This document shows, piece by piece, positions 1 through 64,000 of a stretch of DNA of 64,000 nt (the first letter of the stretch is position 1; each line of letters begins with the position of its first letter). The position numbers and the translations under genes are program-made. The stretch spans positions 76,565 to 140,564 of the forward strand of contig CAZPMN010000003.1 of assembly GCA_964587835.1 (NCBI GenBank), written 5' to 3'. This DNA is from an uncultured bacterium. GTDB taxonomy: Bacteria > Auribacterota > Erginobacteria > Erginobacterales > Erginobacteraceae. The notes under the pieces are model-generated. The model saw nothing but the letters and a program-made list of their open reading frames with translations. It did not search any database and was not told the DNA's origin.

Positions 1-706
1 CCCAGAACTCGATCCTCAGGACCCGATCGGCTTCGTAGGCCGGAAAGATTTCGACCGTGTCCCCCCGGACCCGGAAGGTTCCCCGATGGAGGTCGAGATC
101 GTTCCTTTCGTACTGGCCCTGGATCAGTGAACGGAGCAGCTCCCGGCGGGCGAGGACCTGGCCAGCATTGAGCTCGATCACCTGGTCTCGATACTGTTCG
201 GGAGAACCCAGACCGTAAATGCAGGAGACGGAAGCCACGATGATAACATCGCGGCGGGTCCAGAGGGAATAGGTGGCGGAATGACGCATCCGGTCAATCT
301 GCTCGTTGATGGCCGAGTCCTTCTCGATGAAGGTATCGCTGGCCGGGAGATAGGCTTCCGGCTGGTAGTAGTCGTAATAGCTGACAAAGTACCCCACGGC
401 GTTGCGGGGAAATAATTCCCTGAATTCGCCGTAAAGCTGCCCGGCCAGGGTTTTGTTGGGGGCGATAATCAGGCTGGGGCGATTGAGCTCGGCGATCACG
501 TTGGCGATTGTGAAGGTCTTGCCCGACCCGGTCACCCCGAGCAGGGTCTGGTGTTCCCGGCCCCGGCGGATCCCCTCCACCAGCTTGGCGATCGCCCGGG
601 GCTGGTCGCCCTGCGGGAGATAGTCGCTGGTTAGCTGGAAGGTATGTTCAGCCGCTCCCCGGATTTCCGGGACCGTCTTCCGAGTTAACCGGATACCGTC
701 TTTCAT
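1..706 (-). CDS. uvrB: excinuclease ABC subunit B (UvrB), N-terminal ~235 aa; runs off the window edge
   Basis: Manual translation of minus strand from ATG at 706: [10 protein letters not shown]...[14 protein letters not shown]...[19 protein letters not shown]...[16 protein letters not shown]. This is the helicase motif I / Walker A and conserved UvrB N-terminus. Further down: [20 protein letters not shown], typical of UvrB. Not in ORF track because it is partial. Confidence 0.9.
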
Positions 707-927
707 CTTCTCGCGCCGAATTGGATTTCCTTAGCCTGAATTATTCACGAAAAATGAAATTTTTCTTGAATATTGTAGGTTATTTTCCCGGACCGGCCAA
801 GTCGGATAGCTTTAACCCGATAGCTTTTTCCTATAAATTTTCCCTTGGCCGGGACCCGGAGCGATGCTATATTTTAGCCCTGCTGACCGGTTCCGCCACC
901 GGTCCCACACCTGGAAAAAGTCGACCC

Positions 928-1482
928 ATGAGAAATTTGACCTTCATAGCCCTATCTCTCCCAATGATTCTCTTCGCCCGACCGCCGTTTGCCGCCGGGC
1001 AACCCAGGGAGAGAAGGGAGAGAAACCTGGTCCGGGTGCCGGGCCTTGCCATCAGCGAGACCGTCACCGTCCCCGGGTTCTGGCGCCCCCGCTACCGGGC
1101 GGGGTATCGCTGGGTCCGGGCGGCCCGCGACGACGTCGGACGCTGGCACGGGGGATACTGGGAACCGCTCCATCGCGAGAAAGAAGAGCAGGTTACCGTC
1201 CCCGGTTATTGGGGCCCGCCCGGCCGCCTGGGCTATATCCGGATCACGACCCAGGACCGGCCCGGGGATTACCTGGCCGGTTCCTGGGAACTGATGAACT
1301 CCTTTGAGATCCGACGGACGCCCCGGGAGTGGGTCCCCGGCTACTGGAATCGAAGGAGATGGGTCCCCGGCTACTGGCGCCAACCGGAGAAAGAGGGTTA
1401 TATCTGGGTGGGAGGCTACTACCGGACGGACGGGCGCTGGCAGGAAGCTCGCTGGGAACCGGCGCCGGATGGCAAGGGTTAG
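928..1482 (+). CDS. secreted Trp/Tyr-rich repeat protein (repeated W-V-P-G-Y-W / G-Y-W motifs), function unknown
   Basis: ORF 721..1482. Internal Met at 928 begins a classic signal peptide (MRNLTFIALSLPMILFARPPFAAGQP). Mature part has repeated VPGFW/VPGYW/GYW...W motifs. Confidence 0.5.
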   Translation: MRNLTFIALSLPMILFARPPFAAGQPRERRERNLVRVPGLAISETVTVPGFWRPRYRAGYRWVRAARDDVGRWHGGYWEPLHREKEEQVTVPGYWGPPGRLGYIRITTQDRPGDYLAGSWELMNSFEIRRTPREWVPGYWNRRRWVPGYWRQPEKEGYIWVGGYYRTDGRWQEARWEPAPDGKG

Positions 1483-1811
1483 AGCAGCAGTCTCCAGACT
1501 ATCCAGGCGGCCGCCAACAGGCCGACCACACCCCCCCCGATCAGCAGCCTCCTCCGCCTGACCAGGTCGCTGCGGAACTTGGGATGAGCGATGGTCTGGA
1601 AGGATCCGGCGCTCAGATAACTGGCCAGCCTTTTCCCGTTGAGATCATCCTGATCATCCCCCTCCCGCTCGGCCGGAAGTCCGTAACCGGAGATCCGCCG
1701 GGCCCGCCGCTCCATCTTCTCCCGAGCCCGGATCTCTCGGGAAACCGCCTTTAGTTCCTGCTCCACTTCGGCGATCTGGAAATCCAGGTAACTTTTTCTC
1801 CCGATCCGCAT
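1479..1811 (-). CDS. hypothetical small protein with C-terminal transmembrane helix
   Basis: ORF 110 aa. Charged N-terminal part then hydrophobic tail LLIGGGVVGLLAAAWIVWRLLL. Confidence 0.35.
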   Translation of the reverse strand: MRIGRKSYLDFQIAEVEQELKAVSREIRAREKMERRARRISGYGLPAEREGDDQDDLNGKRLASYLSAGSFQTIAHPKFRSDLVRRRRLLIGGGVVGLLAAAWIVWRLLL

Positions 1812-1848
1812 AATCCGCTTATCCCGCGGTTATCTTACTGAACTCGGC

Positions 1849-2514
1849 TCACATTAACAGACCCACCAGCCGGATCAGCACCGCGACCACCAGAGCCAGC
1901 AGAGCCGCCGGGAGGAAAAAGAAGAACCCCTTCTTCAGCTGGTCGGCGGGACCGGAGTCGGGCGGGCCGGCCGGGACCACCGCCGCGGAACCCGGCCCAG
2001 GCTTGTTTTCTTCCAGACCCCGGGTGCTGAGGGCATCAACCCTACCCCGAGCCGCAGTGTATTCCCGCTTGGCCTTGGCGACCACGGCCAGGGCCCGGCT
2101 CAGTTCCCCCTTCAGGTCTTCTTCCCGCCAGGTTTCTTCCCGAATCCCCCTCACTTCGGAGATGATCTTTTCGAACTCCTCCCGGGTCGCCTTGACCATG
2201 GTATTGGTCCGGGTCAGCTCGCTCTCCTCCTTGTCCAGAATGGCGATCCCCCTCTCCAGGTTGGTCAGGGCTTCCCGCTTGAGAATGTCCAACTCTTCCC
2301 GCTGCCTCTTCAGTTCCTCGAGGTCGGCCTTCCGCCGGGTAAGTTCCTCCTGTTTCTTCTTGAGAAAGGATATGTTACCGGTGGTCTGGTCAACCATCTC
2401 GGTCAGGTTGTCGATCGGAGCTTTGCGCGGAATCTCCTCTTCGGCGGGCTTGGTTTCCGACGACGGCTTCGCCTCCGGCTTGACCCCTGCCCTCGTTTTC
2501 TCCTTCTCGCTCAT
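1849..2514 (-). CDS. coiled-coil protein with C-terminal membrane anchor (hypothetical)
   Basis: 221 aa. Long heptad-like charged region (EELTRRKADLEELKRQREELDILKRE...) and C-terminal TM (FFFLPAALLALVVAVLIRLVGLL). Confidence 0.5.
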   Translation of the reverse strand: MSEKEKTRAGVKPEAKPSSETKPAEEEIPRKAPIDNLTEMVDQTTGNISFLKKKQEELTRRKADLEELKRQREELDILKREALTNLERGIAILDKEESELTRTNTMVKATREEFEKIISEVRGIREETWREEDLKGELSRALAVVAKAKREYTAARGRVDALSTRGLEENKPGPGSAAVVPAGPPDSGPADQLKKGFFFFLPAALLALVVAVLIRLVGLLM

Positions 2515-2744
2515 ATCGTCATTCTCCCCTGGTCTTTGTCCTTTATCCGACGGAAATTACGGGGGTTGCCGCCTCCGAGCCGTCACCCCGAAGATTCCCC
2601 CGTCTGTCGATTTCTCTTTCCGGACCACCCTCCGGCGGATAATATCCTTCCCGCGTCAGATCTCCGTAACCGGCGGATGCCACGGTTCAAGGATAATAAG
2701 CCCCGTCCGGTCCACGGTCAACAAAACTCTCTCCGCTCCGGGAT

Positions 2745-3914
2745 ATGAAGCCAACCTCTTCCATCTGCCGCCATTTCGGGGATTGCGGTGGCTGCCAATT
2801 TCAGGATATTCCCTACCGAGTTCAGCTCCAGAGGAAGGAGGAGCGTTGCCGGGTTCTCCGGGACGAGGCCGGCGTGGCGACAGATGTCAGACCGATCATC
2901 CCCTCTCCGCAAATCTTCTACTACCGAAACAAGATGGAGTTCACCTTCGGCGCGGAGGAGGGCGGGGTGATCTGCGGTCTCCACCGCCGTGGGAGAAAAC
3001 GATCGATCCTCCCGGTCAAGGAATGCCTGATCTCCTTTCCCGAGACGGGAGTTATCCTGGAAGCAATTACCACCCTGGCCCGGCAAAGCGGCAGGCCCGC
3101 CTACGACCCCTACCGCCACCAGGGATTCTGGAGAAACCTGGTAATCCGGGAGGGCAAGTTCACCGGCGATCTCCTGATCAACCTGGTCACTTCTTCTTCC
3201 GGGGAACTGGACCAGGCCGGGTTGTTCTCCGCTCTCAACCGGGTTCTGCCGGAAGGGAGGATCACCTCCCTGATTCACACCGTCAACGACAGCATCTCCA
3301 ACGCCGTCATCCCCGAGCAATGGGAAGTCCTCCAGGGTAATCCCTTCCTGGAAGAGAGGATAGCCGGCCTGACCTTCCAGATTCCGCCCTTTTCTTTCTT
3401 CCAGGTCAATCCGGCGATGATGGAGATATTCTACCGGGAGCTGAAGGAAATACTCCGGCTGAGGGGCCGGGAGAGAATCCTCGACCTCTTCTCCGGGTGC
3501 GGCGCCATCGGGCTTGTCCTCTCCCGACCGGCCGATTCGATTCTCGGCATCGAGATCGAACCGGAGGCGGTACAGACCGCCTATCTCAACGCCCGGCGCA
3601 ACGGAATTGGCAACCTCTCGTTCCGCTCCGGGAAGGTGGCCCGGGTGCTGGCCGAGAACCGCGGAGATTGGCCGGGGAGGTTCGACCTGGTAATCGTCAA
3701 TCCGCCCCGCTCCGGGATCAGCAGTAAGATCGCCCGGCGGCTGTTGGAACTCGAGGCGGACCGAATCGTCTACTCTTCCTGCAACCCCGAGACCTTCTTT
3801 CCCCAGGTCGGGCTACTGGAAAGCCGGTACCGGCCGGTGGTCCTCCAACCATTCGACTTCTTCCCCCATACCCCGCACCTGGAAATGCTGGCGATATTCG
3901 AGAAGAAGGGTTAA
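2745..3914 (+). CDS. RumA/TrmA-family SAM-dependent RNA (uracil-C5)-methyltransferase with N-terminal Fe-S cysteine cluster; no TRAM domain
   Basis: N-terminus CRHFGDCGGCQFQ (RumA-type 4Fe-4S ligands). C-terminal methyltransferase motifs DLFSGCGAIG, FDLVIVNPPRSG, FDFFPHTPHLE. Confidence 0.8.
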   Translation: MKPTSSICRHFGDCGGCQFQDIPYRVQLQRKEERCRVLRDEAGVATDVRPIIPSPQIFYYRNKMEFTFGAEEGGVICGLHRRGRKRSILPVKECLISFPETGVILEAITTLARQSGRPAYDPYRHQGFWRNLVIREGKFTGDLLINLVTSSSGELDQAGLFSALNRVLPEGRITSLIHTVNDSISNAVIPEQWEVLQGNPFLEERIAGLTFQIPPFSFFQVNPAMMEIFYRELKEILRLRGRERILDLFSGCGAIGLVLSRPADSILGIEIEPEAVQTAYLNARRNGIGNLSFRSGKVARVLAENRGDWPGRFDLVIVNPPRSGISSKIARRLLELEADRIVYSSCNPETFFPQVGLLESRYRPVVLQPFDFFPHTPHLEMLAIFEKKG

Positions 3915-3980
3915 CCAAAAGACGCTTGATTCACATCTTGAAGTTAAGCTCAATCCATGCCTCGTACTCTTACGCTTAAT

Positions 3981-4058
3981 CGTACTCGTACTCGAGATCA
4001 AGCCGGGTTGGCGGACGAGTACGAGTAAGAGTAAGAGTAAGAGTAAGAGTAAGAGATA
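3981..4058. repeat. inverted repeat (CGTACTCGTACTCG ... CGAGTACGAGTA) fused to a (GAGTAA)n hexanucleotide microsatellite, 5-6 perfect units, ending ~10 nt upstream of the mpg start
   Basis: Read directly. gagtac then gagtaa x5 at ~4017-4052. The complementary arm cgtactcgtactcg is at 3981-3994. Confidence 0.8.
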
Positions 4059-4066
4059 GCGCAAAT

Positions 4067-4654
4067 TTGCAAAAGGTTATGAACAAGGAAACGATCCTCG
4101 ACCACGCTTTTTACCGTCGCTCCACGGTCCGGGTAGCCCGCGATCTGCTGGGCCAGATCCTGGTCAGGAAGATCAACGGGGAACTTCTCTCCGGCCGGAT
4201 CGTCGAAACCGAGGCCTATACCGGCCCCGGAGACCCGGCCTCTCACGCCGCCCGGGGCGCGACCCCCCGTTCAGCGATCATGTTCGGCCGGCCGGGACGT
4301 GCCTATGTCTACTTTTGTTACGGGATGCACCACCTGCTCAACGTGGTCACGGAGAGGGAGGGGACGGCCGGCGCGGTCCTGATCCGGGCCCTGGAACCGG
4401 GGGAAGGTCTTGCCCGGATGCTGAGGAACCGGGAGAGAAATAAACTCAGGGGACTCCTTGACGGACCGGGCAAGTTAACCCAGGCACTGAAGATCGGGCG
4501 GGAACTCAACGGCTGGGATTTGACCGGGGGAGGAGAACTCTATATCTTGGGGGGAACACCCCGGATCGGGGAAACCGTCATCGCCGGGCCCCGGATCGGG
4601 ATCAGAAGAGGCACGAAAAAACTCTGGCGGTTCCGCCTCCATCTTCCCTCCTGA
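4067..4654 (+). CDS. mpg: DNA-3-methyladenine glycosylase (Mpg/AAG family)
   Basis: [49 protein letters not shown] matches the Mpg family signature. Confidence 0.85.
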
Positions 4655-4673
4655 TTTCAACTCCGGTAACGCC

Positions 4674-5429
4674 TTAATCCCGCGCTCCCTCCAGGATCGG
4701 GATGATCTCGGTCAAACTGGTGACCTGGTAATCCGGAACCTTGATGTGCGCCTCCGGATCGAACCGGGCCTCCTCGACCTCCCTCTCCAGGGTCTCGATC
4801 AATTCCTGTCCGTCCTCCGCCGCCCGCTTCACCAGGAAGGTGGTCATTCCAGCCAGATTGCCCATCATCACGTCGGTCAGGCGATCACCGACCATCGCTG
4901 TTTCTTCCGCCTTCAGATCCAACTGCTCGAGAACGATCTCGGCGATCCGGGGGTTGGGTTTCTCCAGGTGCAGACGCAACGAGTCGTTCCAGTCGAAGAA
5001 ACCCTTCGGCCGGGGAACCCCAGCCTGCTGGGCAAAGGCTTCCATCACCACGTTCTTGGTGGTGAAGGTGGCCACCGCGAACTTGATCCCCTCCCGGTCG
5101 AGATAGTTTAAGATCTCAACCGCGTCGGGAAAGAGCCCGGCTTTCCCGGCCCGGGTATAAGCAATCCGCTCCCGTTCATCCACCACACCCTTTACCCTCT
5201 GGAATTCGTCCCAACTGGTCTTCAGTCCGATCGTCTCCAGTTTCTCGATGAATCCCTTCCCGGTATAGTAGGCGAGCATATACTCGTCTTCCTTTCCCTC
5301 GGGAACCGCGCCGCCGCACTCTTCCACTACCTTGATGAACACATCCCGCCAGTAGATTCTCGGGTTGGGATATACCTTGGCGATCGTGTTGTCGTTATCA
5401 AAAACTATACCCTTGAGCCTGACGGCCAT
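4674..5429 (-). CDS. HAD-superfamily hydrolase
   Basis: Motif I FDNDNT (DxDxT), motif IV VGDRLTDVMMGNLAGM. Confidence 0.75.
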   Translation of the reverse strand: MAVRLKGIVFDNDNTIAKVYPNPRIYWRDVFIKVVEECGGAVPEGKEDEYMLAYYTGKGFIEKLETIGLKTSWDEFQRVKGVVDERERIAYTRAGKAGLFPDAVEILNYLDREGIKFAVATFTTKNVVMEAFAQQAGVPRPKGFFDWNDSLRLHLEKPNPRIAEIVLEQLDLKAEETAMVGDRLTDVMMGNLAGMTTFLVKRAAEDGQELIETLEREVEEARFDPEAHIKVPDYQVTSLTEIIPILEGARD

Positions 5430-5487
5430 AACAACCTCCGGTTGATGATTTCTCCAAGTTTTGCTGTGCTCCCGGCTCGGCCCTGAA

Positions 5488-5514
5488 ACCCGGATACCGA
5501 TTACCGATCACCGA
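5488..5514. repeat. short heptamer tandem array CCGATTA/CCGATCA x3 directly downstream of the giant HEAT gene stop
   Basis: ggataccgattaccgatcaccgattaccg read directly. Same heptamer family as at 59326-59440. Confidence 0.6.
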
Positions 5515-8500
5515 TTACCGTCTGTCGATCTCGCTCCCGGGCGGCAACAGATTGCGCTTGATCTTGCGGATTGCCTCCGCCGCCGTCGCCCGAACGGTTT
5601 CGCTGTCATCTTGCAACAGTCCCCGGAGCGGTTCCTCCGCCTCCGGTTCCCCCAGCTCGCCGAGGGCCGCCGCGGCGACCCGGCGGACGCCGGAGTGACG
5701 CTCCCGGATCGCCTCCAAGAGCTGATCGACCGCCCGCAGGTCGCCGAGCTTGCCCAGGGACGCCGCCGCCCGGAACCGGACGGCAACCTCATCTTCCTTG
5801 AGGGCCAGCAACAACGGTTCCACCACGGTGCTGTCGCCGGATTCTCCCAAGGCCAGGGCGGCTTCGGCCCGGACCCCGACATCCGGATCGGCCAGAAGTT
5901 TGAGCAGAGGCTGGGCCGCCCGGGAGTCTTTCAACTTTCCCAGGGCAGCCGCTACCGCCCGGCGGACCCAGCAGTCCCGGTCTTCAGCAGCGGCGATCAG
6001 GGAATCAAGCCAGGCGGGATCGTTAAGCCGGCCCAGAACCGCGGCGGCGGTCGCCCGGACCCCACTTTCCCGATCTTGCAGACACCCGGCGACTGCCGGG
6101 CCCGCCCGGAGATCATCCAGTCGGCCCAAAATCAGAAGCGCGTTGTTCCGAACTGAGGCGGATTTGTCTTTTAAAGCCGCCATCAATGGTTCCACCGCAT
6201 CCTTTGATTGCAAGTCGCCCAGGGCCATCGTCGCGCTTACCCTGACCGCCTCGGCGGGATCCTTCAGCACCTCGATCAGGGCGGAGAGAGAAGAGGTATC
6301 CCCGATCTTGCCCAGGGCTTCGGCGGCGGAGGAGCGGACGGGAACGGCGGGATCCTGCAGGGCTTCAATCAGGGGGCCGGACGCACGCTGATCCGGAATC
6401 CGGGACAGGGCAAGGGCGGCCGCCTGTTTCACCGCATCGGATTCATCCTTCAGGGACTCGATCAGTGGCTCGATCCCCTGCGGGCTCTTCAGTTGCCCCA
6501 GGGAATCGGCCGCCGCCCGCCTGACCCAGGACTCCTCATCCCGCAAGGCCTCCACCAGGGGAGCGACCACCCGGGCATCCCCGATCCGGCCCAGCGCGAC
6601 CGCGGCCGCCCGTCGCAGTTCCCGGTCCGGATCCTGGAGTTTATCCAGCAGGGGATCCACCGCGCGACCCGATCCGACTTTCTCCAGGGAGGAAACCGCC
6701 GCCAGGCGGACATCAGTCTGATCGTCCTCCAGCATCCCGATCAGGTGATCCAGCGCCCGCTCGCCGCCGATCGCGCCCAGGGCGGAAACCGCCGCCTCCC
6801 GAACCTCGGTCGTCGGATCGGAAAGAACTTCAATCAGGGCCTCGAGGGCCTGTTCGTCGCCGATCGCGCCTAGGGCGGTGCACGCCCGGCACCGGATCTC
6901 CCGATCGGGGTCCTTCAGGACGGCGATCAGGGGTTCGATCGCCCGGGGATCGCGGAGGCGAATCAGCAGCTGAACCGCGATCTTTCTGGTTTCCGGATCC
7001 TCTTCCGACAAAGCCGCCAACAGGGATTCCGCCGCTCCCCGGTTGACTATATCCTCCAGGGCCCGGATCGCGATCTCCCGATCGAGGGCGGCATCTTCCT
7101 GCAGGGAACGCAGCACCTGGGGGACAACGGCGGAGGGCGACATCCGCCCCAGGGCCCGCGCCGCCGTCCGGCGGACCCAGATCTCCGGATCGTGGAGGGC
7201 CCTGACCAGCGGCCGGATCGCCGACTCGTCCCCGATCCGGCCCAGGGCGTCCGCCGCGGCCCGGCGGCCGGAAGGTCCCCCCTTCTCCAATTCTTCAATC
7301 AGAAGGATCACCGCCTTCTCCTCCTCCAAGCGGCCGAGCATAACGGCCGCGGTTCCCCGAACTGCGGAGGAATTGTCCTGAAGTGCTCGGATCAGGTGAC
7401 CGGCCACCGCTTCCCCGCCGAGGCGGCCCAGGGCGTCTACCGCGGCCCGGCGCACCCAGCTCTCGGGATCCTTAAGCGTTTCAACCAGTGGTTCCAGGGC
7501 CCGCCGGTCGCCCAGCATCCCCAACGCGTTAGCCGCCCGGCTCCGCACCCCCCGATTGGGATGGCGAAGAGACTCGAGCAGGGGGGGAACCGCTCTCACA
7601 TCCCCGATCCGACCCAGGGCGTCGATGACCTGCCGCTGGACCGGGGGATCGGGATCTTCCAGCAACTCCAGCAGTTTCGGCACCGCCTCGACCGCCTCCA
7701 TCTTTCCCAGGGTCTGGGCGGCGTTCGCCCGGACGGCGGTGTCCTGATCTTCCAGAGCGGCCAACAGGGTCTCGACCACCTTCCGGTTCTTGAAGGAAGC
7801 CAGCAGCTTGGCGGTCAGCTTGCGCACTTGCTGGTTGGCATCGTTCATAATCTCCATCAGCCGATCGACCATTTCTTCGTCCACCAGTTTCTCCAGAGCG
7901 CGGGCGGCCGCTCGGGCCACCTCCGGGTCGTCATCCCGGAGGGCGGAAATCACCGTCTCGGCGGCCCGGCGATTCCCGCTCTCTCCCAGGGAGTAAACCG
8001 CCGCCGCCCGTACGCCGGTTTCCGGATCGCCGGCGGCCTGGATCAAAGCCGGCACAACCCGGTCTTCCTGCACCCCACTCAGGGCCAGTACCGCCGCCCG
8101 CCGGACGTCCCGGTCCCGGTCCTGCAGGGCCCCGGTCAGTTCATCAACCACCCCCGTTCCTCCAATCCGCCCCAGAGCCCGGGCGGCTTCAACCCGGACC
8201 GGGGGAGCGTCGTAGAGAAGCGCCTCGGCCAACACTCCGATATCGTCGCTTTCGCCCACGGCTCCCAGAGCGGCGGCGGCGGCGACCCGTTCCTCCAGCA
8301 ATCCTTCCCGAAGGGTATCCAGGACTACCGGTCGGGCGGCCGGATCGGCGAACCTCTTGCAGGCCACCAGAATCCGGCGGCGGACAGAACCCGAAGCCGC
8401 CGGCATCAGATCAAGCAAAGGCTCCAGGGCCGAACGATCGCCGATCTCGGCCAGGGCGGATACGGTATTTTCCACCACCACCGGGAGAGGATCTTTCAGG

Positions 8501-10266
8501 GATTCGATCAACAAGGGAACCGCTTCCGCTCCGCCGATCCTTCCCAGAGATCGGGCGGCGGCGGCCCGGACTTCGTTGGCATCGTCTTTCAGGGCGGCGA
8601 GGAGAAGCGCGGTTGACTTCGGATTACCGATTGAACCAAGGGCCTCGGCCGCCGCCGCCCGGACCAGCGAAGACTCGTCGGTCAGGAGTTTCTCGAGCGG
8701 CTCCCGGGCCCTCCCGTCGGAGAGGCGCCCGAGGGCTCCGGCGGCCTTCTGTCTCACTTCTCGTTCCGGATCCCACAGAGCGGCGGCCAGCGGTTCCAGG
8801 GCCTCCGGAGAATCAAGCCGGCCCAGGGCCTCGGCAGCCGCCGACCTCACCTTGCGATCCTCGTCGCGAAGCAGCCGGATCAGGGGTCGAACCCCAGCTT
8901 CGTCTCCGGAACGCCCCAGGGCCCGGGCCGCCTGGGCCCGGATATCACTCTGCTCGTCGTCAAGCGCGGCCAGCAGAGAATTGATCGAACGGCTGGTACT
9001 CACCCTGCCAAGAAGCGAAAGAGCCAGGGCCCGGTCTTCCGGCTGGCCGGTATCGAGAATTTTCTGCAGGGGTTCCACCGCCCGTTCATCGACCAGGTCC
9101 TCGAGGATGCGATGGATGTGTTCTTTAACCGCGGCTTCCTGATCCCGGTGCAATTCGATCAGGGGCCCCACCGCGCGGGTATCTTTCAGGTCGCCGAGGG
9201 CGTCCAGGGCGCTGAGCTTCAATTCGGGATCTTCCTCCCGGAGGATCTGTAACAGGGGCTTGACCGCCCGGGGATCCCCGATCTTGCCCAGCGCGAAGGC
9301 GGCGGCCCGTCGGACGCCGGAATCGTCGTACCGGAGTGCCTGGAGCAGGGTGGGGACTGCAGCCCGCCCCCCGACCCGTTTCAATACCGACGAGGTCAGT
9401 TCCCGGATTCGCTCCGCCTCAATTTCTTCCGGGCTCGGCGCGGCCGCCGGTTTCTCATCCGCCGGTTTAGCCTCCTCAAGGTTAAAATCTTCCTCCGGGG
9501 CCTCTTCCGCAATCGTAATTTCTTCCAGAACTTCCGGGGCGGCTTCAATCTTCTGCGCTTCCCCGGCCAGCAGGGTGGAGATCAGGGGATCCACTGCTTC
9601 ATCGGCTCCGATCTCTCCCAGGGCCAGGGCAGCGCTGATCCGGACCTGCGGTTCCTTGTCCTTGAGAGTTCCCACCAGCGGCCGGACCGCCTTCTCCGCG
9701 TGGAGTGCGCCCAGGGCGGAGGCGGCGGCGGCGCGAACGGAGGAGGAGGTATCCTGAAGGGCTTCAACCAGGGGGGGAGTCGCGCGGGAAGAACCTATCC
9801 GGCCCAGGGCCAGGGCCGCGCTGGATCTGACCTCTTCTTTTTCCTCCCCGCCCAGCAAAGCGATCAGCGGCTCAACGGCTTCCTCGCCGCCGACCGCACC
9901 CAAGGCCAGCGTCACGGCCGACCGGACCCGGAGATCCTCATCGGCAACGGCCTGCCGGAGCGCGGGAAACGCCTCCTGGTCTCCGATGACTTCCAGGGCG
10001 GCGGCGGACGCCCGGCGAACTTCCGGCTCCTTATCCCGCAACAGGGCGGTTACCGGACCTACCGCCCGGTGATCACCTATCTCCCCCAGGGCGCGGACGG
10101 CCGCCGCCCGAACGTCGGTTTCCCCGGCGGAGAGCAGTTCGAGAAGCGGGGCCACGGCCCGAGGGTTACCGATCTCACCCAGGGTCTCCGCCGAGAGAAC
10201 CCGGATTTCGGGAGAGGGATTACCCAGGGCGGCGATCAGGGTTTCAATGTCATCTTTCAGGCTCAT
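5515..10266 (-). CDS. giant HEAT-repeat protein (PBS-lyase/E-Z type HEAT-like repeats, ~50 tandem ~31-aa units), 1583 aa
   Basis: Uninterrupted ORF. Nearly every ~31 aa repeats VRxxAAxALGxIGDxRAVxPLIxxLxDxDxxVR. One acidic low-complexity linker (EAAPEVLEEITIAEEAPEEDFNLEEAKPADEKPAAAPSPEEIEAER). No signal peptide, no other domain. Confidence 0.85.
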   Translation of the reverse strand: MSLKDDIETLIAALGNPSPEIRVLSAETLGEIGNPRAVAPLLELLSAGETDVRAAAVRALGEIGDHRAVGPVTALLRDKEPEVRRASAAALEVIGDQEAFPALRQAVADEDLRVRSAVTLALGAVGGEEAVEPLIALLGGEEKEEVRSSAALALGRIGSSRATPPLVEALQDTSSSVRAAAASALGALHAEKAVRPLVGTLKDKEPQVRISAALALGEIGADEAVDPLISTLLAGEAQKIEAAPEVLEEITIAEEAPEEDFNLEEAKPADEKPAAAPSPEEIEAERIRELTSSVLKRVGGRAAVPTLLQALRYDDSGVRRAAAFALGKIGDPRAVKPLLQILREEDPELKLSALDALGDLKDTRAVGPLIELHRDQEAAVKEHIHRILEDLVDERAVEPLQKILDTGQPEDRALALSLLGRVSTSRSINSLLAALDDEQSDIRAQAARALGRSGDEAGVRPLIRLLRDEDRKVRSAAAEALGRLDSPEALEPLAAALWDPEREVRQKAAGALGRLSDGRAREPLEKLLTDESSLVRAAAAEALGSIGNPKSTALLLAALKDDANEVRAAAARSLGRIGGAEAVPLLIESLKDPLPVVVENTVSALAEIGDRSALEPLLDLMPAASGSVRRRILVACKRFADPAARPVVLDTLREGLLEERVAAAAALGAVGESDDIGVLAEALLYDAPPVRVEAARALGRIGGTGVVDELTGALQDRDRDVRRAAVLALSGVQEDRVVPALIQAAGDPETGVRAAAVYSLGESGNRRAAETVISALRDDDPEVARAAARALEKLVDEEMVDRLMEIMNDANQQVRKLTAKLLASFKNRKVVETLLAALEDQDTAVRANAAQTLGKMEAVEAVPKLLELLEDPDPPVQRQVIDALGRIGDVRAVPPLLESLRHPNRGVRSRAANALGMLGDRRALEPLVETLKDPESWVRRAAVDALGRLGGEAVAGHLIRALQDNSSAVRGTAAVMLGRLEEEKAVILLIEELEKGGPSGRRAAADALGRIGDESAIRPLVRALHDPEIWVRRTAARALGRMSPSAVVPQVLRSLQEDAALDREIAIRALEDIVNRGAAESLLAALSEEDPETRKIAVQLLIRLRDPRAIEPLIAVLKDPDREIRCRACTALGAIGDEQALEALIEVLSDPTTEVREAAVSALGAIGGERALDHLIGMLEDDQTDVRLAAVSSLEKVGSGRAVDPLLDKLQDPDRELRRAAAVALGRIGDARVVAPLVEALRDEESWVRRAAADSLGQLKSPQGIEPLIESLKDESDAVKQAAALALSRIPDQRASGPLIEALQDPAVPVRSSAAEALGKIGDTSSLSALIEVLKDPAEAVRVSATMALGDLQSKDAVEPLMAALKDKSASVRNNALLILGRLDDLRAGPAVAGCLQDRESGVRATAAAVLGRLNDPAWLDSLIAAAEDRDCWVRRAVAAALGKLKDSRAAQPLLKLLADPDVGVRAEAALALGESGDSTVVEPLLLALKEDEVAVRFRAAASLGKLGDLRAVDQLLEAIRERHSGVRRVAAAALGELGEPEAEEPLRGLLQDDSETVRATAAEAIRKIKRNLLPPGSEIDRR

Positions 10267-10485
10267 CCGGAATTGATTGTGCCCGTCGCGGTTCGGGAGG
10301 CGAACGATAACAAACCCATCATAACATCGCGGGCCTTTCGGGGGAACAGAAAATAACCGCCGGATAAGTCACTCCGGGAATAAAAACATTGTTGAATTCC
10401 GTCCGGGCCAATATATTCATAAGAGATCGCACAACCTAAAGGGGGACTGCCCCGCTGATGCGCCGGTACAGCTAGCAGACCGGCA

Positions 10486-11304
10486 GTGACGCTGATGCCT
10501 ATCTCATTCATCTACTGGACAACTTCCCCGGAACTGTGCCAGATCGGTCCGGTTACTATCCGCTGGTACGGCCTCCTCTTCGCCCTCGGTTTTTTCCTCG
10601 GCTACCTCCTCATCCAGAAAATCTTTCGCCGGGAGGGCGTCCCCGAGAACGACCTGGGGACATTGCTCCTTTACGTACTCGCCGGCGCCCTGATCGGGGC
10701 CCGGTTGGGCCATTGCCTTCTCTATGAACCCGCCTATTACCTCAAGCATCCGGAAGAGATCATCCTGGTCTGGCGGGGCGGACTGGCCAGCCACGGCGGC
10801 GCGGCGGGAATATTGATCGCCCTCTTCTTCTATACCCGCCACCGTCCGGCCCAATCATACCTCTGGCTGTTGGACCGGCTGGCGATCGCCGTGGCCCTGA
10901 GCGGGACTTTGATCCGGATCGGGAATCTCTTCAACTCCGAGATCATCGGAACCGCCAGCGACCTTCCCTGGGCCTTTGTCTTCCCTCGTTCCGGAATCTC
11001 TCCGACGGTACCCCGCCACCCGGCCATGCTCTACGAAGCCGCCGCCTACCTTCTGATCTTCTTCCTCCTTTTGATTATCTACCGCCGCCAGGGCCGCCGG
11101 GTCCCTCCCGGGGAACTGATCGGACTCTTCCTGCTCACCGCCTTCACTGCCCGGTTCTTCATTGAATATGTTAAGGTTCCCCAGGCGTCCTACCGGCTCC
11201 CCTTTCCCTTGCGCGTCGGCCAGCTGCTGAGCCTCCCCGCCGTCGCCGCCGGGTTCATCCTTCTGGCGAACAGCCGAAGACGATCGCTGATAAAACGGAA
11301 GTAG
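10486..11304 (+). CDS. lgt: prolipoprotein diacylglyceryl transferase
   Basis: IRWYGLLFALGF, GGLASHGGAAG, PRHPAMLYEAAAY. Collinear with E. coli Lgt motifs. Confidence 0.9.
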   Translation: MTLMPISFIYWTTSPELCQIGPVTIRWYGLLFALGFFLGYLLIQKIFRREGVPENDLGTLLLYVLAGALIGARLGHCLLYEPAYYLKHPEEIILVWRGGLASHGGAAGILIALFFYTRHRPAQSYLWLLDRLAIAVALSGTLIRIGNLFNSEIIGTASDLPWAFVFPRSGISPTVPRHPAMLYEAAAYLLIFFLLLIIYRRQGRRVPPGELIGLFLLTAFTARFFIEYVKVPQASYRLPFPLRVGQLLSLPAVAAGFILLANSRRRSLIKRK

Positions 11305-11305
11305 G

Positions 11306-12100
11306 ATGATGGAAGCCTCAGCTCCCTTCGGAGATGTCGGTATCCGGACCGGAAGGGGTGATTACCGGTCGCCTCCGCGAACACCGGGCTGGCTGGCCCG
11401 GCGTTTCCCGACCGCGGTCTTTTATCTGAAGTTGCTTTGGATTGTCGGTGCGGCCGGCCGGACGGCTCAGCGGCGTGATTACCACGGCCAGGATTGGATC
11501 CGGGACAGTCAGAGGACCCTCAAGGCGCTGGAATCGGTCGGGGTCCGGATTACGGTCGAGGGGACTGACAGCTTCATCCGACTGGAAGCGCCCGCCGTCT
11601 TCGCGGCTAATCATATGAGTATCCTGGAGACTTTTGTTCTCCCCTCGATAATCCGTCCCCACCGGAGGGTCACCTTCGTAACCAAGAAGGAGCTTCTCGA
11701 TTACCCGTTCTTCGGCCCGGTTTTGGCCAGCCGCCGCCCGATCGTCGTCTCCCGGCGGGATCCCCGCCGGGATCTCCAGACCGTCCTGGAGAAAGGCGCT
11801 GATCGCCTCCGGAAGGGAATCTCGGTCATCGTCTTTCCCCAGAATACCCGAATGGCGGTTTTTGACCCCGACCGGTTCAACTCGCTGGGGGTGAAACTGG
11901 CCCGGCGGGCCGGGGCACCCTTGATTCCGATCGCCCTCCAAACGAATGCCTGGGGAACCGGGAAGTGGCTCAAGGACTTTGGCAGAATCTCGCCCGCCAT
12001 ACCGGTCCGGATAGTCTTCGGAACTCCAATCATGGTCCGGGGCGGGGGGCGGGAGGCCCAGTCCGGGCTGATCGACTTTATCTCCCGGCGGCTGGGGTGA
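11306..12100 (+). CDS. lysophospholipid (1-acyl-glycerol-3-phosphate) acyltransferase family protein, PlsC-like
   Basis: Acyltransferase motif region AANHMSILETF (HX4-type block), FVTKKEL, PIVVSRRD, VIVFPQNTR. Immediately follows lgt with a 1-nt gap. Confidence 0.7.
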   Translation: MMEASAPFGDVGIRTGRGDYRSPPRTPGWLARRFPTAVFYLKLLWIVGAAGRTAQRRDYHGQDWIRDSQRTLKALESVGVRITVEGTDSFIRLEAPAVFAANHMSILETFVLPSIIRPHRRVTFVTKKELLDYPFFGPVLASRRPIVVSRRDPRRDLQTVLEKGADRLRKGISVIVFPQNTRMAVFDPDRFNSLGVKLARRAGAPLIPIALQTNAWGTGKWLKDFGRISPAIPVRIVFGTPIMVRGGGREAQSGLIDFISRRLG

Positions 12101-12109
12101 AGTGGTCGG

Positions 12110-12409
12110 TCACAACCAGGAAAACCAGCCCAGATCAAAGATCTCCGACACCGTACCCAGGGCGAGCACGGTGACGTAAGCAATCAAGAGGACCATTCCG
12201 ACGGCCGGACCGTGTTTCTTGAAAAAAGGAAATTCCGAGCGGAAGAGGCAGTAAGCCAAGCCGACAATCCAGAGCAAGAGCGAGATCACCAGCAGACACT
12301 TCTGGGCCAGACTGTACGGTGGGAAGATCCGGGAGAGTCCCCAGAGTCCGCCGAAAATCAGAACCAACAGGATCAAGAAGATCTCCCCGTGGCGGCGTAG
12401 ATAGGTCAT
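12110..12409 (-). CDS. small integral membrane protein (3 predicted TM), hypothetical
   Basis: 99 aa, three hydrophobic segments. Confidence 0.45.
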   Translation of the reverse strand: MTYLRRHGEIFLILLVLIFGGLWGLSRIFPPYSLAQKCLLVISLLLWIVGLAYCLFRSEFPFFKKHGPAVGMVLLIAYVTVLALGTVSEIFDLGWFSWL

Positions 12410-12423
12410 CGTAGCCTCCCTAG

Positions 12424-13455
12424 TTATTTCCTGAGCCGGACTGTTACTTCGACCGTGGCGTCCACCCGGAGGTCGATATTCCGGCCCGGGAGGAACTTTT
12501 CCAGACCAATCCGAATATCCAGTTTCTGTTCCAGTCGCGAAGTGCTGGAAATCACCCGGCCCGCCGGCAGGTCAAAACGGGTCGTCCCGCTCAGCTGGTG
12601 GGAAGATGCAAGCAGGCCGGCCCTCCCCTCTCGCTCTTCGTCCGAAATTTCCTGCCGGAAACTTCCGGTGGTATCGAGCAGGGCTATCTCCCGTTGCGGC
12701 CCGGAGCGATCGCGCAGGGTGGTCTCAAGTTGGATCGACCATTCTTCGCCCTGGTCCCAGTCCCGGTCGATCCCCGGCCCCGGGATTTCCAGGGTCCTCG
12801 ACCAGGATGTCCCGAGCGGGACAGGCTGGAGGGGAAACTCGGGCTGCATCCGTTCCAGGAATGAATCAAATTGGAGCGACGGGAAGAGACGCTCAGGGGC
12901 TTCGGGAACCCGGGCCATCAGAATCGTTCCCCGGCTGTTGACCTGAAATTCAAATTCTTCCCCGACCACCCCCCGGAGGGGGAAATCGTCATCTTCCCCG
13001 GCTACCTCCCTGGTGACTCGGCCTGCTTCCGAGACGAGAAGTTTCCGGTCGGTCAGGTGCACGGATATTTCCCGATTATGAACGGCACTGACCGTGGTCA
13101 GGTCAAAATCCCGGTAGCTGAGTAACAGTTTGGCCTCTCCGTCCGGAAAAACCTGGTCGACCCGGAATCGCATCAGATAGCTTCCCTCCAACCGGACCGG
13201 GAGGCCGATCCGGTCTTCCTCGGCGTCTTCCCGGCCGTAAGTCATCGTCACCTCCCCCTCTCCCCGCAGGGCAACCTCATAGGTAATTTCCTCGCCCGGC
13301 CGGAATTTGTAACGCAAAAGAACGGTTTCCGGCGGCGGGCGGCGGCACCCGGCGGGAAGGCAGATCAGGATGAGCATCCCCAGGCGAAGAATTCCGGACA
13401 GGCGCGGACCAGCCCGCCGAGCGGGTCTCAAGCCGGAATCAAAACGGGAGGTCAC
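12424..13455 (-). CDS. putative lipoprotein, hypothetical
   Basis: N-terminus LGMLILICLPAGC resembles a signal peptide with lipobox cysteine. No recognisable catalytic motifs. Confidence 0.55.
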   Translation of the reverse strand: MTSRFDSGLRPARRAGPRLSGILRLGMLILICLPAGCRRPPPETVLLRYKFRPGEEITYEVALRGEGEVTMTYGREDAEEDRIGLPVRLEGSYLMRFRVDQVFPDGEAKLLLSYRDFDLTTVSAVHNREISVHLTDRKLLVSEAGRVTREVAGEDDDFPLRGVVGEEFEFQVNSRGTILMARVPEAPERLFPSLQFDSFLERMQPEFPLQPVPLGTSWSRTLEIPGPGIDRDWDQGEEWSIQLETTLRDRSGPQREIALLDTTGSFRQEISDEEREGRAGLLASSHQLSGTTRFDLPAGRVISSTSRLEQKLDIRIGLEKFLPGRNIDLRVDATVEVTVRLRK

Positions 13456-13494
13456 GGTTTTCTCTCCTTGCTTCGGGGAAGTTTGGGACGGCGC

Positions 13495-14232
13495 CTAACG
13501 TCGGGGGATACCCTGTGATCTCTCCAGCAATTCGCTGACAATCGGCGCCATCTCCTCCTGGCCGGCCAGCAGGCGGAGAGCGGCGATGACGATCTCCTTG
13601 TAGAACCAATCCAGACTCGCATCATTGACCATACTGACCAGAGCCTCGGCTGATTCCCGGACCGGGGTATGCGCCAAGTCCCAGATCGCTGCCTGCCGGA
13701 TCTGGTCGGATTGGCCGGTATCATTGAAGATCCCGACCAGCGGAGCCACGACCCGAGCGTCTTCGATATATCCCAGCAGCTGCATCGCCGTCATCCGGTC
13801 CTCTTCCCGGCCCGACCGGACCTGGCTCAGGAGGTACCCCTGGTACCGGTTGTAATTGTGATCAAATCGGCAGAGCGCCTGCGCGGCTCGCATCTTCACC
13901 GGGATGGATTCGGAATTCTGCCATATCTTTTCCACCGCGGCCGCCGCCGGACGATAACGGATCAGAGCCAGAATCTCAATCAGGCCGTCGGCCAGCTGAT
14001 CATCGGCCCCCTCCAGGGCCTTCACCAGCGCGGGGCCGGCCGCTTCCCCCCTCCCGACCAGATCCGCCCGGGCCCGCAGCCGGACCGCCTCATCGGAGTC
14101 AGCCAAGCGATCGACGAGGGTGGAAATCTCCGCGGGTTTTTCCCCGGCCGCCTCCTCCTCCTGGCCCGGACAGGTCCCGGAGGCGGCGAGGACGATAAAC
14201 ACCAGAAAAACTACCAAGAAAAGATTTTTCAT
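13495..14232 (-). CDS. secreted HEAT-repeat protein
   Basis: ORF 13495..14292. Likely start at MKNLFLVVFLVFIVLAASG (signal peptide). Body contains DxxVRLRARADLVGRGEAAGPALVKAL and AQALCRFD HEAT-like units. Confidence 0.6.
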   Translation of the reverse strand: MKNLFLVVFLVFIVLAASGTCPGQEEEAAGEKPAEISTLVDRLADSDEAVRLRARADLVGRGEAAGPALVKALEGADDQLADGLIEILALIRYRPAAAAVEKIWQNSESIPVKMRAAQALCRFDHNYNRYQGYLLSQVRSGREEDRMTAMQLLGYIEDARVVAPLVGIFNDTGQSDQIRQAAIWDLAHTPVRESAEALVSMVNDASLDWFYKEIVIAALRLLAGQEEMAPIVSELLERSQGIPRR

Positions 14233-14396
14233 AAAAGTGCCCCCTGCCCCCTCCCTACCCTCGTTGATGTACCGCCCCTTGACAGCGCACAACGTGAGGA
14301 GAAACCCGACTCCTGATCGCCAACTGCCGGGGTCTGCTCACTCCTTGCCTATTACTATATCTCACAATCTTAAACCAACAAAACACTTTTCCCGGC

Positions 14397-15179
14397 TCAT
14401 CGGGATGATCCGGGGCGACTCAGTTCCCACTTCTTCAACTCGGGCAGCAAGGCGTAATCGGTCATATTGTAATGAAGGGGAGTGACCGATATAAAATTTT
14501 CCAGCAGGGCGGTATGGTCGGAGCCATGGTCGTCGGAGGGGCGGTCCATTTCCCCCCCCAGCCAGTAATACTTACGCCCCCTGAGGTCGACCCGTTCTTC
14601 CATCACCTCCTGGAACCGAGCGATCCCCTGATGGGTCACCTTGACCCCGCGGATCTCCCCGGCGGGCACGGCGGGAACGTTGACGTTGAGGAGGAGCCGG
14701 GACGGTTCCTTTCGGCCCAATACCTGCTCCGCCAAGGAGCCGGCGAAGCGGGCGGCCGCGCCGTAATCCGGGTTGACAAAGGTCCCCAGGGAGACGGCAA
14801 TCGCCCGGATCCCCAGGATGGCCGCTTCGGTGGCGGCCGAGACAGTCCCGGAATAAATCACGTTGGTGCCGGTATTCGGACCCAGGTTGATCCCCGAGAC
14901 GACCAGGTCCGGGGTCCGGTCGAGGAGGGCTTTCACCGCGACCTTGACCGAGTCAGCCGGGGTCCCGTTGACCCCGTAACCGTACAGGCTGTCGTCGCGA
15001 AAGACCTTGGTGGCCCGGAGCGGCTCGGTCAGGGTGATGGAATGTCCCGCCGCCGAACGCTCGGAGTCGGGGGCGACGATCGCCACGTCGCCCAGGCGTC
15101 TGATCTCTTCCCAGAGGGCGTAGAGTCCCCCGGCGTTAATTCCGTCGTCGTTGGTCAGCAATATGTATGGTCGGCCCAT
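14397..15179 (-). CDS. surE: 5'/3'-nucleotidase SurE
   Basis: MGRPYILLTNDDGINAGGL...VAIVAPDSERSAAGHSITL. The ORF-track extension upstream of this Met overlaps the next gene and is judged non-coding. Confidence 0.85.
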   Translation of the reverse strand: MGRPYILLTNDDGINAGGLYALWEEIRRLGDVAIVAPDSERSAAGHSITLTEPLRATKVFRDDSLYGYGVNGTPADSVKVAVKALLDRTPDLVVSGINLGPNTGTNVIYSGTVSAATEAAILGIRAIAVSLGTFVNPDYGAAARFAGSLAEQVLGRKEPSRLLLNVNVPAVPAGEIRGVKVTHQGIARFQEVMEERVDLRGRKYYWLGGEMDRPSDDHGSDHTALLENFISVTPLHYNMTDYALLPELKKWELSRPGSSR

Positions 15180-15184
15180 AAACG

Positions 15185-15928
15185 TTATCTCCTCTTTCCC
15201 GGGCGGCCGGAACGGATCCTCTTCCAGACCGCCCAGATAAACCACCGGCAGTACTCCGGACCAACCTTGCAGAGCTTGAAATGCGACTTTCCCTCGGCCC
15301 GGTCCTGCCAGACCGTGGGAACCTCGGCGATCCGGAATCCCGCCAGGTGGGCCTTCACGGTCAGCTCCAGACCGGTGGTGTAGTTGTCCGACCTGAGGAT
15401 GCCCACCCGGTCGAGGATCTCCGCCCGGTACATCTTGTAAGCGTTGGTGGCGTCGTTGGTCGGCAGCCCGACCAGCAGTTTCAGGGACCACCCGAGCAGC
15501 CGGGAGAGGAAATGCTTCAGTCGATCCCGGTGCTCCCCTTCCCCGCCGGGGATATAGCGGGAAGCCGAGACCAGGTCGTACCCCTCCTTGATCTTCTCCA
15601 GCATCGCCGGGATAGCGCTGACATCGTCGGCCAGATCGGCCATCACCACCACGATCACCCCGCTCTCGACCTCCTCATACCCCCGGTTGATGCACCGGCC
15701 CAGTCCGTGATTGCCCCGGCGATTGATCAAGACAATATCATCATTCTCTTCCTGGAGTTTCCTGACGATATGCTCCGTCCGGTCGGTCGAGTTGTCGTTG
15801 ACCACGATCAGCTTGTGGGGAATCTTGACCCGGTCCTGGATCTCCCGAATGGTCTTGATGGTCTGGGAGATGTTGAGTTCCTCGTTGTAAGCCGGAACTA
15901 TGATATTGAGAAAGTAAGGATTATTCAT
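15185..15928 (-). CDS. family 2 glycosyltransferase (dolichyl/polyprenyl-phosphate sugar transferase-like)
   Basis: IIVPAYNEE, LIVVNDNSTD, DxD-like ADLADD. GT2 N-terminal architecture. Confidence 0.8.
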   Translation of the reverse strand: MNNPYFLNIIVPAYNEELNISQTIKTIREIQDRVKIPHKLIVVNDNSTDRTEHIVRKLQEENDDIVLINRRGNHGLGRCINRGYEEVESGVIVVVMADLADDVSAIPAMLEKIKEGYDLVSASRYIPGGEGEHRDRLKHFLSRLLGWSLKLLVGLPTNDATNAYKMYRAEILDRVGILRSDNYTTGLELTVKAHLAGFRIAEVPTVWQDRAEGKSHFKLCKVGPEYCRWFIWAVWKRIRSGRPGKRR

Positions 15929-16367
15929 CTCCCTTCTCCAGAATGATGGTCACCGGCCCGGCGTTCTCCAGCCGGACCAGCATATCGGCCCCGAAAACCC
16001 CCTTTTTCGGGGGAAACCCCAGGTCCTCCAGCCGACGGCAGAAATACTCATAGAGCTGCTCTCCCTCTTCGGGGGCGGCGGCGGCGCTGAAGCCCGGCCG
16101 CCGGCCGCGGCGGCAGTCCCCGTAAAGGGTGAACTGGGAGACGACCAGGACCTCCCCCCCGATATCCCCCAGGGCGAAATTCATCTTTCCTTCCGAATCG
16201 GGGAAGATCCGCAACCCGACCGTCTTCTCGGCCAGGTAGTCGGCCTCCCCCTCGCCGTCGCCCCCACCGACCCCGAGCAAGACCAGCATCCCCGGACCGA
16301 TCCGGGAGACTTCTTTTTCCTCCACCTCGACTGTCGCCGTTCTCACGCGTTGAATCACGGCTTTCAT
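15921..16367 (-). CDS. dtd: D-aminoacyl-tRNA deacylase
   Basis: MKAVIQRV...SQFTLYGD...GPVT. Canonical Dtd motifs. Confidence 0.9.
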   Translation of the reverse strand: MKAVIQRVRTATVEVEEKEVSRIGPGMLVLLGVGGGDGEGEADYLAEKTVGLRIFPDSEGKMNFALGDIGGEVLVVSQFTLYGDCRRGRRPGFSAAAAPEEGEQLYEYFCRRLEDLGFPPKKGVFGADMLVRLENAGPVTIILEKGDE

Positions 16368-16429
16368 TACCTTATATTATCTCTCCCGGGATAATTTTCA
16401 ATCCAATTCAGGTAGGGGCACGGCATGCC

Positions 16430-17434
16430 GTGTCCCTGCGAATCGTCGCTTGGATGACACCGCCAACAGAAAACAACGGCCGCCGGACCTGCCGGACCTG
16501 TCCCCGGCTCTGCCCGGTTGATTGGGCGGATCCGCTCCGGGGCTACTGCCGGACCGGCGACGGGGCAGGGGTGGCGGCGATCTGCCTCCACCGGGGGGAG
16601 GAACCCCCTGTCTCCGGTCCCGAGGGAATCTGCAATGTCTTCTTCGCCCACTGCAACCTTAGGTGTCTCTTCTGCCAGAACTACCAGATCAGCCGCAACC
16701 GCACTCCCCTCCCCCGCGTCCTGGATTCCCTGGAAAACATTATCCCGGCAATCGAAGAGATCCTCGACCGGGGGGCGAGGGCGGTGGGCTTCGTCTCCCC
16801 CTCCCACCGGATCCCCTGGATGGTCCGGGTCATCCGGGAACTGCGCCGCCGGGGAAGAAACCCGGCGATGGTAATGAACACCAACTGCTACGACCGGGCG
16901 GAGACGATCGCCGATCTGGAGAGCGAGATCGACCTCTACCTCCCCGACCTCAAGTACCTCGACGAGGACCTCGCCCTCCGCTGGTCGGGGGCGGGCGACT
17001 ACCCCGGGGTAGCGACAGCGGCCTTGCGGGAGATGTTCCGGCAGAAGGGTGCCGCACTGAACCTGGACGAGAAAGGGGCGGCGACCGGCGGCCTGATCGT
17101 CCGCCACCTGGTCCTGCCGGGGGCGGTGGAAAACTCCCGGGCCTGTCTGCGATTCATCGCCGAGGAGCTCTCCCCCGACGTTCACCTCTCCCTAATGGCT
17201 CAGTATCACCCGACCCCGGACGTCCGCGGCCACCCCGTCCTGGACCGGACCTTGCGGGCGGAGGAGTACGGCGAGGTGCTCGCGGAAATGGAACGGCTGG
17301 GGTTCCACCGCGGCTGGATCCAGGAACTGGAGAGCCACAGGGCCTTCCTCCCCGACTTCAGTCGCTCAGAGGTCTTCACGACGAAGCAATCTCAACCCGG
17401 ATCCGGTCCCCGGCCTTCACCCCACCCCCGGTGA
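16430..17434 (+). CDS. radical SAM protein (PflX/activating-enzyme-like, CxxxCxxC)
   Basis: AHCNLRCLFCQNYQ cluster motif. True start may be the internal Met at ~16454. Confidence 0.7.
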   Translation: MSLRIVAWMTPPTENNGRRTCRTCPRLCPVDWADPLRGYCRTGDGAGVAAICLHRGEEPPVSGPEGICNVFFAHCNLRCLFCQNYQISRNRTPLPRVLDSLENIIPAIEEILDRGARAVGFVSPSHRIPWMVRVIRELRRRGRNPAMVMNTNCYDRAETIADLESEIDLYLPDLKYLDEDLALRWSGAGDYPGVATAALREMFRQKGAALNLDEKGAATGGLIVRHLVLPGAVENSRACLRFIAEELSPDVHLSLMAQYHPTPDVRGHPVLDRTLRAEEYGEVLAEMERLGFHRGWIQELESHRAFLPDFSRSEVFTTKQSQPGSGPRPSPHPR

Positions 17435-17861
17435 TCACCTTCGCAAAGATCCCCTCCCGGGGCATCACGCAGTCTCCGGTCAGCCGCCGGATGGCGCACC
17501 CGGTATGACACTCCTTACCGATCTGGGTCACCTCGAGGACAACCTCCTCTCCAACCCGCAGCAGGGACCCCACCGGCAGGATGTAAAGCGTCAGCCCCCG
17601 GGTGAGCAGGTTTTCGGCGAAGTCCCCGGGCCGGAAGGAAACCGCCGCCGCGGGGCCGGAATCCCACAGGGAGGCGGCCAGCTTCTCCGTGCTCTCCGCC
17701 GCCAGAAGGCTGACCTGGCGATGCCAGCGACCGGAGTGGGCGTCCCCCTCCAGCCCCCAACCGGAGCGGAGACGGGCTTGCCCGACATTCTCCTTCCGGA
17801 CCCCCTTCCGGTCGCTTAAACAGACCGCGACCACCTCCCCCCGCAATTCCTGCTCATTCAT
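17376..17861 (-). CDS. MOSC domain-containing protein
   Basis: ~160 aa. Conserved Cys (IGKECHTGCAIRR) and GDRIRV typical of MOSC/YiiM beta-barrel proteins. Confidence 0.6.
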   Translation of the reverse strand: MNEQELRGEVVAVCLSDRKGVRKENVGQARLRSGWGLEGDAHSGRWHRQVSLLAAESTEKLAASLWDSGPAAAVSFRPGDFAENLLTRGLTLYILPVGSLLRVGEEVVLEVTQIGKECHTGCAIRRLTGDCVMPREGIFAKVITGGGVKAGDRIRVEIASS

Positions 17862-18187
17862 AGCCTAACCTCGCCCCGCAGCCAGTCAAGGTACTCCCGG
17901 CTCCCTCCGACCAGGGGAAGGGCGACGATCTCCGGGACCTCGTAACCGTGGATCTCCTTCACCGTGGCGATCAACCCCTCCAGCAGCTCCCGAGTGGTCT
18001 TGGCGATCAGGAGTAACTCCTCGGCCCGATCAATCTCTCCCCGCCACCAGAAATAGGACTCCCCTTTGGGGTGAATCCCGACGCAGGCCGCCTGACGCTT
18101 CTCCAACAGGGTCCGGGCGATCTTCCTCGCCTCCTCCCTCTCCGGGCTGGTCACCATCACCACGACAAATTCATTCATACCAAACAC
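17858..18187 (-). CDS. cutA: divalent-cation tolerance protein CutA
   Basis: VVVMVTSPEREEARKIARTLLEKRQAACV...SYFWWRGEI...IHGYEVPEIVALP...EYLDWL. Confidence 0.85.
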   Translation of the reverse strand: MFGMNEFVVVMVTSPEREEARKIARTLLEKRQAACVGIHPKGESYFWWRGEIDRAEELLLIAKTTRELLEGLIATVKEIHGYEVPEIVALPLVGGSREYLDWLRGEVRL

Positions 18188-18204
18188 CTCGGACGGAAAA
18201 AATG

Positions 18205-18380
18205 AACCGCAGAGAACACAGAGAAATTTTCACCGCAAAGACGCAAAGAACGCAAAGAGATTTGTAGTTATTTTACTCCGAGAGGAATACTGATACCGGG
18301 TTACTACCAATATTGAACCAGCCTGTGGTTACCAAATTGAAACGCTTATCTTCCTTTGCGTTCTTTGCGTCTTTGCGGTG
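18205..18380. repeat. intergenic inverted-repeat element A. 27-bp perfect arms CACCGCAAAGACGCAAAGAACGCAAAG, each a triplet of CGCAAAG heptamers, flank a ~95-bp AT-rich core. A partial third copy sits upstream.
   Basis: Read directly. Left arm 18231-18257, right arm (reverse complement) 18354-18380. ccgcagagaacacagagaa at 18207-18225. Confidence 0.8.
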
Positions 18381-18414
18381 ATGACTTTTTTGGGACGTCC
18401 TTGGGTGAATTCTT

Positions 18415-20127
18415 TCAGGTACAGCGCAGGCTGCGCAGACGGTTGAGCGCCGCGGCGACCTCGAACCGGCGGGGCCGGGCGAGGTTTCCCTTCTTGTAAA
18501 CGCTGGCGATATCCAGTCCCTCCCGGTCAAGATCCGCCTCCACCAGGTCCAGGACCTCCCCCAGCGTCTTGTGCCCGTCAATATATCTCTCGCGGGCGTA
18601 GTTGAGGATCTCCCCGATCGCCCGGGTCTGGCTGACATCCACCAGCTGCTCGACGGCGGAGAGGTCGATCCAGTTCTCGCCGAAGCCGATAAGTTTGGGG
18701 CTCTTGGCCGAGATCTTTACCTGCTTCTTCGCCCCCCGACGGGGGTCGATGCTCTCGGGCCGGGGACAGCGGGACCGGACCGTCCCGAAGGTCTCCCCAC
18801 CCTCGAAATTCCGGCGGGTGGAGAAGTCTTCGGCGATCCGTCGGGCCTCGACGGTCCGGTCGCGGGGGACGTATTCGTCCATCATAATCACGGTATCGGC
18901 GACGTCGAAATAATCCCCGCTCCCCCCCATCACCAGGACGGTGGAGACCCCATGGTTGCGGTAGAGCTGCCGGACCTTGTCCAGGAAAGGAGTGATGGGC
19001 TCCTTGTCCCGGGCAACCAGGGCCTGCATCCGACCGTCCCGGATCATGAAGTTGGTGGCCGAGGTATCCTCGTCGATCAGCAACAGCCGGCTCCCCGCTT
19101 CCAGGGCTTCCATAATATTGGCCGCCTGGGAGGTCGATCCGCTGGCGTCGGAAGATGAGAAGTCGCGGGTATCGAGACCCCGGGGGAGATCCCGGATAAA
19201 GGGGCTGATGTCGACCGAGGAGATCGAGCGGCCGTCCTCGGCCCGGATCTTCACCCCGGAAGGGTCGGTTACCACCAGTTCCCGGCCGTCGCCGGGGATG
19301 TGATCGTAGACCCCCTTCTCCAGGGCGTCGAGCAGGGTCGACTTGCCGTGGTAACCGCCGCCCACGACCAGGGTCACCCCGACCGGGATCCCCATCCCCC
19401 GGACCTTTCCCCCCCGGGGACAATCGAACTCGACTTCCAGTCCGGACGGGGACTGGAAGGGGACGGCCTCTCCCGGCGGCAGCGAACGGTCGTCCACGCC
19501 GGAGCGGCGGGGCAGGATCGCACCGTTGCCGACAAAGGCCACCAGCTTCTTCTCCGGCAGCGAGCGGCGGATAGAGTCGGCGTCCTCGGCGACGGCGACG
19601 AACTTCTCCAGGATTTCCCGGTCGAGGGCGGAAGCGATCAGGATTTTCCCGACCAGTTCGGGAACCTCCTCGAAAAAGATCTCCTCCGCCTGGCGGCCCA
19701 GGATCTTCCTCCCCCGGGCCGGAAGACCGACCACGAATCGGGCCTCGACCCGGTCGGGACCGACCGACATCGCTGTCCGCTGGAGGATCTCCTGGGAGGG
19801 GGGGTCGATAGCCAGCAGTCCGCTGTGCCCGGTCCCCCTCCTTCCCTTGACCACCATTTCGGCCTGGCGGAGAAAGTGGCGGGTCAGGCAGTCCTCCAGA
19901 GCGAGCCGGCGGACCGGGGTATCGTACAATTCGGGGGGGAAACCGGCTTTGACCTGGTCTACCCGGACCGACGCCTGACTGGGGGGAGCGAACGGGTCGG
20001 GCTGTACGTAATCGATGGCCAGGAGAAAATTATCGAAGTCGTAAACGCCCTTCAGGTCCCGGTAGAAACTATAGGGCTTGGAGTCGATCCGGCGAAGAGT
20101 CTCGCGCAGCTGCGCTTGTGTTTTCAT
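18415..20127 (-). CDS. ABC_ATPase family protein ('predicted ATPase of the ABC class')
   Basis: 570 aa with a central Walker A GGGYHGKSTLLDAL, and later DEDTSATNF / MGGSGDYF blocks typical of this family. Confidence 0.7.
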   Translation of the reverse strand: MKTQAQLRETLRRIDSKPYSFYRDLKGVYDFDNFLLAIDYVQPDPFAPPSQASVRVDQVKAGFPPELYDTPVRRLALEDCLTRHFLRQAEMVVKGRRGTGHSGLLAIDPPSQEILQRTAMSVGPDRVEARFVVGLPARGRKILGRQAEEIFFEEVPELVGKILIASALDREILEKFVAVAEDADSIRRSLPEKKLVAFVGNGAILPRRSGVDDRSLPPGEAVPFQSPSGLEVEFDCPRGGKVRGMGIPVGVTLVVGGGYHGKSTLLDALEKGVYDHIPGDGRELVVTDPSGVKIRAEDGRSISSVDISPFIRDLPRGLDTRDFSSSDASGSTSQAANIMEALEAGSRLLLIDEDTSATNFMIRDGRMQALVARDKEPITPFLDKVRQLYRNHGVSTVLVMGGSGDYFDVADTVIMMDEYVPRDRTVEARRIAEDFSTRRNFEGGETFGTVRSRCPRPESIDPRRGAKKQVKISAKSPKLIGFGENWIDLSAVEQLVDVSQTRAIGEILNYARERYIDGHKTLGEVLDLVEADLDREGLDIASVYKKGNLARPRRFEVAAALNRLRSLRCT

Positions 20128-20155
20128 CCAAGATCTTCCGCGAATTTTACCACGG

Positions 20156-20452
20156 CTACTTTTCCGCGGAGGTGGAACTCGGGGTGACCGTTTTTTTCTT
20201 CTCCGAGGAAGATTTCTTCTCCGGGGGCTTGAACGCCTCCTTATCCTTCTTCTCTCCTTCCCGGTAACTCTGGGATCGGTAGTCGGTCTGGTAAAACCCC
20301 GACCCCTTGAAGATTACCCCGGCGCCGGGGCCGATCAGTCTCCGCAATCTCCCCCCGCAGCGCGGACAGCGGGTGAGCTTGCGCGCCTTGATACTCTGGA
20401 ATTTCTCGAATCGGTAGCCGCAATCATCGCAGCCGTAATCGTAGGTGGGCAT
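20156..20452 (-). CDS. FmdB-family zinc-ribbon protein
   Basis: MPTYDYGCDDCGYRFEKFQ...CPRCGG. Classic FmdB CxxC...CxxC start, with a Lys/Ser-rich tail. Confidence 0.7.
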   Translation of the reverse strand: MPTYDYGCDDCGYRFEKFQSIKARKLTRCPRCGGRLRRLIGPGAGVIFKGSGFYQTDYRSQSYREGEKKDKEAFKPPEKKSSSEKKKTVTPSSTSAEK

Positions 20453-20541
20453 CTTCTCGCTTCCTTATCCGGTTTTCCTTCGGGAATGAAGGATAATAGG
20501 CGGATATTGCTCCTTGTCAAGAAAGTTGCCGCCGGATTAAA

Positions 20542-21441
20542 ATGCTCCTGATGAACGAGCTGGAATTTCAAAACTTTCTCTCCGAAAAGAGAGAGGTGGT
20601 AGATCTCGCCCTGGCCGACCTCCTGGAACGCGCCGGTTCCGTTAATCCACGGCTGGGGGAGGCGATCCGATACTCACTCCTCGGTGAAGGGAAACGGATC
20701 CGCCCGATCCTCTGTCTCAGCACCTGCCGGGCGGCCTCCGGGGTGGAGGCTCCGGCCCTGACCACGGCCTGCGCCCTGGAGATGATCCACTGCTACTCCC
20801 TGATCCACGACGATCTCCCGGCGATGGACGACGACGATCTCCGGCGGGGCCGCCCCTCCCTCCACCGAGCCTTTGACGAGGGCACCGCCATCCTGGCCGG
20901 GGACGCTCTTTTAACTCTGGCCTTCGAGACCGTCGCCCGCGACCGGGCACTTTCCGCCGGCCGGGCTCGGGAGATCATCGCCGAATTGGCCCAAGCGGCC
21001 GGGCAGCGGGGGATGGTGGGAGGGCAGCAGGCTGACCTGGACGCGGCGGGGCGGGCGATCAGCCGGGAGGAACTGGCCCGGATCCACGCCGGCAAGACCG
21101 GCGCCCTGATGGTCGCCGCCGTAACTAGCGGGACAATCGCCGGCGGCGGCAAGGTGGAACTGGTCGCCCGGATGCGCGACTACGGCCGCCAGATCGGGCT
21201 GGCCTTCCAGATCAAGGACGACCTCCTTGACGTCGAGGGAGAAGAGAAGGAACTGGGTAAGGCCGTCGGCCAGGACTCCCGGGGAAAGAAGGCCACCTAT
21301 CCCGCTCTCTGGGGCCTGTCCCGGAGCCGGGAGGAACTGCAGGGGGCGGTCCGGCAGGCCCACCGAGCCCTGGATGGACTGGGAGAAGAGGCCGAGCCGC
21401 TGAGATGGATCGCCGACTTTATCGCCCGGCGACGGAGCTGA
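20542..21441 (+). CDS. ispA: polyprenyl diphosphate synthase (FPP/GGPP synthase, IspA family)
   Basis: First DDxxD motif LIHDDLPAMDDDDLRRG, second motif FQIKDDLLD. Confidence 0.85.
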   Translation: MLLMNELEFQNFLSEKREVVDLALADLLERAGSVNPRLGEAIRYSLLGEGKRIRPILCLSTCRAASGVEAPALTTACALEMIHCYSLIHDDLPAMDDDDLRRGRPSLHRAFDEGTAILAGDALLTLAFETVARDRALSAGRAREIIAELAQAAGQRGMVGGQQADLDAAGRAISREELARIHAGKTGALMVAAVTSGTIAGGGKVELVARMRDYGRQIGLAFQIKDDLLDVEGEEKELGKAVGQDSRGKKATYPALWGLSRSREELQGAVRQAHRALDGLGEEAEPLRWIADFIARRRS

Positions 21442-22078
21442 CCTTCTTCCGCAGCCACTCGCTCCACCGTCCTGTCCCCTCCCCCGTCCGGCAGGAGATC
21501 TCGACCACCTCCAGGTCGGGGTTGATCTCCCTCAACCCCCCGTAAAAGGAATCCCGATCGAAGTCACTGTGAGGGATGAGGTCGATCTTGTTCAGGATCA
21601 CCACCTCGGCCTCCCGGAAAAGCAAGGGATACTTGGTCGGCTTGTCATCCCCCTCGGCCACGCTCACCAGCCCGATCTTGGCCGTCTCCCCGAGATCGAA
21701 GCTGACCGGACAGACCAGGTTGCCGACGTTCTCGATGATCAGCAGATCGAGCCCGGACAGGTCGATCGCCGGCAGGGCCTCCTTGATCATCAGCGGGCTC
21801 AGATGGCACCCACGGCCGGTATTGATCTGCAGCGCCGCCAGTCCCAGGCGCCGGAGCCGGACGGTATCCTTGTCCGAGGCTAGGTCGCCCTCGATCACCC
21901 CGATCTTCAGCTCCTCGCCCAGTTCCCGGTGGGCCGCCTCGATCAGGGAAGTTTTTCCTGAACCCGGCGAGCCGATCAGGTTGAAGACGGCCACGTGGTG
22001 TTGCTGGAAAAGTTTCCGGTTCTCTCCCCCGATCCGGTCTTCTTCTTTGAGAATGTCTTCCTTGATCGCGATCTTCAT
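21419..22078 (-). CDS. hypB: hydrogenase/urease nickel-incorporation GTPase HypB
   Basis: GSPGSGKTSLI (P-loop), IENVGNLVCP (HypB-specific CP motif), NKIDL. Confidence 0.85.
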   Translation of the reverse strand: MKIAIKEDILKEEDRIGGENRKLFQQHHVAVFNLIGSPGSGKTSLIEAAHRELGEELKIGVIEGDLASDKDTVRLRRLGLAALQINTGRGCHLSPLMIKEALPAIDLSGLDLLIIENVGNLVCPVSFDLGETAKIGLVSVAEGDDKPTKYPLLFREAEVVILNKIDLIPHSDFDRDSFYGGLREINPDLEVVEISCRTGEGTGRWSEWLRKKVSSVAGR

Positions 22079-22081
22079 CTT

Positions 22082-22104
22082 AAAATTTTCCTGCAGAAAA
22101 TTTT
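22082..22104. promoter_or_regulatory. 23-bp perfect AT-rich palindrome AAAATTTTCCTGCAGAAAATTTT abutting the hypB start codon (candidate operator)
   Basis: Read directly. Stands out in a ~65% GC background. Only 3-4 nt from the hypB ATG and ~90 nt downstream of the hypA stop. Confidence 0.5.
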
Positions 22105-22149
22105 AGTATCGGGGTTTTTGTCCGCGGGCGATCAGGCTCACTTCTTCCC

Positions 22150-22185
22150 GCCCACCGCTTACCGCTCACTGCTTACCGCTTACTA
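22150..22185. repeat. heptamer array (CCGCTTA / CCGCTCA / CTGCTTA) between hypA and hypB
   Basis: cccaccgcttaccgctcactgcttaccgcttact read directly. Related to the arrays at 59326-59440. Confidence 0.55.
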
Positions 22186-22196
22186 TTCCCCATCCC

Positions 22197-22538
22197 CTAC
22201 TCCCCCTCCAGGCAATCGAGAAAGAGCTCGTCCCCGGAGAGGATCTCCAGATCGGTGGATCCGCACTCGCCGCAGGTGAAGGCCAGGTCATCCCCGGCCT
22301 TCCCCGCCCCGCAGCTCCGGCAGCGCACCGCCAGGGGGATCTCCTCGATCTTCAGCTCGGCCCCGGCGAACTCCGTCTCCCCGATCAGATGCCGGAAGGC
22401 GGTCTGGAGCGTCTCCGGAACCACCTGCCGCAGCACCCCGACCTTGACGTGAACCTCGGATATCTTGCCCAATCCCTCTCTCCGGGCCGCGGACGCCGCC
22501 AGGCGGACCAGGTTATCAGCGATCGTCCACTCGTGCAT
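22197..22538 (-). CDS. hypA: hydrogenase nickel-insertion protein HypA
   Basis: Start at MHEWTIA. C-terminal CxxC...CxxCGS zinc site (CRSCG...CGECGS). The ORF-track N-terminal extension is judged non-coding. Confidence 0.8.
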   Translation of the reverse strand: MHEWTIADNLVRLAASAARREGLGKISEVHVKVGVLRQVVPETLQTAFRHLIGETEFAGAELKIEEIPLAVRCRSCGAGKAGDDLAFTCGECGSTDLEILSGDELFLDCLEGE

Positions 22539-22605
22539 ATCTTTACACCCGTCATCTTTCCTTATTGCACAAAACCGGTATGACTTGAATTGTGCAATAA
22601 GAGAG

Positions 22606-23532
22606 TCAGGCGGGTTTGGGTTCTGGGGCAAAATCGATCTCGTAGACGTCGAGGTCGCGGGCGATCCGGGTGGCCGGGAACTCCTTCCGCGCCTCTTGCA
22701 GCATCGGTTTGATCGAGAGGTAGCGGGGACTGATGTGGACCAGGACCAGCTTTCCCACCCCAGCCCGACGGGCCAGGCCGGCCGCCTCCCGGGCGGTGGA
22801 GTGGCCCTTGAGCCCGCTCTCGGAGGCCATATCGTCGCCGAACATCCCGTCGTGGATGAGCAGGTCGGCCCCCCGGACGAACTCCTCCGCCCCGGCGAAG
22901 GGTCGGGTATCGACCATATAGACCAGCGTCCGCCCCGGACGGGGCGGGCCGAGAACCTCCTCCGGCTTCACCACCCTCCCTCCCTCCAGGGTGACCTCCT
23001 CCCCTGACTGGAGACGTTTGTAAAGCGGCCCGGCCGGGATCCCCAGCCGCTCGGCCGCCTCCAGGTCGAATCGGCCGGGCCGGGGATATTCCTTGAGCCG
23101 GTAGGCCAGGGTGAAGACCCGGTGATCGACCGGAAGGGCGTCGATCCGGTAATTGGACTCCTCGATCACCGCCCCCCCCTTGATCTCCCTCACCTCCAGC
23201 GGGTAGGCCACTCCGAACCTCAGGTACTTTCGGGAGAGGTCGACGTAGCCGCGGATCCCGGGAGGCCCGTAGATGGTCAGCGGATCGGTCCGCGAGCCCA
23301 TCGACATTGTCATCAGCAGCCCGGCCAGGCCGATCACGTGGTCGCCGTGGAGGTGGGTGACGAAGATCGCCCGGAGCCGGGCCCAGCCCAAATGGGACTT
23401 CGCCAGCTGAAGCTGGGTCCCCTCCCCGCAGTCGAAGATAAACATCTCCCCCTCCCGGAGCACCGCTGTCGCCGGGAGCATCCTCCGGGAGGTCGGGAAT
23501 GCTCCCCCCGAACCAAGCACAACCACTCTCAT
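22606..23532 (-). CDS. rnz: ribonuclease Z (tRNA 3' endonuclease, metallo-beta-lactamase fold)
   Basis: VVLGSGGAFP, THLHGDH, HIS...PRY motifs. Confidence 0.85.
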   Translation of the reverse strand: MRVVVLGSGGAFPTSRRMLPATAVLREGEMFIFDCGEGTQLQLAKSHLGWARLRAIFVTHLHGDHVIGLAGLLMTMSMGSRTDPLTIYGPPGIRGYVDLSRKYLRFGVAYPLEVREIKGGAVIEESNYRIDALPVDHRVFTLAYRLKEYPRPGRFDLEAAERLGIPAGPLYKRLQSGEEVTLEGGRVVKPEEVLGPPRPGRTLVYMVDTRPFAGAEEFVRGADLLIHDGMFGDDMASESGLKGHSTAREAAGLARRAGVGKLVLVHISPRYLSIKPMLQEARKEFPATRIARDLDVYEIDFAPEPKPA

Positions 23533-23740
23533 TATCCATACGCCCCTTGCACGCGATAGGTTGGGAAGAGAATAAGTTGAGTCTGTTTATTTCCCGATTT
23601 TTGTCAACGGAGAATTCCGAGATGAAAGGACAAAATGCCCCAACGGCCCCTGAATCCGGTCCATCCCTAAGATCCCCTTGAAAAATATAGTTGCTTTTAC
23701 CCCTATTCCCCGCTACCTTACTGACTCTTCAAAACAATCT

Positions 23741-23814
23741 GGGGGCGTAGCTCAACTGGTTAGAGTACCGGACTGTCGATCCGGGTGTTGCGGGTTCGAG
23801 TCCCGTCGTCCCCG
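23741..23814 (+). tRNA. tRNA-Asp (anticodon GTC)
   Basis: Manually folded cloverleaf: acceptor GGGGGCG/CGTCCCC, anticodon arm CCGGA-CTGTCGA-TCCGG giving GTC, T-loop GGTTCGAGTCC, discriminator G. CCA not encoded. Confidence 0.9.
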
Positions 23815-23816
23815 TG

Positions 23817-23850
23817 AAAGGCCCCGGGGGATTTTTCCCCCGGGGCCTTT
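23817..23850 (+). terminator. rho-independent terminator after tRNA-Asp
   Basis: AAAGGCCCCGGGGG-atttttc-CCCCGGGGCCTTT hairpin, with T-rich tract in the loop and flank. Confidence 0.75.
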
Positions 23851-24065
23851 CTATTGGAATCGAAGTATTCCAACACCCGCAACAAGTTGTTTCTTCCCTC
23901 TTTCGTGGTAAAGTTAATTTTCAGTCCGTTCCAATCTCCGCGGTTTCCCTTTTCCCAATCATTTCACCCTGCAGAAGGTGAAAATCTATATTCACCGGTG
24001 TCTGAATATTATTGCAAAAAGGTTATGAATATCGTAACCTTCCTGCAAATTCTATGGTGCAAGCT

Positions 24066-24719
24066 ATGCAAACATTAACCGAGAAAGTTTACCGGCTGGC
24101 TCCTCCGGGCGGAATTTTTGCTGAATCCGTGGTGCGAAATCTCTTGCCGTCGGCCTCGGATACAGCCCGGAAACAGTTCATCTACCGGGCGGTGAGCAAC
24201 GGAGAGATCCTGAGACTCAAGCCCGGACTTTACTGCCTGGCGGAAGCATATCGAAAAACCCATCCCCACCCGTTTGTTGTGGCCGGCTTGCTTCATTCTC
24301 CCTCCCACATCAGCCTGGAATCAGCGCTCTCGTATTATGGACTGATCCCGGAGGCGGTCCACGGCGTAACCAGTGTGACCGACCGCCGAGGCCGGACGTT
24401 CCGGACGCCGCTGGGAGATTTCAGTTTTACAAGAGTCCCCGCCGACGAACCCCGTGCCGGAGTCCGGCATATCAATATCGATAACCAGGGATGGATCTTC
24501 ATCGCCGGGCCGATGAGGGCTATTGCCGATTTGATCTATCTGCGAAAAGGGGTCTTCTGGAAAAAAGACGGCTTAAGATTTCTAACGGAATCCCTGCGCA
24601 TTGAAAAAGACGATCTTCATAAGATCCCGCTGGATGATTACGAAGAAGTCTTCAGCAGCCTGAGAAACAAAAGAACTAAAACATATCTCAAAGGTCTGAG
24701 ATCGGAGTTGGAGCGATGA
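24066..24719 (+). CDS. type IV toxin-antitoxin AbiEi-family antitoxin (wHTH transcriptional regulator)
   Basis: ORF 24012..24719. Probable start at MQTLTEKVYRL. 4-nt overlap (ATGA) with downstream AbiEii gene, the typical AbiE arrangement. Confidence 0.7.
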   Translation: MQTLTEKVYRLAPPGGIFAESVVRNLLPSASDTARKQFIYRAVSNGEILRLKPGLYCLAEAYRKTHPHPFVVAGLLHSPSHISLESALSYYGLIPEAVHGVTSVTDRRGRTFRTPLGDFSFTRVPADEPRAGVRHINIDNQGWIFIAGPMRAIADLIYLRKGVFWKKDGLRFLTESLRIEKDDLHKIPLDDYEEVFSSLRNKRTKTYLKGLRSELER

Positions 24720-25582
24720 TTGGAGAGATTATCAGCGAAAGAGTGCGGGATTATGCTCCAGTCGACGCCCTGGAGCAGGAGAATATTCTGGTCGAACTGC
24801 TTCAGCGCTACGTATTGGCCGCGCTTTCCCGGACCCGCTTTTTTTCCCAGGCCGGTTTTCACGGCGGGACCTGCCTTCATATCTGTTACGGGATAAGACG
24901 TTTCTCGGAAGATCTTGATTTCCTGCTGAAAGAACCCGATCCAAGTTTTGCTTGGGGGCCGTATATTGAGAAGGTTATCGCGGACAACCGGGATGAAGGG
25001 ATCCGTTTCGAACCTCAGGACAAATCGAAATCGGGAACGGCGGTGAAAAAGTATTTTTTGAAAACCGGACTCAGCGGGGAAGAGATGCGGGGATTAAAAC
25101 TTCCTTTTCCTCGCCACCCGGGCCAAAAGATCCGGATCAAGCTGGAAGCGGATGCCGATCCCCCCGGCGGGTCGGGCTTCGAGACGCGATACATCGATTT
25201 CCCAATGACGGCGGCAATCACAACTCAAACTCTTGCCTCGGGGTTCGCGACCAAATCACACGCCTTGCTTTGCCGGGAGTATGTCAAGGGTAGGGACTGG
25301 TATGACTTTCTCTGGTACGTCACGAAAAAAATTGTCCCCGATTCGGCGCTTCTCGCTAATGCCCTTAAACAGCAGGGGCCGTGGGCCGGTCAATCCATCC
25401 GGATGACCCGCGCGTGGTATCTTGAAACGATGAGGCAGAGGATCAAAGAAATCGACTGGGGCAAAGCCAGAGAGGACGTCAATCGTTTTATCCCCGCCCG
25501 GGAGCGGGAGAGCCTTAATGCGTGGGGCCCGGACTTATTCCTGCAGTCCCTCGATCGAATGGCAGAGATTATGGGGGATTAA
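24716..25582 (+). CDS. AbiEii/AbiGii-family nucleotidyltransferase toxin
   Basis: GGTCLHICYGIRRFSEDLDF (AbiEii NTase signature with the conserved RFSEDLDF block). Confidence 0.8.
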   Translation: MIGEIISERVRDYAPVDALEQENILVELLQRYVLAALSRTRFFSQAGFHGGTCLHICYGIRRFSEDLDFLLKEPDPSFAWGPYIEKVIADNRDEGIRFEPQDKSKSGTAVKKYFLKTGLSGEEMRGLKLPFPRHPGQKIRIKLEADADPPGGSGFETRYIDFPMTAAITTQTLASGFATKSHALLCREYVKGRDWYDFLWYVTKKIVPDSALLANALKQQGPWAGQSIRMTRAWYLETMRQRIKEIDWGKAREDVNRFIPARERESLNAWGPDLFLQSLDRMAEIMGD

Positions 25583-25718
25583 CGGAGCGGATCATCGTCG
25601 TCCCTTTCGTCAGCACAATCTTGTAATTTTTTGCCGCCCATCCCTTACTATCCGGAAGCAGATCTTCATAAAATTCCAGATCAACCACGCTCTGGGACAC
25701 CCGTCATCCCCGTAAATA

Positions 25719-25755
25719 AGCCGGAGGTGAATTTTACCTCCGGCCTCTTTATTTT
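25719..25755 (+). terminator. rho-independent terminator after abiEii
   Basis: GCCGGAGGT-gaatttt-ACCTCCGGC followed by ctctttatttt. Confidence 0.7.
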
Positions 25756-25856
25756 GGGGAGAGTTGTCCCGGTCACAGACCGGGATCGTCCCCGTTAGCG
25801 AAATTCGTTCGCAGCAAAAAATTGACCTGAGCGGCAGATTGGAGTATTATTTCAGT

Positions 25857-26087
25857 ATGAGCATAACAGCAGAGAAGGTCATAACAGAAGCCCTGGCCCT
25901 CTCCCCGCAGGCGCGGGCGTTCGTGGCCGAGCGCCTGATTGAAAGCCTTGACGCCGGCCCGGGAGAAGCTATTTCCCCGGCGTGGCGCGACGAACTGCGC
26001 AAGCGATGCCGGGAGATGGACGAGGGCGCGGTCGAGTTGCGCGAGGCCGCCGATGTGTTTGCTCAAGCCTATGCTGCGCTCGGATGA
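25857..26087 (+). CDS. putative addiction-module antitoxin component (TIGR02574-like)
   Basis: ORF 25764..26087. Internal Met gives MSITAEKVITEALALSPQARAFVAERLIESLD..., typical of this small helical antitoxin family. Overlaps the toxin start by 4 nt. Confidence 0.65.
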   Translation: MSITAEKVITEALALSPQARAFVAERLIESLDAGPGEAISPAWRDELRKRCREMDEGAVELREAADVFAQAYAALG

Positions 26088-26374
26088 AGCCCATCCGATT
26101 TCATCCGGACGCCGATACGGAGATGCTTGATGCCGCGGTATGGTACGAATCCCAACAACCAGCCCTCGGCAAGCGTTTCCTTGCCGCCGTCCAGGATACC
26201 CTGAATCGGATTGAGCTGAACCCCGAGCTCTACGCCCCCGTCGAGGGGGATGTCCGACGATGCCTGACCAGGACTTTTCCCTTCGGCGTTTTATTCCGGA
26301 TCAAACCAGATTTCATCGCAGTCATAGGCGTAATGCATCTGCATCGCGAGCCGGATTACTGGAAAAGTCGGTAA
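26084..26374 (+). CDS. RelE/ParE-family type II toxin
   Basis: ORF 25982..26374. Start at MKPIRFHPDADTEMLDAAVWYE. ~96 aa. ATGA overlap with the antitoxin. Confidence 0.7.
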   Translation: MKPIRFHPDADTEMLDAAVWYESQQPALGKRFLAAVQDTLNRIELNPELYAPVEGDVRRCLTRTFPFGVLFRIKPDFIAVIGVMHLHREPDYWKSR

Positions 26375-26416
26375 TTGTCGCGAAGCGGTGCCGGCTGTCG
26401 CCGCTCACCGCTGACT

Positions 26417-26632
26417 ATGATCCCACAGTATCTCCCGGTGCCCATCCCGAACCGTCCGGAACAGGGTGAGCCTATTGACGAGCCCCAGAAGAACCCGGAA
26501 CCGGCCATCGAGCTGATTCTGGAGGGGATCGCCGAACTCGGGATCTCCCCCCGCCGGAACGAGACCATCACGACCAAGCTCGAAGTCGATACCAATTTCA
26601 ACACCAGTCCACAAACGGCGCACGGATTATGA
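26417..26632 (+). CDS. small ORF (~71 aa, Pro-rich N-terminus), hypothetical; first gene of the overlapping NUDIX-PHP-kinase operon
   Basis: ORF track 26375..26632. Strong GC third-position bias. Stop overlaps the NUDIX ATG by 4 nt (ATGA), suggesting translational coupling. Confidence 0.4.
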   Translation: MIPQYLPVPIPNRPEQGEPIDEPQKNPEPAIELILEGIAELGISPRRNETITTKLEVDTNFNTSPQTAHGL

Positions 26633-27057
26633 AACGATTCAGCGGGATAATCGCCGAGGTTTACCTGGTCCCGGTCCGGGAGGGGCGCATCCTGCTCCTG
26701 CGGCGTTACCGGACCGGCTACGAAGACGGAAACTACGGCCTGGTCTCCGGGCACGTAGAGGCGGGGGAGACCTGCCGGGAAGCGATGATCCGGGAGGCGG
26801 AAGAGGAGGCGGGCCTGGAGATCCAGGCCCGGGAGCTGGAGCTGGTCCATCTTATGCACCGGCTCTCGGAGAAGAAGAGAAGGATCGCCTTCTTCTTCCG
26901 CCCCGGGGAATGGCGCAATGAACCCGAGAACCGGGAGCCGGACAAGTGCGACGATATGAGCTGGCACTCCCTCGACCGCCTCCCCTTGAACACCATCCCC
27001 TACATCAGGGAAGCCTTGCGGCAGATCGCCGGGGAAAGCCGGTACAGTGAGTTCTGA
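26629..27057 (+). CDS. NUDIX hydrolase
   Basis: Nudix box GHVEAGETCREAMIREAEEEAGL (GX5EX7REUXEEXGU). Confidence 0.8.
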   Translation: MKRFSGIIAEVYLVPVREGRILLLRRYRTGYEDGNYGLVSGHVEAGETCREAMIREAEEEAGLEIQARELELVHLMHRLSEKKRRIAFFFRPGEWRNEPENREPDKCDDMSWHSLDRLPLNTIPYIREALRQIAGESRYSEF

Positions 27058-28561
27058 GTCCAGCCCATTCGTCCACCTCCACAATCATTTCTCCGGCTCG
27101 ACCTCGGACAGCATCCTGAAACTGGACGAGGCGATCGGGGTGGCAAAAGACCGCCGACAGGTTGCCCTGGCGATCACCGACCACGGAAAATTATCCGCGA
27201 TCTGGCCGTTTTACTTCCACTGCCTCGAGCGGGGGATCACTCCCCTGCTGGGCTGCGAACTCTATTTTCTCCCGGAGTCCTCCCGGCCCTCCCCGGTCGC
27301 CCACCTGGTGGTCCTGGCCAGAGACCTGCCGGGGCTCTTCAACCTGGTCCGGCTCTCTTCCTGGAGCTGGGAGCGCAACTTCTCCCCCCCCGATTACGGA
27401 CTGGTGGACTGGAATATGCTGGAACGTTTCCGTGATGGACTGATCGTCCTCTCGGCCTGTATCAGCGGTCCGATCGGACTCGCCCTCCGGCGCCACCAGA
27501 CCGCCCGGGCACAAGAACACTTTGACCGGCTGGAGGAGATCTTCGGGGATGATTTCTACCCCGAGGTCTCCGGCCACAACCTCAAGGAGCAACCCCGACT
27601 CAACCGGTTCATCGCCGACCAGTGCCGGCGGCACCACAAGATCCCCGTGGTCACCAACGACTGCCACTATCTGGCCGCCGCGGATTGGCGCGCCCACGAC
27701 ATCTTCGTCAAGACCGCCGACAAGTATCCCTCGGACTTCGCCTATTCGGCCCGCTGCTTCTACCTGAAAGACGATCGTGAGATGGCCGGCCTGGGGTTCC
27801 CTCCCGCCTGGCTGAACAAGACCCGGGAGATAGCGGAGAAGACGACGGTTCACGTTGAACTTGACGGATACCTGAAACCCGGGTCCCCGGCCCCGGCCGA
27901 GAAGGCCGTCCGGCGCAGTCTGCCGGTAGTCCGCCCGCTTTGCCTCGGACCGGCGGCAGCGCTGCGGACCGCCGGGCGGGTCCTTAATTCGGAGAGCCGG
28001 AAACTCCATATCCTGGCCGGGCTGGCGGACGGCCGCGAGACGCTCGAAGAGTGCTCCCGAGGCAGCCGGGAATTTCGCGCCCTCATCGACACGGAACCCG
28101 AACTCTGGCGTGAAGCCCAAAAGCTGGAAGGCGTGGTGCGGGAGTTTATCCCTGATTTCCGCCGGTGGGTAGACCTGGACGCGAAGATGGCCCGTTTGAT
28201 ACCGATCCGGCTGATCAACGGCGAACCGGCCGCGGATATTGAGGAGGGGATGCTGGCGAAGCTGGGGGTTGAGGCCCGGGCCGCCGCCGCGGAGGAGGAG
28301 GCGGCCGGAGTCGATTTCACTGACGGCTACGCTTCCTGGTGGGATGACGACTACGACGATGTCATTGACAAGCTGGGCCGAATTGGTATAATTAGGCGGG
28401 ATGTGTACTTCCTTTTGGGAGACAGCTGTCTCCGCCGGGGCCGGCGGAAGCAGGCTGTCATCTTCCTGGAACTGTTTCTGCGTTCCGGGGATATATCTTT
28501 CCACCGTGGTTTCCCCCGGCTGGCCCGGGAGTACCTGGAACGCTTGCGGGATCAAGGATGA
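27047..28561 (+). CDS. stand-alone PHP-domain protein resembling the N-terminal ~330 aa of DNA polymerase III alpha (DnaE), with an unrelated ~170-aa C-terminus; no polymerase core
   Basis: FVHLHNHFSGSTSD...ALAITDHG...GCELYF, HFDRLEEIFGDDFYPEV, IPVVTNDCHYL...AHDIFV. Collinear with E. coli DnaE residues ~5-330 (compared by eye against the remembered DnaE sequence). Confidence 0.65.
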   Translation: MSSESSPFVHLHNHFSGSTSDSILKLDEAIGVAKDRRQVALAITDHGKLSAIWPFYFHCLERGITPLLGCELYFLPESSRPSPVAHLVVLARDLPGLFNLVRLSSWSWERNFSPPDYGLVDWNMLERFRDGLIVLSACISGPIGLALRRHQTARAQEHFDRLEEIFGDDFYPEVSGHNLKEQPRLNRFIADQCRRHHKIPVVTNDCHYLAAADWRAHDIFVKTADKYPSDFAYSARCFYLKDDREMAGLGFPPAWLNKTREIAEKTTVHVELDGYLKPGSPAPAEKAVRRSLPVVRPLCLGPAAALRTAGRVLNSESRKLHILAGLADGRETLEECSRGSREFRALIDTEPELWREAQKLEGVVREFIPDFRRWVDLDAKMARLIPIRLINGEPAADIEEGMLAKLGVEARAAAAEEEAAGVDFTDGYASWWDDDYDDVIDKLGRIGIIRRDVYFLLGDSCLRRGRRKQAVIFLELFLRSGDISFHRGFPRLAREYLERLRDQG

Positions 28562-29775
28562 GCGGCAAGTCTGACAGTCTGGATAGGTTGTCCCAGCGTT
28601 ACTGCCGGGAACTGCTGAAGATCAGCCTGGCGATAAACGCCGAGCTGGACCTGAAGGAACTGCTGGATATGATCGTCCACTCCGTGCGCGATCTGACCTC
28701 CTGCGACGATGCCAGCATAGTCCTCTGGTGTCCCCGCCAGGCCTGTTTCAAGATCGGGGCTTCCACCAATATCGGAGACACGGTCAGCCGGCGAGTCCGG
28801 CAATCCGGCGGGGCCAGCCGGTGGGTGGTGGATCACGGGAAACCGGTGGTCGTCAAGGACACCCGCCGGGATCCCTTCGTGGCCAACCCGATGATCCCCC
28901 AGGCGGGGATACTTTCCTACACCGGTGTCCCCATCAAGCAGGCCGACAAGGTAACGGGGGTGCTTTATGCCCTCTACCTGCGCGTTCACGCGGCCACCTC
29001 GGATGAACTGTGGGTAATGGAGCAGGCGGCAGCCAGCGCCGCCGCGGCCATCCATAACGCCAGCCTGGTCGATTCGTTGCGCAACCTGAATGCCTTCAAG
29101 AGCGCGATGACCCGGATGCTGGTCCATGACCTGCGCAATCCCCTGACCACCTTGATGGGGGGGGTGGAACTGATGCAGCTGGAACTGGAGGAGACCAGCC
29201 CGGAATTTCAAAAGTGGCTGTCGGTCATTGGGCAGCAGGCCGCCCGGATGGATGGGATGATTACCAGCATCCTCACCTACGATAAGATCAACTCCATCGA
29301 GGAGATCGAGCGCAAGCCTCTTGACCTCAACCTTCTTGTCCGCGAGGCCGCCGCCGACCTCAAGGAAGCGGCGGTGCAGAAATCCCAACGGCTGAAGCGG
29401 CAGGTATCCGCCCAGCCTCTCTGGACTTACGGCAACCGGGTGATGCTCCGCGAAGCGGTCGAAAACCTGCTGATGAACGCCATCAAGTACACTCCCGCCG
29501 GGGGAAGTATAACCGTGAGGACCCGGCGGACCGGCAAGTATTGCCTGCTGACGGTCAGCGACACGGGACCGGGGATCCATCCGAAAGACCAGAAGAAGCT
29601 ATTCCAGCCGTTTGTCCGGCTGGAACATCACAGCGGGGAAAGGGGCAGCGGTCTGGGCCTGTGCCTGGTGAAACTGATCATCGAGCGGCACGCCGGCGAG
29701 GTCGCCGTGGAGAGCACTCCCGGAGAAGGATCGACCTTCTCGATCCGCCTGCCCCTCTTCACTGAGGGAGATTGA
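28558..29775 (+). CDS. cytoplasmic GAF-domain sensor histidine kinase (GAF-HisKA-HATPase_c), no receiver partner in window
   Basis: H-box MLVHDLRNPLTTL, N-box ENLLMNAIKYT, G-boxes SDTGPGI / GSGLGL. No TM segment. Confidence 0.8.
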   Translation: MSGKSDSLDRLSQRYCRELLKISLAINAELDLKELLDMIVHSVRDLTSCDDASIVLWCPRQACFKIGASTNIGDTVSRRVRQSGGASRWVVDHGKPVVVKDTRRDPFVANPMIPQAGILSYTGVPIKQADKVTGVLYALYLRVHAATSDELWVMEQAAASAAAAIHNASLVDSLRNLNAFKSAMTRMLVHDLRNPLTTLMGGVELMQLELEETSPEFQKWLSVIGQQAARMDGMITSILTYDKINSIEEIERKPLDLNLLVREAAADLKEAAVQKSQRLKRQVSAQPLWTYGNRVMLREAVENLLMNAIKYTPAGGSITVRTRRTGKYCLLTVSDTGPGIHPKDQKKLFQPFVRLEHHSGERGSGLGLCLVKLIIERHAGEVAVESTPGEGSTFSIRLPLFTEGD

Positions 29776-29984
29776 CCGCGAGCCGCGGGGGATCAGGTGA
29801 CCCAAAGGCCTCCGCTTCCAGGACAGCCCCGCTTTTACGGCCGCTTCCGGGCAAAGTTTACCGAGGAAGCATTCTCCGCGGTCCGGCCGATAATGATCCC
29901 CAGGGTCCGTAAGGCGAAGATAATGGCCGGGTTTCGCTTCAAGGTCGGCTCCCATCTTCACGTTGGCGCTTACCGGCCGAACTC

Positions 29985-32900
29985 TTAACCGCGAGCGAGG
30001 TCGGCCAGTTCGGCATCGATCCGGACTACCCTGCCCTTTCGGATATCACGGGCGGCGCTGCCCCTGACCTCGCCGCCGGCGACGGCGACTTTCCGACCGT
30101 TGCCGTAGGTGAGCCGGTAGTTGACCACGCCTGTCCCCGACTGCCGGGAGACCGGACCCTGGCCCCCGCGGTGATAGACGACCAGGATCCGGCCGAGCAG
30201 GAGAAAGGCGAAAGAACCGGCCGGCAGCCTTAGTTTTTTCCGCCGGCCGGATCGATCCAGGTACCCGGTTTCACGCCCTGAACGGGTGAATAGCCATTCG
30301 GGAAGTGCGGGATCAAGACGGAAAGCGAGACGGGCGTCGCCTCCCAGGTAGAAGGGCCGGGGACCGGCGGTCATCAGGGTCCAGATGTGGATCATCTCCC
30401 CGGTGACCCCGCTCAGCCGGGGCTGGAGACCGCGGCCGTGCAGCGTCGGGTCCGGAAAGGCGGAGGAGACGATGAAGGAGACGTTCTCCAGGGGACTGCG
30501 GCCGTAAACCTCCGGGGAGAGGAAGGGAGGAAGCGCCGTCTTCAGGTCGGCGAAGAACTCCCGGTGGAGACCGGCGCGGAGCAGCTCGAGCAGGTACTTG
30601 AACTCCATATGGGTGTAGATCGATTCGTTCTCGATCCAGCCCGGGCCCCAGGCCTTGACCCTCCCGATCTCGAACGGCGCCTCCTCGAGGGACTCGCAGA
30701 CCTTGTACATCTTCAGCTTCCCGTCGAAGAGCCCGGAATCCCGGACCGCCCGGTAGATGGTTTCGCCTCCTTCCGGATGCACCCGGAGGTAGTGAACCGG
30801 CCCCTCGAGGAAGAGGGGGAGCGGTTCCTGACGGAAGGAGAGCGGCTCGACCAGGGGGAGTCCGTCGGGGTTGCGCAGGATTTGGCCATCGCTCCCCCGG
30901 CAGCGGCGAAAGCGGGTGACCCGGTTGACCAGGTAGGTGTAGGGAATTCCGGCCGGGTTGAAGACCCGGCGGCGATTCTCCGGACGGTAGATGAGTCGGA
31001 CCACCTTCAGCCCCGATTCGAGGAAGCAGGCCAGTTCATCCCGGGTCAGGGTCTTCTCCCCTCCCCCGATGCCATAGGCGGTGGCGGCGCGGTACTTCTC
31101 CTTCAGGGTGTTGCTCAGGTCCCAGTAGCGGCGGGGGCCGATCTTGCCGGCCCCCCGGCGGGCGGCCAGCCGGGTCAGGCTGGCGATAAAATCGGCCAGC
31201 TCGGAATAAACCCGGACCGGCCGCTCGAGGCCGGCGAGACAAGAAAGGAGGAATTCCAGGGCCCGCTCCAGCTCGAAGGTCTGGCAGAGCGAGGAGCCAT
31301 TGATCCCGGGCAATCCGTTCATCGAGTCGTTCCAGCCGGGCTTGTCGGCCTCCATCTCGATCCCGAACCCCTCCGGATCAAGGGTGGCCAAACGGTTAGC
31401 GACCAGGCAGAGCAGCTTGGTCAGGAGGCAGGTGTAGTAGACCTCCCCCCGGCCGCGCCGGGCCCGCATCCGGAGGGGGGAGCTTTCCCGGGCGGCGATC
31501 ATCGCCGATTTCTTCCCGTCGCGGACCACGGCGCCGTAGCGCCTCACACCCTCGTCGGTGAGAACGTACTTCTCCGAGCGGGGCACGACCAGGTCGGGGT
31601 TGTCGTAAAAATAATACCGCCGGTTCCCCACCAGCAGCTCCTCGGCCCGATCGGGGAAGACGGAAAGGAAGGCGTCAAGGAGGTCAAGGTTGTAGAGCCA
31701 GTGGTCGACCCAGTAGCCTTCGTGGACCCCGGCGGAGTCCTCCTCGACGCAGAAGCCGAGCAGCTTGTTCAGCAGCCGGCCGGGGTTATTCGACCCCCGG
31801 ATTTTCAGTTTTTCGGCCGCCATCGCGAACTCTCCCGGAGAGAAGGAGCCGGCGAGCAGCTCGCCCAGCCGGCGGGATTTCTCCTTCCCGGCGATAGTTT
31901 TCAGCCAGCGGCGGCAGCCCGCCCGGTTCTCGACCCGATAAACGACCTGGTTGACCTCCAGGGGGTTGTAACCGTCGGTCTGGATCAGGTTGAGGAAGAG
32001 CCGGATGTTCTCGTCCTCGGTCTCGGGGAAGAACCTCACGTCGCAGCGCCGGTTCTGGTTGACGGAGCGGTAGTGCCCGGTCCCCTGGGAGTAGTAGGTG
32101 GGGTCGAGGACGAAAAAATGGTAATCGCGCTCCAGGTCGCCGTTCTGGCGGGAGTAGAGGTAGAAGGCCGATTTCCCCTCGGCGGCGTTAAAGACGGTCG
32201 GCATCCCTCCCCGGATCACGTTGTCGAGAAAGGTCTGCCGGCAGTAGTTATCGAAGTCGGGCTCGCCGGAGGCGGTGAAGCACAGATCCTCGATCCCCCG
32301 GACCAACTCCGCGTTCTCCTTGCGCTTGGCGGCCAGGTAGCGGGGACCGAGACGCCGGATCAACCCCGGTATCTCTTCCTCGTCTTCCTGGCCGATCACG
32401 GAGTAAATCCGGAAGGTCTCTCCCGGTTTAAGGCGGAACGGCGCGGCAGCGAAGGCGCAGGGCGTTTTGTTCTGCCGGGCCTGGCTCTGCTGGAATACCT
32501 CGCCCGGGGCTAGCCGGGCCAGGCGCCAGGGCTGGTCGTAGATCTCGCTGTCGGCGAAGATTACCGCCGGATCGACGATGTAGGAGGTCCGGCGGGGGTC
32601 GGGCCGGTCGGAGGCAAAGGCGGCGTAGAAGTTGCCCCGGCGGATTTGCTCGATTTGCTCTACGTCGGCCGGGCTCTGCTTGAGCCGGAAGAGCGGCACC
32701 CCAAAGCAATCGAAGACCCCGATCATCCCCTCGATATGGCGGGCGGTGGTCTTAAGGATCTCCAGGTCGCAGCCGAAGGGAAGGATCCGGGCCGCCCCGT
32801 CGACCACCTCTCCCTCCAGGGTCCGCTGGGAGATATTGCGCAGGGAGAGGACCCGGACCAGGGCGGGAAAGCTCTCCCCGGGTAGGGTGTAGTAATCCAC

Positions 32901-33275
32901 CCCGGTCACCAGTCCCCTCCGGGGAGAGGACTCGCCCAGGGTCAGTTCGGCCGGGGACACCGTCAGAATCTGCCTGATCCCCCGCTCCCGGCTCTTCCGG
33001 AAAGGCTCGTATATTCGGCCCTTCCCGATCCGGATAAAGGTCCGGAACCCCTGATGACCCACCACCTGGAGGGCCCGGTTGAAGGAGAGGAATTCCAGGA
33101 TCTGGTTGTCCTTGTCCCCCACCCCCGCCGAGCAAAGGCACTGACCCCGGCTGACGTAGTAAGCCCAGAGGGGGATGCCGGTCTCCCCGGCGATCCCGGG
33201 GAGAAAGTTGGAAAAGGAAGGCTGCCAGTTGTAATCTTCGACGAGAAACAAACCTTCCGGGGTGGTCTGGTACAT
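29985..33275 (-). CDS. large (1096 aa) conserved hypothetical protein, possibly a six-hairpin (alpha/alpha)6 glycoside hydrolase/phosphorylase-like enzyme
   Basis: Uninterrupted ORF. Start chosen at MYQTTPEGLF, 7 nt after GGAGG. Blocks such as KPGWNDSMNGLPG and GYWVDHWLYNLDLL are reminiscent of GH15/65/94-type barrels, but assignment is tentative. Confidence 0.55.
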   Translation of the reverse strand: MYQTTPEGLFLVEDYNWQPSFSNFLPGIAGETGIPLWAYYVSRGQCLCSAGVGDKDNQILEFLSFNRALQVVGHQGFRTFIRIGKGRIYEPFRKSRERGIRQILTVSPAELTLGESSPRRGLVTGVDYYTLPGESFPALVRVLSLRNISQRTLEGEVVDGAARILPFGCDLEILKTTARHIEGMIGVFDCFGVPLFRLKQSPADVEQIEQIRRGNFYAAFASDRPDPRRTSYIVDPAVIFADSEIYDQPWRLARLAPGEVFQQSQARQNKTPCAFAAAPFRLKPGETFRIYSVIGQEDEEEIPGLIRRLGPRYLAAKRKENAELVRGIEDLCFTASGEPDFDNYCRQTFLDNVIRGGMPTVFNAAEGKSAFYLYSRQNGDLERDYHFFVLDPTYYSQGTGHYRSVNQNRRCDVRFFPETEDENIRLFLNLIQTDGYNPLEVNQVVYRVENRAGCRRWLKTIAGKEKSRRLGELLAGSFSPGEFAMAAEKLKIRGSNNPGRLLNKLLGFCVEEDSAGVHEGYWVDHWLYNLDLLDAFLSVFPDRAEELLVGNRRYYFYDNPDLVVPRSEKYVLTDEGVRRYGAVVRDGKKSAMIAARESSPLRMRARRGRGEVYYTCLLTKLLCLVANRLATLDPEGFGIEMEADKPGWNDSMNGLPGINGSSLCQTFELERALEFLLSCLAGLERPVRVYSELADFIASLTRLAARRGAGKIGPRRYWDLSNTLKEKYRAATAYGIGGGEKTLTRDELACFLESGLKVVRLIYRPENRRRVFNPAGIPYTYLVNRVTRFRRCRGSDGQILRNPDGLPLVEPLSFRQEPLPLFLEGPVHYLRVHPEGGETIYRAVRDSGLFDGKLKMYKVCESLEEAPFEIGRVKAWGPGWIENESIYTHMEFKYLLELLRAGLHREFFADLKTALPPFLSPEVYGRSPLENVSFIVSSAFPDPTLHGRGLQPRLSGVTGEMIHIWTLMTAGPRPFYLGGDARLAFRLDPALPEWLFTRSGRETGYLDRSGRRKKLRLPAGSFAFLLLGRILVVYHRGGQGPVSRQSGTGVVNYRLTYGNGRKVAVAGGEVRGSAARDIRKGRVVRIDAELADLARG

Positions 33276-33437
33276 CAGAGGACCTCCGTGAGCTCGATTT
33301 CCGGGAAGTTCCACCATAACAGCGCCGGACCCGGCCGGTCAAGGACAAGGACCGGCCGGGCCCGGGCAAACTTTATCTTGCCTCCCGAACCGGGCCGGAT
33401 TATCTTTTTCCGGAGCCAACCTCGCCCCGGAGACAGG

Positions 33438-35081
33438 ATGAAGATCGCCCTCGGACAGCTCAACCCCACGGTGGGGGATATCGCGGGAAACCTGGAGAAG
33501 CTGGAGAAGGTCCTGGCCAGGCTGGAAACCGGCGTCGAGCTGGCCGTCTTCCCGGAACTCTTCCTGACCGGTTACCCCCCCCGGGACCTGCTGGAGAAGG
33601 CCTGGTTCAACCGGCGGGTAGCCGAAGCCGTCGACCGGGTGGGCGAACTCTCCCGACGCCACCCCGGAACCGGGATTCTTCTCGGCGCCCCCCTCCCCTC
33701 CGGCCGGAAGATTGGCAAGGGTCTGCACAACTCCGCCCTCCTCTTCTGGCGGGGCGAGATCGTCCACCGGCAGGCCAAGACGCTCCTGCCCAGTTACGAC
33801 GTCTTTGACGAGACCCGCTACTTCGACCCCGCCGGCGACCAGATCCCGGCCGATTTCCGGGGGGAGAAGCTCGGGATCTCGATCTGCGAGGACGCCTGGA
33901 ACGACCCCGAGTTCTGGCCCCGACAGTACTATCGGGACAATCCCCTCCGGATCCTGGCGGATAAAGGATCAACCATCCTGATCAACATCGCCGCCTCCCC
34001 TTTCGCCGCCGGCAAGGATCGGTTGCGGTTCGACCTCCTGCGCGGCCAGGCCGACCGCTTCCGGCTTCCCCTGCTTTATGTCAACCAGGTCGGGGGAAAC
34101 GACGAACTGATCTTTGACGGGGGGAGTTTCCTCCTCGACCGGAAAGGTCGCCCGACGGCGGTGTTACAATATTTCCAGGAGGAGGTCCGGGTGGTCGATA
34201 CGGGGGCGGACGGGCAACCGGGACTCTTCGCCCCCCGGGAGAAGATCGAGACCATCCGCCGGGCCCTGGTTCTGGGGATTGCGGACTACGGCCGAAAATG
34301 CGGCTTCCCCTCGGCCCTGGTCGGCCTCTCCGGAGGGATCGACTCCGCGGTCACCGCCGCCCTGGCGGTCGAGGCCCTGGGTCGGGAAAACGTAACCGGG
34401 GTGACGATGCCCTCCCCCTTCACCGCCCAGAGATCAATCGACCTGGCTCGGGAACTGGCCGACAACCTGGGGATCGCCCTCCACAACATCCCGATCACCT
34501 CCATCTATGAAAGCTACCTGGCGGCCCTGGGGGAGGTCCTGCCCCGAGAAGAACAAGCGGCCGATCTGGCCCGGGAGAACATCCAGGCCCGGATCCGGGG
34601 CAACATCCTGATGACCTTCTCCAACCGCTACGGCTCCCTGGTCCTCTCCACCGGGAACAAGAGCGAGATGGCCACCGGCTACTGCACCCTCTACGGGGAT
34701 ATGTCGGGGGGGCTGGCCGTCCTCTCCGACCTCCCCAAGACCGGGGTTTACGAACTGGCCGAATTGATCAACCGGAAGCGGGAGATCATCCCCGCCGAGA
34801 CCATCTCCCGACCCCCCTCGGCGGAACTCAAGCCCGGCCAGACCGACCAGGACACCCTCCCCCCCTACCCCGTCCTCGACCGAATCCTGGCCTATTACAT
34901 CGAGGACAACCTCTCCGGGGAGGATATCATCGCCCGGGGGCTGGATCCGGCGGCGGTGGACTGGACGATTAAGGCGGTCAACCACAACGAATACAAGCGG
35001 CGGCAGGCCCCGCCCGGTTTGAAGTTGACCACCAAGGCCTTCGGCAGCGGGCGGCGGATGCCGATCTGCGCCCGGTACTGA
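33438..35081 (+). CDS. nadE: glutamine-dependent NAD+ synthetase (nitrilase domain + NAD synthase domain)
   Basis: MKIALGQLNPTVGD...VFPELFLTGYPP (CN-hydrolase). LSGGIDSAV (PP-loop SGGxDS) in the C-terminal domain. The ORF-track N-terminal extension is discarded. Confidence 0.9.
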   Translation: MKIALGQLNPTVGDIAGNLEKLEKVLARLETGVELAVFPELFLTGYPPRDLLEKAWFNRRVAEAVDRVGELSRRHPGTGILLGAPLPSGRKIGKGLHNSALLFWRGEIVHRQAKTLLPSYDVFDETRYFDPAGDQIPADFRGEKLGISICEDAWNDPEFWPRQYYRDNPLRILADKGSTILINIAASPFAAGKDRLRFDLLRGQADRFRLPLLYVNQVGGNDELIFDGGSFLLDRKGRPTAVLQYFQEEVRVVDTGADGQPGLFAPREKIETIRRALVLGIADYGRKCGFPSALVGLSGGIDSAVTAALAVEALGRENVTGVTMPSPFTAQRSIDLARELADNLGIALHNIPITSIYESYLAALGEVLPREEQAADLARENIQARIRGNILMTFSNRYGSLVLSTGNKSEMATGYCTLYGDMSGGLAVLSDLPKTGVYELAELINRKREIIPAETISRPPSAELKPGQTDQDTLPPYPVLDRILAYYIEDNLSGEDIIARGLDPAAVDWTIKAVNHNEYKRRQAPPGLKLTTKAFGSGRRMPICARY

Positions 35082-35149
35082 GCCGACCGGAGGGTTGAGG
35101 TCTCCTCTACCCTCGATGAACGCCCGGGGACGGCGAAAGGGATGATTCT

Positions 35150-35647
35150 TCAGGGCAATTCGACGATATTGCTCAGCACTACCGGATCGGCGTAGGGGTT
35201 GTCGGAGGCTTCCACCAGGTAGAGGGTCCAGCCGGAGGGAACGGCCAGAGAGAGGGTGAATTCCCCGGTCTGGGCGCTGAAAAGCCCCAAGTTGTTCTGA
35301 TCGACCAGGATCCGGTTGTCGGTGGTCAGCCGGGTATGGACGGCGATCCGAACGTCCCCCCGGTAGGGTTGGAGCAGGCGGTAGGAGAAGGAGAGGTTAT
35401 CCGGCTTCTCACCGCTGACGGCGATCAGATAAACGTCTCCCCCCTCCGGCTGAAAATCCAATTCCGGCAGGACCGAATTCCAGAAGCAGCTTACCGTCTG
35501 GCCGGATGCCGGAGACTCCGGCACCGCCGCGGGGGTCGAGACGGGGGACAGGGCTGGCGGCGGGGAGACCACCTCTCCGACCGCCGGAAGACCCGGAAGC
35601 AACAAAAGCAGCAGAGCCAATCGCCACGTCGTTTTCAGCATATCCAT
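35150..35647 (-). CDS. secreted hypothetical protein
   Basis: Signal peptide LALLLLLLPGLPAVG. No known motifs. Confidence 0.45.
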   Translation of the reverse strand: MDMLKTTWRLALLLLLLPGLPAVGEVVSPPPALSPVSTPAAVPESPASGQTVSCFWNSVLPELDFQPEGGDVYLIAVSGEKPDNLSFSYRLLQPYRGDVRIAVHTRLTTDNRILVDQNNLGLFSAQTGEFTLSLAVPSGWTLYLVEASDNPYADPVVLSNIVELP

Positions 35648-35671
35648 ATCCTTCCCGCCCCCGGTGAATTC

Positions 35672-36658
35672 TCAGCCGCCGAGGTCATTCCGGTTAAACT
35701 TCACCCGCTTCCGCCAGTATTCAAGGATCGCCCTCAGCGTATCTTCGATTCCGTGTTCCGGCCGCCAGCCGGTAGCTTCCGAAAACCGGGTGTGATCCCC
35801 CTGAAAGATCGGAACCTCGGTCTTCCGCATCCTCTCCTCGGCGACCCGAACCTCGATCTTCGACTTGCTGAGCGCCAGCAACCGGTCGAGAATTTCCCGG
35901 ATCGGGTAGGCCTGCCCGGAACAGATATTGTAGATCCCCCCGGGTTCGCACCGGTCGACCGCCAGACAATAACCCCGGACCATATCCCGGACATCGGTGA
36001 AGTCCCGGGCCGGGGTGAGGTCACCGACCTCCAGGACCGGTGGCTGTACTCCCCGTTCGATCCGGGCGATCTGGAGGGCGAAAGAGGCGGTGACGAAACG
36101 GGGCCGCTGACCGGGACCGATGTGGTTAAAGGGGCGAAGCACGACCGCGTCCAGTCCCCGGTTCCGGAAATAGTAGGCGGCGGTCTGCTCGGCGCAGAGC
36201 TTGGTCAGTCCGTAGATCGAGGCGGGGCGGAGGGGGTGGTCCTCGGCGAGAGGCATCTCTTCCGGCCGGGCCTTGCCGTAAACCTCGGCCGAGCTGACCA
36301 GGATCAGCCGGACCCGTTTGGCGAGGTCGGCGGCGGCCTCGAAAACGTTCAGGCTGCCCTTGATATTGGTCTCAAAGGCCAGCTGGGGGTCGGACTGGGC
36401 CATTGGGATATGGGTGGTTCCGGCCAGGTGGAAGATCGCGTCCGGGCGGAATTTCTCAATCACCCTCCCCAGTTCCCTCACCGCCAGGATGTCGCATTCC
36501 TCCACCCTGACCCGGTTGAGGAGGAAGATGGGGTGGTCGAAGACAGCGCCGTGACGCTCGATCCCGATCACTTCCCACCCCGCCTCGACCAGGGACCAGG
36601 CCAGATGCCCCCCGGCAAAGCCGGCAATCCCGGTTATCAGCGCCTTGCGCATTTTCAA
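35672..36658 (-). CDS. rmd: NAD-dependent epimerase/dehydratase, GDP-4-keto-6-deoxy-D-mannose reductase (Rmd)-like
   Basis: ALITGIAGFAGGHLA Rossmann motif, YxxxK (YGLTKLCAE). Located next to gmd as in GDP-D-rhamnose clusters. Confidence 0.65.
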   Translation of the reverse strand: MKMRKALITGIAGFAGGHLAWSLVEAGWEVIGIERHGAVFDHPIFLLNRVRVEECDILAVRELGRVIEKFRPDAIFHLAGTTHIPMAQSDPQLAFETNIKGSLNVFEAAADLAKRVRLILVSSAEVYGKARPEEMPLAEDHPLRPASIYGLTKLCAEQTAAYYFRNRGLDAVVLRPFNHIGPGQRPRFVTASFALQIARIERGVQPPVLEVGDLTPARDFTDVRDMVRGYCLAVDRCEPGGIYNICSGQAYPIREILDRLLALSKSKIEVRVAEERMRKTEVPIFQGDHTRFSEATGWRPEHGIEDTLRAILEYWRKRVKFNRNDLGG

Positions 36659-36660
36659 AC

Positions 36661-36840
36661 CACTAATTACACTAATTAACTTGCATTATCCCCCCACCTC
36701 GCCCCCTTTGAAGTCCACTAATTACACGAATTATCACTAATTTTATTTAGAATCCCCCACCTCACCCCCTTTCAGTCCACAGATTACACTGATTACTCAG
36801 ATCAGTTCCCCCTGCCCACTGCCTACTCCCCACTGCCCAA
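36661..36840. repeat. repeat-rich intergenic region between gmd and rmd. ~40-bp direct repeat x2 (ATCCCCCACCTCGCCCCCTTTGAAGTCCACTAATTACAC), plus CACTAATTACAC and CACTGCC sub-repeats.
   Basis: Read directly at 36688-36727 and 36747-36785. Confidence 0.7.
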
Positions 36841-37953
<1,113 letters not shown>

Positions 37954-37968
37954 CTACTTCAGGGTCCG

Positions 37969-39222
37969 ATGAATTCAAAGCGGAAAGATACTGTGAAGAA
38001 GCCATTCCGACAGATCCTGCTTTTAGACAACCCGGTAATGGAATACGCCTGGGGTTCGTTTACCTTCATTCCCGAACTGCTGGGTCGCCCCTCCCCTTCC
38101 CCCAAACCCGCGGCCGAACTGTGGATGGGAGCCCATCCCCGGGCTCCTTCCCGGGTGATGATCGGCGACGAATTTGTTTCCCTCGACCGATTCGTCCGGG
38201 ATAATCCTTTGGAGATTCTCGGCCCCCCGACAGCGGATAAGTTCGGGGACCGGTTGCCCTTCCTTTTGAAGATCCTCGCCGTCGAACGGCCGCTCTCTAT
38301 CCAGGCTCACCCCGACCGGACCCGAGCCCGCCAGGGCTGGCAGCGAGAGAACGCGGCCGGGATCCCTCTGGACGGTCCCGAACGGAACTATCGCGACCCC
38401 GAGGCGAAACCGGAGCTTATCTCCGCCCTGACTTCCTTCGAAGCCTTCTGCGGTTTCCGCCCCCCGGACGAGATCGCCGCCACCCTGGCCGGGCTCGACC
38501 TGGACTCCATTCTGCCCGCGGCGCAACATTTCGCAGCGGAGCCGCACGGGGGGAACCTCCGTTCTCTCTTCCGGAACCTGCTCGCCCTCACCCCCCCGGA
38601 GAAAGACAGACTCCTGCACCTGACCGCCGAAGTGATCGACCATCCGGAGAAGACATTCCCGGTTCCCGCAGCGGCCAGAAACTGGTTCGCCCGGCTGCGG
38701 AATCTCTATCCCGGCGACATCGGGGCTTTCGTCTCGCTCCTGCTCAACTACGTCCGCCTGGAACCGGGGGAGGCTCTCTTCCTCGCACCCGGAGAGATAC
38801 ACGCCTACCTCGGTGGGGCCGGAGTGGAGATAATGGCCTCCTCCGACAACGTCCTCCGGGGAGGTTTGACCGTCAAGCATATCGACGGCCCCGAACTCTG
38901 CCGTGTCCTGAGCTGCTCCTGCGGGGCGGTTTCTCCCCTGCGGCCGGACGCCGGCGCCGGGGTCGAAACCGTCTATCCCTGTCCGGCCGAGGATTTCCGG
39001 CTCTCCCGCCTGTTTTCCGTATCCTCAGAACCTTTCCTGAGCCGCGGGCGGGGTGGGCCGGAGATTGTCTTCTGCTATCGGGGGCGGGCCCGGGCGGAGG
39101 GCGGCGCCGGGCCGACCGTTGATCTCACCCCGGGCAGTTCGATCTTCATTCCCTTCGCGGTGGGAGAATATTCGCTCCAGGGGGAAGCCGTTCTTTACCG
39201 GGCTTCCCTTCCGGCCGGGTAA
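37969..39222 (+). CDS. manA: mannose-6-phosphate isomerase, class I
   Basis: YAWGS, ELWMGAHP, LSIQAHPD, ENAAGIPLDGPERNYRDP, EIMASSDNVLRGGLT. Confidence 0.85.
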   Translation: MNSKRKDTVKKPFRQILLLDNPVMEYAWGSFTFIPELLGRPSPSPKPAAELWMGAHPRAPSRVMIGDEFVSLDRFVRDNPLEILGPPTADKFGDRLPFLLKILAVERPLSIQAHPDRTRARQGWQRENAAGIPLDGPERNYRDPEAKPELISALTSFEAFCGFRPPDEIAATLAGLDLDSILPAAQHFAAEPHGGNLRSLFRNLLALTPPEKDRLLHLTAEVIDHPEKTFPVPAAARNWFARLRNLYPGDIGAFVSLLLNYVRLEPGEALFLAPGEIHAYLGGAGVEIMASSDNVLRGGLTVKHIDGPELCRVLSCSCGAVSPLRPDAGAGVETVYPCPAEDFRLSRLFSVSSEPFLSRGRGGPEIVFCYRGRARAEGGAGPTVDLTPGSSIFIPFAVGEYSLQGEAVLYRASLPAG

Positions 39223-39394
39223 ACGGAAAAGAGGGGAAGCTCTTCCGGGGAAAATTCGTCTTGACTTCACCGAAGGGTCTGTTAACCTGCGCTTCCGGCA
39301 GCCTGATCGGGTTGCAAACAGTTTAATATATCTAATTCAGCGCGGGGCGCTGGATTAAACAATCTCAATCTTTCCATAACAAGGAGGAAAGAAA

Positions 39395-39673
39395 ATGGCC
39401 AAGTCAAAGAAAGACATCATCGCCCAGATCGCCAAGGACGCGGGCATTACCAAGAAGGCCGCCGAGGCGGCATACTCCTCACTGGTCGCCCAGGTTTACA
39501 AGGGCGCTAAATCCAAGGATGGGATCACCCTCCCCGGGCTGGGCAAGTTTGTCAAGACCCGCCGGAAAGCCCGGAGCGGCCGGAACCCGCAGACCGGCGC
39601 CAAGATCAAGATCCCGGCCAAGACCGTGGTCAAGTTCAAGGTCTCCAAGGCCGCCCAGGACGCCGTCGTATAA
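39395..39673 (+). CDS. hup: HU-family DNA-binding protein
   Basis: 92 aa. GFGKF..RARSGRNPQTG...I motif. Good RBS AAGGAGG 8 nt upstream. Confidence 0.9.
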   Translation: MAKSKKDIIAQIAKDAGITKKAAEAAYSSLVAQVYKGAKSKDGITLPGLGKFVKTRRKARSGRNPQTGAKIKIPAKTVVKFKVSKAAQDAVV

Positions 39674-39690
39674 TCCCGGCGAACGGGGAA

Positions 39691-39726
39691 AAGGCCGCGG
39701 CAGCAATGCCGCGGCCTTTTTTTTAT
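39691..39726. terminator. bidirectional rho-independent terminator (hup on +, malQ on -)
   Basis: AAGGCCGCGGCAGCAATGCCGCGGCCTT followed by TTTTTTT. A-tract on the other side. Confidence 0.8.
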
Positions 39727-41216
39727 CTCCCCGATTCGCCCGCCAGCCGCCGGAGACGGGCGGCCAGTTCCCGGGTCAGCGCACCGGAATCGAACCGCCA
39801 CTCCCACTGACCGGTCGACCGGCCGGGGATGTTCATCCGCCCCTCGCTCCCCAACCCGAGAGGATCCTGGAAGGGGACGATTGCGGTGTCGGCCCGGGAG
39901 TGGAAGACGGCCGCCACCATACCCCAGTTAATCTCCCGGGGATCGGTTCCGAGAAACGACAGGACGCGCTTCTTCATCTTCGGAGAGAGTGTGCGGTACC
40001 AACCCCGACAGGTATCGTTGTCGTGCAGTCCGGTATAGTAGGCGCAGTTTTCGGGGATCCGAGCCGGATGATGGTAATTTCTCGATCCGCCTTCCAGGCC
40101 GAACTGCAGTTCCCGAACCCCGGGGATCTCGAATTTTTTCATCAGCCGGTCCACCGGCTGCTCGATCTCCGCTTCCAGGGCTTCGGCGATGATCGGCAGC
40201 GGCTGGCCGCCCTTTCCCTCCAGGGAACGGAAGAGGGCGGCCCCCGGGCCGCGGACCCAGCTCCCGTTCCGGGAGGAGGGACGGCGGGGGGGGATATGCC
40301 AGCAGGCGTAAAAGCCGGAGAAATGATCCACCCGGACGATATCGACCAGCCCCAGCACCCGCTGAAAACGGCGGCGCCACCAGCCGTAGCCGTCCCGGCG
40401 CATCTGCGCCCAGTCGTAGAGCGGGTTCCCCCAGACCTGGCCCACCCGGCCGCCCCGGGGAGGGGGGACTCCGGAGAGAGCTGAACGCCGGCCGTTTCCG
40501 TCAGCCAGGAAGAGGCCGCGACCGGCCCAGAGATCGGCGCTGTCCAGGTTGACGAAGAAGGGGAGGTCGCCGATCAGCATTACCCCCCGCCGGTTAACCC
40601 GGCGCCGAAAACGTTCCCACTGCCGGAAGAAAAGGTACTGCCCGAACTCGACCTCGGCGATCCGCTCCGCCAGTTTCTCCCGGGCGGCTTCCAGGGCCTT
40701 CTCCTCCCGGCGGCGGAGGGGAGCCGGCCATCGATACCAGGGCCGATAGCCGAGTTCCTCCCGCAGGGCGACGAAAAGGGCGTAGTCTTTAAGCCAGTGG
40801 TCGTTCTCCCGGCAAAATCGGTCCAGCCGGCGGCGGTCCCGGGGCGTGGATTCGGCTCCATACCGCCGGAAGGCTTCGTGGAGCAGGCGCGACTTGAAGC
40901 GGATGACCCGGGAGAAATCCACCCGTCCGGAGGGGAAGGACGGGCGTTTCTTCAGCTCACCTTGCTCCAGCAGGCCCTCACCGGCCAGATCCTCCAGGCT
41001 GATCAGAAGCCGGTTGCCGGCGAAGGCCGAGCAACTGGAATAAGGGCAGTTCCCCGCCCCGATCGGATTCAGGGGGAGGATCTGCCAGAGCTTGAGGCCC
41101 GCCCCGGCCAGAAAATCAGCGAACCGCAGAGATTCCGGGCCGAGATCGCCGATCCCGAACGGTCCGGGGAGCGAGGTCAGGTGGAGGAGAATTCCGGCCC
41201 GGCGGGGAAAGCGCAT
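39723..41216 (-). CDS. malQ: 4-alpha-glucanotransferase (amylomaltase, GH77), paralogue 1
   Basis: RRAGILLHLTSLPGPFGIGDLG, RVDHFSGFYACWHIP, GDLPFF, LHDND. Confidence 0.9.
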   Translation of the reverse strand: MRFPRRAGILLHLTSLPGPFGIGDLGPESLRFADFLAGAGLKLWQILPLNPIGAGNCPYSSCSAFAGNRLLISLEDLAGEGLLEQGELKKRPSFPSGRVDFSRVIRFKSRLLHEAFRRYGAESTPRDRRRLDRFCRENDHWLKDYALFVALREELGYRPWYRWPAPLRRREEKALEAAREKLAERIAEVEFGQYLFFRQWERFRRRVNRRGVMLIGDLPFFVNLDSADLWAGRGLFLADGNGRRSALSGVPPPRGGRVGQVWGNPLYDWAQMRRDGYGWWRRRFQRVLGLVDIVRVDHFSGFYACWHIPPRRPSSRNGSWVRGPGAALFRSLEGKGGQPLPIIAEALEAEIEQPVDRLMKKFEIPGVRELQFGLEGGSRNYHHPARIPENCAYYTGLHDNDTCRGWYRTLSPKMKKRVLSFLGTDPREINWGMVAAVFHSRADTAIVPFQDPLGLGSEGRMNIPGRSTGQWEWRFDSGALTRELAARLRRLAGESGR

Positions 41217-41221
41217 CGTAT

Positions 41222-42712
41222 TTACCTCCCGGAATCCCGGGTCGCCCGGCCAAGCCGGCCGGCGACCTGGTCGGTCAGCATCTTCCGTTCAAACCGCCAC
41301 TCCCACTGCCCGCTCCCGGCGCCGGGGATATTCATCCGCGCCTCACTGCCCAGGCCGAGAACGTCCTGCAGGGGAATGACCGCGGTGGCGGCCGGGGATT
41401 GCTGGACGGCCTGGATAAACCGATGATTGATCTTCCGGACAGTCCGGACGCCCAGATAGTCCAGGACCCGTTTTCGGACCGAGGGGTCCCGGGAGGCGAA
41501 CCAGCCGATCGCGGTATCGTCGTCGTGGGTGCCCGGGTAGGCGACGCACCGGGCGGGATAATTTTCCGGCAGGTGGGGGTTGGCGGGGTTGCCGGAGAAA
41601 CCATGCTGGAGGATCCTGATCCCCGGGTAGCCGAGTTCTTCCAGGAGCAATTCGGTCCGGGACATCAGCTTCGGCTCCAGGGCCTCGCCGATGATCGGGA
41701 GCGTTTCCGGATCTTCGGCCAGCACCCGGAAGAGGGCGGATCCCGGCCCGCTGACCCACCGACCCTCGGCCGAGGTGGTCGCTCCCGGCCTCACGTGCCA
41801 GCAGGCGTAAAAACCGGAGAAATGGTCCACCCGGACGATGTCAAAAGCGGAAAACATCTCGGCAAACCTCAGCCGCCACCAGGGGAAACCGGCCTTCCCC
41901 ATCACCTTCCAGTCATAGAGGGGCATATCCCAGATCTGGCTCACCCCGGCCCGGCTGGGCGGTACCCCGGAAAGTTCCCGCAGCCCCCCCTGCTGGTTGA
42001 TGAGGAAAAAGTCGCGATGGCTCCAGACGTCGACGCTGTCGTGATTGGCGAAGAAGGAGAGATCGCCGATAATCCGGATGCCCCGTTCGTGGGCGTATTC
42101 GCCCAGGCGCCCCCACTGCCGGGAAAATAGATACTGCCGGAAGCGGACGGCGGCGATCCCCGCCGCCTGTTCCGTCCTGGCGGCGCGGACAGCCTCCGGG
42201 CGGCGCCGGGCGATCCCTTCCGGCCAGTCGTACCAGGGGATTCCCCGATACTTGTCCTTGAGGGCGAAAAAGAGGGCGGCGTCATCCAGCCAGCTCGACT
42301 TCCGACGGGCGAATTCCTTCAGTTCCCTCCTCTCCTTCTCCCCGGCATCGGTCAGGAAATTTCGATAGGCCCGGTCGAGCAATTTAAACTTGAACGCCGT
42401 CGCCGCTACATAATCGACCCGGCCGCCGGGAAACCGCGGGGCGGAGGCGAGATCGGAGGAACCGAGGAGACCATCCCCGACCAGTTCCTCCAGGCTGATC
42501 AACAAGGGGTTGCCGGCCAGAACCGCGGGGCTGGAATAGGGAGAGTTCCCGAAACCGAGCGGAGAGAGGGGCAGGACCTGCCATAGCCGCTGGCCCGATG
42601 CCGCCAGGAAATCAATGAAGCGGCGGGCTTCCGCTCCAAGGTCACCGATCCCTCCGGGGGACGGGAGGGAGGTGGGGTGGAGGAGGATTCCGGATCTACG
42701 GGGAAATTTCAT
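41222..42712 (-). CDS. malQ: 4-alpha-glucanotransferase (amylomaltase, GH77), paralogue 2 (tandem duplicate)
   Basis: RRSGILLHPTSLPSPGGIGDLG, RVDHFSGFYACWHV, GTHDDD. Collinear with paralogue 1. Confidence 0.9.
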   Translation of the reverse strand: MKFPRRSGILLHPTSLPSPGGIGDLGAEARRFIDFLAASGQRLWQVLPLSPLGFGNSPYSSPAVLAGNPLLISLEELVGDGLLGSSDLASAPRFPGGRVDYVAATAFKFKLLDRAYRNFLTDAGEKERRELKEFARRKSSWLDDAALFFALKDKYRGIPWYDWPEGIARRRPEAVRAARTEQAAGIAAVRFRQYLFSRQWGRLGEYAHERGIRIIGDLSFFANHDSVDVWSHRDFFLINQQGGLRELSGVPPSRAGVSQIWDMPLYDWKVMGKAGFPWWRLRFAEMFSAFDIVRVDHFSGFYACWHVRPGATTSAEGRWVSGPGSALFRVLAEDPETLPIIGEALEPKLMSRTELLLEELGYPGIRILQHGFSGNPANPHLPENYPARCVAYPGTHDDDTAIGWFASRDPSVRKRVLDYLGVRTVRKINHRFIQAVQQSPAATAVIPLQDVLGLGSEARMNIPGAGSGQWEWRFERKMLTDQVAGRLGRATRDSGR

Positions 42713-42774
42713 AATTAGCCACGAAGATGACGGCCGGCCACCGCCCGCCGGTTATCTTGGAAAAAGGCCCGGGT

Positions 42775-44259
42775 TCACTCCAGTCGGCGCAACCGGGGGA
42801 TCCCGTACTGGGAGGAGATCCGCTCATCTGCCTCGGCCAGCTCGGCGGCCCCAAAGACGATCTCCCGATCAAATTCCTCGAACCGGAACCGCTGAAACCC
42901 CCCTTCCGGAGATTTCAACGCCGCGGATACGTCCTCGATTTTCGCGATCGGCCGGCCGTTGACCGAGGCCAGGACCAGGTCCTCCAATCCCTGATATCCG
43001 AGATTGACTTCGTCGGGAAGGACCCGGTTCAGGATCACGATTCTTTCCCGGTCCGTCCCGGGCCGCCGCAGATTATAGTAATACTGGTACAAGAGTTTCT
43101 TGCTGGTCCGAAGCCGCCACTGATTTCCCCACTCCTTCAGGTAATCCAGGGTAAGCTCCTGAAAGATCGCCCCACCGACGATCAGGTACTTGGTCACCGT
43201 TCCAAAGCTGTATGGCGGAACCAGGTAATCGGCCAGCTGCCAGCGGCGCAGGTTCATCTCGACTTCCCCCGGCTCGCCGGCGCGGATTAGGTCCAGCCGG
43301 ACCCGGTCGCCGGGGCGGTAAAACCGGGTGATGAGATCCCGGTAATCGAGTCGGCCCCACCGGGGGTCCTCATAGTAACCCTCCGCGTCCAGGGCCCGAC
43401 CGTCAATCGCCAACAGGACATCTCCCTCCTCAAGCAGCCCGGCAGCGGAACCCCGGGGATAGATGCCAGCGACATAGACCCCTCCGGCATCATGGGGGAG
43501 CCGGAGAAACTTGCGAAAGGCGGGAGACCGGGTGGAAGACCCGAAGAAACCCTCGTGGGGGAAGCCGGCATAACCCTCCGGACCGACCGCGGAGAGAAAC
43601 CGGGCGATAATCGTCGCCGGAATTATGGTGGCGTACTGCCGTTGACCGTCATAGGTCATCGTCATACCGACCAGCTTTCCCTCCGAGACCACCGGTTCGC
43701 TCCACCCCCCGCCGCGATCCTCAAAGTTGACCGACGCGCCCAGAGCCAGGAAACGTTCCACCCCCAGGTAGTAGAATTCAACCGAGGCCTTGACCAGCGA
43801 GCCGGGGATGGCCCGGATCTTGTCCGCCTCTTCAAAGACCAGGAACTGGACCGGCTGGTCGAGTTCCACCTCTTCCTCCAGTTCCATCGGGGGAAGATCG
43901 GAGAAAAAGGAAGCGTCATCGACCGTAATCAGGGCCAGATCAACATCGTAATCGATCACCTCGAGCCGGCCCTCAAAGTAACGCTTCTCCCGTCTTTTCT
44001 CCACCTTGATCATCGTAGCGTCCGCGACGATATCGGCGGTGGTGAGAATCTTTCCCGGCGCGACCACGCAACCGTAACCGGAACGGCTTTCTTCCCGCTC
44101 CCGTTTCCAGGGACTGGCAAAGTCGGTCTTCTGACTGGCCACGTGGAGCCGGACCAGGGACGGTTCCGCCGCCGGACCGGCGGCGGAACCGTTCGTGGAA
44201 AACGGGAGCAATAAAAGCCCGGCTAACCCCAATAAGGCCAGATATCTTTTCGCCGTCAT
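42775..44259 (-). CDS. HtrA/DegP-like secreted protein with degenerate catalytic triad (pseudo-protease paralogue) plus PDZ
   Basis: Signal peptide. Aligns with the neighbour, but TNAHVV becomes TTADIV (His lost) and GNSGGP becomes EDRGGG (Ser lost). Asp block DVDLALI is retained. Confidence 0.65.
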   Translation of the reverse strand: MTAKRYLALLGLAGLLLLPFSTNGSAAGPAAEPSLVRLHVASQKTDFASPWKREREESRSGYGCVVAPGKILTTADIVADATMIKVEKRREKRYFEGRLEVIDYDVDLALITVDDASFFSDLPPMELEEEVELDQPVQFLVFEEADKIRAIPGSLVKASVEFYYLGVERFLALGASVNFEDRGGGWSEPVVSEGKLVGMTMTYDGQRQYATIIPATIIARFLSAVGPEGYAGFPHEGFFGSSTRSPAFRKFLRLPHDAGGVYVAGIYPRGSAAGLLEEGDVLLAIDGRALDAEGYYEDPRWGRLDYRDLITRFYRPGDRVRLDLIRAGEPGEVEMNLRRWQLADYLVPPYSFGTVTKYLIVGGAIFQELTLDYLKEWGNQWRLRTSKKLLYQYYYNLRRPGTDRERIVILNRVLPDEVNLGYQGLEDLVLASVNGRPIAKIEDVSAALKSPEGGFQRFRFEEFDREIVFGAAELAEADERISSQYGIPRLRRLE

Positions 44260-44300
44260 TTAAACGTAGAGTTGATCCTGTTATCCCGTCAAAATTACTT

Positions 44301-45788
44301 TTAGGGAGCGGTTAGATAGCGATCGGCGGGGATATGGTACCGCTCGAGGATCCGCTCTTGTTCCTCGGCCGACGCTGCGGCGTCAAGGACCAGCGGGGGT
44401 CCGCCGTCGTCAAATTCCACCAGGTGGTAATCTTCGGACGGATGGGCAAAAGCCCCCGCCAGGTCGGCCAGGGCGGAGATCTTCCGTCCGTTGACCCGGT
44501 CCACCACCTTCTGGGTCAGATTGCTGTAATACTGGTTGACCGGGGCGGGCAAGACCCGGGAGAGGATAACTATCTCCGGGCGTTCCCGGTAAATCCGGTC
44601 CTGGTTATAGTAGAAGAAGTAATAGGCCAGACGCGGATCGGAACGACTGGCCCAGTCATCGCTCCAGGTCTTGAGGTATTCCCGGGAGAGCGGCTGGAAG
44701 AGTAGGCCGGCGAAGATGAAGTACTCCGGTCGGGCTTCATATTCATTCCAGCTTCTCATTACCTCCCGGCCCGCGGTCAAGGATAAGGGAACCTGCATCT
44801 CTTTTCCTTCCCGGATCAGCCCCAGCATCACCCGGTCCCCCACCTGTTTGCGCTCCACCACTTCCTGCAGGAGATAGTTTTCCCCCTCGATTAAAATCGT
44901 TCCATCGTTCTGAATCGGGTTGCCGTCAATCGTCAGGAGGAGATCGCCGGAGCGGACCGCATCCTGGGCCGAATATCCTTTGAGCAGGGCGGTCGCCAGG
45001 ACTCCGGTTCTCTCTTCCGGGAGTCCGGCGTAACTCCGGTGGGCCGGGTTGAGCAGGTTGGCGGTGATGATCCCCAGATCGGGGTAGCCGTCGTAACGGC
45101 CGTCGGCGATATCTTCCAGGAAGTGGTCGATAACCGTAATCGGGATCACGTGGCCGACGTTCTCCGAGGACTGGACCCCCTGGAAGACGATCCCGGCGAT
45201 TTTTCCTTCCCTCAGAACCGGCCCTCCGGAGTTCCCCGGGTTGACGGCGGCGTCGATCTGGGCGATCAGATGGTAATCCCGGCCGGTGTGACTGTAGAGG
45301 GTATAGTCGATCCGGGAGACCACACCGCGGGTGACCGTGATCCGGCGGCCGCCCACCGGGAACCCATAAGCCTCGACCATTGTTCCCAGGGGGGGGATCT
45401 CCCGGTGAAAGTCAAGCTGCGTGGTACCCTCAAAGAATGCCGGATCGAGGACCTCGAGAAGTGCCAGGTCGCAGTCGTGCCCGATGTAGGAAACCACCGC
45501 CTTAAAGGGCGTCCCGCAGTCCTCCTTCTCGACCTCCAGGTAACGGGAGTCGCTGACTACGTGGGCATTGGTCAGGATCCGGTTGTCGGATATGATGACC
45601 CCGGAACCGCGTCCGACGGAAATACTCTTGCGCTGCCAGGGAGAGGCGTAATCCGGGCGCTGGCTGACGTTCTTGATCTTGACGATCGCCGACCGGATCC
45701 GGGAAAGTTCGCCGTCTCCCCCAGCGAGAGCCGGGCGCGCGGGGAGCAGAATACCCAGGCCAACCAGCGCGCAGATGAATCTCCTCAT
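44301..45788 (-). CDS. HtrA/DegP-family (S1C) serine protease with PDZ domain(s), secreted
   Basis: GSGVIISDNRILTNAHVV (His), DCDLALL (Asp), NPGNSGGPV (Ser). PDZ-like GDLLLTIDGNPIQNDG. Confidence 0.8.
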   Translation of the reverse strand: MRRFICALVGLGILLPARPALAGGDGELSRIRSAIVKIKNVSQRPDYASPWQRKSISVGRGSGVIISDNRILTNAHVVSDSRYLEVEKEDCGTPFKAVVSYIGHDCDLALLEVLDPAFFEGTTQLDFHREIPPLGTMVEAYGFPVGGRRITVTRGVVSRIDYTLYSHTGRDYHLIAQIDAAVNPGNSGGPVLREGKIAGIVFQGVQSSENVGHVIPITVIDHFLEDIADGRYDGYPDLGIITANLLNPAHRSYAGLPEERTGVLATALLKGYSAQDAVRSGDLLLTIDGNPIQNDGTILIEGENYLLQEVVERKQVGDRVMLGLIREGKEMQVPLSLTAGREVMRSWNEYEARPEYFIFAGLLFQPLSREYLKTWSDDWASRSDPRLAYYFFYYNQDRIYRERPEIVILSRVLPAPVNQYYSNLTQKVVDRVNGRKISALADLAGAFAHPSEDYHLVEFDDGGPPLVLDAAASAEEQERILERYHIPADRYLTAP

Positions 45789-45789
45789 C

Positions 45790-46947
45790 TCATTCCACCT
45801 TCACCAGGCGGTAGGCGCGGTCGCCCAGCCCGGCGCGCCGGGCGGCATCCAGAAAAGGCTCAAGGTCGACCCCGAAGAGGGTCTGAAACTTGTCCGGAAG
45901 CCTCGGGAGACAGCAGTACTGCCCGGCAATCTTCTCGGTAACCCGGCGGGGTGATACCTTCACCCGCTTGGCCACCGCGGTCGCCCCCGGAATCAGGGGG
46001 GCCCGCTTGATCAGGTCGATCGAAGCCTGGTCGACGGCCAGGATATCTTGGGAAGCGAGAAGCCCCTGGTCGGGGACGAAGGGCGGTTCGCTCCAATCGC
46101 AGCAGTCGCAGTCGGGGGCGATGTCGAGGAGGAAGTTGAGGAAGAGGACCCGGCCCTCTTTGCCCTGGAGCACCGCCCGCGCGTAGGCGGCCGTCTTCTC
46201 GGCTAGGGATGAGGGATCCGCCTTCCAGATTGGGGGGATCGCACCCTCGGGGCAGACGGCGATGCACTCCCCGCAGCCGATGCACTTCTCCCGGTCGATA
46301 ACGGCCTTCCCCTCCCGGTTGAGCTTGATCGCCGAGACCGGGCAGTACTTCACACAGGTTCCACAGCCGACGCACTTCTCCCCGCGGACCTGCGGCTTTA
46401 GATCGCTGTGCATCACCTGCTTCCCGGCCGGGGAGGCCAGACCCATGCTGACGTTCTTGATCGCCCCACCGTAACCGAAGATCACGTGCCCGGTGGCGTG
46501 GGTGATGACCAGCAGGCTGTCGGCCTCCTTGACCGACCGAGCGATCAGGACCTTCCGTTGGCCGATCGCCAGACCCTCCTCCTCCAGGAATCGGTCGGAG
46601 ATCCTGATCGGGGCGCCGATCGACTCCTCGGTGAATCCGTGACGGAGGGCGGTCTGGAGGTGGTCGGCGGTCCGGTGCCGGCCGCCCCGATAAAGGGTGT
46701 TGGAATCGGTCAGGAACGGCTTGGTTCCCAGGTCCCGCAGTTTCTCCACCAGCCGGCGGGCGTAAGCCGGGCGGAGGTAACCGGTATTGCCCTCCTCCCC
46801 GAAGTGCAACTTGACCGCCACCCGATCTCCAGGTCGGAAGATCTCCCCTCCTCCGGACCGGTCAAAGAGGTCGGATAATTTGTCCAGCCAGGACCTTCCG
46901 GCCCGGGCGGTGGGATCGGTGTGATAAACCGTTGCGGTCATCTCCAT
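45790..46947 (-). CDS. DUF362-like iron-sulfur protein with two 4Fe-4S ferredoxin motifs
   Basis: CVGCGTCVKYCP and CIGCGECIAVCP. DUF362-type N-terminal region. Confidence 0.7.
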   Translation of the reverse strand: MEMTATVYHTDPTARAGRSWLDKLSDLFDRSGGGEIFRPGDRVAVKLHFGEEGNTGYLRPAYARRLVEKLRDLGTKPFLTDSNTLYRGGRHRTADHLQTALRHGFTEESIGAPIRISDRFLEEEGLAIGQRKVLIARSVKEADSLLVITHATGHVIFGYGGAIKNVSMGLASPAGKQVMHSDLKPQVRGEKCVGCGTCVKYCPVSAIKLNREGKAVIDREKCIGCGECIAVCPEGAIPPIWKADPSSLAEKTAAYARAVLQGKEGRVLFLNFLLDIAPDCDCCDWSEPPFVPDQGLLASQDILAVDQASIDLIKRAPLIPGATAVAKRVKVSPRRVTEKIAGQYCCLPRLPDKFQTLFGVDLEPFLDAARRAGLGDRAYRLVKVE

Positions 46948-46972
46948 GAACTCCTTCTCGATTCTTTTATCT

Positions 46973-49710
<2,738 letters not shown>

Positions 49711-49793
49711 CGGGGATATCTCAGCTCCAGTGGTCCACCATCGTGGCACGCGGGGGATCCCGGCCGGGGAGCTTTGCTCCCCGGCCGGGAGGA

Positions 49794-49868
49794 TCGGGGC
49801 GGGCGGATTCGAACCGCCGACCTCACGGACCCGAACCGTGCGCGCTAGCCGGACTGCGCTACGCCCCG
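49794..49868 (-). tRNA. tRNA-Pro (anticodon CGG)
   Basis: Reverse complement folds as CGGGGCG acceptor, anticodon arm CACGG-TTCGGGT-CCGTG giving CGG, T-loop GGTTCGAATCC, discriminator A. Confidence 0.85.
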
Positions 49869-49913
49869 GACTGTCGAAAAATCAATTAGGGATAAGGAAA
49901 CCGCGGCGTTTTG

Positions 49914-50933
49914 TCAAGGGGCATTTGTCTCCGCCGTCGGAAGTTCGAGCGGGGCCAGCCGGCGGGCGGCGGCAATCACCGCCCCCCCGACCACCGCCGC
50001 CGCCAGACAGCCGAGCACCATCCCCCACCCGTCCGGGAGGCGGGGACTCATATTGCCCCAGTGCGGGATCAGTTTGGGCAGGTAATGGCTCTTCCAGGGC
50101 CAGAGAGAGATCAGGCTGCCGCCCATCAGTCCGCTCAGGACCGCCATCGTCCGGTCGTGGTAGCGGTGGAGGATCCGGCGGAGGAGGGGGACGAAGAGCA
50201 GAAGCCCGGCCGCCATCCCCGCCCCGAAGATCAGAAGAATCCCGAACTGTCGGTTATGGACCGCGCCGGTCACCGGCTGGTACATCCCGATCACCAGCAG
50301 GGCCAGGCTGCCGCTGATTCCGGGCAGGAGCATCACGCTGATCGCCAGGGCCCCCGCCCCGAGCAGGGAAAGTGGATGGATGGGGATACCTAGGCCGGGG
50401 AGGAGCGCCAGGGCGGCCGGGGGGAACGCCCCGAGCAAAAACAGGAGCGGGTCCAGCGGCTTCCTCACCCGGATCTTTTTCCAGGGATCCTGAATACTCC
50501 AGAAGACCAGGCCGAAGAAGAAGGCAAAGACATAGGGAGCGGTCCAGGGGTTGATGAGCAGGCCAGAGGGCGGATTCTTAGCCAGGAAGATCCGGCCGGC
50601 TTCCAGGCTCAGCTCCGGGAGTCGTTCCGCCCCGGGAAAATCTTTTCCCACCAGAAAGCGGGTGGCGGTGAAGAGGGCGACACCGATCCCCAGGGCCAGG
50701 GGAGCAAGGAAAGAGAGGGCCCGCCAGAATTTATCCCGGGCGGCCCGGGCCCGGGGCGATTTAACCACCCGGAACAAATCCGAGATGGAATCGATCAGCC
50801 GGTCGTAAAACCCCAGGATCAGGGCGATCGTCCCCCCGCTAACCCCGGGGATGGCGTCCGCCACCCCCATACACATCCCCCGGACCACGGTCTTGGCCAC
50901 CTCTTTCAATGTTCGCTCCTGACCATAACTCAT
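49914..50933 (-). CDS. DUF368-like polytopic membrane protein (candidate polyprenyl-phosphate translocase family)
   Basis: Two repeats of the PG(V/I)SG(G/S) re-entrant-loop motif (IPGVSGGTIALILG, LPGISGSLALLVIG), ~10 TM. Family assignment moderately confident. Confidence 0.55.
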   Translation of the reverse strand: MSYGQERTLKEVAKTVVRGMCMGVADAIPGVSGGTIALILGFYDRLIDSISDLFRVVKSPRARAARDKFWRALSFLAPLALGIGVALFTATRFLVGKDFPGAERLPELSLEAGRIFLAKNPPSGLLINPWTAPYVFAFFFGLVFWSIQDPWKKIRVRKPLDPLLFLLGAFPPAALALLPGLGIPIHPLSLLGAGALAISVMLLPGISGSLALLVIGMYQPVTGAVHNRQFGILLIFGAGMAAGLLLFVPLLRRILHRYHDRTMAVLSGLMGGSLISLWPWKSHYLPKLIPHWGNMSPRLPDGWGMVLGCLAAAVVGGAVIAAARRLAPLELPTAETNAP

Positions 50934-51074
50934 AATTTCTTTCCTCGATACAGTTCGGCTGATCGTATTACCGTTCCTTCAACCTTGGCTATTCCTTGTT
51001 GAATATTGGATATTCAATTCCCCTTTCTTGTTAGATTCTTTGATCTTCATTATTCGCCATCGTCCTTGCGAACC

Positions 51075-51737
51075 TCACCTCCGCTCCTTCCAACCATACT
51101 CCCCGATCAGGGGGACGAAGACGCAGCCCCCCTCGTCGCGTTCGATCACCTTCTCTCCCCTCCGTTCCAGGACCAGCAGCCGCTGGGAGTATCCGCCCCC
51201 GGCCGGGATCACCAGTCTCCCCCCCTCCGCCAGCTGCTCGACCAGGGGCGGCGGGATACCGGGCGAGCCGGCGGTGACGATGATCGCGTCAAAGGGGGCG
51301 AACTCTTTCCAACCGAGGGTACCGTCCCCGACCCGGATCGAGATGTTGTCGTATCCCAGTCTTTGGAAGAGCTCGCCGGTCCGCTCGGCCAGCGCGGCCA
51401 CTCTCTCCACGGTATATACCTCGGCCGCCAGCCGGGAGAGGATCGCCGCCTGGTAACCGGACCCGGTCCCGATCTCCAGGACCTTCTCCCCCCCGGCCAA
51501 CCCCAGACACTGGGTCATCAGGGCCACCATATAGGGCTGGGAGATGGTCTGCCCCTCTCCGATCGGGAGAGGATGATCGGCGTAGGCCTCCCCCAGGGAG
51601 GCCCCCGGGGCAAAGAGATGCCGGGGCACCTCCCGGAAGGCCGCCAGCACCCGCTCGTCCCGGATCCGCCGCGGTGCCAACTGCCGGGAGACCATCTCCT
51701 CCCGCAGCTGCCTTGCCAGTTGCGCCTTGTCTTCCAT
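51075..51737 (-). CDS. pcm: protein-L-isoaspartate O-methyltransferase
   Basis: TISQPYMVA, VLEIGTGSGYQAA, LIPLGE-like tail. Start likely at MEDKAQL. Confidence 0.85.
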   Translation of the reverse strand: MEDKAQLARQLREEMVSRQLAPRRIRDERVLAAFREVPRHLFAPGASLGEAYADHPLPIGEGQTISQPYMVALMTQCLGLAGGEKVLEIGTGSGYQAAILSRLAAEVYTVERVAALAERTGELFQRLGYDNISIRVGDGTLGWKEFAPFDAIIVTAGSPGIPPPLVEQLAEGGRLVIPAGGGYSQRLLVLERRGEKVIERDEGGCVFVPLIGEYGWKERR

Positions 51738-51761
51738 TACCTTTCCCGGTCGGGCTGTTTT

Positions 51762-51930
51762 GAACCGCAGAGAACGCAAAGAACGCGAAGAGAAGTTAAT
51801 TTTTAATTTTCAATCGGTGTTGTTCCTCAAAAGTAAGCCACCACCATTCCACCGCACCTCTTTTTAGATCGTTTTCATCTCCTGATTTAATTTCCCGGAC
51901 CCTCGGCGTCCTCTGCGTTCTCTGCGGTTC
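51762..51930. repeat. intergenic inverted-repeat element B. Arms GAACCGCAGAGAACGCAAAGAACGCGAAGAG and its inverted copy ...CTCTGCGTTCTCTGCGGTTC flank an AT-rich core. Same heptamer-triplet family as element A.
   Basis: Read directly. Left arm 51762-51792, right arm 51911-51930. Confidence 0.75.
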
Positions 51931-52627
51931 ATTGTTTCTTCGGGAAGAGCGAGCGAAAGAGGAGGCGGATGAACCGGAGCGTATCCCGGCCGGGCCGGAT
52001 CCGGGAAACCTCGCCGGCGTAGATCGTCCGGATCGGGACGGAAGAAATCCCGAAACCCCGCCGTCCCGCCTCGATCAATATCTCCGATTCGGTGTCGTAG
52101 TTGCCGGTGGAGAAGGAAAGCATTTGGATCACCTCCGCGGTGAGCAGGCGAAAGCCGCACTGGCTGTCTGGAACCTTCTGGCCGATCAGCCGGGAAAGGA
52201 TGGCGGACATCGTCCGGTTGGTCCAGTAACGCACCTTCGGCATCGACTCCGCCGTCGCCATCCGGTTGCCGACCACGATCGCGGCAGAGCTCGAGCGGGC
52301 CACGGCCAGGAAGGCCGGGATCTCGGCCGGATCGTGCTGGCCATCGCCGTCGACGATGATCACCGGATCACAACCCCGCGCCACCAGGGCCCGGAGACCG
52401 GTCTCCAGCGCCCTTCCCTTCCCCCGATTGACCGGGTGACGGATCACCTCCGCCCCGGCCGCCGCGGCCGACGCCCCGGTCCGGTCGGTGGAGCCGTCGT
52501 CAAGGACCAGAATTCGGTCGGCATATTTCGTCGCTTCCTTCACCACCGCCCCCACCGATGCTTCCTCGTTGAAGGCCGGGATCAGAATCCCGACCTGATT
52601 TTTCCCGTTATTGACCATGGCTCCCAT
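51929..52627 (-). CDS. family 2 glycosyltransferase
   Basis: ILIPAFNEE, LVLDDGSTD, DGDGQHD (DxD). Start at internal Met (MGAMVNNG). Confidence 0.75.
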   Translation of the reverse strand: MGAMVNNGKNQVGILIPAFNEEASVGAVVKEATKYADRILVLDDGSTDRTGASAAAAGAEVIRHPVNRGKGRALETGLRALVARGCDPVIIVDGDGQHDPAEIPAFLAVARSSSAAIVVGNRMATAESMPKVRYWTNRTMSAILSRLIGQKVPDSQCGFRLLTAEVIQMLSFSTGNYDTESEILIEAGRRGFGISSVPIRTIYAGEVSRIRPGRDTLRFIRLLFRSLFPKKQ

Positions 52628-52650
52628 TTGATCTGTCGGTTCAGGGCGCG

Positions 52651-53529
52651 TTATTCCCAGATCGGGTAGTACATATACCACTGATCGAGATGGTCGGCTA
52701 TGCACTCTTCCATCTCCCGGACCAATCCCTGGATAATCTGCCTCTCCTGGATTTGCCGGCCGGCCGTCCGGTCGATCTCCAACGGCGGACGGAAGACCGC
52801 CCGATAGCGGTGAGTCGATTCCCGGACCAGGTAACCGAAGAAGACCGCCGCCCCGGCCCGGGCGGCCAGTCCGGCCGGGCCCCGAGGGATGGAAACCGGC
52901 CGGCCGAAGAACTTGACCTCGACCCCTCGCTCGGTGATATCCCGGTCCCCCAGGATCAGGACCACCTTGTTCTTTTTCAAAAGCCTCAGACTTCTCAGGG
53001 CGGCCCGACCGACCGGGATCACCTTCATCCCGGTCATCGCCCGCTGGTTGACGAAGAGGCGATTGAGCCTGGTGTTCTGGTGGGAAAGGGCGATCGCGTT
53101 AACCGGGAATCCGGCCAGAGCCAGCATCATCCCTCCCAATTCCCAGTTCCCCACGTGGGCGGTCACCCCGAGCGCGCCCTGGCCCCCGCGCAGGGCCCCC
53201 CGGATATTCTCCAGACCGACGAATTTTACCAACCTTCTCATCTCCTCCGCGTCAAACCGCGAGAACCGGAAGAAATCGATCAGATAGTAGGAAAAATTAC
53301 GGAAATTTTTCCGGGCCAGCGCGCGGAGCCGCCACCGTGCTTCCGGACTCTCGGTATCCTCGCCCCGGTAGCGGAGAACCCATTTCACATTGGCGAGAAA
53401 ATTGGGCTTGCTCTTCCGCGAGAAGAGATAGGTCGCCTCGGCCAGGAAAGCGCCGATCCCGTAGGCCAGCCGGGGCGGAACCAGGTGAACCAGAAAACGC
53501 AGCAGCTCGAAAAGGTAGTACCTGATCAT
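52651..53529 (-). CDS. lipid A biosynthesis (Kdo)2-lipid IVA acyltransferase-like (LpxL/HtrB/MsbB family)
   Basis: N-terminal TM, then VTAHVGNWELGG (HX4D-type motif, H...E variant). ~290 aa typical of the family. Confidence 0.65.
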   Translation of the reverse strand: MIRYYLFELLRFLVHLVPPRLAYGIGAFLAEATYLFSRKSKPNFLANVKWVLRYRGEDTESPEARWRLRALARKNFRNFSYYLIDFFRFSRFDAEEMRRLVKFVGLENIRGALRGGQGALGVTAHVGNWELGGMMLALAGFPVNAIALSHQNTRLNRLFVNQRAMTGMKVIPVGRAALRSLRLLKKNKVVLILGDRDITERGVEVKFFGRPVSIPRGPAGLAARAGAAVFFGYLVRESTHRYRAVFRPPLEIDRTAGRQIQERQIIQGLVREMEECIADHLDQWYMYYPIWE

Positions 53530-53538
53530 AATCAGATT

Positions 53539-54681
53539 CTATCCGGCCGGCGAGGTTTTGGAAAAGGACGAAATGATCTGCCGGGCGGCGTCCCGGGCTG
53601 CGTGGGGTTTGCGGATAGCCTCCATCGCCGCCAAAACCCTTCCCCGGAGATATCCCTCCCGAAGCGCATCTTCCACCGCCTTCACCGCCAAAAGATCGTC
53701 CCCGGCGTGGATTGCCGCTCCCGCGCCCGCCAGGAAGCGCGCGTTCAATTCCTCCTGCCCGGGAAGCGGATCGACCAGGACCAGGGGAAGTCTTCTGACC
53801 AGAGCCTCGGCGGTGGTCAATCCCCCCGGTTTGGTCACGATCACCTCCGCCGCCGCCATCAATTCCTCGATCAAATCGGTGAAACCGAAAACCCTCAGCG
53901 GGTGGTTTAAAGATCCCCGGAGCGACTGGAGCCGGAGATACCGCCTTTGGTTTCTTCCGGTCAGGGCCGCCAGCTGGAATTCCTCCCCACTGCGGTCCAG
54001 GGTATTGATCAGGCGCTCCAGGGATAACGTCCCCTCCCCGCCCCCCATCAGGAGCACCACAGGAAGCCCGGAAATCAACCCGTACTTTTCCTTCATTCGG
54101 GCGGGTTCCAGTTTCCGATTGAAGACCGGCCGCACCGGGATCCCGGTCAACCGGATCCTTTCCGGCGGCACCCCCAGGACGGCCAGTCGTTCCACGCTCC
54201 AGCGGGTGGGCAGGAGATAGAGATCAACCTCCGGGTAGATCCAGTAGGCATGGACTTGGAAATCGGTCGGAACCGCGGCCAGGACAAACCCGGACGCAGT
54301 CCGGGAACGGCACTCCGCCGCCAGGGCGCAGGGGAAAGCCTGGGTACAGACCACCGCGGCCGGGGCCAGTTCTTTAATCATCCGTTCGAGACGGCCCCGG
54401 AGAAGCCGCTGGGCGATCCTCAGCGGCCGGTCGAGCCGAGTTTTCACCTCAGGCCGGTCGTAGAGATAAGTCCAGACCCCGGGAGCCGTCCGGACCAGGG
54501 AACGATAGAAGGCCGCCACCAGGCGGGCCGCGCCGGAAGGCCAGAGTTCGAGGAGATCAAAGCTGACGATCCGGAGAAACGGAGCCTCCTCCCTCAAGGC
54601 CTCCTCAAGGGCGAGGGCCGCCCGGCGATGGCCCTGGCCCACGGAGATGTAGAGGATCAGGATGGTGTGGGAACCGGTCAC
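53539..54681 (-). CDS. GT28/MGDG-synthase-like GT-B glycosyltransferase (UgtP/MurG-type)
   Basis: N-terminal ILILYISVGQGH, C-terminal FTDLIEELMAAAEVIVTKPGGLTTAEAL. GTG start chosen to avoid overlapping the upstream gene. Confidence 0.6.
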   Translation of the reverse strand: MTGSHTILILYISVGQGHRRAALALEEALREEAPFLRIVSFDLLELWPSGAARLVAAFYRSLVRTAPGVWTYLYDRPEVKTRLDRPLRIAQRLLRGRLERMIKELAPAAVVCTQAFPCALAAECRSRTASGFVLAAVPTDFQVHAYWIYPEVDLYLLPTRWSVERLAVLGVPPERIRLTGIPVRPVFNRKLEPARMKEKYGLISGLPVVLLMGGGEGTLSLERLINTLDRSGEEFQLAALTGRNQRRYLRLQSLRGSLNHPLRVFGFTDLIEELMAAAEVIVTKPGGLTTAEALVRRLPLVLVDPLPGQEELNARFLAGAGAAIHAGDDLLAVKAVEDALREGYLRGRVLAAMEAIRKPHAARDAARQIISSFSKTSPAG

Positions 54682-54688
54682 CGCAGGC

Positions 54689-55888
54689 TTATTTCCCGAG
54701 GTAGCCGACCATAAAGCGGGCAATGGCCCGGTAAGCACGCTCCAGGACCGGCTCCGGGGCCAGGAAAACGACCCGGAAGTGGTTGGTCCCCGGCCGCTGG
54801 CCGAACCCGGATCCCGGCACCACCACCACCCCGGTCTCCCGGATCAGACCGGCCACAAATTCGCCGTCGCTTCCCGGGATCTCCAGGCGGGGAAAAGCGT
54901 AGAAGGCCCCCTCGGGGCTGACGCAGCTGATCCCCCCGATGGAGTTGAGCATCTCCACCGTTAGATCCCTCCTCCGGGTCAGTTTCTCCCGCGCGGCGAT
55001 CAGGTGGGCCCGTTCCCCTTCCAGGGCAGGCTTGATCGCCCACTGGACCGGATGACTGGCGGAGAGGCGGGCCCGGAGCAATTTGTTCACCGCCAGTAAA
55101 TAATCGCTCAAAACCTCCTCCGGACCGCTGACAATTCCCCAGCCGATCCGGAAACCGGGAGCAAGGTAATTCTTGGAGAGACCGTTGAGGGTGATCACCG
55201 CGGCCTGGGGATCAAGGGCGGCGGTGGAGATATGTTTTCTTCCATCCAGGGTCAGACTGTCGTAAATCTCGTCGGAGAGGATGACCAGGTTATGCTCCCG
55301 GGCCAGGGCGATAATTCCCCGCAAGGTCCCCTCCCGGTAGACCGCCCCGGTCGGGTTGTTGGGGTTGATGATCACGATCGCCCGGGTCCGGGCATCGATC
55401 CGGGAGGCAATGTCATCGAGGTCGGGCTGCCAGCCGTTTTCCTCGTCGAGAAAGTATGACCTCGGTTCAGCCTCCAGTTTATGGGTGATCGCCCCGTAAA
55501 GCGGGTACCCCGGAGCGGGGAGCAGGATGTTGTCACCCGGGTTGAGCAGAGCGGTCAGGCAGATGTCAACCGCCTCCGAGGCGCCGGTGGTGATAAAGAC
55601 GTCCCGGATCGACCCGATTCCCTGCCGCTGGGAATCCTGGCGGATCGCCTCCCGAGCCTCTTCGATCCCGGAGGAAGGAGCATAGCCGTTCCGGTTGCTG
55701 AGCATCGCCCGGTGAACGGAATTGATGATCTCGGGATCGGTCTGAAAGTCAAAGATATTGGGGTCCCCGATATTGAGATAGATCATCTCCTTGCCCTGCC
55801 GGGCCGCTTCCTCGGCCAGGAGGACAACATCGCGGACCGCGTAGGTGATCTTCTCGGTCCGGCGGGCGGGTGTTATCTTCTTCTTCAT
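54689..55888 (-). CDS. PLP-dependent aminotransferase (class I/II, alanine/aspartate aminotransferase-like)
   Basis: NPNNPTG, SDEIY, LNGLSKNY (PLP lysine), R near C-terminus. Confidence 0.8.
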   Translation of the reverse strand: MKKKITPARRTEKITYAVRDVVLLAEEAARQGKEMIYLNIGDPNIFDFQTDPEIINSVHRAMLSNRNGYAPSSGIEEAREAIRQDSQRQGIGSIRDVFITTGASEAVDICLTALLNPGDNILLPAPGYPLYGAITHKLEAEPRSYFLDEENGWQPDLDDIASRIDARTRAIVIINPNNPTGAVYREGTLRGIIALAREHNLVILSDEIYDSLTLDGRKHISTAALDPQAAVITLNGLSKNYLAPGFRIGWGIVSGPEEVLSDYLLAVNKLLRARLSASHPVQWAIKPALEGERAHLIAAREKLTRRRDLTVEMLNSIGGISCVSPEGAFYAFPRLEIPGSDGEFVAGLIRETGVVVVPGSGFGQRPGTNHFRVVFLAPEPVLERAYRAIARFMVGYLGK

Positions 55889-56078
55889 CTCAAATCCCAT
55901 TGCCAGGGTAAAACTCTTTCTCGGACTCCGGACGAGGTTGAGCCCCCGGCCGAGTCAAATGGAAACTGTAGCGGAGAAATTCACGGGAGACAAGCTCATT
56001 CCCGGTTCTTGCCCCGCAGCGGCGATATGCCCTTGATCCCCCGGAACGTCACCTGTTACCGATGGTATGATCGCCCCT

Positions 56079-56501
56079 TTATTTACCGGTTCCGGCCGGC
56101 AACCGGGGACAGATTAATCTCACCGTCGGGAAGTATGTGCTCACCCGGCCGGGATCTCGGGTGAGCAGCGGAATACCGGAGGCCTCCGCGTGACCGCCGA
56201 TGAAAAAGTCGGGGAGAACCGAAACCTTCGTCCCTTTTTGTGTCCGGTATCGGGCAAATGCCCGAGCCGCCCGGAAAAGTCCCTGCCGGGGAATCTCCTG
56301 GAGGGTAAGGCCGAATTTTCTCACCACGTCGTCGACAAACTCTACCGAAGGGCTGCCAAAGCACAACTCCGAGTAGATCACAGGATTGATGATCAGCCCG
56401 CTGCCGCTGTGGCGCTCCAGTTGCGAGATCGACCACTCGGCCCACCGCTCATCATCGGTGAGAACATCAATGATGATATTGGTGTCCACCAGAACAGGCA
56501 T
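56079..56501 (-). CDS. vapC: PIN-domain VapC toxin
   Basis: MPVLVDTNIIIDVL (PIN Asp1)... Overlaps the upstream antitoxin stop by 1 nt. Confidence 0.7.
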   Translation of the reverse strand: MPVLVDTNIIIDVLTDDERWAEWSISQLERHSGSGLIINPVIYSELCFGSPSVEFVDDVVRKFGLTLQEIPRQGLFRAARAFARYRTQKGTKVSVLPDFFIGGHAEASGIPLLTRDPGRVSTYFPTVRLICPRLPAGTGK

Positions 56502-56725
56502 CAGACCATCCTGGTCTCCCGCATCCATTCCCGGGTGGTACGTCCTCCCCGCAGAACTCCGCGCAACTCCGAGAACCGGCCGCTATCCCCCTTTCGTTTC
56601 TTCTGCTTGACCAGAACGACCACTCCCTTGGCAATCCGGAAATCGACGTCGCTATGCGGCGCGATTCCGAGGTATTCCCGGATCCGCGCCGGGATGGTAA
56701 CCTGTCCTTTGGTTGTCACTTTCAT
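56501..56725 (-). CDS. vapB: AbrB/MazE/SpoVT-type antitoxin VapB
   Basis: MKVTTKGQVTIPARIRE. Classic swapped-hairpin antitoxin start. Confidence 0.7.
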   Translation of the reverse strand: MKVTTKGQVTIPARIREYLGIAPHSDVDFRIAKGVVVLVKQKKRKGDSGRFSELRGVLRGGRTTREWMRETRMV

Positions 56726-56797
56726 AGTATTACTGTCGCATGTATTACATTCGGTGTCAAGTCGCTACCCGTTTTATGAATATATCGGATTAACCGG

Positions 56798-57352
56798 CTA
56801 CTCCTGGCCGAATAAACGGTAGAGGTCGAGCAGGACCTCGGCGTCGAGCACGGCGTAGTTGAGCTGGGCGGTCAAGAGCGGCCGGCGGGTCCAGTCCGAA
56901 GTCTGCCATCTCTTATCCAGCTCAATTCCCAGTTCCCGGCGGCAGACCGCCCCCAGGCCGTGACCCCCGGGAATCCGGTATCCCCGGAGTCTCCGCGAGG
57001 CGGCCAGGGTGTCAAAAACCGAGGTGATCCGACAACCGAGCTTGCCCAGGACCGCCCGCTCAAAGCGGGCGTTGTGGATGATGACCCGGATGCCCGGATC
57101 CTCCAGGACCAGGAAGAGGGGGGTGAGATCATCCAGTTCGAAGACGTCGATCACCGCGTTGTAATCCCCGGTGGCGAGCTGGGCCAGGCAGAGAGTTCCC
57201 CAGTCGAGGCTGGTCTCGACATCAAGGGCGATCACCTCCTCCCGGACCAGCTCCCGGCAGAGATCTTCCAGGCCGCTCTGGCTGGCGATCAACCGAACCG
57301 GGCGGCGGAAGGAAAAACCATCCTCCCCCGGGCGGATGATGCCCTCTCTCAT
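56798..57352 (-). CDS. 3'-5' exonuclease (RNase D / DnaQ-like DEDDy fold)
   Basis: Start MREGIIRP. VIALDVETS (Exo I), HNARFE (Exo II), YAVLDAEVLLDLY (Exo III with Tyr). 4-nt overlap with the queC stop. Confidence 0.7.
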   Translation of the reverse strand: MREGIIRPGEDGFSFRRPVRLIASQSGLEDLCRELVREEVIALDVETSLDWGTLCLAQLATGDYNAVIDVFELDDLTPLFLVLEDPGIRVIIHNARFERAVLGKLGCRITSVFDTLAASRRLRGYRIPGGHGLGAVCRRELGIELDKRWQTSDWTRRPLLTAQLNYAVLDAEVLLDLYRLFGQE

Positions 57353-58035
57353 CTCCTCTCCTCCTTCAGGATCGGATCGGGAACCCCGGCCTCCTGGAAG
57401 CCGCGAGCCCGCAGGCGGCAGCTGGCACAAGTCCCGCAGGGCCGGGGACCGGAGCTGGAGTAGCATGACCAGGTGAGGTGGAGGGGAGCGCCGAGCTCCC
57501 TCCCCCACCGGACCACCTCCGCCTTGGTCAGGTGAATCAGGGGAGTCTCGACCGCGATCCCCGATCCGGGGGCGGTACCGAGCGCGACCGTCCGGTTGAA
57601 GGCCCGGAAGAACTCCTCCCGACAATCGGGGTAGCCGGAGGAGTCTTCTTCCATCGCCCCGATGAAGATCTTTCCCGCACCGATCACCTCCGCCCAGGAA
57701 ACGGCCAGGGCCAAGAGGTTGGCATTGCGGAAGGGAACGTAAGTGGAGGGGATCCGTCCGGGTTCGGCAGCCTCGGCGGGGATCTCGAGTTCCGGGTCGG
57801 TCAAGCTGGATCCTTTGATCTGGCGAAAGTAACCGAGGTCCACCACCAGTCGAAGATTTCCGGCCACGGCGAAGAAATCGGCCAGGTCGGCAAAAGCCCG
57901 CAGCTCCCTTTCCTCGGTCCGTTGGCCGTAATTGCCGTGCAGAAAGGCCAGGCGGAACTCCCCGGCCGCCACCGCCGCGGCGACGCAGCTGTCCAGACCG
58001 CCGCTGACCAGGCAGACCGCCAATTTCCGGGTCAT
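57349..58035 (-). CDS. queC: 7-cyano-7-deazaguanine synthase
   Basis: AVCLVSGGLDSCV (PP-loop), C-terminal CGTCASC zinc site. Confidence 0.9.
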   Translation of the reverse strand: MTRKLAVCLVSGGLDSCVAAAVAAGEFRLAFLHGNYGQRTEERELRAFADLADFFAVAGNLRLVVDLGYFRQIKGSSLTDPELEIPAEAAEPGRIPSTYVPFRNANLLALAVSWAEVIGAGKIFIGAMEEDSSGYPDCREEFFRAFNRTVALGTAPGSGIAVETPLIHLTKAEVVRWGRELGAPLHLTWSCYSSSGPRPCGTCASCRLRARGFQEAGVPDPILKEERR

Positions 58036-58388
58036 TTTTTCTTGCCCCCTCGGGGTTTGACGTACTCGGCGATTACAGTGGAGGTGATCCCTCCCCGGGG
58101 GGTGAAGTCACCCGTCACCGTCATTCGCCGGGGCTTTGCCGCGGCCACCAAGTCGTCGAGAATCTCGTTGACCAGGCTCTCATAGAAGATCCCCCGGTCG
58201 CGGAAACCGAAGAAGTAGAGCTTGAGCGATTTCAGTTCCAGGCAGAGCTTCTCCGGAACGTACTCGACGGTGATGGTCCCAAAATCCGGGTTGCCGGTGA
58301 TCGGGCAGACCGAGGTGTACTCGGGGTTACGGATGGTGATGGTGTAATCCCGGCCGGGATACTTGTTGGGAAAAGTCTCGATGGTCAT
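58032..58388 (-). CDS. queF: NADPH-dependent 7-cyano-7-deazaguanine reductase
   Basis: EYTSVCPITGNPDFGT (QueF catalytic Cys motif), ~118 aa unimodular type. Confidence 0.9.
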   Translation of the reverse strand: MTIETFPNKYPGRDYTITIRNPEYTSVCPITGNPDFGTITVEYVPEKLCLELKSLKLYFFGFRDRGIFYESLVNEILDDLVAAAKPRRMTVTGDFTPRGGITSTVIAEYVKPRGGKKK

Positions 58389-58504
58389 ATTTTTCTCCTG
58401 GCGAATATTATCCGTGATTCGGCACCCTTCCGGGGTGCTTATTGAACTAATTTCCTTATCTATATTGAACAGAGCACCGCTTGGTTCAAGAATGAACGGG
58501 CGGA

Positions 58505-59308
58505 TTACGGACCCGAAAATATAAGGGGCCGGCCGGTTTCCGGGTGGGGCAAGACCTCAAGCCGCGCCCGGTAAAGTTGCGAGAGATGCCCCCTGGTGAT
58601 CAGCTCTCCGGTGGGGCCGTCCTTCCAGACCATCCCCTCCTTGAGAAAGACCAGCCGGTCGCAGTAGGCGGAAGCCAGGTTCAAATCGTGAAGGACGGTC
58701 AGGATCGTCATCCCCCTCTCCTGGTGCAGTCTCCTCAGGAGCCGGAAGATCTCCTGCTGGTAACCGAGGTCAAGGTGGAGAGTGGGCTCGTCGAGGATCA
58801 GCAGCTCCGGCTCCGAAGCCAGGGCGACCGCGATCAGGACCCGCTGCTGCTCCCCCCCGCTCAGGTCCCTGAAGTTCTTCTTTCCCAGCTCCGTGCTGGC
58901 GGTGGCCTCCAGGGCCCAAACCACCGCCGCCACGTCCTCCAGACGGGGCCGCCACTGAAAAGAACGAAAATAGGGCAGCCGCCCGAGGAGGACCAGGTCC
59001 TCTACCGCCAGGTCGATATCCCCCCCCCGGTTCTGGGGGACCACCGCCCGGCGCCGGGCCAGCTCTCCGGGGTCCCAATCAGAGAAATCCCGGCCCCGGT
59101 AAGAAAGCCTGCCCCTCCAAGGCGGGAGAACGTTGGAGAGTACCCGGACCAGAGTGGTCTTCCCCGATCCGTTGGGTCCGGCCAAACCGACAAACTCCCC
59201 CCGGCGGATAGCGAGATCGAGCCCTTTAAGGATCGTCTCCCGACCGTAACCGGCGGTAATGTTCCGGGCGGTGATCAGTTCCGCAGTATTTAATGTTTTC
59301 TCTTCCAT
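58505..59308 (-). CDS. ABC transporter ATP-binding protein (iron-siderophore/cobalamin importer type)
   Basis: GPNGSGKTT, LSGGEQQRV, ILDEPT, H-loop. Confidence 0.85.
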   Translation of the reverse strand: MEEKTLNTAELITARNITAGYGRETILKGLDLAIRRGEFVGLAGPNGSGKTTLVRVLSNVLPPWRGRLSYRGRDFSDWDPGELARRRAVVPQNRGGDIDLAVEDLVLLGRLPYFRSFQWRPRLEDVAAVVWALEATASTELGKKNFRDLSGGEQQRVLIAVALASEPELLILDEPTLHLDLGYQQEIFRLLRRLHQERGMTILTVLHDLNLASAYCDRLVFLKEGMVWKDGPTGELITRGHLSQLYRARLEVLPHPETGRPLIFSGP

Positions 59309-59325
59309 CAGAGGATATAAATTAA

Positions 59326-59440
59326 GACTAAGTAATCAGTAGTCAGTAATCAGTAATCGGTAATCGGTCAGGCGACTGCTCACTGCTCACTGCTCACCGC
59401 TTACTGCTCACTGATCACTGATTACCGATTACTGCTTACC
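59326..59440. repeat. palindromic heptamer-array region. (GTAATCA/GTAATCG)x5 then (CTGCTCA/CCGCTTA)x6, then the inverted copy (CTGATTACCGATTACTG)
   Basis: Read directly. CAGTAATCGGTAATCGG and CCGATTACCGATTACTG are exact reverse complements. Confidence 0.75.
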
Positions 59441-60459
59441 CCCCCTCCCCCCCTACCCCCGCCGGAGGCCAGGAAGTAAATGAAGAGGCTTCCCCCCAGG
59501 ATACCGCTGACCACTCCCACCGGCAGTTCGGCCGGCGCCCGGACGGTTCGGGCGATCAGGTCGCAGAAGACCAGGAAAGTCCCGCCGGCCAGGAAAGAGG
59601 CCGGGAGGGTGAACCGGTGGTCGTTGCCGAGAAAGAGCCGGACGACGTGGGGGACTACCAGGCCGACAAAACCGATCACCCCGGCCGCCGCCACTGCCGT
59701 TCCGGCCAGGATCGACCCGAGAAAGAAGAGCTGGCGCTGGGCCCGGCCAAGCCTCACCCCAAGACCGGCCGCACCCTCCTCCCCCAGTTCCAGGGCGTTC
59801 AGGGTCCAGGCCCGGGTCAGGGCGGCCGCGGAGCCGAGCAGGATAACCGGTCCGGCGATCCAGAGCAGGGCCGGGTCGGCCCCGTCCAGGGACCCCATCG
59901 TCCAGTAGATGACCGCCCGGAAACGCCCCAGGTCGGCCACCGAGAGCAGGAGCATAATCAGGGCGGAGGAGATGAAAGAGATCATCACCCCGATCAGGAG
60001 CAGGTAGGGGATGTGAAGGAAGCGGCGGCGGCGGGCGATGGCGTAAGCTGTCGTAACCGCCAGCCAGGCCCCGGTAAAGCCGAGCAGCGGGAGAGCGAAG
60101 CGGGGGAGGGCCGGCCCGATGATGAACCCGAGGCTGATCCCCAGGGCCGCCCCGCCGGAGACCCCCAGGGTGTAAGGCTCGACCAGGGGGTTGCGGAAGA
60201 GCCCCTGGAAGAGCACCCCGGCCACCGCCAGTCCGCCGCCGACGATCAGCCCCAGAACCACCCGGGGAAGGCGGAGGCGGAGGATGACCACGGAATGGAG
60301 GGACTCCTCTCCCCCCCCGAGGACGGCGGAGCGAAGAACCCGGCAGACCTCCCCGGGGGAGAAGGAGACGGCCCCGACGGAGAGGGCCAGGCCGGAGACG
60401 ACGGCCAAAGCCGCCAGGAGGGAGAGAAAGAAGACCGCCGGGCGGACGGGTCTCTTCAC
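59422..60459 (-). CDS. ABC transporter permease, FecCD/BtuC family
   Basis: ~10 TM. The Gly-rich C-terminal tail is encoded by the adjacent repeat and may be an artefactual extension. Confidence 0.85.
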   Translation of the reverse strand: MKRPVRPAVFFLSLLAALAVVSGLALSVGAVSFSPGEVCRVLRSAVLGGGEESLHSVVILRLRLPRVVLGLIVGGGLAVAGVLFQGLFRNPLVEPYTLGVSGGAALGISLGFIIGPALPRFALPLLGFTGAWLAVTTAYAIARRRRFLHIPYLLLIGVMISFISSALIMLLLSVADLGRFRAVIYWTMGSLDGADPALLWIAGPVILLGSAAALTRAWTLNALELGEEGAAGLGVRLGRAQRQLFFLGSILAGTAVAAAGVIGFVGLVVPHVVRLFLGNDHRFTLPASFLAGGTFLVFCDLIARTVRAPAELPVGVVSGILGGSLFIYFLASGGGRGGGGVSSNR

Positions 60460-61376
60460 CGGACCTCCTCCTGCCCGGAGCTGGAGATGAAGCGCGCGAT
60501 CCGCTTCAGGCCTTCCTCCAGCCGGGGACCCAGACGGCAGACGGTATCCGGGTCAAGGCTGAAGACCCGGCGGTTTTTGACCGCCCTCATTTCCGGGAAC
60601 CGCTCCCAGGAAGTGACAGCCCACCGTGCCTCGCTCCCCATCGCGGCGATAATGATCACCGCGGGGTCGCTCAGGAGAACCTGCTCCCGGCTGATCACCG
60701 GGTAACGGGGACTGAGGGAGGCGGCGATATTCTCCCCCCCCACCAGTTCGATCATCTCCCCGATCAGGGTCTGCCGGGAGGCGGTGATCAGGGGCTGGAG
60801 GCCGATCTGAACGAAGACCGATACCGGCGGCCGGGAGGAGGTATCGGTTCGGACCTGCTCGACGACCGCCGCCAACTCCCCGATCCGGCGGGCGGCGGCC
60901 TCCTCCCGGCCCAGGATCCGGCCCAGCCGCCGGAGAAAGGAGAAGTAGTCGGTGAAGTTTCTCGCCTCGTCAAAGACGGTCACCTTGATCCCCAGGTCCC
61001 GCAGCCGACGGACCGTCTCCGGACTGTTCCCTTCTCGGGTAGCCAGGACCAGGTCGGGGGCGAGGGTGGTGATCCTTTCCAACCCGGGGTTCTGCAGGCT
61101 GCCGAGCCGGTCGACACCGTCCGAGTCCGCGGGTAAGGGGCAGAAGTCGCTCACCCCGACCAGACGTCCACCGGCCCCCAGGGCGATCACGTTTTCGGTC
61201 AGGTCGGGGTTGAGCGAGACTATCCTCTCCGGCGGTTTGGACGGAGAGGATTCCGCTTCGGGGAGCCGGGGAGAAGACGAGGGCGCTCCGTCGGACTCCG
61301 GGCATTCCCCGACGGTGAGCAGGAATATTCCCGGGAGGAGAATGACCGAGATCAATTTCAGGAGATCGTGGAACAC
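60456..61376 (-). CDS. periplasmic substrate-binding protein (BtuF/FhuD-like, cluster A-2)
   Basis: ORF-track start at 61475 would run through tRNA-Leu. A GTG at ~61376 (V of VFHDLL) or a nearby alternative start is required. Hydrophobic N-terminal segment then PBP fold motifs. Confidence 0.65.
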   Translation of the reverse strand: MFHDLLKLISVILLPGIFLLTVGECPESDGAPSSSPRLPEAESSPSKPPERIVSLNPDLTENVIALGAGGRLVGVSDFCPLPADSDGVDRLGSLQNPGLERITTLAPDLVLATREGNSPETVRRLRDLGIKVTVFDEARNFTDYFSFLRRLGRILGREEAAARRIGELAAVVEQVRTDTSSRPPVSVFVQIGLQPLITASRQTLIGEMIELVGGENIAASLSPRYPVISREQVLLSDPAVIIIAAMGSEARWAVTSWERFPEMRAVKNRRVFSLDPDTVCRLGPRLEEGLKRIARFISSSGQEEVR

Positions 61377-61433
61377 GGGCCAGTTATCCGGTTTTTCACC
61401 GCCGAGGGAGAGGAGAAGGATGCGGCGCCTCGA

Positions 61434-61518
61434 TGCCGGAGGCGGGACTCGAACCCGCACGGCACTGCGTGCCAAGGGATTTTAAGTCCCTTGTGTCTGC
61501 CAGTTCCACCACTCCGGC
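61434..61518 (-). tRNA. tRNA-Leu (anticodon TAA), long variable arm
   Basis: Reverse complement GCCGGAGTGGTGGAACTGGCAGACACAAGGGACTTAAAATCCCTTGGCACGCAGTGCCGTGCGGGTTCGAGTCCCGCCTCCGGCA. Anticodon loop CTTAAAA. Confidence 0.85.
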
Positions 61519-61686
61519 GGCCGGAATCGCAAATTGATCAAACGGTTCGTATCCTCCCCTCACCAAAGCCATTATATCGGAATCGCCCCGGAAGATACAA
61601 TAAGCGATCAGGCAGGGACCGCGAAAACCGTTTCCGGAACGCCAACCGGACACTTTGTCAACGGTTGGGGATACCCCCGAGCGACC

Positions 61687-62327
61687 TGGTGGGGCGGACG
61701 GAGGAGGTTATCCTCCCCCGGGAGCAGGCGGAAGTGATCTGGGCCCACGAGCGGGAGGTGATTGAGTCGGGACGGCCCCGGACCAATATTGTTTGGTCGG
61801 TTGAATACAACGGTAAACAGCTCTGGCTCCTGATCGATCTCTTCCCCTCTTACGACGCGCAGGGGACCATCAACGGAACCATCGGGTGCGGGATGGACAT
61901 TACGGCTTTAAAGAAATCCCAGGAAGCCTTGATGGTGGGCTACCGGCAAGAGCGACGGCTCCGCCGGGAGCAGGAAGAACTGGTCGAACAGCTGCAGGCC
62001 CGGGTGGCGGTAACTCGGGAACCGGAATCACCTCTCCAGATCTGCCCGGTCTGCAAGAATATCCGTGACGAAGGGGGGCGGTATATCGCCTTGGAGAGTT
62101 ACTTCAAAGACCACCTCGGCGTGGAATTCTCTCCCGGTTTCTGTCCGGAATGCGCCGAGAAGGTACACCGGGAAATTCAACCGCAAAAACCCACCTGCCA
62201 GGAATGCGGAAGCGACCTGGATGTGATGAGATACACGGTGGGCGGAAGGCATTTCCGCAGGTACTCCTGCCCGATCTGCGGACATACCCGGGACTTCGTC
62301 CGGGAAAGAAGAGAGAAAGCGGGGTAA
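61687..62327 (+). CDS. PAS-domain protein with C-terminal double zinc-ribbon (4 x CxxC)
   Basis: ORF 61368..62327. The first ~105 codons are antisense to tRNA-Leu and discarded. PAS-like core IVWSVEYNGKQLWLLIDLFPSYDAQGTINGTIGCGMDIT. C-terminus CPVC...CPEC...CQEC...CPIC. Start codon uncertain (GTG candidates ~61687/61730). Confidence 0.5.
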
Positions 62328-62483
62328 GAAACTCTTCCTGGGATCAGCTTGAGCCCGGATAACGTCCCGGCCCCGGAGTCCGGCCGCCGCCGACTGTGGG
62401 GAAAGTTTGGGCGGGTTATTTCATTCCGCGTGGGCTTGGCCAGCCAGTCATTGCGAGGAAACCCGAAATCTTTCGGGCCGACC

Positions 62484-62575
62484 AAGCAATCTCACCTCCC
62501 CGATCATTGCCAGTCCAGAGGACGAAGCAATCTCACCCCCCGGTCATTGCCAGTCCAAAGGACGAAGCAATCTCG
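62484..62575. repeat. tandem ~41-bp direct repeat, 2.3 copies (AAGCAATCTCACCYCCCSGRTCATTGCCAGTCCARAGGACG)
   Basis: Read directly. No unique spacers between copies. Preceded by palindrome CCCGAAATCTTTCGGG. Confidence 0.8.
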
Positions 62576-62751
62576 TTACTTGTCTTCCCGCAGGTTGCCG
62601 TTCCGGTCCCACTCCCGACGGGGGATCGGCTCGATTCATAGTGCCGGTTCGGTTGCTTGAATATATCAGCCTGTCCGACCGGGAAAAATGGAGAAATACC
62701 CCCTTCCCGGCCAACCGGTTCTTCAACACCGGCTTACCTGCCCGGATCCTT

Positions 62752-62780
62752 TTGACCGCCGCTATATATTTTGATATATA
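62752..62780 (+). promoter_or_regulatory. near-consensus sigma70-type promoter (TTGACC-17-TATATA) in an AT-rich patch
   Basis: Read directly. Drives the TauE/SafE remnant ~130 nt downstream. Confidence 0.4.
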
Positions 62781-62908
62781 TCGTGTAGCCGCGGGGAAGG
62801 TATCTTCGACTTCGCGGCGACGTATAAGGTCTTCTGGGTAACATTCCAGTTAGGAACCTCGCGCCGGGTCGGGGCTCCGGAGTCTTTAGATCTAAGGAGC
62901 CACCCTAA

Positions 62909-63121
62909 ATGGATACAGCCATCCTCTTACTGTAGGGAATAGCCGCCGGCGTGGTCAGCAGTCTGGTGGGACTGGCCGGGGGCTTTCTCCTCATCCCCTT
63001 CCTGGTCCTCGGACTGAAGATGTCCCAGCACGGCGCCCAGGGGACCTGCCTGTCGGCAATGTTCCTTCCGGAGACCTTCCTCGGGGCCCTGCTCTACTCA
63101 CGTATCGGATATACGCAATGA
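62909..63121 (+). pseudogene. TauE/SafE (DUF81) sulfite-exporter family gene remnant. In-frame TAG at codon 9, truncated after ~70 codons.
   Basis: MDTAILLL*GIAAGVVSSLVGLAGGFLLIPFLVLGL...GTCLSAMF...YSRIGYTQ* matches the TauE N-terminal TM1-TM2 signature. Good RBS AAGGAG 8 nt upstream. Confidence 0.5.
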
Positions 63122-63167
63122 ATGAGGCAAAAAGAGGAATATCGGCGGCAATGCCCACGCGGATTAC

Positions 63168-63663
63168 GTGCGCGCCGCTGATATGCGTCCCGACTTGCCG
63201 GAACTGGAGGTCGTCCTGCTGGAGGAGGAGCTCAGGAATTTCCAACGGGTGGGGAGCACTGTGCTGGCCAATCGGCAGGGAGTCCTGTGGCAGTCCGATC
63301 ACGAAAACCTGGAACCACAGAACGCCGCCGTCGGGGAGTTCTGCCTGGAAACCCCTGGACTCGAAATCTGGTGCCGGAGCCGCCACGACACGGACCAGAC
63401 GCCATTTGTCTTCGATGCGCAAGGCCGCGTGATCGCCTCCTGGAAGATGGACGATGTCGCCCCCGCGGACTGGATCGACCGGGGGGCTGTACACGGCGGA
63501 TGTCTCGGGAGACTGGCGAGAAGAGATCATCGTCCTGAGCGGGAATGAGCTTCACGTCTATTATAATGAGGCGCCCAACCCCCGGCCTGACCGCCCGCGC
63601 CTCTGGTCGGATCGGAACTACCACCGCAAGAAGATGACCTGGAACTACTACATCCCGGGATGA
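63168..63663 (+). pseudogene. frameshifted remnant of a larger protein (C-terminal beta-propeller/FG-GAP-like blade ...ADVSGDWREEIIVLSGNELHVYYNE...)
   Basis: ORFs 63168..63548 and 63454..63663 are contiguous in sense but in different frames. No N-terminal part present. Confidence 0.4.
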
Positions 63664-63799
63664 AAAGCAGAACGCGGTTTGGAACGACGACCGGCTGCTG
63701 AACCCAACGTTTCGGACAACGGCGGACGCCGTGCTTGAACGCGGTCGGCGGGCGCAGGAAATGAGCGGAGCTATTCGAGAATGTGCGGTTTTTAACTTA

Positions 63800-63871
63800 A
63801 GGCGCGGACCGGACTCGAACCGGTGAATAGCGGTTTTGCAGACCGCCGCCTTACCACTTGGCTACCGCGCC
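63800..63871 (-). tRNA. tRNA-Cys (anticodon GCA), discriminator U73
   Basis: Reverse complement GGCGCGGTAGCCAAGTGGTAAGGCGGCGGTCTGCAAAACCGCTATTCACCGGTTCGAGTCCGGTCCGCGCCT. Anticodon loop CTGCAAA. Confidence 0.85.
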
Positions 63872-63900
63872 ATAATTTTTACTGCGCAAAAATTATGGGG
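63872..63900. promoter_or_regulatory. 11-bp-arm inverted repeat CCATAATTTTT-actgcgc-AAAAATTATGG immediately upstream of tRNA-Cys
   Basis: Read directly. AT-rich palindrome in the promoter position of the tRNA. Confidence 0.4.
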
Positions 63901-64000
63901 GAAACTCCCCCGGGCTGAACAATAGCCTTTGGGATTACCCCATAATATCAGTACCACTAACCTTCCAGATACCAGACCCGGAAGAAGTCCTCGTGCGTCT

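Follow-up and report, generated by a model that had tools for sequence, protein, structure and literature searches.

HtrA proteases are usually described as homo-oligomers. The best sequence and structure matches to the two genes described here are plant Deg2 (PDB 4fln) and Deg9 (PDB 5il9), which have the same domain order, including PDZ_3 (PF17815), and which are active homo-oligomers of chloroplast and nucleus. In Deg2, loop LA carries a Trp that stacks on the Tyr of an internal PDZ2 ligand; an (A/G)G turn comes next, and these residues anchor the loop to PDZ2 and lock the hexamer (PMC3481350). In the closest functional analogy, Deg7/Nma111 (Ynm3), an active protease-PDZ-PDZ unit is followed by a degenerate copy within one fused protein of about 1000 aa, and it is the degenerate protease domain that carries the trimerisation of Deg7 (PMC3194040). 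MamO, a bacterial pseudoprotease of the HtrA family, works with active MamE and promotes MamE proteolysis (PMC4794232). PflC of C. jejuni, which is periplasmic and has a protease-PDZ-PDZ layout, derives from HtrA; its triad is gone, and it uses HtrA-style oligomerisation as a scaffold (PMC12222027). Mixed paralogous subunits in one self-compartmentalising protease are also found in ClpR/ClpP, where ClpR subunits are the inactive paralogues in ClpP rings (discussed in PMC3194040), and in Deg5-Deg8; these represent other families or catalytic states and serve as analogies only.

An intact protease gene and a triad-less neighbour

The locus lies on the minus strand of the window, by which the whole stretch of DNA that was analysed (64,000 nucleotides) is meant; its features are collected in Table 1. 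In the product of the upstream gene, Trypsin_2 (2.8e-21), Trypsin (2.9e-14) and PDZ_3 (1.8e-31) were recognised by Pfam, and a PDB sequence search returned Deg2 (4fln, 1.4e-69) and Deg9 (5il9, 2.9e-66) as top matches. The protein possesses the triad of HtrA/DegP peptidases (MEROPS S1C; H76, D107 and S187), and the His, Asp and Ser motifs were kept in 12 of 12 aligned active sequences, i.e. that of the window and 11 orthologues. The downstream gene encodes a collinear paralogue with 31% identity to the active copy over 474 aa (BLASTP, E = 4e-62), in which Pfam detected a weak, truncated Trypsin_2 domain (0.0012), PDZ and PDZ_3 (2.8e-30). Its AF2 model was confident (pLDDT 92.1, pTM 0.88) and was matched by Foldseek to the Deg9/Deg2 crystal structures with TM scores of 0.84-0.91 over ~470 columns. 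The trypsin fold of HtrA/DegP was established by Pfam for the active copy and by superposition of the AF2 model on Deg9/Deg2 for the dead copy, and both carry C-terminal PDZ domains (PDZ_2/PDZ_6/PDZ plus PDZ_3, Pfam), so that the PDZ_3 domain of Deg2/Deg9 is present in each. Sec signal peptides were predicted for both proteins (hydrophobic 10-mer score of 2.8, versus 0.08 for the adjacent DUF362 protein). The original prediction, made from the letters of the window, of two collinear, secreted-type HtrA proteins of ~495 aa, one of them intact, was thus borne out by the ORFs, BLASTP, Pfam and the signal-peptide-like N-termini.

Table 1. Features of the protease pair and its surroundings; positions are counted from the first nucleotide of the window.
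Feature	Position	Strand	Evidence
Active Deg2/Deg9-type HtrA serine protease, 495 aa; predicted signal peptide, trypsin-fold domain, PDZ1, PDZ2 (PDZ_3)	44301..45788	minus	ORF, Pfam, PDB sequence matches
Catalytic His76 of the active copy (TNAHVV)	45561..45563	minus	Alignment
Catalytic Asp107 of the active copy (CDLALL)	45468..45470	minus	Alignment
Catalytic Ser187 of the active copy (GNSGGP)	45228..45230	minus	Alignment
Spacer from active-gene stop to dead-gene start, 41 nt	44260..44300	minus	
Catalytically dead paralogue (pseudoprotease), 494 aa; domain order as in the active copy	42775..44259	minus	ORF, BLASTP, Pfam, AF2
Asp76 of the dead copy, in the place of the catalytic His (TTADIV)	44032..44034	minus	Alignment
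Remodelled L1/oxyanion-hole loop E180-V190 of the dead copy (EDRGGGWSEPV instead of PGNSGGPV), without Ser nucleophile	43690..43722	minus	
Y358-G363 of the dead copy (YLIVGG), equivalent to Tyr-440, the internal PDZ2 ligand of Deg2, and the (A/G)G turn	43171..43188	minus	Deg2 alignment
DUF362 protein with two 4Fe-4S motifs	45790..46947	minus	Pfam DUF362 (6.6e-39) and Fer4 families

The motif changes noted in the original prediction, from TNAHVV to TTADIV and from GNSGGP to EDRGGG(W), were seen as claimed, and leave the dead copy with D76 and D107 and no Ser nucleophile in place of the HtrA/DegP triad. A rescue of the triad by re-alignment, which had been raised as a way in which this reading could fail, was rejected: the residue opposite the catalytic Ser was R182 in the BLAST alignment and W186 in the profile alignment, and neither alignment contained a conserved nucleophile. 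When the dead copy was aligned with 17 of its close relatives (mostly Auribacterota where named), F179, E180, R182, G184, G185, W186, S187 and E188 were invariant, and TTADIV and FEDRGGGWSEPV were nearly invariant down to 46% identity. Several other relatives have Gly or Ala in place of S187. Judged from its residues, the dead copy is a homologue of the HtrA/DegP family and not a peptidase member of it.

Family, ancestry and gene order

Clustering of the dead-type proteins at 50% identity gave at least 147 clusters, and such proteins were found in at least 519 metagenome stretches, the named taxa being Auribacterota, Akkermansiaceae and Terrimicrobiaceae. When homologues were sought a third time, with a diverse profile as query, 57 of the 58 proteins of the first search were recovered and nothing beyond them. 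Neither an H/D/S triad nor a GNSGG/GDSGG motif was present in any of the 147 representatives. When these were aligned together with the two window proteins (149 sequences), only seven had H at the His position, where other occupants included D (24), E (23), Q (14) and A (13), and the Asp position was Asn in 118 sequences (~80%). The claim that the Asp block is kept therefore holds for the window gene (VDLALI, with D107 present) and fails for the family. The Ser column contained W, F or Y in 85 of the 147 representatives, many members of the family had Gly, Ala or Thr where the dead copy of the window has Ser187, and no invariant Ser, His, Cys or Lys was found in the dead-family alignment. Because the sites that replace the triad vary across the family, no specific new binding site can be assigned to the family as a whole. 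Current database names for these proteins are 'PDZ domain-containing protein', 'S1-C subfamily serine protease' and 'hypothetical protein', and no NCBIfam model applied at cut-off (the MamE model gave a weak match only); an inventory of periplasmic proteases in PVC-group genomes that tallies dead copies as S1-C proteases would therefore overcount.

In a neighbour-joining tree rooted on Nma111, the dead copies form one clade with 94% bootstrap support, and the bacterial active copies group with AtDeg2 (84%). The dead and active subtrees mirror each other, with a correlation of r = 0.986 between pairwise distances. It appears from these sequence comparisons that a single old duplication gave rise to the active and the dead lineage.

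The active gene was located directly upstream of the dead gene, on the same strand, in all 18 loci of the first round (Auribacterota, Akkermansiaceae, Terrimicrobiaceae and unclassified contigs; the loci of the second and third taxon are counted under Verrucomicrobiota), and beyond the pair the neighbours in these loci were unrelated between lineages. A genome scan with a narrower alignment of the dead family found matches in 11 genomes. The notion that the pair is always linked, which had followed from the first 18 loci, was overturned by a metagenome scan, in which the active gene was directly upstream in 46 of 62 informative Verrucomicrobia-type loci and the remaining 16, all from one subclade, had no adjacent active gene. 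In this unpaired subclade (the 16 metagenome loci plus loci L100 and L102), the dead gene is intact and usually located after dapB, and no active gene was found within 2.6 kb or more of it. Since this subclade exists, tight coupling can be dispensed with, and the dead protein may have a role of its own. The original prediction of a conserved dead paralogue beside its active partner stands insofar as the dead copies form a single clade under purifying selection and are mostly adjacent to the active gene; the pairing is not universal.

In other lineages, the junction between active and dead gene measured -4, -4, -4, 3, 6, 31 and 83 nt; the 41-nt spacer of the window gives no sign of translational coupling at this locus, and promoter and terminator scans yielded background level only. 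The DUF362 gene, which had been described as directly following the pair and as an unusual neighbour for a periplasmic protease, is actually upstream in the direction of transcription, its stop codon being 1 nt from the protease ATG, and its product is probably cytoplasmic because it has no signal peptide. It is only in Auribacterota loci that LigA-DUF362 lies ahead of the pair, other lineages having different neighbours, and a functional link to DUF362 as a family feature was rejected on this ground; the adjacency is best read as lineage-specific synteny outside the conserved module. No magnetosome genes were found near the pair in the window.

Selective constraint and candidate roles

The dN/dS ratio (NG86) of the dead copy ranged from 0.21 to 0.48, with bootstrap upper limits of at most 0.61, and that of the active copy was close to this, at 0.20 to 0.33. 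Given that the triad is lost and that the protease domain is conserved slightly less well in the dead copy than in the active copy (dead/active identity ratio of 0.73; omega of ~0.26 vs 0.17), the dead copy could be taken for a decaying duplicate, a pseudogene in the making. The search for relaxed selection and frameshifts, which the original prediction had named as signs of such decay, was negative: dN/dS is far below 1, no frameshifts were seen, and the ORFs were intact and full length in all relatives examined, from at least two phyla. Together with the confident AF2 fold, this leaves virtually no room for a decaying duplicate, a reading that is refuted by dN/dS and by the breadth of the family. 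Loss of the catalytic residues, purifying selection and retention across lineages, which together define a pseudoenzyme under selection, are all seen in the dead copy.

The dead/active identity ratio was 0.83 for PDZ1 and 1.06 for PDZ2, compared with 0.73 for the protease domain. The LA-loop Trp, the Tyr of the PDZ2 ligand and the (A/G)G turn of Deg2/Deg9 are present in both copies, as W51, Y358 and G362-G363 in the dead copy and as W, Y and A-G at the equivalent positions of the active copy. Across the dead family, W51 was retained in 145, G362 in 139 and G363 in 146 of the 147 representatives, and position 358 was aromatic in 146. Constraint in the dead copy falls on PDZ2 and on the elements of Deg2-type cage assembly.

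We consider it somewhat probable that the dead protein serves the neighbouring active protease as a subunit or partner that does not itself cut. The pair would then be an old two-gene module for a periplasmic HtrA machine of the Deg2/Deg9 type, in which the upstream gene provides the catalytic subunit and the downstream gene a pseudoprotease without nucleophile that keeps the fold, both PDZ domains, the LA-loop Trp, the internal PDZ2 ligand and the GG turn. Both proteins would be exported and would be produced from one transcript in roughly equal amounts; the dead protein would co-assemble with, or dock onto, the active protease in trimer-based cages and there offer a non-cutting scaffold and PDZ surfaces, binding substrate or relaying activation to neighbouring active protomers. 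The logic would be that of the degenerate second half of plant Deg7 and yeast Nma111, and of the ClpR subunits of ClpP rings. A regulatory or substrate-trapping role of the dead copy is plausible. Junctions as tight as a 4-nt overlap and the active-then-dead order at most informative loci are consistent with a partner role, for which Deg7 (PMC3194040) and MamO/MamE (PMC4794232) are precedents. However, adjacency and mirrored trees are also expected of any two vertically inherited neighbours, and in one subclade the dead gene has stayed intact although no active gene lies next to it. Tentatively, the pair may even be a free-standing bacterial counterpart of Deg7/Nma111 that arose independently within the Deg2/9 lineage, i.e. 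an obligate hetero-oligomeric cage in which dead subunits would form the assembly core and act as PDZ sensors gating fewer active sites.

The intact fold, both PDZ domains and the conserved cage-assembly elements would equally suit an autonomous, non-proteolytic chaperone or holdase that forms Deg2-like homo-oligomeric cages of its own and binds unfolded periplasmic proteins uncut, its adjacency to a protease gene being explained by a shared quality-control pathway only. Deg2 itself has chaperone-like activity (PMC3481350), and the subclade with a dead gene but no adjacent active gene points in the same direction. Such a holdase is nevertheless rather unlikely: the active-then-dead order at most informative loci, with several stop/start overlaps, exceeds what shared regulation would need, and the omega of ~0.26 of the dead protease domain fits protomer-protomer contacts equally well. 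It is improbable that the fold has been repurposed for a new non-proteolytic activity, such as the metal binding of MamO or the structural lattice of C. jejuni PflC, in which case the acidic pocket formed in Auribacterota by D76, D107, E180, D181 and E188 would be the binding site of a cation or of one particular ligand. The near-invariant motifs at this site in close relatives do imply constraint on it, and HtrA pseudoproteases have been reused in this manner before (PMC4794232; PMC12222027). Against this, the motif is clade-specific and the three active-site positions vary widely across the family, and a pocket ligand can therefore not be the ancestral reason for the family's retention; besides, the dead copy has no extra domain such as the membrane domain of MamO, and no conserved neighbour points to a specialised pathway. 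That the dead copy is still an enzyme, operating via non-canonical residues, e.g. Ser187 and acidic residues, is highly improbable. The Ser in GWSEPV is one residue off the canonical position and is invariant in the close-relative alignment, but it is not retained in many family members, the family as a whole has no invariant His, Ser, Cys or Lys, and the His position is variable while the Asp position is mostly Asn.

Comparison with Deg2/Deg9, Deg7/Nma111, MamO and PflC

The pair is a fresh bacterial example of the known 'pseudo-protease' idea, and it differs from each of the described systems. Deg2 and Deg9 are active throughout, whereas one copy of the window pair is triad-less and both have bacterial signal peptides. 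A degenerate active site is common to MamO and the dead copy, but MamO binds transition metals via a surface di-histidine motif and is dedicated to the magnetosome, and nothing comparable was seen for the window pair in its motifs, its gene context or its set of domains; a conserved His pair of the MamO type was absent from the invariant columns of the dead family. PflC has exchanged the catalytic Asp for Asn, as have most members of the dead family; unlike the dead copy of the window, it has 364 aa, belongs to the flagellar motor, has no active paralogue as partner and is not of the Deg2 type.

With Deg7/Nma111, the window pair shares the order of active and degenerate unit, but its units are two ORFs, separated by a stop codon and the spacer. 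A fused active-dead ORF was found neither among the 150 best representatives (304-659 aa) nor in 80 metagenome loci. For comparison, Nma111 proteins were retrieved by a sequence search, the query matching database protein P0059 at 100% identity. The dead-family HMM scored at most 29 bits against ten Nma111 proteins, without preference for the C-terminal half and with the best stretches in generic PDZ, and reached 5.8-7.0 bits on the C-terminal protease region, whereas the active HMM scored 31-52 bits on the N-terminal half. According to precomputed Pfam assignments, the Nma111 proteins carry PF12812, and PF17815 occurs in few of them only. Orthology with the degenerate half of Nma111/Deg7 was rejected, as phmmer and the family HMMs show distant, non-specific similarity. 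With Nma111 as the root of the tree, the bacterial duplication falls within the Deg2-like lineage, and the degeneration is therefore an independent, convergent event.

If the dead protein is indeed a partner of the active protease, bacteria would be added to the few HtrA systems that mix active and inactive units (Deg7/Nma111 and MamO/MamE), and the mixed design would have arisen more than once; with an obligate hetero-oligomeric cage, mixed cages would be a recurrent convergent solution. As the two units are separate proteins, any contribution of the degenerate one to assembly, substrate capture or allosteric activation is directly testable, which is awkward in the fused eukaryotic enzymes, and the pair would be a tractable two-protein system for the role of the degenerate half of Deg7/Nma111.

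The tandem HtrA pair and its neighbours

The two HtrA paralogues are collinear, with 31% identity across 474 residues (E 4e-62), and pairwise alignment confirmed the tandem of an active and a dead copy claimed in the original prediction. Paralogue 1, the active copy, carries the Pfam domains Trypsin_2/Trypsin, PDZ and PDZ_3 (PF17815) and a complete triad (H76 in TNAHVV, D107 in CDLALL, and S187 in GNSGGP). In paralogue 2, the dead copy, PDZ and PDZ_3 matched as strongly, the Trypsin_2 match was weak and truncated, and the triad sites read TTADIV, VDLALI, and EDRGGGWSEPV. Depending on the aligner used, either R182 or W186 faces the catalytic serine; re-alignment restored no nucleophile. No NCBIfam model matched either paralogue above its own cut-off. 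The N-termini of both are basic-hydrophobic-AxA-like, and that of the DUF362 protein is not.

Both paralogues matched plant Deg2 (4fln) and Deg9 (5il9) best, far ahead of DegP, DegQ, and DegS (E-values for Deg2 of 1.4e-69 with the active and 3.3e-43 with the dead copy; for DegP, ∼1e-17 or worse). The AF2 model of the dead copy was confident (pLDDT 92.1, pTM 0.88) and agreed with the Deg9 and Deg2 crystal structures at TM 0.84–0.91 and an rmsd of 2.2–2.5 Å over ∼470 columns, compared with a TM of only ∼0.45–0.6 for DegP-type structures.

Genes at the locus in order of transcription (window coordinates)
Gene	Coordinates	Strand	Remarks
NAD-dependent DNA ligase	46973..48991	minus	translation; ligase Pfam domains in relatives' counterpart
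DUF362 protein	45790..46947	minus	two 4Fe-4S motifs
HtrA paralogue 1 (active)	44301..45788	minus	495 aa
HtrA paralogue 2 (dead)	42775..44259	minus	494 aa
GH77 4-alpha-glucanotransferase	41222..42712	minus	directly downstream of HtrA pair
GH77 4-alpha-glucanotransferase	39723..41216	minus	second tandem copy

The DUF362 gene, thought to follow the pair, is in fact its upstream neighbour. What stood of this lead is a LigA-DUF362-protease synteny within the Auribacterota, but not beyond that phylum. A single nucleotide separates the DUF362 stop codon (TGA) from the ATG of the active protease (window 45789..45792 / 45786..45788), which suggests that the two may share a single transcript in the window's genome; in other Auribacterota (loci L004 and L001), the gap is 125–179 nt. 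Scanning the locus for promoters and terminators gave background-level, uninformative signals. The tandem GH77 paralogues are 51% identical (E 1e-171), each with a full-length Pfam Glyco_hydro_77 match. Locus L001 also contains a tandem GH77 pair (10451..13439), with deacetylase and TPR genes between it and the HtrA pair; the GH77 genes are therefore a second conserved tandem duplication in the window.

Selection on, and spread of, the dead copy

A set of 11 genome loci, together with several metagenome contigs, supplied orthologous gene pairs. Each of the 12 aligned active sequences (the window and 11 orthologues) had intact H, D, and S motifs. In the six closest pairs, dN/dS (Nei-Gojobori) was 0.21–0.48 for the dead and 0.20–0.33 for the active copy, with codon-bootstrap upper limits all ≤0.61, GC-driven codon bias possibly distorting the absolute values. 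In these pairs, dS was 0.4–0.85 and hence not saturated. In the protease domain, omega was mildly relaxed in the dead copy (0.26 versus 0.17 in the active one), and both PDZ domains evolved at equal rates in the two paralogues. The notion of a dead yet conserved paralogue is thus supported.

dN/dS of the dead and the active copy in the six closest pairs
Pair	Dead	Active
window-L005	0.21	0.20
window-L006	0.24	0.20
window-L007	0.31	0.31
L004-L012	0.35	0.25
L006-L014	0.21	0.24
L005-L007	0.48	0.33

A first homologue search yielded 58 proteins, one of them from the window itself; identity went as low as 30%, and the nucleophile was absent from all 58. A profile run against 1.84 billion cluster representatives found 1974 matches at E ≤ 1e-30, of which the best 150 were examined and 147 were new. 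All 147 of these best-matching representatives scored higher with the dead-family than with the active-family HMM, and none contained a GNSGG or GDSGG motif or the H/D/S combination. The dead copy as a decaying duplicate was rejected, both by its dN/dS and by this family-wide conservation of the dead type. In an alignment of the 147 with the window pair, the site of the former His was occupied by D (24), E (23), Q (14), A (13), and many other residues, and that of the former Asp by Asn in 118 of the 149; the Asp block, predicted to be kept, is indeed present in the window's dead copy but is untypical of the family. In 85 of the 147, the former Ser column held an aromatic residue (W, F, or Y).

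His is kept at the catalytic position in P0052, a member of the dead clade (locus L017, 5001..6485), and in 6 of the 147 representatives, Ser being absent from all; P0052 also retains Asp. These members suggest that loss of the Ser came before the other triad positions drifted. A gene for a 961-aa Trypsin_2 + P_proprotein protein lies 1.4 kb downstream of that for P0052.

For the Verrucomicrobia-type subfamily alone, a metagenome scan confirmed at least 519 stretches, in samples of marine, freshwater, and soil origin. No published description of the dead-type family was found. Dead-type proteins are a large, old, and widespread pseudoprotease family, previously undescribed and usually encoded alongside the active parent.

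Origin and linkage of the pair

In a neighbour-joining tree (simple distance correction, rooted on Nma111 N-terminal halves, long-branch effects possible), the dead-type proteins formed one clade (94% bootstrap), whose sister clade comprised the active partners and Arabidopsis Deg2 (84%; this sequence was taken from HMMER output and may contain small errors). The branching order of Auribacterota and Verrucomicrobiota was mirrored between the dead and active subtrees, and pairwise distances in the two families correlated with r = 0.986. As judged from these sequences, the pair appears to stem from a single duplication and to have been passed on as a gene pair.

An active-type gene lay immediately upstream on the same strand in 18 of 18 first-round loci having upstream DNA (Auribacterota, Akkermansiaceae, Terrimicrobiaceae, and four unclassified metagenome contigs; a few are one contig reached by two routes). 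The Auribacterota loci are from Ca. Erginobacter, Ca. Euphemobacter, and several MAGs labelled "PVC group bacterium" or "uncultured bacterium"; that of Ca. Tritonobacter (L011), beginning at the edge of its contig, says nothing on the upstream gene. Flanking genes differed wholly from lineage to lineage, LigA-DUF362 preceding the pair in Auribacterota only. The junctions between active stop and dead start measured −4, −4, −4, 3, 6, 31, 41 (window), and 83 nt. At locus L018 (3501..5004, on a low-coverage contig tagged "3x"), the active partner was called as separate Trypsin (290 aa) and PDZ_3 (216 aa) genes, which is probably not a true split but a frameshift in the assembly.

Among 80 Verrucomicrobia-type metagenome loci, the active gene was directly upstream in 46, upstream DNA was too short in 18, and no active-type gene lay within 2.6 kb on either side in 16. 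The latter (L055, L056, L061, L066-L068, L070, L071, L078, L080, L086, L090, L093, L094, L096, L098) belong, with L100 and L102, to one dead-family subclade without any paired locus, in which the dead gene usually comes right after dapB (L055, L096, L102) but also after other genes (L100). Thus, linkage is ancestral and predominant and was lost once; the dead gene has remained intact since that loss.

Constrained surfaces, possible role, and known systems

The ratio of dead to active mean pairwise identity rose from 0.73 in the protease domain to 0.83 in PDZ1 and 1.06 in PDZ2. In Deg2, the hexameric resting cage is locked by Trp-134 of loop LA stacking on Tyr-440 of an internal PDZ2 ligand, after which comes an (A/G)G turn; the protomer is thereby made rigid (PMC3481350). 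The dead-copy counterparts are W51, Y358, and G362-G363, kept among the 147 representatives in 145, 146 (as an aromatic residue), 139, and 146 cases, respectively; G237, the PDZ1 glycine of the carboxylate-binding region, was invariant among 57 first-round sequences. Judged by residue conservation, the dead family has preserved its assembly and binding apparatus, but not the chemistry. In alignment A3 (17 close relatives of the dead copy; those with names are mostly Auribacterota), both the remodelled loop FEDRGGGWSEPV (window 43690..43722) and TTADIV (44026..44043) were almost invariant down to 46% identity. The former active site, an acidic cluster in these relatives, thus seems to be under a constraint specific to their clade, whereas the same positions vary freely elsewhere in the family.

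The regulatory or substrate-trapping role suggested in the original prediction is plausible. The most economical reading is that the dead protein would serve the adjacent, predicted periplasmic Deg2-type protease as a non-catalytic subunit or docking partner. Dead subunits could dilute active sites within a trimer-based cage and offer their PDZ domains and loops as surfaces that capture substrate or activate the protease allosterically in trans. In DegS and DegP, activation is relayed between adjacent protomers via loops L3, LD, L1, and L2; a dead protomer could therefore still sense on behalf of an active one beside it. The chief alternative, an autonomous holdase cage formed by the dead protein, gains weight from the subclade that keeps the dead gene without an adjacent active one. 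As to the subunit or docking role, three known systems show that active/inactive arrangements of this kind do work: the degenerate domain of Deg7 mediates its trimerisation (PMC3194040), MamO promotes MamE proteolysis (PMC4794232), and ClpP rings include ClpR.

Plant Deg2 and Deg9 are the closest relatives in sequence and fold. MamO and PflC of C. jejuni (PMC12222027) are other bacterial HtrA pseudoproteases, but belong to different HtrA branches and serve specialised structures. The nearest design is that of Deg7/Nma111, in which an active unit is followed by a degenerate one. Nma111 proteins were collected with a query that we take to be Nma111 and that is identical to the database protein P0059. 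They are only distant relatives of both bacterial paralogues, and the dead-family HMM showed no preference for their C-terminal half; together with the tree position, this led us to reject the dead family as a counterpart of that half. Since the similarity is distant and the bacterial duplication falls inside the Deg2-like lineage (NJ tree), the resemblance to Deg7/Nma111 is convergent.
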